A stretch of 43,232 bases of DNA, taken from positions 722,093 through 765,324 of the forward strand of contig RDEW01000031.1 in the NCBI GenBank assembly GCA_011109175.1, given 5' to 3'. This document shows positions 1 through 43,232 of the stretch, in pieces; positions within the stretch are counted from its first letter, which is position 1, and the number at the start of each line of letters is the position of its first letter. Below the pieces are notes generated by a model. It ran no database searches and was not told the origin of the DNA. It worked only from the letters and a program-made list of their open reading frames with translations. The stretch is from Dicyema japonicum. Lineage: Eukaryota; Animalia; Dicyemida. The position numbers were made by a program, and so were the translations under genes.

Positions 1-156
1 TACCACCGTAACCGTAATAAATTGAGACATTACATATTTCAAAATCAGGTTTGGAAGGATTCCTCACGGAGGATAACAATTAATCGCCAAAGTTACAAAA
101 TTCCCTAATGTTGCAAGGGTAATCTCCGGATACACCTGACAGATCTCTTGGAGCCT
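1..156. repeat. Left arm of a near-perfect inverted repeat pair with 13448-13602
   Basis: The reverse complement of 1-156 matches 13448-13602 with a single 1-nt indel (ctcttggagcct vs aggctccagag). The arm may continue beyond the window start. Confidence 0.95.
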
Positions 157-384
157 ACGCTTTTAATAATTATTTTGCATTTAGCCTCCGGTTCCCTTAA
201 CTTGAAAGGACCGGGGTATATTATAAATATTAAAATATAAAAAAAACTAGTCAATTAAGTAGTTTTTATATCATTCTAAGATAAGTCAGATTCTAAAATA
301 ATTATTGATAATTTCATAATCATGATAGTCACTCCTTTTTAAGAAAGCATATAAAAAACCAATCAGATGAAAAAAGAAGACTAC

Positions 385-1072
385 TTCAGAAATAATCAAT
401 TCGGTTTTCGACCAGGACGGTCATGCGGTGATTGCTTATTTCATCTCAACTCCGAGTTATGCAAAACCAGAGAATCCAAATGTCTCCTGAATGTCATATG
501 TCTCGACATATAAAAATCATCTGACAGTGTTAACCAGAGCCATAATCGGTCAGTTATCTCGGACGGGAAGCACAAAAGAAATAGTGAATTGGGTGAAAGT
601 GTACCTAGAAGGAAGAAAATCGGATGTTAGATGCGGACGCAATTTTTCAAATATGATATTACTGAAGAGAGAAGTCTTACAAGGATCAATTTTATGCCCT
701 CTATTTTATAATGACCGGTTTCCCGTCTACGTTTACACCAAATACGAGATCTCTGATATATGCAGACGACGTGCTGCTGTCTGATGTGTTGAGATCGAGC
801 ATAATCTCAGAGAGGAGATTCAATGTGTACATGGAAAAGACAAAAGACTTGTGCGGTCTTCATGGTTTGAAACTGTCAGAAGAAAAATTTGGTGCAATGA
901 GGTTCTTCGGTCGGAATTGTAAAGGAAATCAGAAAGACTCCGTATGCGGAATCAACATTGTGAGCTACCTGAAGTATCTCGAAACAGCTTTTGAGAAATC
1001 TGGGACCACATTGTGCGATTTTAAACTCAAAAAAAGAAGGCTCACTATGCGATATTATGTATGAGGAAATTG
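385..1072 (+). mobile_element. Degenerate non-LTR retrotransposon RT fragment (family A, Jockey/I-like)
   Basis: Translation across frameshifts and stops: NQFGFRPGRSC, LNVICLDI*KSSDSV, REVLQGSILCPL, LIYADDVLL, YLKYLE. These are RVT_1-type motifs. Confidence 0.85.
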
Positions 1073-1880
1073 GAGGATATCTCACGTGGTAGTCGGTGGA
1101 AGTTATTCGGATGGAATATCGTTTGAAAGAGGAGTGCCATAGGGATCTATTCTTAGCCCCCTGCTATTTAACATATTTATGGAAGACTTTCCGTCTCCGC
1201 AGAACGTCAGAACCAAGCTAATGATTTACACGGACGACATTTTAATCCTGGATTCATCTCTGAAGGCATACATCTCAGAGCGGTAACTAGGAGCGTTTAT
1301 CGACGAAGTCCAAGGTTGGTGCGATCGAGAGGCATGAAACTCTCGACGGAAAAATAGGATAAGCATGCCGGGTAGACATCAGGAGGATCCCTACACTATC
1401 TGTATACCGAGAGTTTCATCATTGAAATACCTGGAGATTTCAGTTGATGGAGAGGATCATACATGAAGGACATCGAAAGGCGAAGGAAGATAGCTTTGCA
1501 AGCACTGTTCTGTACTAGAAGACTGAAACTGGACGATGATTCCATGCTCTTTGTCTTTCTGAATGTGATTCTTCCCAGACTAATGTTTCTATACCCCCTC
1601 GAAAGAAAGGATTCTCGCCCGACTGGAGAAAACACGGCGGGCGGCAATAAAACTAGCCCTCTGGAAGAAATTGTATGATGCACTGAAGCAGGATAAGAGC
1701 AAACTTGTCAGGCCGATCACGGAAGATATTCGAATCAGGACGCTAAATTAAATAGACATCGAATGGATTACTCAGAAAAAGGGTACCGGGATGAAGAGTC
1801 TAGGCTTAACAGGTAGACTTAGTAGTACCTATTTCGTAACATGTTGTTGATTTAATTTTTCATTTCATTTCATTTCCGAA
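1073..1880 (+). mobile_element. 3' part of LINE family B ORF2 and probable 3' UTR, fused to the family A fragment
   Basis: RGVP*GSILSPLLFNIFMEDF, YTDD and SSLKYL motifs. Homologous to 4541-5220. Short (CATTT)3 run at about 1860-1876. Confidence 0.8.
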
Positions 1881-1929
1881 TTGGCTTTGATGTAGAACAT
1901 ATAAGGCTTATTGGCCTATAATTGAGAGG

Positions 1930-4900
1930 ATTCTTCCTCGATTTTCTAGGTTTGAGGATCATCTTCACAAAAATAATTGATTATAATATAATTAAATATG
2001 GTTGTTAGAAGAAAAATAGCAAATTCGAAAGCCACAAAGTTGAAAACCAACAGCTTTATTCGTCCTCCTGGATGTGCTACGGCTGAGTCGTTCACTTTGG
2101 AGCCCTCTAAACTTGAGAACAAGTCAACGACACACAACCACACTGTAGAGTTTAAACCAATGGACGAACAAAAAAGAGCAGATTCTACAGATAACAAGAC
2201 ACTATTGATCACAGTTCACTGTACTATGAGTTCGATAAAATTGCGAATATTCTACATTATTACGATCAATATGGATCTTTGAGGCTGAGCCACAAAAGAC
2301 CGGGCTCCTTCCGACTGGACTTCCGCGACAATAACCACATGGCCGAATATATGGAGGCCATAAATGATACCTGTCCTTTTGGAACTGACAACCACCACTT
2401 CAGAACGCTCATAACGAAACCTTGTGAGATTGTCCTCAGGAACCTCCCTTTCTGGATGAGTGAGAACGACCTCCTTGGTTACCTTCAGGAGATGGCACCT
2501 TCAACCTCGAAAATAACCCAAATGTCAAGAGGATCGCAGCTTATGCCTATGGCGAAGGCCACGGTTAGTAGTAATGTAGAAGCCTCATCGCTGATACGTT
2601 GTGGCTTCTAAATTTGATCGAGCAAGATCCTCTGTGAGTGGATGAAGAGGCCCCCTCCTTTCTGTTACAACTGCGAACGAATCGGTCATATCGCCGCACA
2701 TTGCAAGGATAAGAAAGAGATGCCTCAAGTGTGGAGGGGAACACGATCTTCTTATGTGTGAATTTTCATCGAACGTGGAGACAAATTGTATTAATTGTGG
2801 AGGATCAGGACATAATGCCCGCTACAGAAGATGTCCGGCTATAAGAGAGGCATCCAGGAAAATGATCCCCAGACAGACAGTGTCTAGAAATGAAGCAATC
2901 AAGCCAACAAAAGAGATGAAGTGGACCAATATTTCACATACTCAGGATGGATCGGTGGATCGGAGCGCTACACGTATACATGAGCAGAGCAAGGCAGGAG
3001 TCCCCGAGTCGGTATCTGGGAGCTAAATGAAATTATCGCACGTCTGAACAATCTATGTACACTGCTGAAAGTGGATTTATGGAGTCTGGTGGACCTGGCT
3101 ATGGAGAGCGCAGGCCACCAACAAAAACTATGAAAAGGAATTTGAAAGTAGTGCTGGTGAATGCCCGCTTCCTTGTGAAAAGGCATGATGAACTAGCGCT
3201 ACTTGTGAGGATTGCCAAGGTGGATGTCTTGGTAGTCAACGAAACGAAAATCAAACAAGGAAGAAAGTATAATATGAAAGGATATAACTCGGTGGACATT
3301 CCATGGAAAGATGGAGCAGTGGCTGGAACTAGAACTTCAATCTTTTTTCGTAAGGATGGCAAACACGGAACGACTGTATTGTACTGGCCGACGATTCGGA
3401 ATTGTGTCCGTCGATATTCAATGTGGAGGAACATGGATAAGCGTAGGAGGGCTATACTCTAAGGACTTGGCCCGATCTTCTGCGAAAGTTGTCCAATTTT
3501 TCGAAACAAACCCGATGTCGATCGTGGTAGGAGACCTGAATACTAAAAATACGAGCTACGGATGTTGCAAAAACAACGGGGACGGGCGACTCCTTGCAGA
3601 TCTGGTTAGCGAAATTGGAGTTGAAGTCTTGACGTCTGAGGAACCTAACCATTTCTCATACTATGGCGGTGACATGCTTGGATTGGCCATAGTGTCTCCA
3701 CAGCTCCTGGATCATGTAGACAGACCAAGGTTGTTTTGGGACATAGGGAGTGATCATATCCCTCAGGAAATAACTATAAACCTGGAACCAAACATTGCAG
3801 AAGATATTTTCCTATACTACGATACCTCGTCGATAGACTGGGTTCATTATCGTCATTATTTGTCGGAGACCTTATTAATGAAGACTATTTTTTTCTACAC
3901 CTAATGAGTTGGACGTTTTCAACTGGAACTATCCAAACACTATGCTGATGTATCTACGACTATATGGAAGAAGGTTTACTCGAAGAGCTTTCTGAAGAAC
4001 AAAGATTCTTGCCCACCTTTAATACGGGATCTTATTCGCGAGAGAAATACTCTGAAGGCGAAGCACAGACGATGTGTTTATCTGTGGGACAGGAAAATCC
4101 TGAAATATAGAATTGATGTGATACGAAAAATACTACAAAAAGCTTGGAGAGTAAACACCGAAAATAAATTAAAGAATGCAGCCTCGAAAGTTAATGGAGA
4201 ACCCGTTTCTGGAAAATGTACAGGAGGCTAACAAATGGAATTTAAAAGCAAAAAGCATTGATGGCCGATCAAGAGGGAAGGACAATTCCATTAAAAAAGT
4301 TCCTTCAGTAGTCAGAAATCAACTAGAAAATATACAGGGTGTTGATCCTATTAGTGTTATACATGAAAAATTTTCAGAGGAGATCCCTAATTCAATGGAC
4401 TACTCTATGGAAGATCTGGCAGAAGTCAGAACAGCGATTCGCGACTGCAAAAACAAGGCTCCCGGATTTGATGGCATCCTTATGATTATGTTCAAAGAAA
4501 GATCTGCATAAAGTTCACGATATTATGTATGAGGAAATTGGAGGATATCTCACGTGGTAGTCGGTGGAAGTTATTCGGATGGAATATCGTTTGAAAGAGG
4601 AGTGCCATAGGGATCTATTCTTAGCCCCCTGCTATTTAACATATTTATGGAAGACTTTCCGTCTCCACAGAACGTCAGAACCAAGCTAATGATTTACGCG
4701 GACGACATTTTAATCCTGGATTCATCTCTGAAGGCATACATCTCAGAGCGGTAACTAGGAGCGTTTATCGACGAAGTCCAAGGTTGGTGCGATCGGAGAG
4801 GCATGAAACTCTCGACGGAAAATAGGATAAGCATGCCGGGTAGACATCAGGAGGATCCCTACACTATCTGTATACCGAGAGTTTCATCATTGAAATACCT

Positions 4901-5400
4901 GGGGATTTCAGTCGATGGGAGAGGATCATACCTGAAGGACATCGAAGAAAGAAAGCTTTGCAGGCACTGTTCTGTACTCGAAGGCTGAAGTTGGACGTTG
5001 ATTCCATGTTCTTTGTCTTTCGGAATGTGATTCTTCCGAGACTTATTTACAGGAGCGAGGGATGGTTCTACACCCCCTCGAGAAAAAGGATTCTCGCACG
5101 ATTAGAGAAAACCTTGCAGGCGGCAATCAAACTAGCCCTCGAAAAGAAATTGTATGAAGGTCTGACGGAGGAAGAGAACAAACTTGTCAGGCCGATAACG
5201 GAGGATGTTCGAATCTCCAGAACTCGGCACCAGGGGGACGAAATTGTCTCCTGGTGGAATGAATATATGGTCCTTTTGAATGCTGGTCAGGAATTGACGC
5301 TTCACGAATAAGGTGGCAATCGGCCAATTTAGGTTATGACGTACCTCTGGTACAAGGAATGTGAACTAGATTTCATTTAGATCAGTGGTTTTCAAGAATT
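1930..5400 (+). mobile_element. Nearly full-length, internally deleted Jockey/I-like LINE (ORF1 + APE + RT), inactivated
   Basis: ORF1 1998-3026 has three zinc knuckles (CYNCERIGHIAAHC, CLKCGGEHDLLMC, CINCGGSGHNARYRRC). APE 3130-3900 has VVNET, GDLNTK and GSDH. RT has KAPGFDGI at about 4453, then jumps directly to GVP*GSILSPLLF, YADD and KYLG. Multiple stops and frameshifts. Confidence 0.9.
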
Positions 5401-5800
5401 TTGACCCAATAAATTATTTTATTTGTAGGAGCCGCCATTTTTTTTAAAACTTATTTAATAAAAAAGAAAGCAAAAGTAAATTTATAGCCATTAATCAATT
5501 AGCTCCTTAATAGCAGTTACAATAGAAGATTTCGAGGATACTTTGAGAACAACATTCTTCAGTATTGTAATAGCCTCCTTCAAAATTTCGCTATCAGTAA
5601 TGACTTCATATGCTTTGCATTAAGATGACTAATTCTTGTAGAAGCCATATTAGTAACTTTAGAAGAAGCACCACATTTAAAAAATGAAGATTGTTTGAAT
5701 TAATGAAATTTTAACAAAACAACTATTTTTCTAGAATCGTCTTTATAACAATCATAAATTGATTCGTGCTGTTGATAATGTCTTTTGACGGAGTATGTTT

Positions 5801-5910
5801 TTAAGTGTATCCAGTTTACACTTCTACAGAAACAGAGTTCTTCCGGAATCGGTATAAAAGGTAAGACGTCCATTACATGCAGTTGTGGAAACCCCTCCAG
5901 TGGAGTGGGG
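5801..5910 (-). repeat. SINE-like or LINE-3'-end interspersed repeat, copy 1 (lacks tail)
   Basis: High similarity to 11075-11185 (same orientation) and 12415-12525 (opposite). Shared core aaaaggtaagacgtccattacatgcagttgtggaaacccctccagtggagtg. Confidence 0.85.
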
Positions 5911-6959
5911 AAGATGATAACCAATATAATTCTACGTATATTGCTAATTCTAGTGATAACCTCATTATCCACGTGTCCCCGTTAATAGAAACTCAATAAA
6001 TTTGTCGCCCGATTTTGTCAACCAGCTCTGGATATCAGTTACTGTGCTGCAACAAGAAAAGCATGCGATTATTCGAAACAATATATCTTAGTGATCGAAC
6101 ATCTTTTCATTAGAATGAATTTGTTTAAGAGATCACAAGTAAAGTCTCAGAAGTGGATTATTATGTGATTCCGACCCATCCAGTAGACACATAACATGCC
6201 TCGTTGTTCCTCCCTGTGCACAAATAAACCCTCATGAAAAGGAAACTGATTAGAAAGTAAAATTTAAGAATATAAGTGCAGCTTTATGAAGTTTCCTAGA
6301 GAATTTGTTGAGGAAGAAATGGCACATCTCCAACTGCACGTGGGTTTTGATGGCAGGCACATTGGTTTGAAAGAAATCAGGCACATTTGATTTTCTTCTA
6401 AAAAGTTAAATACCTGATGATAAAGACTGAAAATTGGAAAGAAATTTTCTTGCTTTTAGACATTTGTTTCAGGAATCTTTTTGTAAAGAGAGCAATGCAC
6501 ACGACACGTGGAGTTGTATTGGCTTTACAACCTAGTTGATACTCTTTGAGGTTAAGCTTCGAAAGTTATATTTTCGTCAGTCAAATAGAGTTGCTATTTT
6601 TCTTTTAGGTCTGAGAAAGACATCTATATGGATAGAGGTCACGTGTTTTAGTGTGTGAAATAAGACATAAATGGAACTCAAAGTGTCGCCAGTCGTCTTG
6701 CAATTGAAGCTTACTATTACTAATCATATGTACTGATCTCTTCATTCGCCTTCAAGGCATTCAGTGACATAACGAGTCGACACATGTCTGAAACCTTCAG
6801 CTGTTTGTAGTTCAAAATCTCTCAAGAGAATTCCAGAACATTGTTAGAGATGTACAGCCTTTACATAATGATTGTCCACTCTCTAATTATTATTATTAAA
6901 AGCACTTTCACAAAACCAAAGAACGTTATATTAACTAAAGTTTCGTTTGTTCCACATGT

Positions 6960-7450
6960 TTCAAAATCTGCTTCACTAGACGTCTGCATCTCCCTATGTT
7001 TGCGCATCTGTCCTTAGATCTAGGTCTTCTGCAGATTTAAGCTTTCTTCTAATTTCATTAAGATCCTTGTTCAGAGCCACGGGTAGAGTGACTCTGGGCC
7101 TTCCTCTGAACGATGGGTTTGTTCTCATGTTAAAGTAATTGTCTATTATTATATTTGCAGGGGCGTTTATGCCCATTCTAAGCACGTGCCCAAACAGTCT
7201 CCATCTTGATTCAATAATGTCGATGCTTATTGGCCTCTCTAATTGCGAGGGAAATATACTGAAATAACCAACAACATTCTCGGAAATTTCATGAATTCGA
7301 GATTTTACTTCTGATTTACTCATAAAGGACGAAGGTCAGATCATCGGCAGATTCTCCAAATTTCTTCAATCTTAAGCTGAAAAAGATTTTAACAAAAAGC
7401 CTAGGAGTATACGACAAATTCTTTGTCCAAAACGTCAAGATTCCAGATAC
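6960..7450 (-). mobile_element. RTE-like LINE ORF2 C-terminal fragment
   Basis: ORF 6994-7323 contains RWRLFGHVLRM and RGRPRVT, typical of the RTE-clade C-terminal region. Confidence 0.75.
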
Positions 7451-7800
7451 AGATTGATGTCCGGCCCGAAAGGATGTTCATCAGCCGTTATAATTACCAC
7501 TATTTTTCTACAAAACCATTTAGTCAAAATATTGTTAGTGAAATTATGAAATTGAATTATGTAATAAATTACGTAATATTTTAGTAATAATGATGTTGCA
7601 GTCAATTTGTGTAATCAGTCAATTCACGAAATGACTAATTAGTAATTAGTAATTACTAAGGCGGAACAATAAGACAATTTTTTAGGACATTTTAAAAACA
7701 AATTTATACAATTAGGACATCTAAAGAAAAAAATAGGACAATTATATATTTTTTTATTTTTATTGTAGACGCTGAACGCGTTCCCATCATCGTCAATTGT

Positions 7801-8430
7801 TTTTTGGAACAGGACGCCCTCCGGAGTGGGATTTCTATTCGTCTTGGGATCGACCTGTGCCAGCTTCACCCATGCCGTTGTGGATCTGTTGTGGACTGCA
7901 AAGGACTTTATCCGCTCTCTTACGTCTCGGCAGAAACCGGTTCCAAAGGCGTACAGCTATCAACGGGTTGTGAAGTGCTCTACTGAAGCGACTGGATTTG
8001 GGAGATGGAAAGCACCCAGACAGGATAAATGTCTTCTTCTCTCGAAGGAAATGCTTGATTTGGGTTGGGGCTTTTTCCCAGTCGAGACTTGCTGGTTCCG
8101 CGTTGAAACCTGGGAGGCTGTTCGGACTTTAAAAAATTATAGATAAGAAAAATACGACCAGCCTCTCCAATGATTTCATGTTCAGTCCACTGTTGTCGAT
8201 ACGAGTGGAGTCTTCGGGCCCAAGACGGGCTCTTTTATCAGATCGCTTCGGGTCAATGATTTTGTAAGTTAGCAATGAGCGTCGGGAAAACCGAATGGTT
8301 ATTGCAAAGGATTTCTCTGGCAATTATCAGGAGAAACAACTATCCCATTCTATCAGCTGGATTATATGATTGTCTTGGTTCGTAATAAATTGCTTTCTTC
8401 TAAAAATAAAATAGAATTGTTTATATAAAA
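7801..8430 (+). mobile_element. CRE-like (RLE-type) non-LTR retrotransposon 3' end with A/T tail
   Basis: ALRSGISIRLGIDLCQLHPCRCG, then across frameshifts DGKHPD, VDTSGVFGP and WLLQRISLAIIRRN. This is a cysteine-rich motif followed by a PD..D RLE domain and a CRE-type terminal motif. Confidence 0.7.
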
Positions 8431-9399
8431 TGCTGAAAGGTCGCTATACTTTCTAGACATTCAGTCTTATGTTTTTTATTCAAATGTTGATCGATTTAGA
8501 ATTGTTTGGATGATTTTACTATCTTAGAGCATTTTTGGCAAAATAAATCTCCTTTAGGTGTTCTTGTGAATATGTAATAGTTTTAGAAATTGTTTTGAAA
8601 CTCGTTCCACATTTTGCTTCTGAGATCAAATGGTTTTATAATAATTGAGAAAATAATGTCTAACTGCAATAATTAAGACTTCTAATACACAGCAAAAACA
8701 ATTTATAACGTGTTAATATAAACAGAAATGAAAAAATAGAAACAAATTTAAAAAATAATTATGTCCTTTTTTATGAAAATTCATCTTTGAAATAGGACAT
8801 GATTACTATACAAAGGCTTATAAAGCAACTGGAATTCAAAATTACAGAAATCTAGAAAGCACCTGGTCTGTGTATTGTTAGTAAAATTATGAAATTGAAT
8901 TATGTTAATAAACTACGCAATATTTTAGTAATAATTAATATATAAACAGAGTAGAGAAAATATGAACCGCAAATAGAAATCTCATAATATTGCACATATA
9001 AACAATATTTGGTAATCAACTACCTCAATTCGAAGCAAACATAACAAAAAAATAAAAATAAACAAAAATGGCATTTATAAATGAAAATTGAACATTAATA
9101 TTATTGAAATAAATTTTCTCTACTCAAAATGTTCAAATTCATATTTTATGTTTCGAATTAAATATTGGTTTATTAAACACAGAATCTCTACTGTTTGATA
9201 ATTTCCAAAACATTATTTTATTAACTATGTTTCTTCGCTGTCTTCACAAACCAAACTATTTTCTATTGTTTATTCAAAACTTCATTTCTTCATTAGACAC
9301 TTCTTAAAATAATTTAGGATGAGTTGATATTTTCATCGACAAACCCGATCAGTTCAGCCAGCTTTTATGCATTCACTTATAATTCAATAATGTGAAACC

Positions 9400-9580
9400 T
9401 CACAGTAAATTTCACATTCTCTTCAACCAATCAAATCATTAATAAATTTAACAAAAATTTTATAAAACGAAATTTATTATTTTTTACTCATCGCTTTAAA
9501 ATTGAACTCTTGCATTTATATTTCGTCTCAATCTGACTCAAACAAAAAAATTAACATTTCTCCATGATTTTATTTTCAGA
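9400..9580. repeat. Single-copy homolog of the block triplicated at 20826-21410
   Basis: Shares cagtaaatttcacattct...ttttataaaacg...cttgcattta...aacatttctccatgatt with 20826-21395. Confidence 0.8.
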
Positions 9581-9669
9581 GAACAACATTTTGGATCCAA
9601 AAACTAAATATTGTTTCAGTCCGACACATTTGATTCTGTGTTATTCTTTTTATATCAACGTACTCTACA

Positions 9670-10505
9670 GTCGACAATTAACACTACTTAAAAATAATTC
9701 AAAAATAGCTAATTTATTTCATCAAAAAACAAAAACGAGTTTAACTCTTTTTATACATCCTTCGCTCATCAAATCTTGAGGTACGAGTCGTAATAAAATT
9801 TTCGCTAATTTAAACAAATAATTATAACTTTGAAAATTATATTGGATTTGTAATTTATACATTCTAGGATTGAAATACTATTACAAACAATCCATCCAGA
9901 ATTATGGAGACCGCTGAGAAAATATCCGATCAAAGGAATTTTTAATATTGTTTCAAACTCCATTTTTTCACTCAGTGTTTATAATATATTATTGAGGGGT
10001 AGTCTTAGATCAATGAAACCAAAACCAATCAGTTCAGCAACCGCTGACTTTGTGTGCGAATAAATTGTTTATTGCTATTAATTAAATTATGAAGTAAAAG
10101 ACTGCAGTTTCGCCTTCTTTCTGTATTCAATGAATACGCTCTTCACTTCGTTTCCCTGAGCGGGCTGAAATAATATTTCCGAGTCTTAGTAACTTTAAAA
10201 GTAAAATAATACGTTTTATTATTCATTCTTGTTGAAATCCATTTCCTAAATTAAAAATTAAAATTCTAAAAAGAGTTTAAAAAAGAATCATTGGAATAAA
10301 GGATGATTCGACTCTTCAAGAGATCGGTCCCTTAGAAAATTAAAATTCTATAAAGAGTTAAAAAAAAGAAATCATTGGAAAATAGGATGATTCGACCTCT
10401 TCAGTCAACAATTAACACTACTTAAAAATAATTCAAAAATAGCTAATTTATTTTTCATCAAAACAAAAACGAGTTTGACTCTTTTTTATACATCCTTTGC
10501 TTATC
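9670..10505. repeat. AT-rich local duplications: ~105 bp at 9670-9780 and 10403-10505; ~75 bp tandem at 10250-10402
   Basis: Direct repeats caattaacactacttaaaaataattcaaaaatagctaattta...tatacatcc and attaaaattcta.aaagagtt...ggatgattcga. Confidence 0.85.
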
Positions 10506-11023
10506 TGGCATATTTTCACTATAATCCTTTAGTCTATTCTGACATATTAGATTCCATCAATATCTAGCATATCTGATTTCATCAGTGTATAACGACTTTT
10601 TAAGCATGTCGTTCTGTTACTTCTTTAATGAATAGCATCGAGTTACATATTTCTTTTTAGTTGTTTATTCTAATTTCCTTTTAATTATAACATTGTGAAT
10701 TTTTATAATAGTTTTATATAGTAATCTGGCGTTCCTTATTTTTGTTTTTGTCTCATCATTTATTTCATTCACACAAGTACTTATTTGCAAGCAACCTTTA
10801 GCAGTCAAATAATTCAGATAAGCTTGGAGAGGATTAGTATCCATTACCCATAAAAGTGAACGGTTGGTTTTTACAAATCTTCTGATACCTAGAGAAGAAG
10901 TAAAGTATTGTGAAAGCAGGTATTCTAAGTGTGTCGTAAAATCAAAGAAAACAAATGGACACAGTCGTAGAATCCCTCAATCTAAAGTATAAAGAAACTC
11001 GTTGTCTATTCATATGGAGACTG

Positions 11024-11199
11024 TTTTTTTATTTAACCCCGGATACACCAAGAAAGAGTTAAAGTAAACAACTAATTAAGTGTATCCAGTTTCACTTCTA
11101 CAGAAACAGAGTCCATCCGGAATCAAAATAAAAGGTAAGACGTCCATTACATGCAGTTGTGGAAACCCCTCCAGTGGAGTGGGGGAGAGAAAATGATCC
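11024..11199 (-). repeat. SINE-like repeat copy 2 (complete, with A-rich tail)
   Basis: On the minus strand it ends ...ggtgtatccggggttaaataaaaaaa. 8-bp stem GGATACAC/GTGTATCC at 11041-11048 and 11080-11087. Confidence 0.85.
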
Positions 11200-11264
11200 T
11201 TTTTCATGCCCGGCCTGGCACTGGGCGTCACCTAGACAGGTGGGTCACATGACGCCACTCTAAT

Positions 11265-11302
11265 AGGAAGAGAAGAGGAAGAGGAGAGAAGAGGAAGAGA
11301 CA
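11265..11302. repeat. 38-nt pure purine tract of GAAGAG-like units
   Basis: aggaagagaagaggaagaggagagaagaggaagaga. Confidence 0.9.
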
Positions 11303-11719
11303 AGCTAACAGAAAACTTCAACCAATTAACCAGGCAGCACCACATGGCGCCACGCGGTTTTCACTACGGAGAGTGTTGAGGAAAACGAATCATCTGAAAT
11401 TTGGTTATTTTGGATATGACAGTGATTTTGGTTCAATAAATTAATAATAATAAGTTTGAGATATATAGAAAGGACTCGACTTGATCTTCTGTTATAATTT
11501 TTCGACACAATTTCATGATTCAACTCACATATTCGGCTATGAATTACATTTTGGATAGCGGTTACTGATTCAATTTTTATCTTGCCTCTGTTCCGAGTAT
11601 TATTGAGACCATTTCCCATGCACATGGTTTCATTAAATCTTCTCCGACTGTATGTGGCTTTTTAGACTTTGCGACATTATAGGTCATTTTATAAGAGGCA
11701 AGCAAAATCGTTTATCGGA

Positions 11720-12230
11720 CCATAGATTTGAGACAATAGTGAAGTATGGCTGAAAGCAAAATGGAATCCCCAGGATAAACTTTAAAGGTGATGGATCATG
11801 GCCAAACACTTTTCTGGATATGAGACCCAATGTGTAGATAATACTGGCTATTGACTCAAATTTTACTTGACTCAACGGAATCTTAGTTTTGAGAAGTAGT
11901 AATTTTTTGTCTCAATGGTTGACTAGAATTCACTAGATACACTTTTAGGTGATTGAGTATGCCTCAACTGTTGTCTGGTGTAGGTTACACTACGTGTGGA
12001 CAATACTGGCTATTGATGGACGCTTTACTGGACTTTCCGGAGAATAGATTTGGAAGTTGAGTATGGCTGAGAGGCTTTACTGGACTCCATGGATAACACT
12101 TTTGTGAAGGTGATCGCTTATCTGGTCCAAGAGACACTACATGAAGACAATACTGGAAATGACTCAACGCTTTACTGGACACAAGACCCCACATATGCAC
12201 AATACTGAGTATTGACTACGTTTTACTGAA
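11720..12230. repeat. Highly decayed tandem repeat related to the 165-bp satellite at 29.3-30.6 kb
   Basis: aatactgg recurs at 11840, 12002 and 12149 (spacing 162, 147). ggataacacttttgtgaaggtgat resembles ggataacagttttggaaggtaat, and gttacactacgtgtggacaatactggc resembles gtgacaccacgtgtgcacaatacaggc. Confidence 0.6.
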
Positions 12231-12407
12231 CTATCAATGACCTTAGTTTCTCATCATATTGTTCGTACGCACGCCTTATCTCTTAACTAAATTAGAAATC
12301 TCCAACTGAGTTAGAAATACAGTTAAGAGGCCAAATAAAAGCTTAATTATACTATTTAATTATTTATTTTTTAATTTAAACACGTTTCTACCACTCGTGG
12401 CTACACT

Positions 12408-12600
12408 GGATCATTTGCTCTCCCTCACTCCACTGGAGGGGTTCCACAACTGCATGTAATGGACATCTTACCTTTTATGCTGATTCTGGATGAACTCTGT
12501 AGAAGTTGAAACTGGATACACTTAATTAGTGTTTACTTTAACTTATTTCTCTCGGTGTATCCGAGGTTAATTTTAATTTAATTTAATTAATATTAATAAG
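12408..12600 (+). repeat. SINE-like repeat copy 3 (complete, with TTAAT-like tail)
   Basis: Same core as 11024-11199, in opposite orientation. Stem at 12514-12521 and 12555-12562, followed by ttaattttaatttaatttaattaatattaat. Confidence 0.85.
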
Positions 12601-12806
12601 TGAGATAAACTCAGGAAAAAGGTAATGTTGTATTTGAGTGACCTATATTTTTTCAAGAAAATAAAAATTAATAAAATAAATAATTATTTATTAATTAAAT
12701 CAGCATATTTAGAGTAACTTTCTCTTTTATATTTGAATAAATTCGAATAACATGGTGCGAGCTGGTAGCAAGAGCATAATTCCACAAGAAGAAATAATAA
12801 CCAAAA

Positions 12807-13090
12807 GTCGTGGAAATCGACGAGTCTAAATTCTTCCACCGCAAATACCATCGCGGTCAATGGCGGGAAGGTCATTGGGTCTTGGAGAAATCGAGCGCAG
12901 AACAGGGCGCTGTTTTCTCGCAGAGTTCAAGATAGGTTTATTTAAAATATTGAATATTGTAGATCGACGGAAACCTTGAAAGATGTGACACATACTTCCT
13001 GGGACGAGGATTATAACGATGGCTGGCATATCAGTCAAAAAATATAGGTCACTCAAATACAACATTACCAGAAACTCTCTAAAAAATTTA
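12807..13090 (+). mobile_element. Merlin / IS1595 (ISXO2-like) DDE transposase remnant
   Basis: VVEIDESKFFHRKYHRGQWREGHWV, then with frameshifts GEIERRTGRCFL and HILPGTRII(T)DGW, matching the ISXO2-like catalytic region. Confidence 0.8.
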
Positions 13091-13124
13091 TTTTCGACAA
13101 GGAAAGGCATATATTTGAAGTATA

Positions 13125-13447
13125 CAGAATTGGTAGGGATCCGATTGACAGTTATCTCAAATTGTTATTTTGTCAGATATTTTTAGCTTTTTATTTATAC
13201 AGGAAAGAAATTAACACGAAACCGCCTATGACACCGATATCAGTTAAAGGCCAAGGGATCGCTATATTGCATACTTAATTGACTTAACGAATTACTCAGA
13301 AATGAATGATGGATATTCATGGTTAAATTTAATGATATTAAATTGTGGATAGACGTAAAGAACGTTTTTGGTATTGGTGCTCGATAACTTTGCACTCCTA
13401 TTCATGATTCTAGATTTTTGTGAAAAATTAAATGTAAAATAATTACC
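13125..13447 (+). mobile_element. Retroviral-type (rve) integrase remnant (Ginger/KRBA2-like), truncated by the inverted-repeat arm
   Basis: GRDPIDSYLK, TKPPMTPISVKG, RDRYIAYLIDLTNYSEMNDGYSWL and FCEKLNVK, read across frameshifts. Confidence 0.55.
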
Positions 13448-13602
13448 AGGCTCCAGAGATCTGTCAGGTGTATCCGGAGATTACCCTTGCAACATTAGGG
13501 AATTTTGTAACTTTGGCGATTAATTGTTATCCTCCGTGAGGAATCCTTCCAAACCTGATTTTGAAATATGTAATGTCTCAATTTATTACGGTTACGGTGG
13601 TA
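13448..13602. repeat. Right arm of the inverted repeat pair with 1-156
   Basis: Reverse complement of 1-156 with one indel. Confidence 0.95.
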
Positions 13603-13910
13603 AAAAATACTTTTTTGGTGGTCTCTCTTTCTTTACTCTATTCCTTATCTTCCCTTATTTTGCTAGAGTAAAACATCATCCACCTTAGCCATCTGCCTCA
13701 GGCAACACTTAGTGCCAGATAACACGAGAAGAGACCATTCGTTCTCACTCATTTAAATGGAGGAGCTATACGTGAGATGAACCGTGTTTTTCTTGCCTAG
13801 AGAACAACACGTTTTTCACTTGTTTTAAAGTAGTGAGGAAGTCAAATAAGGAATTAAATTATTTCAAAATGCAAACACAAATTTTATTAACTACGAGAAA
13901 CTCTCAATAA

Positions 13911-14317
13911 TTAGAAACCATCAGATAAATTTTCCTGCTCGTCATCAGTGATGATTATATCCGTCAGAAAACTAGATGACTGGACTCCATCGGTATTTTC
14001 AACATTGGGTGGGTTGCAAGTTTTCAAATCGTTGTTTACTTCTTCGATGAGTTTTTCCAAAATAGAAAATTCCTCATCTTAAAGTGTCCCTATGAGATTC
14101 TTAAAAAAGACTTATTATCGAAAATTTCTAAACTATTTTCGATTGTTGTTGTCTCTAAAATATCCTTAACAGAGTCATCTTCATTTTCGAAAGATGTTGG
14201 TTCAAAATAATGTTGATTCTCCTCATTATGCGATTTCTGTTTTAAATTTTTCTAAAAATCAACGATTTTATATCAAATTACATTTAATTGTTGATCATTT
14301 CCGTAAGTGCCATCCAT
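13911..14317 (-). CDS. Putative small acidic orphan protein (~115-120 aa) with two micro-introns
   Basis: ATG at 14317. GT-AG introns at 14281-14252 (30 nt) and 14111-14090 (22 nt). Spliced read MDGTYGNDQQLN|KNLKQKSHNEENQHYFEPTSFENEDDSVKDILETTTIENSLEIFDNK|DTL(D)EEFSILEKLIEEVNNDLKTCNPPNVENTDGVQSSSFLTDIIITDDEQENLSDGF*. Needs one 1-nt indel correction just after intron 2. Confidence 0.55.
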
Positions 14318-14759
14318 TTCACCAAAAAGATAATAAATCGCGAAATTCTACTATTTAAGATAACAAAAATTATTAAATAATTAATTATCTAATATATTAT
14401 ATAATAATTTACATCATATGGATTAGCTATCCATTGAATGAGCATTGAGGACTTTTTGATATATACCGTTTTCTTATGAATTGTGTTGAAAAGTACTCTA
14501 GAAAGCATGCTAATTGAACTCAAGCACTGAATAAAGGTACATACGAGTCAATGATGGCATCTCTTTTTAGGAAGAGATGATAAGTCGTACATCACAAAAC
14601 ACAACAAATAACGTTGAGAAGTCGAGCTCAGAAAAGCTATAAATTTAGATATATTCTAATTTTTGTTACTGCAAATAAGAGTCAATGATGCCATCTCTTT
14701 ATAGGAAGTTTTCCATCCTTTTTCTTGCTTCATCTCTTATCGACATTACTAGCAAATTT

Positions 14760-15720
14760 TCATCTTTATCTAGCTTCTCGTCGAGCCTTTTGTGAGAGCA
14801 ATCTTTGATCCCTGCTCTCTTCGATTTTCAAGAAGCAAGATAAACATTCTTTGTATGGAGTGTAATACCATCTTTCAGTCCATAAAGGAGTGATGGAATG
14901 ATTGTACGTGAAAAAATAAATAAAAAACATATCCTTTCGAGTCTCAATTTCCTCATACATAATATCGCATAGTGGGCCTTCTTTTTGAGTTTAAAATCGC
15001 ACAATTTTGGTCCCAGATTTCTCAAAAGCTGTTCCGAGATACTTCAGGGAGCTCAATGTTGATTCCGCATATGGAGTCGTTCTGATTTCCTTTACATCTA
15101 CAGTGATTTTAGTTAAGATTCTTGGTATCGTAACCGACAAAGACTCCAGGTTCATTAATCATTTTCATATCCACGGATATTAGCAATGGAATGTGGTCAC
15201 TGCCCAATTGCCGGAAGAGTAATTGGTACGTGGACGTAATTCTGAAATAGCAGGGGAAATCAAGGAAACACCAAGTTTGTCATCTCCGTAGAGATAGAAA
15301 TAATTATCCTCTTTCGATTAAGGACTTTTACTCCTAGGCCTTTAGATAGCTTCATCAGGAGCTCGCCATCCCTGTTACTCTTCTTGCAGCCAAAGGATGT
15401 GCTCTTTGAGTTGAGATCACCTCATAGTATGGCAATCGGGTTTTCACTGAAGTACTGGGAAATATCTCCTGTACATTCCTTAAAAATTAGAAATACATTA
15501 CCACCAATTGCGAGCCAACCGTCGACACAACAAACGATGAAACAATTCTCTGATTCCTTGTCTTTAGATGACACCGATAAAATATTGATGTTCCAGTCCT
15601 TGTATAGCCTGAGAGTACCGTATTCTCATTTGACTTCATCTTCGTTCGTTGACAATTATTATATCAGCTTCCTCGGCAACTTGATACTAAGCTATTAGAA
15701 TGGATGGATTTTATAGAATC
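14760..15720 (-). mobile_element. LINE family A deletion derivative (APE fragment fused to post-RT region)
   Basis: APE motifs DIIIVNE, GDLNSKSTSFGC and GSDHIP at 15720-15150. Abrupt junction near 15097 into sequence highly similar to 918-1072 (reverse strand), continuing AHYAILCMRKLRLER...IIPSLLYG. Confidence 0.8.
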
Positions 15721-16086
15721 TAAAAGTATTTTTAATTTGTTTATGCTTTGTTAAATGATGCACTAGTATTAAAAAATCACAAAACATTGCTGAATAGTAT
15801 CAATTAGTGATTTCAAGAATTCTAAAAAGGTTTCTTACAAGATTCAAAAAGACATGGTTTTCGAATGCATAAATTACATGGGGAAATGATAACTGACAAA
15901 CACCTAACCTAGAAGTAATTGAGATCACTTTTAAGAAATTTCCAAACATTATAAAGAAGGCGAAATTTACAATATGGACGAAAAAGAGCTTTTATTATAA
16001 ACTGATTCCGTCCAGGGATTATAAACTGATATATTGATAAAAATAATATTTTACTTTAATAGTTTTTTAAATAATTTTTGAATTCC

Positions 16087-16130
16087 CAAATTGGCCCAAA
16101 ATTGCTCCTGAACTATTTTGGGCCAATTTG
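16087..16130. other. Perfect 16-bp inverted repeat with 12-nt spacer (hairpin/cruciform)
   Basis: caaattggcccaaaat (16087-16102) and attttgggccaatttg (16115-16130). Confidence 0.95.
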
Positions 16131-16939
16131 AGAGACTTTACTGTATATTGTAAAGTAAACTTTGTGCGACTTTCGTCTACAAACCTCTAAATTTCGTTAG
16201 TTATTATTCTGTCAGTGACTATGAGAAAATGACCTATGATCGTTCATGATTAAATAATATGTAATTATAACATAATTAAATCAATTATTAGAAAACATAT
16301 ATTTGAGTCACTTAAGTTTCTGGACTTATTTTAAAGGATAACCCTTTTTGTTTATTTATTGTAAGACTTTTCAGTTAGAATTCGGTTGGCAATCCCTACC
16401 GTTTCATATCACTTCCATCAATATCATAATTAGGTGTGTTCACTTTACAATAACATACTTGCTGAGTCAATTTTTGATTGACGTATGTTCTAAATTTATA
16501 TTACACGTCAAAATGATCATATTCAATGTCATAACTTTTTAATAAATATTCGGTTGGTTTTATCGACAATTTTAATAGGAATTACATTCATAATTCACGG
16601 TAGATGCTCGAAAAAATTATTTAGTTTAAGATTTTATCATTTTTTAAAGTAATCGATTTTTATGTACCCTTAATGTTAAAAAATAACAAATTAATTATAC
16701 AAAAACGATGATTAAAATAGATTTATTATATTAAATGTATTGAAACAAGAAAACTACCGTAAGAAAAAATTATGTTACTGGGGACTCTTCGCATTCTTTT
16801 CTGCTGTTCAGACAGTGTTCCAGCACAGCAACGGTAAGGACTGGGTTCACGCAAACGAATCCTCCGCCAGAAAATCTTTCCAGTCACAAATAAAATATTT
16901 TATATTATAAAACTAAACTATCACTAAATGGTCCACTCA

Positions 16940-17230
16940 TCTTTGGACGAATGTCTTGAAGATCGAGGCTAGCCGGAGAAGAGACTCCAAAATAACAGAA
17001 CGCTGGATTCCTAAAGAACTCCAGCCACCAATGCCTCTTGAAGCCTTGATAAAAATGAACCGCGGAACGCGCCGTCGTGACTGCGAATGTCCAGTCACTC
17101 GACCGATACGTGCTTGTGTGGGGTCGAGAGAGGAGCATCGGACCAAGATGAGGTCCCTGCTAGAACGTGCTGGGATCACGTGATTAGTTAGTTTGTGTAA
17201 CCGTGGTCTCTGGTGTTATTATTATATTAA
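16940..17230 (+). mobile_element. LINE ORF2 C-terminus and 3' end; paralog at 25905-26030
   Basis: RACVGSREEHRTKMRSLLERAGIT* vs RSCVGTREEHRERMRILVERIGIT*, each followed by a similar ...gtggtct..ggtgtta and an A/T tail. The LINE assignment is inferred. Confidence 0.55.
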
Positions 17231-17679
17231 CATTAATCCTCCACGTTGGTACATGTTCATTTGCTAATTTGGTTACACTAAAAGGGATTCGCAAGACCAA
17301 TCAAAATTATAGAATACACTACGAGCGAGAAAAACACCGTCATAGCCAGAATAAAAAAATTCAGTTAATCCAGCCTTCTTCAACGGTCTTCGCATGGTCA
17401 GACTTGAAGGATGTGACGCATACTAACAATTCAACCTACCTGGAGTAAAGTAGAAAAGAAGAAACAAATAACAAAATCTTCAATTCAAGTAGCCATAGCA
17501 CCACTCAAGCGTTGCCATCACGTGGCATAGTTGCAAAAATTGTTCATAATGAAATGATAATTACTTATTTATTATGTTTGAACCCGAAATCCTACAAATG
17601 AAATCAATTTTTAAACCTAAATATACACATATTTTAATATTTATTTGTTTTATCATGTACACCCCACTTTATTAACAAA

Positions 17680-19218
17680 CAATAAAAAAAAAGTTAATAT
17701 ATTTATTAATCAACAACCTTCCTCGCCTGCCTGTTCGCCAGCCTCCTCAGGCAGGTTCGATTCTGGTTGCTGAAACAACTCCGAGAGCGCTTTGTCTAAT
17801 TGAACCCTCTGCCCATATGGCATCTCAGGGCTCTGCCTCCTATACTCCAGTGTCAGGCTCTCTAGGGTCCGCTTTAACACAGTGGACTGTAGATAGGCCT
17901 GGAGCTTCCTATTCTACCCCAATGCTTCAGATAACCATTGTGGTACTTTGTTGCAATTCCTTCCCACGTCATTACTATAGGAATAACGAGGACCTTGCAA
18001 CCGAGCATCTGCCCCATCTCGTTTGCAGAAAGTCATACTTCCTTTTTTCTCCACCTCCACAGTCTGCAAAACGGTCTTGAGACGTGATGCCAACCTCTAT
18101 GATAAGGACTTGGCCAGACTCCTTATCGTGTACCACAATGTCCGGTTTATTGTGCTTGACTAGCACCGAGGTACGGATAACACTGTCTACCTTAATTTGG
18201 ACCCTGGTGTTCTCTACTACAGATTGCACCTTATGAGTCCGCAACTTTCTGGTGTGGCGAATACCATACTTATTGCATAGTAGAAGATGAAGACTCCTTA
18301 CTACCTCGTTGTGCCTCCACACATAGTCGTGGCAGAGCATGGATCCACATCGAGTGGCTAAATGATCAACCGACATGCTCCTTGACTTACAGTGGGGACA
18401 TGTATTTGTTGATCGACCCCAAAAAATATTGCGGTCTTGCATATACGTGTACAACGCCTCCGATCGAGGTGAGTTGTCACCGTATTTTAGCCATATTGTC
18501 GACGACTTAAGGTCGACATGTGGGTTGTCCAATGCTCTGAAGAGGACCTTATGAAGGCTTTTTAAGTTGATCTTTTCCATCAAATTATTATATTGTAATT
18601 CGATCAACGCCTTCACATTTACTAGCCCACCATCATCAACACCATACTTAGCAGACAAAAAAGGTCTGATAGTGCCTAGGTGGGTTGCCCGTGTTTTCTC
18701 GGTCGTTATTATGGCGTGCTTCCTAGCAGACACACTTGACCCAGCTATCAGGGTGTCGTGCATTCGCATTAGGATACGCTCACTTAGTTGGACTACTCCA
18801 CACAGTCCACGGCCGAATTTATCACGGGGTAAATATAGTCTCTCCTTATTGGCTGCCACACATGGACATGGTTCTCTCTGAGTACTCCACGGATCATAAC
18901 ATCCATCTCATCATACTCTTTGGGCTCAAACTCCACAACACCTATGTAGTAGTTTAGCAGCGAGACAGCATACTCATTTAATGCTAGGAACAAATTCCTT
19001 GCATTTAGAGACGTCTTACACAATAACGCTGCTCTTTTACGGATGCCTTCAGTAATTTGTCGCTTTGTCTCAGGCATTATAAGGGACTTTGGAGATTCGG
19101 TAACACCCAGATACTTATATCCTTCGTGTTCCTCTAGGACTCTTACTAACTCGCTACATACTTGCGTGTTAGTCGCAGACTTTGAATAATTCAAATCTAG
19201 CCCTATACTCTCAAAGTC
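17680..19218 (-). mobile_element. 5'-truncated NeSL/R2-group (RLE-type) non-LTR retrotransposon
   Basis: FESIGLDLNYSKSA, YKYLGV, ERLYLPR..GRGL, zinc knuckle CPHC...VDHLATRC, RHNEVV, RLE KPDIVVHDK...IIEVG, and terminal IPIVMTWEG...LQSTVLKRTLE. Few frameshifts, so relatively young. Confidence 0.9.
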
Positions 19219-19729
19219 GTTTTTCTGGCAAGGATTCTTAACATTTCAACATCAAATGTGACAAACATGTGATCTCTGAAATGCTTCGATACCTTAAAGT
19301 CTTCATAATGGTAGAAGTAAGCATCACTTTGTAGATTATGTCGACATATTTTTTCCTTTTCAACATTTCGGCAATCACAGCAGTCAAGAGGCATTAGATT
19401 CGCTCTAGTTGATGTTGTTTGCGGCAAAGGTATCCGCGCAGGTGACTTCCTAAAACAAAGGCTTTCTGGGTTAAAACAGAAAGTTATACCCATTTGCCAT
19501 CATTTTTACGCAAACCACCGTCATAACCAGAATGAGCAATGACAGATAACTGTGTATATACATAACACGTATGACAATTTCGCTCAGTGACTTTCACTGG
19601 TTTGAAGTGAAAGAAATAAAAGTTCTCAACTGACTAAGTGATTCCCGACCGACAAAGGAGATGACGAGTCCGGCGAGGTCGAGAATCCTGTACAGCTTTT
19701 TTCATTGGACATGACATTGGCTTAAAATT

Positions 19730-20400
19730 TCTTTATGATTGTAGATAATTCGATAGTGTATGTTTCCTTTGTAATTCGATTAAGAAATTTTCAATGGGCT
19801 GGATTTTGTGTTCTGTCCAATTAACCTTATTGCAGTCTCCTTGATTGTGGATAGTTTCAATGAGGAAGACCGTGATATCTGCATTGCGAAGGACTTGCAT
19901 ACGTCATCGTGGGTCGGATAAATTGTTCATAAATCGTGGCAAGGCTCCTAGTTTGGTGCCTAAGTGTTTCTGAGAAACTGAGATACAAATAAATCCAGGT
20001 TGCTTTTCCTATTGATCTCCGTTGTAATGATGCATATTATGTCGGTGGCAGTGATAAATAAAAATTAGATCCATTATGATTGATAAAGCAAATACGCAAT
20101 AGAAATCGTTGATTGCAACATTACCAGGCTGATTAGGGGAATTAGTCAATTAACAGATTTGTAGAATTCACCAGATAATCATGAAAACACTATATATTAC
20201 TAACAGTACTATTTAATAGAGAAAAGCACAGCAATAAGTGACCCAGTCATCTCACAATGTTCTTTTATAATCTCTCAAAGATTCTGTATGCTTTCGTTAC
20301 ATGCAAAAATGGACATTCTTCTAATAAGGACCTCAAGGGTAGGTCCACTCAAGGAACAGGGAACTGACCAATTAGCCAAGTAGCTAATTAGTTGTACAAT
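19730..20400 (-). mobile_element. Degenerate Jockey-like LINE RT and post-RT fragment; ~70-bp piece repeated at 23295-23365
   Basis: TIYEQFIRPTMTYASPS at about 19950-19900. Weak GVPQGS-like SVPCSLSGPTL at about 20370. Direct repeat ttgtaattcgattaagaaattttca.tgggct.gattttgtgt. Confidence 0.55.
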
Positions 20401-20825
20401 TAAAATTATAGCGTGCTCTATTAACGAAATATCTACTTAGTTTCATAATGGAGGAAAGCTCTTGTCATGGAAAAGATGACAGATACAGGAAAAATCAGAT
20501 ACGCAAAGTGTCCACCAAAGGAAATATTGGGTTTGTGTAGGATCTATGTTCAAATCCTGTCCAGACCAAACATTAAAGATTACGTAAGAACACATATCAG
20601 AAAGTGCATACAATGATGATAGTTACTATATTTTAATATTTTATAATAAATGTTAATTACACCATATTATTTGAGGTACAAGTCTGCTCAAATTTAATTT
20701 TTTATTATTTTTAGTATCACAAAATATGGTTAATTGATTTTTAAATTATGTACTTATTACGTAAAAAATTGAGAAATATTTAATATAAATATAAACTTAA
20801 CGGTAATTGATAACTTTCGCTAACC

Positions 20826-21410
20826 TTACAGTAAATTTCACATTCTTTTCAACCAAACAATTCATTACGAATTTTAACAAATTTTTATAAAACGAGATTT
20901 GCTATTTTTCACGATTGTCACTTTAATTTTGAGTTCTTGCATTTACATTTTCTTCACATTTAAACTTTACTTTAAACAAAATTCATTCCTAATGACAGTT
21001 CTCAGCAAAACGTTAATTCAAATGACAGAATACACGACAATTTTAACCAAACATTTCGTTAATAATTTTAACAAAATTTTTATAAAACGGATTTGCTATT
21101 TTTTCACGATTGTCACTTTAATTTTTGAGTTTCTTGCATTTACATTTTCTTCACAATCTAAACTTTACTTTAAACAAAAATTCATTCCTAATGACAGTCT
21201 CAGCAAACGTTAATTCAAATGACAGAATACACGACAATTTTAACCAAACATTTCGTTAATAATTTTAACAAAATTTTTATAAAACGGATTTGCTATTTTT
21301 TTCACGATTGTCACTTTAATTTTGAGTTCTTGCATTACATTTTCTTCACATTTAAACTTTACTTTAAACAAAAAATTTAACATTTCTCCATGATTGAAGA
21401 TTCTATTTTT
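20826..21410. repeat. AT-rich tandem repeat, ~194-bp unit, about 3 copies
   Basis: aacaaa(a)tttttataaaacg recurs at about 20876, 21069 and 21264. Copies are near-identical apart from homopolymer indels. Confidence 0.9.
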
Positions 21411-23059
21411 CAGAAAAAATAAATTTTGTTACAGTCTGTTTGCAAAATAGTGATGGCCAACGATGAATATTTAAAATAAAAAAGACTCTATTATATCTCT
21501 TATGTGGAATTTATTAATTATCTTTATGGACATAGAATTGCTTTTTCGTTTCACTGAATATGCATGGCAGAATGAACGTTTTCCGTGTTTTTGGAATTGC
21601 TAATAGCGTATCATTGTGTTAATATTAGTTTGAACAAATTTTTCATTGTCAATGTGTTTTAGCACAAATATTGAGTTTTGTCTGCAAGTTTACTGGGAAT
21701 TGGTCATCAAAATCGATTTTGTATGGATGGGATAATATATCCAGCAGATAAATTATTAATATGGTATTACGGTTCCCTCTAATTGAAAAAAATAACTCGG
21801 ATAGCTATTTAATATTTCCAGCAGGTGTACTACTGAAGAATTATCGATCCTATAGATTTCCAAGATTTTTTTCATACCAATTAATCCGATATGAGTGATT
21901 TTAATAATACAAGATGACATTAGTGATAATTTGTATGTTCTTAGGTACATTAGGATAACACTTACATCAGACAACCTAGAGATATAAAGATTTAAAACAA
22001 CATTCAATTTCCATACTCTGCTTGTTGATTCTTCAAGTGTCTCAACGAGTACAATATATCCATCTTTAATCGTTAATTTGATGATTCATCACTTACTATC
22101 GTATTGTTCCTCAGGATTCAGTGACCAATTTATGTGATAATCATTGATGCGAGTATAACAGAGGTCTCAGAATTATGAGTGCATGTGTACCAGACCATTA
22201 GGACAATAAAAGTTAGCCCAAAAAAGAATAAAAACCTTAATTATTATGATTCTAAAATTCGTTTCTTTAATTACAAATAAAGTAATACTAGTAAATTAAG
22301 TTGATTTTAATCCAGATCGCTGTTAACCCACTTTTCTTATAAGAGGAGTGTGTTATCAACTCCATGTTATTCCATACAACTCATGTGTGTGAATTATGTT
22401 ATTCGTCAGGTAATGTTTTATATAATCTTTTCATTTCGATAATCATCCCGAATTTATAGCTTTCAGTCTACTATTTGTGATAATCCAGTAATTTTATAGT
22501 AAAATCTGCTTATTTAAAATTTAATATACAATTTGTAGAGATTTCGAATATAAAATAAGAAATTTATGGATTCATGACAAATAAGATATTGACGTCTTGT
22601 TAATCACAGAAAATAAGTCGTCGACAACCAATTTTTTATGGGATTATCGTGTTTTAGTGCCAAGATACTCGAACGATGGACTTTTCCGAAAAGCTGTCGA
22701 AATCATCTCCGCCCTGCGCGATTTTAGACATGAAAATAAATAAAATACAAACGTGAGTTCTAACTAAGCTGAGATGAGTTGTTAAGATATTAAAGTTGTC
22801 GAAAGGGCTAAATTAATTATTTAGGAGGTTTCTAGATCATCTGCGTCTTCTAATGCCTTTTTAATTGTTTTTAATCAATGTTCATTAAGGATGACGTAGT
22901 TGTTCGTGATTTCACTCTAAAAGCCTCTTAGCAGAGCAAGCATTATTCTATAATATCGTTAGGAGAAACGTCGGGATTTATTCGTAGTACGTTTCTAACC
23001 AAATTAAGTTATCCCAAATGACAAAGTGTAATCCATACTAACTAATTCTTTGATCCTGT

Positions 23060-23290
23060 CTCGTTCCAACAGAACCCTCACCCAAGCACAGTGACCGAGA
23101 GAGTTTTGTCCAGGGAGCTGAGGTCAATTCCATGACTCGTCGCCAGAGAGCGAGATTGTCTCCCGGTGGAATGAATAGATGGATCATTTTGAATAACGGC
23201 AAGGCACTGGGTGTCTCCTGAGTAAGATAGATCCAAGGAAGAGCAATCTTCAACCAGGTACAGAGGGGAGCTCGTAGACTAACCGCCTTT
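23060..23290 (+). mobile_element. LINE family B-like C-terminal fragment
   Basis: gagattgtctcccggtggaatgaatagatgg is similar to gaaattgtctcctggtggaatgaatatatgg at about 5240. Confidence 0.55.
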
Positions 23291-23814
23291 AAGAGTTTCT
23301 GTTGTAATTCGATTAAGAAATTTTCATTGGGCTAGATTTTGTGTCTGGTTCAATTAACCTTATTGAAGATATCGGAAGAGCTTAGGAGTTTATTAACGTA
23401 TAATCAATATATATCCAGTTCTCATGGTTAGAGTAATCCCACATCTTTATAAGCATCACATCAAACCATATCCACCATTTTACGAACTCCTCCATTGGAC
23501 TATGGGGAAAGAGACCATAAGTGAAGATATTAATATTTCTTTGTAAAGCATCTCTGTTATATTTGACTCCATAAATGGATCGACTTTATTGTTAAAGAAA
23601 ACATTTTTAAAGATCTCTTATTATAGATTCCTTTAACAGAAATGATTGTCCCATCAAGTTGTCTATTCCCTTCATGAAACAAAGTTCAGATTTTTACATT
23701 TTTTTCTGTATTTTGTTTTAAAAAATAATATAATTAATTATTTTTATTATTTAAAATAATTAATATTTAAAACGTCCAGCTGGCAATCGTTTCGCATTTG
23801 GAATATTTATAATT

Positions 23815-23960
23815 TAATTTCGCATCAGGTTGTGTAAGGCTTTCACAAAATCGATCATTACGTACAACTCTGAAACATGGGAATCTTGAAAATCGACTGA
23901 TAAAACCTCGGCTCCTTTTGGACTAAAATGTCCAATGCATGTAAGGAGCGAATCATTGTA
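23815..23960 (+). mobile_element. RTE-like LINE post-RT fragment
   Basis: RLCKAFTKSIITYNSETW resembles the RTE-type LLYG(C/S)ETW motif. Confidence 0.45.
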
Positions 23961-24041
23961 TAAAGATGATCTTCCAGACCCCTTAATACGAGTAGAAAAT
24001 CTACTGTCGCAAGATGATGCTGAAATCATCAGATTTGTGGA

Positions 24042-24083
24042 CTGACACTACTTATGCTGACACTACTTGGACTGACACTACTT
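24042..24083. repeat. 15-bp period minisatellite, 3 copies
   Basis: CTGACACTACTT three times, separated by atg and gga. Confidence 0.95.
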
Positions 24084-25904
24084 AATCAATAAGAAGAAAT
24101 TTTTACTGCTGACCAAATCTACAGGTAAAGATTATCGATTATGAAAATTCTTTCGTTGAAGAATGAAGTGATGTTTGCGACGGTAGGACGTGAGACGAAA
24201 ATAAAAAAGAAAGGACTTACTTGTTCATCTCTTTTCTAAATATTTCGCGATGCTACTATTAAATACGACCATCTTTTTTGTTTTTTTCTACACATAACTT
24301 TTATGAATATCAGAAACTGAGAGATGTCAGAGAGTGGTTTAATCATTCGAGGTTGTCCTTGTAATCAGTTCAGAATATTTGTGAAGAATAAAGTAATGCC
24401 AAGCATGGGAGAACAAATCATCAAGAGAAAGTGTTTCCGGGGACTACACAGGATCTCGTCTCTAATCTCAAGAGGTCGAGGATGCTATTCACTAATCAGG
24501 ACTAAGGATGACATTATGAAGTAACTTTGACTGTTATTATAGATATTTTGTCAAAGTAAACATTTCCCACATATGCCTGTGGCGAGGTTAAAGTCCACAG
24601 TGGATGTAGGATTTGAAAACAGAGAGGTACTGAGAAGTTCCTCACTCGATTGAGCTTTATCTTGAGGTCATTAGGTTTACCCACTTTATTAGAGAAAGGT
24701 TATGTTCGTGTTATTTGTTAAAAAAGGTATTACCATTTGTGTATAGTTGGGACGTTTTTAACTTCCAGAAAAAATTGCCAAAATATATGATATTTTTACG
24801 ACCTCAAAGTGCAGAAACAGTTTGGCATCAGCTGGCTAATTTTCATATATTATTGGAGGCTTTGTGGGATAAGTTTTAGTTACTTTAGTGAATTGTGCCA
24901 CATGGTATGTTGGATTGTGCCACCGTTTTAATCAGTCGTAATGTGATTTCTGGAGCCGCAGTAGATATATGTTTGATTTCTTGGAGTGTCCTCTTTGGGA
25001 TTACTTTCTTGTTAGCCACTGATTCCTTTACCTGAAAAGACTGGAGTTAAATAAAAGTGGTATCCCACTGAATTGATAGTACAAATTATTTAAACGTGTA
25101 AAATGATCGCTTCCTAGGCTCTATGCAGCCGTCAAGTGTGTTCATTAGAGTATTAAACGATTATGTCTATCTCCTACAAATGCGAATGGAGCAGTGATCG
25201 TCAGACATTCTAAAAAAGGATATACAACGTGGGATGAGCGTGAGGTTGTTAAGAATAATTTTTACAAAAATATCTTAAAGGCCTTAAGCAAAAAAATATG
25301 GCATCTAAGCTTATTCTGCAAAATTCACCATGACCTGATAAAACTGTCTTTAAATAAGTTTTCATAGACTAGAGTGCTCATGGGAGAAGTCATATTTATA
25401 AACCTCTGAACTAGATATGCCCAATCGGATCTTAATTGAGTCTTATCATCATCCAGGCATATCCGAGGTTATCAAATGAATAAATTCAACCATTATTGCG
25501 GGGGAAGGATCAGACGGCTGTTTAAAGAGGCCAAATCACATTAAAACCACTTATTCCCTTTTTAATTCGTCGATTGTTCTTGGTTTCAAATAAATAAAAG
25601 AATTCTTCTAAAAAGCCACTACAAATGTGGGAATAGATGGCTTCTCCGGTTGATCACCGTTGCAATCGTGAAAGGTGACGCTACATCAATTATTCGGCAG
25701 GGATCATTTTGACTTATTTTTGTGTTTTTTAATTAATAATTTATGTTAGTTCAGGCCTCTAGCCGGCAACCGTCAGACTGTGCCACCCGGCCTAATATAT
25801 GTGAATAAAACTTCTCAGATTATAAATCTAAAAAAACATCAATTATTTTTTATTAAAATTATAAATATAACTTTTTGCTATTAAATTATAAATATAATTA
25901 TTCC

Positions 25905-26030
25905 ATCCCAGTACGATCTTGTGTGGGCACGAGGGAGGAGCATCGGGAAAGGATGAGGATTTTGGTGGAACGCATCGGGATCACGTGATAGTTAATTTGG
26001 TTTTACTGTGGTCTTGGGTGTTAAATAAAT
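25905..26030 (+). mobile_element. Short 3' end of the LINE family at 16940-17230
   Basis: gaggagcatcgg...gatgagg...gggatcacgtgat shared with 17130-17185. Confidence 0.6.
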
Positions 26031-26399
26031 AAAGCCATCTATCCAAAGTGGTCCTCGCCGACATCATCGACGTTGCATTACCTCTGACGATTGCACAGAG
26101 ATCAACTGGATAAGCACCGGGTCTCACATACATCGTGGCTTTTTAGTGTAATAATAATTAAAAGTAAAAAATTGAATTAGTAAAAATAATACTAATTATA
26201 AACATTTAAAATGATTAAAAACTTAGCATGTGTTATGTGGTTCGCTTTTTCAAATGGCGTCAACTGTGGAGCTAATCTCAATGCAAAAAAGAACAATTTG
26301 TTCACCACAATCTAAGAGGACTGTTTCCTTTGACGACTCTCTTTGATACTACCCGATGGTCTAGCTGATCATCTATGGAGAATATATTCCCGAAAAAGC

Positions 26400-26900
26400 A
26401 AAATCCTTACTATCATTCAACTAGACATCGATGAAATCCGTGGAAAGATCATCTTACTCAGAAACTTTAAGAAATACGACATGTGTCTCCTACAGAAGAC
26501 CAAACTTACATCCTACTCCCTCACACATATATTTCCGAGATACTCAGAGAATTAATATTGTAAACATGTATTTTCCTTTGCTAGCTTTTTTCCAAATGAC
26601 TCAAACTTCTTTCCTGGATTTTACTCATCATAACATAATGTCATGTAGGATCTTAATACCAAGCAACCGGCTTGGTGCATGAACCAAAATGCTGCCACCC
26701 CAGGTATCCTCCTATCTCAATACTGGAAAACATTATAAGTCTTAACGACCTCCAGACTAATACAAGAACTTCTATAAAGCTAATGACAATACAACTCCAC
26801 CAGACCTTACCTCGCCAAATATCGCCTCATTTGCCATCTACTTGTGGTTGACTGGTCTATTAAAAAATGTATTCTATAGAACACAAGAATCAGTTGGAGG
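26400..26900 (+). mobile_element. Degenerate APE endonuclease of an I/Jockey-group LINE
   Basis: LTIIQLDIDEIRGK, CLLQKTKL, G(D)LNTKQPAW and PDLTSPNIA. Confidence 0.6.
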
Positions 26901-27169
26901 CGTTAATCTACTCTCGTATAACTTTAGGGTTCTCGAAGATATGGATGAGGAAAGCATGTGGGATATTTAAAAGGTACTGCATCTCTATTGGATCAAGAAA
27001 CGAAGGTCTCTGGTCGATGCTGTGAACACTATGGAACCCATAAACTAATTCTTTTCCCCAGTGATTTGAAACATTACGGACAATGCTTCGCAGTCCATGA
27101 CCACCTTGTTCTTCGAACACATCAATTTTTAAAAGTCAATGACAGGATCAGTGTCCTATAAATCAAGAT

Positions 27170-28300
27170 GAATGATATGTGCCTTCAAAGTTACATTACA
27201 ATCATTAACATGTATGCTTTACATAGTGGTTGATTTTTAAAAAACCCTAGTGAACTGGATGACTATTACTGTCAATTATTAAAGACTTGATCAGAATCTG
27301 AACTTCATCGTTGATATTTATTTGCCAAAGATTTTAGCGGGACACGAAGGAGAAGATTTGTCTATCGATAGACATAGACGGGGTGAGAAAACACTCAGGC
27401 AACACTACTTGCAAATTTGTGTCAAGTGCATGATCTCTTTTTCGGAAATATTGCCTTTATGCATCCAGCTCGACACAGGAGCTCATGGACTAGACATAGA
27501 AAGAATTTGGAAAACGAAAGTGCCAATAAATACAATCAAATTGACTACGTCAGACAAAAGACTAACCTTACATTGCCCGCTCTTACGGAGATTCGATGAT
27601 AAATAGTGACCATTAATAGTTATTGGACATTTCTGCCTGACTCCGGTACTGGAAAAACAACAACGAGAAATATGATAGATTCTAAATATGACGAATAAGT
27701 ACATCGTAAACCAACTTCGAGATGAACAATATATTATAAAGAAAAGTATTACGTAGCTTAACAATGAACATTAAAATAGAGTCTTTTTATCACACCTTAG
27801 AGAGCTGTAGCCTAAATAAGTTCAGAATTCGTGAGGCAATTTAAAGAATCACAGTAGCGCTGGACCGGATGGTATCTCTCCGGAACTGATGAAATATGGA
27901 GTTATACGTCACCCCTAAACCATTACGACTTTATGGAATCTACCCCTTGGAAAAGGGATATTGATACCTATGCAAAAGCTTAACAAACCAAAATAACAAC
28001 TATAAAGATTTGTTCCAGTCATATTGTTATCACATTATGCAAGTTCTTGCATCTGTTTATTTAGACCGCTCAAAGTATCCCAAAGGAAAATACCTCAAAC
28101 GGATTTCGTGAAGGAAGGTCGACAGCAGACATTTTGTGGAGCTATAGGGAGTGGTGTGTAAGATATATAAACTGCTCAAAGATATATAAAACAGCGATCT
28201 AAAAGTGCTTATAATAATACTAGCTGCTCTGTACTCTATGGACTTTCAGAATTAACACAATTCTATCCTCATCAAAATGAAGGCACGTTCCTTTTCTGAA
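27170..28300 (+). mobile_element. Degenerate RTE-clade LINE (APE and RT fragments)
   Basis: ITIINMYA, LCQVHDLFFGNIAFMHPARHRSSW, NQIDYV, SAGPDGISPELMKYG, GILIPMQK and GFREGRSTADILW. Confidence 0.8.
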
Positions 28301-28929
28301 TAGAACCTAAAAACTTAACGGACAAAAGAGAACGTAAATTTTTAAATTCAACAATCTTTGAAATAATTGAGCAAACACTTTGTTTCTCCTGATAATGAGT
28401 AAGCAGTTTAACTAAGATCTAGTTGGCAATGAATTTCTACGATAAAAAAACGAATATGGATCACCTCTGTGCTCAATAAAATAAATTCTTTTTAATGTGG
28501 AGGACTATCGAAGGTCAAAAATCCTGATGTCCGACAAAATTAAGCAGAACAAAAATCCTGGATATCGATTCTACGCTTTTAAGGACTCTCATAGAACTTA
28601 GTTTTTGGAAGTAGTGAGGTTTAGGATAAGATTAGAATGGAGATGCCCCTGATGATAGTTTTGGAAGCTCATGGCTAAAGGCTTGACTGGACACGTTTAT
28701 ATGTTAAAAAATCTAGATATCAACTAAACAGTTTCTGGACTCATGGAATTTTTTTTGGAACTTGGTGATGGCTTCCTTCCCTTTCTTACGTTTATTTATT
28801 ATTATAAAGATCATTTACACCCCAATTGAATATCCATACATTGAAAGGCACCCACCAGCCTCAATAGATTTACTTAAGAAACAAATCGAAATGGACACTC
28901 CACATCAGTCAGTTAGTGTCAATGATGTA

Positions 28930-29170
28930 TGACCGTCGCTCGTCCCGTAGCCACTACTAAGCAAACTATTTTGTAGTTGCTTGGTCGGTTGCAACAAATG
29001 TTTGCAGTTTGTGATCCACATGAAAACCACTGTACAGGAATGGACAATCGTCCTCGCCACTATGCCCACCATGCTTTCTTGACTACAAGGAACATCTCTT
29101 TATTTGTCCGGGTCCACCTACTAGTACTCTTAAGAACCAAATGTACCTGTTGGATCTTTCGGTTCGTCAG
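28930..29170 (+). mobile_element. LINE ORF2 C-terminal cysteine-rich region (I-group-like)
   Basis: YRNGQSSSPLCPPCFLDYKEHLFICPGPPT, a CX2C...HLF.C motif. Confidence 0.5.
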
Positions 29171-29259
29171 ATCTTGTATGTAAAGTTTTTGTTAGCCACC
29201 TGTTTCTTTCACTTGAAAGGACGTAGGGTACATAAATATACGCCCGGCAGTTTCTAGGA

Positions 29260-30590
29260 ACAAAAGTGCCGAACTTGATGGCCTTGAGATCGAGACTATA
29301 CTGGTCTCGCCGGATACAGTTTTGAAAGGTAATGGCTGATGATGGCCCAAAGCTTGACAAGTCCACGTGACACCACGTGTGCACAATACAGGCAAACGAC
29401 ACAACGATTTTCTGGAATTCCTCAGAGCTTGATATTTGGAAGATGAGAAGAAGTGGCCATGAATAGACTGGCATCCACGGCTTAACATTTTGTGAGGTAT
29501 TGGCTGATAGTCCAAAGCTCGACTGGACCAGGTGACACCGTGTGTACCCCATAGTGGCAAGCGTCATAACGATTTTATGGAATTTCCCAGAGCTTGACTT
29601 TTTGGGAAATGTGAAGAAGGGGTATGACTAGACTAGTCTTCCTCACTTAATTGTTCGTAAAATAATAGGTGATGACCCAAAGATCGACTCGACCGTGTGA
29701 CACCGCTTGTTCCAAAATACTTCTAAAGGCATAACAATTTACGTTAAAATTTTATAACGTGATTTTGACTATCTCAGAGCTTGATATTGGAAGATGTGAA
29801 AAAGAGGTCATGACTTGACTGGCATCCCCCGTATAAGAGTTTGTAATGTAATTGCTGAGGGTCCAAAGCTCGACTCGACCACGTGACACCGCGTGTGCCC
29901 TATCCCGGCATTCGGCATAACGATTTTGTGGAATTCCTCGAAGCTTGTTTTTTTGGTAGATGTGAAGAAGTTGTCATGTCTAGACTGGTCTCCCCCGCTT
30001 AATAGTTTGTAAGTTAATGGGAGATGGACAAAGCTCGACTCGACCACGTGTCACCGTGTGTGCCAAATACTTGCAAATGCATACAATTTCCGTAAAATTC
30101 TCAGAGCTTGGTTTTTAGGAGATGTTTAGAAATGGTCATGACTAGACTGGTCTCTTGTACTAATGGCTGATTGTCCAATGCTCGACTCAACCAAGTGACA
30201 CCGCGTGTGCCCCATACTGTCAAACGGCATAACGATTTTCTCGAATTTCTCAGAGCTTGGTTCTGGGAAGATGAGAAGAATGGGTCATGACTGACTGGTC
30301 ACACACGGATAACAGTTTTGGAAGGTAATGACTGATGTCCCACAGCTTGACTGAACCACTTGACACCGCGTGTGCCCCATACTAGAAAACGGTATAACGA
30401 TTTTCTAAAATTTTTTAGAGCTTGGTTTTGGGAAAATGTGAAGAAGTGGTCATGGCTAGAATGATCTCCCACGGATAACAGTTTTGGAAGGTAATGACTG
30501 ATAGCCCACAGCTTGACTAGACCACATGACACTACTGGCAAACGAGTAAAACGATTTTCGGGAATCTCTTCGATCTTAGTTTTTCTGGAG
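29260..30590. repeat. Diverged tandem satellite, ~165-166 bp unit, about 8 copies
   Basis: The gtgacacc-type anchor occurs at 29367, 29532, 29697, 29883, 30048, 30195, 30360 and 30526 (spacing 165, 165, 186, 165, 147, 165, 166). Recurring motifs aagctcgactcgaccacgtgacaccgcgtgtgc, gcataacgatttt and ctcagagcttg. Confidence 0.95.
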
Positions 30591-31383
30591 AGTCACAGAG
30601 CTTAAGACTTTCTTTTAGTTAATTTTGAGATGACAATCAAGTGAAGTTCCTATTCATGTATTAAGATTTTACAACCAACAAATTACATTTCTGACTTTGA
30701 ATTAGCTTCTGCAATTTCACTATTCCGAATAAATGAGGCGTAAAATGTTCCATAATCTTCTTTAAACATTAACATATATAATTCCATAATCTTCTTTAGC
30801 CTTTTGATTAGTGTGAAGCTTGAGGTGGAGCTTACTGACGAACCAACCGAGGATTTAACCTAATATTATTAATACTGGTAGTTTTGTGACTATAATTAAT
30901 ACAAAGAAAATAACTACAAAATTTCAAAAACCCACAAAGATTGATGCAGACAAAAATGTATTTAATAATAAATTAATTTAATTAAGTAATTTTATTAATA
31001 AAAAAATATGCAAAAATTCATTATTTAATTGACACGAAGTGGACTTCCGTTCTTCAAAAACGGTCTGTCAAAATGTCTCAGTTATTCGACATTATAAAAA
31101 CATTTTTAAGTCTAATTTTGACAATATTGTGCAATCGATTACCTCATCTGGATTACGTAATAAATTATTCAATTTTATTAAAAAATTTATGATAACTAAT
31201 AGAAAAGGGAGAACCAGATAATGCTCTTAAACTTATTTTATTTCTTTTTGTTTAGTGCAAGTCTTTTATAAACGATCCGGTTCCTGGCCATGAAAACTCC
31301 CCAAAACATACCACAACAAAATGATTCAAATAAACATTCAAAATAACATGAAAATAATGGAAAACAAAATGTAATTTTTAGAT

Positions 31384-31864
31384 CTATTTTTTCACAACGT
31401 TTGGGGATTTGGGAGGAGTAGATTTCGGATGAGTTATGTTTGGAAGTTCTTGAGCCTTATATAAAGATTTAGGAACAGGCCGAGCCTTAAATACTTTTTG
31501 ATTGGTATTGTCTTTTAGTGCAGAAACACTGGCTTAGTGGGTTTGTATTCAGGTTTGGGGGGTATATATCGAGTAGTAAGGATCTTTCTATTGAGAGGAT
31601 TCGCTTTGAATGTTTTCCTTAGCGTTTCTTTAATCAATACCTTAGCTCATCCTCTTCCAACTGCTGGGTGCTCTTAATTTCACATTTTTTTGTCCTGCTA
31701 GCCGAAAACTTGAATTCTCTTGGAATCGTAGGCTTTAGGATATTATGAGGCTTCTAATTTCATTATTTTTGTTACCTTGTTATCCTGTTGAACTTCTATT
31801 AATTAAAATTACTTAATTACTTTTATAATTTTTTTTGATACTCTAACGAATCACGAGGTAGCAT
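31384..31864 (-). CDS. TPX2: Miniature TPX2-like microtubule-associated protein (~125 aa), three micro-introns
   Basis: Introns at 31820-31796 (25 nt), 31775-31754 (22 nt) and 31640-31618 (23 nt). Spliced read ...KPTIPREFKFSASRTKKCEIKSTQQLEEDELRKTFKANPLNRKILTTRYIPPKPEYKPTKP(S)VSALKDNTNQKVFKARPVPKSLYKAQELPNITHPKSTPPKSPNVVKK*. KST..LE.EEL...FKA......IL and FKARPVP are TPX2-type motifs (recalled, not searched). Two 1-nt indel corrections are needed and the start codon is uncertain. Confidence 0.65.
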
Positions 31865-32228
31865 TGCTCGACAAAATCGTTGTATATTATTTATGTAATT
31901 TATTTATTTTATTTATTCAATAAAATCAAAATTAATTAAATAAAATTGGTTATTTTAATTTAATTATCTAATTATAAATGTCATGATATTTTGCCATAAA
32001 ATGCCATTTTAATGAAAAGATTATTTTTGTTATTAATGAGTAAAATTATACAAAAGATTTTTTAATGTTTTACCTTTTATGAAGTTATAGATACAATTTT
32101 TGCCACTTTTTTGATTTTAATGACATAATTCATTTTAATTGCCATAAATTCCATTTTTACAATTATTTAATTTTTTAATATAAAATAAAATAAGTAGGCA
32201 CATAACACTAAAAGAGTAATTAAATGAA

Positions 32229-32325
32229 GGAGAGTCCTGGTGTAGAGTCCAAATTTTCAGATCGGACTCAGATGTAATGCTTCTCAATAACTCTTAACTC
32301 TTTCCTTAATCAAATTGTTGTTGTT
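32229..32325. repeat. ~100-bp diverged dispersed repeat; second copy at 34381-34490
   Basis: Shared gtcc.gg...gagtc.aaa, ggactcagatgtaat and cttaactct. Confidence 0.7.
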
Positions 32326-34029
32326 AGTCTCACGCAGATCCTTGGTGACCTTTTGGATCATTGATATATTTATTAAGCTAAAAGCCAATAAAAACAGATA
32401 GATTTTGAATGCTCTTATTCAGTAATTCAATTCTCTGAAGAAAAAAGTACTTAATGATCATGATTTCCAGATTAACCGACAAAAATAAAAAGTTTGCCTG
32501 ATTAAATTTAAAAGAAAAGATAATTTTGATTTCCTGATTGAATTCGAATGATACAAGCATCTTCTTCGTAACCATAAATTGGGTTATCATAACGATTCTG
32601 ACGGTCAAGTCGCCGGCTAGCTCTATTAGACTTAATGCTTGATCTCTTGAAGGTCAATGTATCCTATCGCACTTCTCTTAAAGTCAGAAGACATCGGATT
32701 TATTTAACTTTGTGAAATAAGTAAACATTCAAATGTTAGGATTTAAACCCGTAGCTGTTAAGAAAACTCGACTGATAAGTCTATGTCTTTCATACAACAC
32801 TTGAAATACTCAAAAGCCAAATCGTTAGTAGAAACCAATAGCTCTATCAGTTGACCTTGATAGTTATCGTGAAAAGAAACGTCAATTACTTTGGCGGGAA
32901 TAAGCAAATAGACTGTTGAGATAATTAACAAAAACTTGTCTCCGTATTCACAAATTAGCCTCAGAGCTCTTTTCTGCACATCATTAGGGCACTTCTAGAA
33001 CATGACTAGCTTCAACAATGACTACATCAATGTTTGCATGACAATCGGTGGAGATGAAAGAAGGCAGTTAACACCTCCTTCCACTTGAAGAAACGTGAGG
33101 CACATGGGAATAAACTACCTAGGTTTTCCGAAAGCTCATGCCAAAAAAGTAGTGCCAAAAATACCTTTTTTCTTCGATAGGTTTATTATCTTATTGGCCT
33201 ACATGTGTTATTCGTCTACTTGTCAGGTGATGTCTTTTACATTCATCTTCAGGACATTTCATCTTCAAAACACGTCACTGCATAAATCTCTGGGATTCTT
33301 GGATCCAACTTAATCAGTATTCTTTGATCGTCATGTCAGCTGGCGTTGATGCAAAAATCCCTGAAATAATGTTTGCCATTATCTTTTGATATTTGACTTT
33401 GTTATAGACGATATGTTTTCAATTAGGTTTAAATATTACACATGATTTATAAGAAGGTAACCAAAGGCATTTATTAATTAAAATTATTAAAAAACACTCC
33501 CAAGAAAACATAAAATTAGTTAAATTTCCCTTGTGTCGTATTCCAAATCATCCTCTCCGTTAGCTTCGATCAAGATCTACGGATCTATTGCTTGGCCGGA
33601 TCCGAAAAGGATTTCGCTTCCTTCACTCCAATGGAAGAGCCGTGCGTGACATTCTATAACTTGAAAGAGTTTGTAGAGACGATTAAATCTCCATTAAGGT
33701 TTAAGAGCAGTGTGAACAAACTGATCTTTTGATGAGATGATTATAACGTCAGAATATGCGAGAAAAAGTATATCGTCCCTGATAAGAATGGGCATTTTGT
33801 TCAAGTGTAGCCAGTTTTAACGGTCAATATGTACATCTCGTCTTCATCATGCTGCAAGAATGGCTTCCGTCCCAACCTGGATTTCCAACTCAACTTCAAT
33901 AATTTTATAATTTTATCATTTACCTTATGCTAAGAAGTCACTATTGTATTCGAGTTAGTTATCAGACGCCAGAGGAGAACAAATCACCCATAACTCGAAC
34001 ACCTTGGCCACTCGAACGGCCAGCAAAAT

Positions 34030-34200
34030 TAGTGCATTAGCTTATTGTACAAGCAATTCATTAGGAAAACGATAATATATGCTTCCCCAAGCTGGGTCCC
34101 TTGCATGACAGTATCTGGTTAAAGAGAGATTCGGTATCTCTTTGCTTACCCTGGATCTCCTGGATGTCAAAGTAATAAATCTTTGGAGCGTCCTTTTTAC
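34030..34200 (+). mobile_element. Jockey-like LINE post-RT fragment
   Basis: LLYKQFIRKTIIYASPSW, homologous to the motif at about 19900. Confidence 0.6.
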
Positions 34201-34559
34201 GGTTGTCAGTTTTCTACATGTTAGCAAAACTTTAGTTAATAATTTACTTTTAATTAATATAAATATAAACTCATTAAAAATTATGTGACCAGGTGATGGT
34301 CAGATAATGTTTTCAGGGGGAGATCAAAGATCCAGCACACTTATAAAACTGAAAAAAACTTTCAGAAAAGATTTTAAAAAGGAAGGGTCCAGGTTTGGAG
34401 TCTAAACCTTATGGTAGGACTCAGATGTAATACCTTTCAGGAAACTTCTTAACTCTCTTGTTAATAAAATATTATTGCTGTTGTTAATATTTGGTGGTTA
34501 GGAGGTTATGGCTGTCTTTCAACAAATCGTGCACAATTCGAAATAAGAATTTTATATTC

Positions 34560-35720
34560 TGCCCTTTGCTTGTACACCCCCAGATGATCCAGTCTGTTAG
34601 ACTCCTCCACGTACTTCTAGTGATTGCGATTTTTGGAGGCTGTCTAAGTCCTTAGTTGTCTTCCATGTCTGAGATAGTCATCACGTTTTCGAGTTGTATA
34701 GCAGTAATGCATTGCATAGTCGTACATTTACTGGTCTTTAAACATGCACATATCTCAGTCACGTCGGTTTTAGTCTATTCAGTGCTATTGTTGACAATAT
34801 CTTCGTCAAATATGTCCCCAGTTCATATCCGTAGATGAGAGAGGGCAGTACAACTCTTTCAAAAATAATGATAAACGTCTCATTCAAATCGAGTTTCCCT
34901 GAACCCCAGAAGTACTTGATAAGCTCTTTTCTTCTTCATTTTGTCACCTTCTACATAATCCCTTTACATCCAAAACGGACACACAAAATAACGAAGATGA
35001 TCAACATTGCTGATACAACCCATTGTGTACTCCTGTTGAAAAAACTTTCTAAAGTGTGAAATTCGCATGACTTTCGACTTTTCCATAGAGAGACTTAAGC
35101 CGCAGGATTTGCTCCAGAGAATCTCTTCCAAAATTTCCCACAATCTTCTCTCAGACACTGCTGAAATATTTAAGACGTTCGATATCAGTACATCGTCCGC
35201 GTAAATAATCACGTTCCAGGGAACCAGGAAATTCCTCATAAATAAATTGAATAGCAGAGGACTCTTGCGTTTCTCACAAATGATTTTCTCCTCGACAGAA
35301 GTTTTCTTAACCAATCGATTAAAAGTTTTGGAATTTCAACTGCGACTAGCTGATAAACAGTTTTCATACAAGATATTATCAAAGCAGATGACAATTAGCT
35401 GATATCTGAAATTACGAGCTTTCTAAATTTCAGAATTTAAGATGAAAAACAACTTCTACATGATTTTCCTGGGCGAAAGCCCCAATGTTTCTTGCTGAGA
35501 AAATTCCATGATTCGATATGACCCGTAAGTTTTTGATAAATTAGCCTCTCCATGTTTTGGGGATTGAGTTAATCAGACTACTTGCTTTATTGCGCAGGGG
35601 AGTCTGTCTCGATTTTCCTGGCTTTTGGATTATCTGAATAATGGAGTCATTCTAAGCTTGCGGGACATATGGAAATTTGCTCCATATTAATTTCGATGTT
35701 TATTGATTTTTATATTTCTG
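34560..35720 (-). mobile_element. Degenerate LINE RT (relative of families A and B)
   Basis: IIQKPGKS, LFFILNSEI*KAR, SPLLFNLFM, IIYADDVL, GLSLSMEKS, LRYF and VVLPSLIYG. Confidence 0.85.
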
Positions 35721-35869
35721 ATAGTTTTCTTTTGACTTGTATGCTTGTAGATTTCTCTTTTTTTTTCCATCCATTGTAATTCCATCTGATTTTTTTCGCA
35801 ATTTATGACATTTTTTCTGACTATTTATTTTATTTATTTAATGTAACAATGAAGTGCTGCTATTCTGTG

Positions 35870-36210
35870 ACTATTTATTTATTTTATAACCCCGGGAACA
35901 CCGAGAAAGAAAGACAAAAGAATCAAACAGTTAGGTGATCCCAATCCCCGCAATTAATTGTGCCATTTGACGTCTGTGATCTTTCATTGTCTTTAATACT
36001 TTCCGGAAAAGCCTTCTCTCGGTCTTGCAGAGAAATCCGATCGGGAGGGGAATTTCCTATCCAATCGGTTTTCTCTTGGCATGGAAATGATCAGACGAAG
36101 CGGGTTTCCATTTTCCTCACAGACGCGAAGAAATCCGGATCCACGACTACGGGTCTTAGCTTCCATGAGTAGTGGGTCGACTGTTGATCCATTACGTGGG
36201 CAAATCATAC
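35870..36210 (-). mobile_element. Probable LINE 3' fragment replacing the 5' exon of the TPX2 duplicate
   Basis: GC-richer block. The minus-strand end ctcggtgttcccggggttataaaataataaata resembles the 3' end of the SINE-like repeat (ctcggtgtatccgaggttaa). No clear protein motif. Confidence 0.35.
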
Positions 36211-36212
36211 TG

Positions 36213-36870
36213 ACTATAAAAGTAATTAAATAATTTTATTTAATAGAGTCTCAGCAGAATGACATTAAGGTAATAAAAATAATAAAATTAGATGCCTTAT
36301 TAATGCCTTACTATCTCAAAGAGAATCCAGTATCATTTATATAATCCTTAGTTCCAACACGTAGACTAAAGCCAACGATTTTTTACGAGTTTCAGATTTT
36401 GACTAGCAGGACAAAAAGATATGAAATCAAAAGTACCCAATAGTTGGAAGAAAATGAGCTAAGGTATTGATTAAAGAAACACTAAGGAAAAAGTTCGAGG
36501 CATATCCTCTAAACAAATAGAACCTAAGCCAATCTTATATCCCCAAAACTTTGCTCAACGTAAAAGAACGTAACTTTTGATCCTAATTAACTTTTAGGGA
36601 ACATTAGATGCTTCTACCATCTTTTTTAAGAACCAGATTGTTGGGATTTCTCAGTGTAACAACTTCGTTCACAGTTTCTGTAAAAACTTTCATTAAGGAA
36701 CCGGATCGTATAAAGGACTCACACAAAACAAAGAAAAAAAAAGAAGTTAAGAGAATTCTTTGGTACTCCCACTACGATTAGTTATAACATTTTTTAATAA
36801 AATTGAATAATTTATTACGTATTCCAGCTGAGGTAATCAATTGCACAATATTGTGAAAATTAGATTTTAA
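36213..36870 (+). pseudogene. Inverted DNA-level duplicate of the TPX2-like locus, pseudogenised
   Basis: Homologous to the reverse complement of 31085-31825. Keeps introns at 36222-36246 (25 nt), 36270-36291 (22 nt) and 36464-36486 (23 nt), plus an extra 22-nt intron at 36330-36351. In-frame TAG substitutions in KSTQ*LEENEL and YPLNK*. Confidence 0.8.
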
Positions 36871-36891
36871 ATTTTCTTGGGGGACAATTCA

Positions 36892-37144
36892 TCTTCGAAC
36901 CAGTGGCAGTCGAAACAACAGGAATAATTGGAAGCAGCTCACTGACGCTGATAAACAGGCGAAGAAAAATAACGATAGGAGAAAAAAAAGTTGGCTCATT
37001 GAGGGAAAATGCGTTTTCAATTATGAGAGCAGCCAGCAGTTGTTAACTGTTAGATTTTTCGTTTAAATAAAATTCAGTTAAATTAAAAATAAAATTTTAA
37101 ACTGTTTTTATAAAATAAAAAAAATAAATAAATATAATAAATAA
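36892..37144 (+). mobile_element. CRE-like retrotransposon extreme 3' end with A-rich tail
   Basis: FEPVAVETTGIIG...SIMRAASS, homologous in position to the 8180-8380 motifs, followed by aaaataaaaaaaataaataaatataataaataa. Confidence 0.6.
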
Positions 37145-37171
37145 GCGCTCTGGAACTGTGATTTTCTGGTG

Positions 37172-40100
37172 ATGAGTAGGAAAGACAATAGTAACATTAA
37201 AGTGGCAGTTAGGTAAGAATTTATTTACTATATATCAGAGTAAGACCATTAAGCAAAAACTGAATTAGAATTTCAATGTCCATTATATGTTGAAGTATTA
37301 AAGGAAACCTCACAGATCATGATAGGAGGTAATAAGTTTTACACATTCGACCATGTGTTTGATACAAACTCTAAACAGATAGAAATCTACAACCAGTTCG
37401 TCCATAATCTGATAGAAAGGTACTAATTTTAGTTTATATAGTTTTTTCGGCGGTTACAATGCTACTGTGATTGCCTACGGTCAAGTTGACGATTTTTTAA
37501 CGTTTAGACCGGTCTGGTAAATCCTACACTCAATGGGATCATCACTAGATCTCGAACTCTCCGAAGATCTTGTAGGAATAATCCCACGTGCTTTAAGTCA
37601 TTTGTACGCAGAAATTGAGAAGGGACAAGATATCTTATATCAAGTATCGATTCAGTTTGTTGAAGTATGTGACAATTATTATTATAACAGCTTACAATGA
37701 GGATATTAATGATCTTTTGGACTCTGGGTGCAAGAAGAAAATAAGATCCACGAAGACAACCAGGGAGGAATATATCTGATGGGGACAACTACCAAAATCG
37801 TCAGCAGCATTAAGGAGGTCGGATGAATTTTTGAAAAGTAGGTAACTGACCTGCTCAAAGGTGGTTGCCTTCTAAGGACAACCGGGAGCACCAATATGAA
37901 TGAAAAGTCATCCAGATCTCACATTCAATATTCTCTCTAAAATAAAGGAGAGGCCCGTACAAGACGGAAGCACCAATTTCAAGCAAGTCCTTACATCTAA
38001 ACTTAACTTTGTGGACTTGGCTGGGTCTGAACGACTAAAGCGGACCGGTGCCACAGGGAATCGAGCAAAAGAGGGATATCAATAAACTACGGCCTGGTAG
38101 ATCATTCATGACTATTCAGTTCGCTTTGGGCAATGTAATCTCTGCTTTGGCTGAAAAATCCAGGATTGGAACTTATGTGCCTTACAGAGACTCAAAGTTG
38201 ACTAGAATTTTGCAGGACTCTTTGGGAGGGAACAGTAGAACAATTATGTTGGCCTGTGTATCTCCCACTATGAGAGACTGGACGGAGACATCAGGAACTT
38301 TGGAGTACGCTAAGAAAGCCAAAATATTGAAAACAAAGCTGTGATGAACCAGGACTTGAAAATGCAAGAAATTGCATTCCTAAAGATCATATATTAGAGC
38401 TTAAGAGAGAACTAAATATTGTATTACGTTGATTTACCACAGTATAAGTGTGGGGGTTACGAAATCCGTATAAAGGAATTGGAGGAGGAGTTAATGAAGG
38501 TCCAGATGGAGAATGAAAGACTTGTTCAGCACAATGAAGATTCAAAAAATGAAAAGGAGGACACAAAATTAGAAGAAAATTTGAATAACTTGCTTAAACG
38601 GAAGCAGCTGGAGGTATTTTATATAGTGAAATCAGATTGAGTATTTAAAAAGTATAAACAAAGAAACAACTTCAATCAATGCTAAAAGTATAATATATTA
38701 TGACCATTAGCACCAAAACGGAATACTAAAGAATTGGTGGATACACGAATAAAAATGATTGATGAGTGGATTTGCAAATTTTCCGGACTACAAGTAAAAA
38801 TAGACGACATTGAGAAGGATACGTTCAGTTGGATTAAAGTAGCTTGTATGGGAACTTATAGAAACATAATTTTGTGAAACGACGGATTTTAAAGATTAAA
38901 GAAAATTTGGATAAAATTCCCTCTCATAAAACAGTTAAATCAATTTTTATATTTAAGACACAAATTGCCTCCCAAAAAATTAAACTTGAGGAGTTATCGA
39001 CGAGTTTGGAATTTTTAGTTTGAAAGAATAGATGACACAAAATTGCAGTTGAATCATTACCTCTCAAAGAAAGTAAACCTGTGTTGTTTATATTAGAATG
39101 ACTTGAGTTCGGTGGAGGAGTTTGTTACCTTTATGATGGAAGGATTTATTGAAGATAAGCAAATAAAACCTATGTTGATAAATATGATGGCCCAGATGTT
39201 GAATATGTTTGTTTGTGTTGAATATGTAGAACGTACAATTGGAACACAGCAAGAATGAAGGGGCTCTTCTAAGGGCTAGGATATCTAAACTGAACGCTCG
39301 GAGTAGTGTGCGAGCACAACTACTTGGAGATCTTGTCTCTATGATGTCACGAGAGGATGACATACTCGATATTGACCTTAGTCTGATGACAGGAGATTTC
39401 TCTGAAGATAATTCCGAAATGGAAAAAATGTCTGAAAAAGAAAAGACATGGTTTTTTACATTATTACTTTGCAGTGAATCTAACAACGAGACTGTCGATA
39501 TACAGGATAACTATATGTCTGAATTAGACGTATTCGAATATAACGTTTGCAATACGTTTAAGACTAGAATAATCTTCGTCGACGCAGGCTGACCTATTTA
39601 CCAGAGATGATCAAAGATATCCCCATACAAAGGTCAGCTAATACAAGATTAGACGATTCATATGGGTTTATTTTCGACTAATCCTAGAACTGATAGTCTA
39701 ATCAATAAATCTAGGAGGTCCCAAGACGATGACGTCCTCGATTTTGACCATAGTACTATAGCTGGAGATTTCTCGGACGACAATTTTGAAGTATTTAAAT
39801 TGTTTAATGTCAGATAAAGAGTTATTACTTTGCAGTGCATCTAACAACGAGACTGTCGATATACAGGATAACTATATGTCTGAATTAGACGGATTCGAAT
39901 ATAACGTTTGCAATACGTTTAAGACTAGAATAATCTTCGTCGACGCAGGCTGACCTATTTACCAAAGATGATCCAAGACATTGCCATGCAAATGACAGCC
40001 AATACAGGATTAGACGAATCATATGGGTTTATTTTCGACTAATCCTAGAACTGAGAGTCTAATCAATAAATCTAGGAGGTCCCAAGACGATGACGTCCTC

Positions 40101-42687
40101 GATTTTGACCATAGTACTATAGCTGGAGATTTCTCGGACGACAATTTTGAAGGTATTTAATTGTTTAATGTCAGATAAAGAGTTATTACTTTGCAGTGCA
40201 TCTAACAACGAGACTGTCGATATACAGGATAACTATATGTCTGAATTAGACGTATTCGAATATAACGTTTGCAATACGTTTAAGACTAGAATAATCTTCG
40301 TCGACGCAGGCTGACCTATTTACAAAGATGATCCAAGACATTGCCATGCAAATGACAGCCAATACAGGATTAGACGAATCATATGGGTTTATTTTCGACT
40401 AATCCTAGAACTGAGAGTCTAATCAATAAATCTAGGAGGTCCCAAGACGATGACGTCCTCGATTTTGACCATAGTACTATAGCTGGAGATTTCTCGGACG
40501 ACAATTTTGAAGGTATTTAATTGTTTAATGTCAGATAAAGAGTTATTACTTTGCAGTGCATCTAACAACGAGACTGTCGATATACAGGATAACTATATGT
40601 CTGAATTAGACGGATTCGAATATAACGTTTGCAATACGTTTAAGACTAGAATAATCTTCGTCGACGCAGGCTGACCTATTTACCAGAGATGATCAAAGAT
40701 ATCCCCATACAAAGGTCAGCTAATACAAGATTAGACGAATCATATGGGTTTATTTTCGACTAATCCTAGAACTGATAGTTTAATCAATAAATCTAGTATG
40801 TCCAAAGACGATGACGTCCTCATTGACCATAGTACTATAGCTGGAGATTTCTCGGACGACAATTTTGAAGGTATTTAATGTTTAATGTCAGATAAAAGAG
40901 TTATTACTTTGCAGTGCATCTAACAACGAGACTGTCGATATACAGGATAAACTATATGTCTGAATTAGACGGATTCGAATATAACGTTTGCAATACGTTT
41001 AAGACTAGAATAATCTTCGTCGACGCAGGCTGACCTATTTACCAGAGATGATCAAAGATTATCCCATGCAAAGGTCAGCCAATACAGATTAGACGATCAT
41101 ATGGGTTTATTTTCGACTAATCCTAGAACTGATAGTTTAATCAATAAATCTAGTATTGCCCAGACGATGACGTCCTCGATTTTGACCATAGTACTATAGC
41201 TGGAGATTTCTCGACGACAATTTTGAAGTATTTAATTGTTTAATGTCAGATAAAGAGTTATTACTTTGCAGTGCATCTAACAACGAGACTGTCGATATAC
41301 AGGATAACTATATGTCTGAATTAGACGTATTCGAATATAACGTTTGCAATACGTTTAGACTAGAATAATCTTCGTCGACGCAGGCTGACCTATTTACCAA
41401 AGATGATCAAAGATATTGCCATGCAAATGACAGCCAATACAGGATTAGACGAATCATATGGGTTTATTTTCGACTAATCCTAGAACTGATAGTTTAATCA
41501 ATAAATCTAGTATGTCCAAAGACGATGACGTCCTCGATTTTGACCATAGTTCTATAGCTGGAGATTTCTCGGACGACAATTTTGAAGGTATTTAATTGTT
41601 TAATGTCAGATAAAGAGTTATTACTTTGCAGTGCATCTAACAACGAGACTGTCGATATACAGGATAACTATATGTCTGAATTAGACGTATTCGAATATAA
41701 CGTTTGCAATACGTTTAAGACTAGAATAATCTTCGTCGACGCAGGCTGACCTATTACCAAAGATGATCAAAGATATTTGCCATGCAAATGACAGCCAATA
41801 CAGGATTAGACGAATCATATGGGTTTAATTTTCGACTAATCCTAGAACTGATAGTTTAATCAATAAATCTAGTATGTCCAAAGACGATGACGTCCTCGAT
41901 TTTGACCATAGTACTATAGCTGGAGATTTCTCGGACGACAATTTTGAAGGTATTTAATTGTTTAATGTCAGTAAAGAGTATTACTTTGCAGTGCATCTAA
42001 CAACGAGACTGTCGATATACAGGATAACTATATGTCTGAATTAGACGGATTCGAATATAACGTTTGCAATACGTTTAAGACTAGAATAATCTTCGTCGAC
42101 GCAGGCTGACCTATTTACCAAAAGATGATCAAAGATATTGCCATGCAAAATGACAGCCAATACAGGATTAGAACGAATCATATGGGTTTATTTTCGACTA
42201 ATCCTAGAACTGATAGTTTAATCAATAAATCTAGTATGTCCAAAGACGATGACGTCCTCGATTTTGACCATAGTACTATAGCTGGAGATTTTGGACGACA
42301 ATTTTGAGGTATTTAATTGTTTAATGTCAGATAAAGAGTTATTACTTTGCAGTGCATCTAACAACGAGACTGTCGATATACAGGATAACTATATGTCTGA
42401 ATTAGACGTATTCGAATATAACGTTTGCAATACGTTTAAGACTAGAATAATCTTTCGTCGACGCAGGCTGACCTATTTACCAAAGATGATCAAAGATATT
42501 GCCATGCAAATGACAGCCAATACAGGATTAGACGAATCATATGGGTTTATTTTCGACTAATCCTAGAACTGATAGTTTAATCAATAAATCTAGTATGTCC
42601 CAAGACGATGACGTCCTCGATTTTGACCATAGTACTATAGCTGGAGATTTCTCGGAGGACGATGACGAGTTTGATAAAAAAAATTGA
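37172..42687 (+). CDS. Kinesin-4 family motor (KIF21/KIF4/KIF27-like): N-terminal motor, coiled coil, long repeat tail; many micro-introns
   Basis: IKVAVR|[23 protein letters not shown]|TG(S)[40 protein letters not shown](I)SINYGL|[40 protein letters not shown]. Introns at 37213-37238, 37420-37441, 37485-37507, 37665-37690, 37818-37841, 38097-38119, 38421-38442 and 38614-38635, with more likely in the stalk. About ten 1-nt indels but no substitution stops seen in the motor domain. The motor call is secure; the stalk exon model is approximate. Confidence 0.9.
39462..42657 (+). repeat. 361-bp tandem array (~8.8 copies), each unit 3 exons + 3 micro-introns encoding 98 aa
   Basis: gacctatt anchor at 39591, 39952, 40313, 40673, 41032, 41387, 41748, 42108 and 42470. 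Unit 39929-40289 splices with no correction (introns 40027-40048, 40153-40174, 40267-40289). Confidence 0.97.
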
Positions 42688-42764
42688 AGATTAATTAAAT
42701 TTTGTTAAAAGTTGATTTTCTTTATAAAATTATTATTCAGTTTATTATTATATAAAAAAATGTC

Positions 42765-43232
42765 TTTTGTTCACAAGCTCTCTTATTCGCAACATATATA
42801 ATATTGTTTGTTTTACGATCATATTTCTTTAAGCACTGAGGATTTTTTACTTTTATCACTAAAATAATGGATTGCAAATTTTTCTATTTTTGAACGACAA
42901 AGCAATGCTATAATTTTTTCTCTGTCTCTTTTTTCATTGCAATTTGATGACAGTAGTGCATACGAATAGCTGTGTTGCCTTTTCAAATAAATGCATGTTT
43001 CATCACAGTTATAATTTTTTTTCTGGAAAATAAGCACGATTTAGACAAAAATGATTGTATATTTTTCTAAATTTCTTAGCTATTCTTTCCACGACTGTTT
43101 TTTTTAGTTCAATATCGTTGGCCATTACTCTTTAAGAACTTTTTTGTTCTAATGATTTCCTTAGCAATCTTGTTTTTGGCATTTGAATCAAGTTTCAATT
43201 CTCTTTTTGATGTCATAGAGGTTAATTACAAA
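42765..43232 (-). mobile_element. pogo/Tigger-like (DDE_1) transposase remnant; continues past the window end
   Basis: NYNCDETCIYLK, EKIIALLC.S..EK and, in another frame, IYVANKRA. These match the first catalytic D region and downstream motifs of pogo-type transposases. Confidence 0.7.

Follow-up and report, generated by a model that had tools for sequence, protein, structure and literature searches.

The window analysed here, 43,232 nucleotides of contig RDEW01000031.1 of Dicyema japonicum, carries on its plus strand a gene with an N-terminal kinesin motor domain, beginning at an ATG at position 37172, and downstream of the motor, on the same strand, a single tandem array. The part of the gene that precedes the array comprises the following features.

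37172–38340, plus strand: kinesin motor domain exons from ATG 37172, with P-loop, switch I and switch II (PF00225)
37213–37238, 37420–37441, 37485–37507, 37665–37690, 37818–37841 and 38097–38119, plus strand: introns of the motor
38341–39229, plus strand: exons of the neck and stalk (about 250 aa, in part heptad-like), within a continuous 691-aa reading to 39544
38421–38442, 38614–38635, 38688–38710, 38839–38861, 38934–38957, 39073–39096 and 39207–39229, plus strand: introns of the neck and stalk

This gene model was built by hand from kinesin motifs and from indels in Illumina contigs. A least-cost parse allowing any GT–AG segment of 20–28 nt together with frameshifts was dropped, as it placed spurious 28-nt 'introns' in conserved motor sequence. 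The corrected reading contains the P-loop GQTxSGKS, the switch I sequence NEKSSRSH and the switch II sequence DLAGSE, which fit the kinesin superfamily signatures GxxxxGK[ST], NxxSSRSH and DxxGxE, and Pfam PF00225 matches two uninterrupted pieces of the motor with E values of 1e-24 and 1e-8. The motor translates with the standard genetic code; for this reason, and given the fit to D. japonicum, an origin in a ciliate or another organism with a non-standard code was rejected. Against solved structures, the piece at 38120–38337 scored 86 bits with KIF7, 80 with KLP-12 and 78 with KIF4, compared with 77 for OSM-3 and 74 for kinesin-1. The top match of the piece at 37927–38076 was KLP-12 (structure 7x4n is KLP-12; PMC9451533), and for the piece at 37262–37417 only KLP-12 and KIF4 fell below an E value of 1e-3. 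These best matches suggest that the motor is nearest to kinesin-4, with modest margins that reflect the best hits of short pieces rather than a tree, and so support the assignment to this family made in a preliminary description of the locus.

The array spans 39461–42660 with a period of 361 bp, 8.9 copies, 96% matches and 1% indels (TRF). Its units, and the exons that flank them, are arranged as follows.

39230–39544, plus strand: unique exon leading into the array, with a diverged copy of exon b and then the first copy of exon c
39545–42422, plus strand: eight full units of 356–361 bp (TRF and unit-by-unit reading), each made up of exons a, b and c (98, 104 and 92 nt), which are preceded by introns 1, 2 and 3 (23, 22 and 22 nt), respectively
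39906–40266, plus strand: reference clean unit, with intron 1 at 39906–39928, exon a at 39929–40026, intron 2 at 40027–40048, exon b at 40049–40152, intron 3 at 40153–40174 and exon c at 40175–40266
42423–42687, plus strand: terminal partial unit, with exon a between introns 1 and 2, and with exon b as the last exon
42694–42699, plus strand: ATTAAA hexamer 7 nt past the stop, a possible poly(A) signal

Three GT–AG segments of 23, 22 and 22 nt are present in every unit, and around the clean exons they lie at 40267–40289, 40027–40048 and 40153–40174, respectively. When they are removed, the exons of the clean unit (39929–40026, 40049–40152 and 40175–40266) sum to 294 nt, or 98 codons without a stop, so that every copy of the array would stay in frame. 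The preliminary description had arrived at the same three introns and the same arithmetic (361 minus 67 nt), and its 98-residue translation is identical to ours. It had also proposed that the array is entered in frame through a diverged version of the repeat motif and left in frame for a unique end. Both hold: the exon at 39230–39544 reads into the array, closing on a complete codon ahead of the first 23-nt segment, and the last partial unit carries the same frame into ...DDDEFDKKN and the stop TGA at 42685–42687, its exon a being broken as assembled by one surplus T (about 42458). If the first segment is kept, translation stops at TGA 39590–39592, as had been noted for the unspliced unit. The earlier estimate of about 26 introns and about 870 added residues is arithmetically correct, with 8×3+2 = 26 introns and about 856 residues. 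The exon at 39230–39544 also holds an optional GT–AG piece of 24 nt, in frame, at 39451–39474.

The remaining five frames of the spliced unit contain 2–13 stops each. Of 1000 dinucleotide shuffles of the unit, only 10 could be opened by excising any GT–AG pieces of 21–26 nt, and under the same rule the reverse strand of the unit could not be opened. A non-coding satellite should have no frame or gene context beyond chance, whereas this array is opened by excision far more readily than its shuffles and has the frame of a conserved gene on both sides. The clean unit is instead what a multi-exon coding repeat should be: it consists of whole exons and introns and, once spliced, is open and a multiple of three in length.

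The three segments resemble the introns of the gene in which they lie. The kinesin gene upstream has 13 introns of 22–26 nt, all GT–AG and T-rich, and the array segments match them in length, in their GT(A/T) starts (GTT, GTT and GTA), in their YAG ends (TAG, TAG and CAG) and in their T-rich interiors. Their composition scores (0.01, 0.16 and 0.27) lie inside the span of −0.04 to 0.31 set by the 13 upstream introns, and they outscore 82–97% of exonic GT–AG decoys. They thus have the properties of dicyemid-type micro-introns, being about 22–26 nt long, GT...AG and T-rich, with a frame that closes if they are kept, and they also fit the reduced splice signals, GTa...AG, published for D. japonicum (PMC13644364). 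All 16 substitutions common to at least two units lie in exons, with none in the 67 intron bases. A second acceptor, ttgcag, lies 22 nt past intron 3. The 44-nt intron that it would create breaks the frame; as main form it was rejected, since only 272 nt per unit would remain and an early stop would follow. The array segments are therefore intron-like, and we infer from their sequence that they are spliced. On this basis we consider it probable that one kinesin-4-like gene runs from ATG 37172 to TGA 42685–42687 and that the 361-bp 'satellite' forms its 3′ coding part.

As assembled, only two of the nine units are open (39906–40266 and 41342–41701). In the other seven there are about 27 small indels, with 1–7 per unit, almost all of them single bases in short homopolymers. 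The conserved motor is broken by the same type of indel, at a density (about 0.5% in the upstream coding sequence) roughly half that of the array (about 0.9%). For the upstream gene the cause can be traced. Illumina contigs of the same haplotype differ from the window by +2 at 37606–37855, +2 at 38136–38421, 0 at 38413–38756, −1 at 39019 and +1 at 39196, and each of these counts is what the frame model requires, so that all corrections in the covered stretches match. Since these contigs carry exactly the indels needed, the upstream frame breaks are assembly errors and the gene is intact. The breaks in the array units look like the same kind of error. Long-read indels break frames in this assembly and short reads correct them, and therefore calls of 'pseudogene' or 'dead motor' on this genome need a short-read check.

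The same noisy long-read consensus, with its many indels, might be taken to mean that the array itself is an artefact, produced in the assembly by expansion or mis-joining of a three-exon end that is single-copy. The genome has a GC content of 36.7%, is rich in LINEs and was assembled from PacBio data with Falcon, with four Nextera mate-pair libraries (PMC6736024), features that the window and the short-read runs X1–X4 fit. Illumina contigs from runs X1–X4 were recruited over 37100–39905, which includes about 1.2 units, and units 2–9 and the 3′ end were reached through loose contig ends. All four runs are DNA: their contigs retain the introns and carry Nextera adaptor ends, in keeping with the four published mate-pair libraries. 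A run search with two clean units listed no RNA-Seq run. The 361-bp tandem back-joint (39838 to 39478) is found in contigs of three runs (X2, X3 and X4), and array contigs have about 5–7 times the depth of the single-copy contigs of the window's version, with one unit variant at about five times. Contigs of X2 and X3 pass from a unit into GATGACGAGTTTGATAAAAAAAATTGAAGA, and both this exit and the length of the A-run match the window. In addition, distinct A-type and B-type unit variants are interleaved within the array. As the tandem joint is present at several-fold depth in the Illumina contigs, the array is not an assembly expansion, which answers the read-depth check that the preliminary description had set for it. 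The entry into the array is given by the long-read assembly: none of the listed window-version contigs spans 39356–39449, which is a point in favour of a mis-join. Even so, the artefact reading is already largely refuted, and we regard it as highly improbable.

The Illumina contigs also contain a second version of the gene, 5–7% divergent from that of the window and two to three times deeper. Its contigs keep the frame, with an in-frame gap of 15 nt and frame-restoring indels in the motor. A contig of 1869 nt shows it departing from the window within the first exon c, at 39525, and its continuation past that point was not found in the window; the divergent version may lack the array. It could be argued that the window represents a degenerate haplotype of low abundance, or else the version of a co-infecting species that is itself minor, and that a non-functional satellite grew there out of the last exons, the working kinesin being the more abundant divergent version with a different C-terminus. 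The depth, the preserved frame and the point of departure of the divergent contigs all favour this. However, same-haplotype Illumina contigs show the window's version intact over every stretch that they cover, each unit preserves the splice-like segments perfectly, and the array closes with a proper acidic C-terminus and a stop. Furthermore, one contig carries a b′-like exon followed by a 22-mer that differs from intron 3 at a single position, which means that related exon–intron units exist beyond the window's version. We consider such a degenerate minor version improbable, though far less so than an artefact.

The predicted 98-residue unit is acidic (pI 4.2, net charge −12), and the charge–hydropathy line places it with disordered sequences, in agreement with the acidic, disordered tail envisaged in the preliminary description. 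Each repeat contains one basic patch (LRRRRL, KSRRS) and three acidic-aromatic motifs. Eight pieces of the stalk and tail gave no Pfam family at E≤0.1 above the cut-off, and neither a WD40 nor a Cys-rich domain. The tail modules canonical for kinesin-4, WD40 in KIF21 and Cys-rich in KIF4, are thus not seen in these pieces; such modules mark subgroups rather than the whole family. An 89-aa open reading frame made up of exon c, read-through and exon a had no matches among protein representatives, and for the exon at 39230–39544 the ESM Atlas look-alikes were below recognition level and a single-sequence AF2 model was uninformative (mean pLDDT 41). Between units there are 4 synonymous and 12 non-synonymous substitutions, where chance would give 19.5% synonymous, so this comparison gives no signal of selection on the repeat peptide. 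Because these differences look neutral, the open frame may merely reflect a young array.

Neutral substitutions, together with the seven of nine units that are broken as assembled, would also be expected if the array were transcribed with the kinesin gene and not productively read through, as a young, neutral, copy-number-variable 3′ expansion. The protein would then end before the first repeat or after a few repeats at most, owing to real frameshifts, early polyadenylation, retained introns or splicing at the ttgcag acceptor. Each unit has an AATAAA in exon b as well as the alternative acceptor 22 nt beyond intron 3. Against this, nearly every indel is one base in a short homopolymer, and the same type of indel in the upstream gene is assembly error. 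A 44-nt intron would be atypical beside the gene's introns of 22–26 nt. Hexamers of the AATAAA type are frequent in motor exons that must be transcribed through; nine AATAAA or ATTAAA hexamers lie inside upstream exons, so that the AATAAA of each unit need not end transcripts. Truncation in or before the array is, in our view, unlikely, although of the alternatives considered it is the one to be taken most seriously.

For the reading that we prefer, that of a coding array, the following course of events can be envisaged. Unequal crossing-over between two older exon-b copies would probably have multiplied a block of three exons (98, 104 and 92 nt), together with its three GT–AG introns of 22–23 nt, into about nine tandem copies. 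The resulting mRNA would encode a protein of roughly 1,550 aa, with a motor (about 340 aa), a stalk (about 250 aa) and then acidic 98-residue repeats (about 860 aa) that end in the original C-terminus. The units would be joined in a single spliced transcript and translated as the tail of the kinesin, and the likeliest role of such a tail would be as a flexible, multivalent docking or regulatory region, with about 9–10 motif sets per chain. More tentatively, satellite-like amplification of exons and introns may have equipped a conserved kinesin-4 motor with a tail of about 860 aa that is specific to the lineage and variable in copy number, with about ten sets of acidic-aromatic docking motifs, in place of the usual one. 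The two versions in the sample would then represent a polymorphism for the presence of the tail or a very recent difference between species.

If spliced as read here, the locus would illustrate in compact form that, where introns are ultra-short, several exons together can act like satellite DNA; repeat finders would mislabel such a block, and so would gene predictors. Protein length could be changed by unequal crossing-over inside a conserved motor gene, and a kinesin motor would have had its canonical tail swapped for a multivalent acidic repeat. Like the kinesin-4 proteins KIF4, KIF7/KIF27 and KIF21/KLP-12, the predicted protein starts with a motor in which P-loop, switch I and switch II are intact and has a coiled-coil-like stalk after the neck. 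Unlike them, it has a stalk of only about 250 aa and about nine predicted acidic repeats of 98 aa without detectable relatives. The preliminary description knew of no described kinesin with this architecture, which overstated the case, given precedents in human apolipoprotein(a) (PMC11462820) and in the Leishmania kinesin K39 (PMC6355020). In the former, the kringle IV type 2 (KIV-2) coding VNTR of LPA shows that multi-exon, in-frame coding repeats are known. The KIV-2 unit is 5.6 kb long, compared with 361 bp for the putative three-exon unit described here, which has no recognisable folded domain; it is because its introns are only 22–23 nt that the present array looks like an ordinary satellite. 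K39, the source of the rK39 antigen, has a large non-motor part of tandem 39-aa repeats. It resembles the D. japonicum gene in being a kinesin with a long run of tandem repeats outside the motor, but its repeat is shorter and unrelated in sequence to the 98-aa unit. Protein-coding genes of trypanosomatids have almost no introns, and the K39 repeats would therefore be unspliced.

The array behind the plus-strand kinesin gene forms a single long tandem repeat at 39461-42660, with a period of 361, 8.9 copies, 96% matches and 1% indels (Tandem Repeats Finder). Anchoring the units on their first GT-AG segment gives nine unit starts spaced 356–361 bp apart. The clean unit at 39906-40266, taken as the reference, is laid out as follows.

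39906-39928, + strand: GT-AG segment 1, 23 nt, repeated at 40267-40289
39929-40026, + strand: exon a
40027-40048, + strand: GT-AG segment 2, 22 nt
40049-40152, + strand: exon b
40153-40174, + strand: GT-AG segment 3, 22 nt
40175-40266, + strand: exon c

The three exons (294 nt) reproduce exactly the 98 residues of the preliminary description and, as it also held, the unspliced reading fails: when the first segment is retained the frame stops at TGA 39590-39592. Of the other frames of the spliced unit, the two forward ones contain 7 and 13 stops and the reverse ones 2–7. Removal of any set of GT-AG pieces of 21–26 nt opened a frame in only 10 of 1000 dinucleotide-preserving shuffles of the unit, and in the real unit's reverse complement it opened none. 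Given the exact translation, the stops in the other frames and the 1% of shuffles, the 98-codon unit, in frame once its segments are removed from an apparent satellite, is a real observation beyond chance expectation.

At 23, 22 and 22 nt, the three segments fall in the middle of the range of the kinesin gene's own introns (22–26 nt). They start with GTT, GTT and GTA and end with TAG, TAG and CAG. On a score of intron-versus-exon composition, the T-rich interiors reach 0.01, 0.16 and 0.27; the range for the 13 upstream introns is −0.04 to 0.31 (leave-one-out), and 82–97% of exonic GT-AG decoys lie below the array segments. For D. japonicum, published logos show splice signals pared down to GTa...AG (PMC13644364), and therefore no further sequence signal can be required of the segments. 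All 16 substitutions common to two or more units are exonic, and the 67 intron bases have none of them; this distribution is compatible with constrained micro-introns, although the changes are few and linked. The exon changes comprise 4 synonymous and 12 non-synonymous substitutions, against a random expectation of 19.5% synonymous, and among these 16 changes there is no sign of selection on the repeat peptide. Youth or homogenisation of the array is therefore enough to explain why the frame is open across units, and the open frame would not constitute independent proof of translation.

Immediately upstream of the array, and on its strand, is the kinesin gene. SSRSH was located by motif scan at 37908 and DLAGSE at 38014, and the coding sequence rebuilt from DNA starts at ATG 37172 and contains 13 introns of 22–26 nt each.

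37213-37238, 37420-37441, 37485-37507, 37665-37690, 37818-37841, 38097-38119, + strand: kinesin introns 1–6, GT-AG
38421-38442, 38614-38635, 38688-38710, 38839-38861, 38934-38957, 39073-39096, 39207-39229, + strand: kinesin introns 7–13, GT-AG

The rebuilt reading is continuous for 691 residues, and its last codon is complete at 39544, with the first array intron directly after it. The unique exon also holds a 24-nt GT-AG piece (GTTTTTTACATTATTACTTTGCAG) at 39451-39474, the final 14 bases of which are the beginning of the repeated part; its removal keeps the frame, and it may be an optional or a real micro-intron. In the corrected reading the P-loop, switch I and switch II are all intact, and two uninterrupted motor pieces match Pfam PF00225. 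Compared with solved structures, the piece at 38120-38337 ranked KIF7 (86 bits) above 7x4n (80), KIF4 (78), OSM-3 (77) and kinesin-1 (74), the piece at 37927-38076 had 7x4n as top match, that at 37262-37417 matched only 7x4n and KIF4 at E < 1e-3, and that at 37533-37664 had no match. The structure 7x4n is KLP-12, a kinesin-4 of C. elegans (PMC9451533). The best hits of three motor pieces thus agree, with modest margins, and support the kinesin-4 label originally given to this motor.

The motor and stalk reading requires 11 small corrections, which are 11 small indels within 2.4 kb of conserved coding sequence (37172-39544). Illumina contigs from four sequencing runs (X1–X4), aligned to 37100-39905, represent DNA: no joints appear where they cross the introns, and Nextera adaptor sequence forms their loose ends. 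They fall into two classes, the first of which is the window sequence except for gaps, and its indels agree with the frame-model corrections in every covered stretch.

37606-37855, + strand: +2 nt in contigs relative to the window
38136-38421, + strand: +2 nt
38413-38756, + strand: no change
39019, + strand: one base fewer
39196, + strand: one base more

Because the indels of these same-haplotype contigs equal the corrections needed, the kinesin gene is intact and the frame breaks in the window are long-read consensus errors. Such errors fit the published D. japonicum assembly, in which Platanus was merged with PacBio/Falcon and four Nextera mate-pair libraries were used (PMC6736024). As assembled, two of the nine units are open (39906-40266 and 41342-41701); the remaining seven are interrupted by about 27 indel events, of which nearly all affect one base in a short homopolymer; this is the error type of the upstream gene, at roughly twice the density. 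Over 39658-39868 in unit 1 an Illumina contig aligns gap-free with six mismatches, which we infer to be those that a consensus intron 3 would produce where the window pairs the loss of one base with the gain of another. Reading frames elsewhere in the assembly may be broken in the same way, and 'dead motor' or pseudogene calls on it need a short-read check first.

The possibility that the array is itself an assembly expansion was ruled out by three kinds of contig evidence. The joint 39838->39478, which goes back 361, is present in contigs of three runs; a contig of one unit variant, found in six assembled units, is about 5x as deep as the single-copy contigs of the window's own version (670 versus 119–135 in X4); and in X2 and X3 there are contigs that lead out of a unit to the unique 3′ end, where an identical eight-A run precedes the TGA.

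Over 37100-39525 there is also a second contig version, 5–7% different and at 2–3x the depth of the window's own. It preserves the reading frame: indels in the motor restore it, and the 15 nt missing at 39415-39429 leave it unchanged. Past 39525, within the first exon c, it parts from the window sequence and continues as an open frame on a 1869-nt contig, a continuation absent from the window. This version could represent an allele or a paralogue, or come from a sister species co-infecting the same host. In X1, a contig with a loose end at 39414 has an exon like the diverged exon-b copy of the unique exon, then AGAGG, GTATTTGATTGTTTAATGTCAG and AAA; the 22-mer GTATTTGATTGTTTAATGTCAG resembles intron 3, with one base different from that of the array, and another related exon-intron unit is therefore present somewhere in the sample.

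It is chiefly because of the second version that rival readings retain an appreciable probability. Splicing and translation of the array into an in-frame repeat tail are judged somewhat probable. The giant kinesin-4 tail of the preliminary description is thus partly supported: the array, frame, gene context and intron-like segments stand, and from these we infer splicing, one continuous transcript and translation. An exhaustive HMMER search with the ORF of exon c plus exon a against 1.84 billion representative proteins gave no match and no transcript-derived fragment, and a search for sequencing runs confined to RNA-Seq libraries listed none. There is room for non-productive isoforms, since a strong-looking second acceptor (ttgcag; ttattactttgcag) lies 22 nt past the intron 3 acceptor, at 40175-40196 and in each unit; splicing to it would lengthen the intron to 44 nt, shift the frame and lead to a premature stop. 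Exon b of every unit contains AATAAA, yet such hexamers occur nine times in upstream exons that are necessarily transcribed, and ATTAAA lies 7 nt past the final stop, which speaks against early termination.

If the array is spliced and translated in frame, the product would be 691 + 8x98 + 72 = 1,547 residues, and the proposed reading contains 26 array introns, in line with the original estimate of roughly 26. The unit has 21 Asp+Glu versus 9 Lys+Arg, a pI of 4.15, 30% hydrophobic residues, one basic patch and three acidic-aromatic motifs. Its mean hydropathy of 0.411 lies under the charge-hydropathy boundary of 0.457, so that composition alone predicts disorder, which agrees with the acidic, disordered tail first described. 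Pfam and the ESM Atlas returned no family for the tail, and a single-sequence AF2 model no fold (pLDDT 41). The best mechanistic reading is that the tail would act as a flexible multivalent docking or regulatory region. The acidic-aromatic motif GDFS[ED][DE] is already found in the unique and terminal exons, a hint that the array began when two older copies of exon b underwent unequal crossing-over.

The D. japonicum genome has a GC content of 36.7%, 49% repeats and is LINE-rich (PMC6736024); the GC of the window and its retroelement fragments agree with this.

3311-3901, + strand: endonuclease-reverse transcriptase domain, PF14529, E 4e-9
34967-35314, − strand: reverse transcriptase, PF00078, E 2e-7
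711-1061, + strand: ORF with YADD motif
20847-21374: other tandem repeat, 197 bp x 2.7, 93% matches
29363-29705: tandem repeat, 165 bp x 2.1
30029-30300: tandem repeat, 149 bp x 1.8

The repeats at 29363-29705 and 30029-30300 have similar units, with short minus-strand ORFs in both.

Multi-exon, in-frame coding tandem repeats are known from LPA KIV-2, with 5.6 kb per unit and 1–40 units (PMC11462820); the present array, if spliced as proposed, would be of this kind. Although the preliminary description knew of no kinesin with such an architecture, Leishmania K39 is a kinesin that bears a long tandem-repeat tail, of 39-aa repeats (PMC6355020). The novelty lies in how the features combine: a motor of conserved kinesin-4 type lacks a canonical tail, and behind it a three-exon block with 22–23-nt introns has been multiplied to satellite scale.
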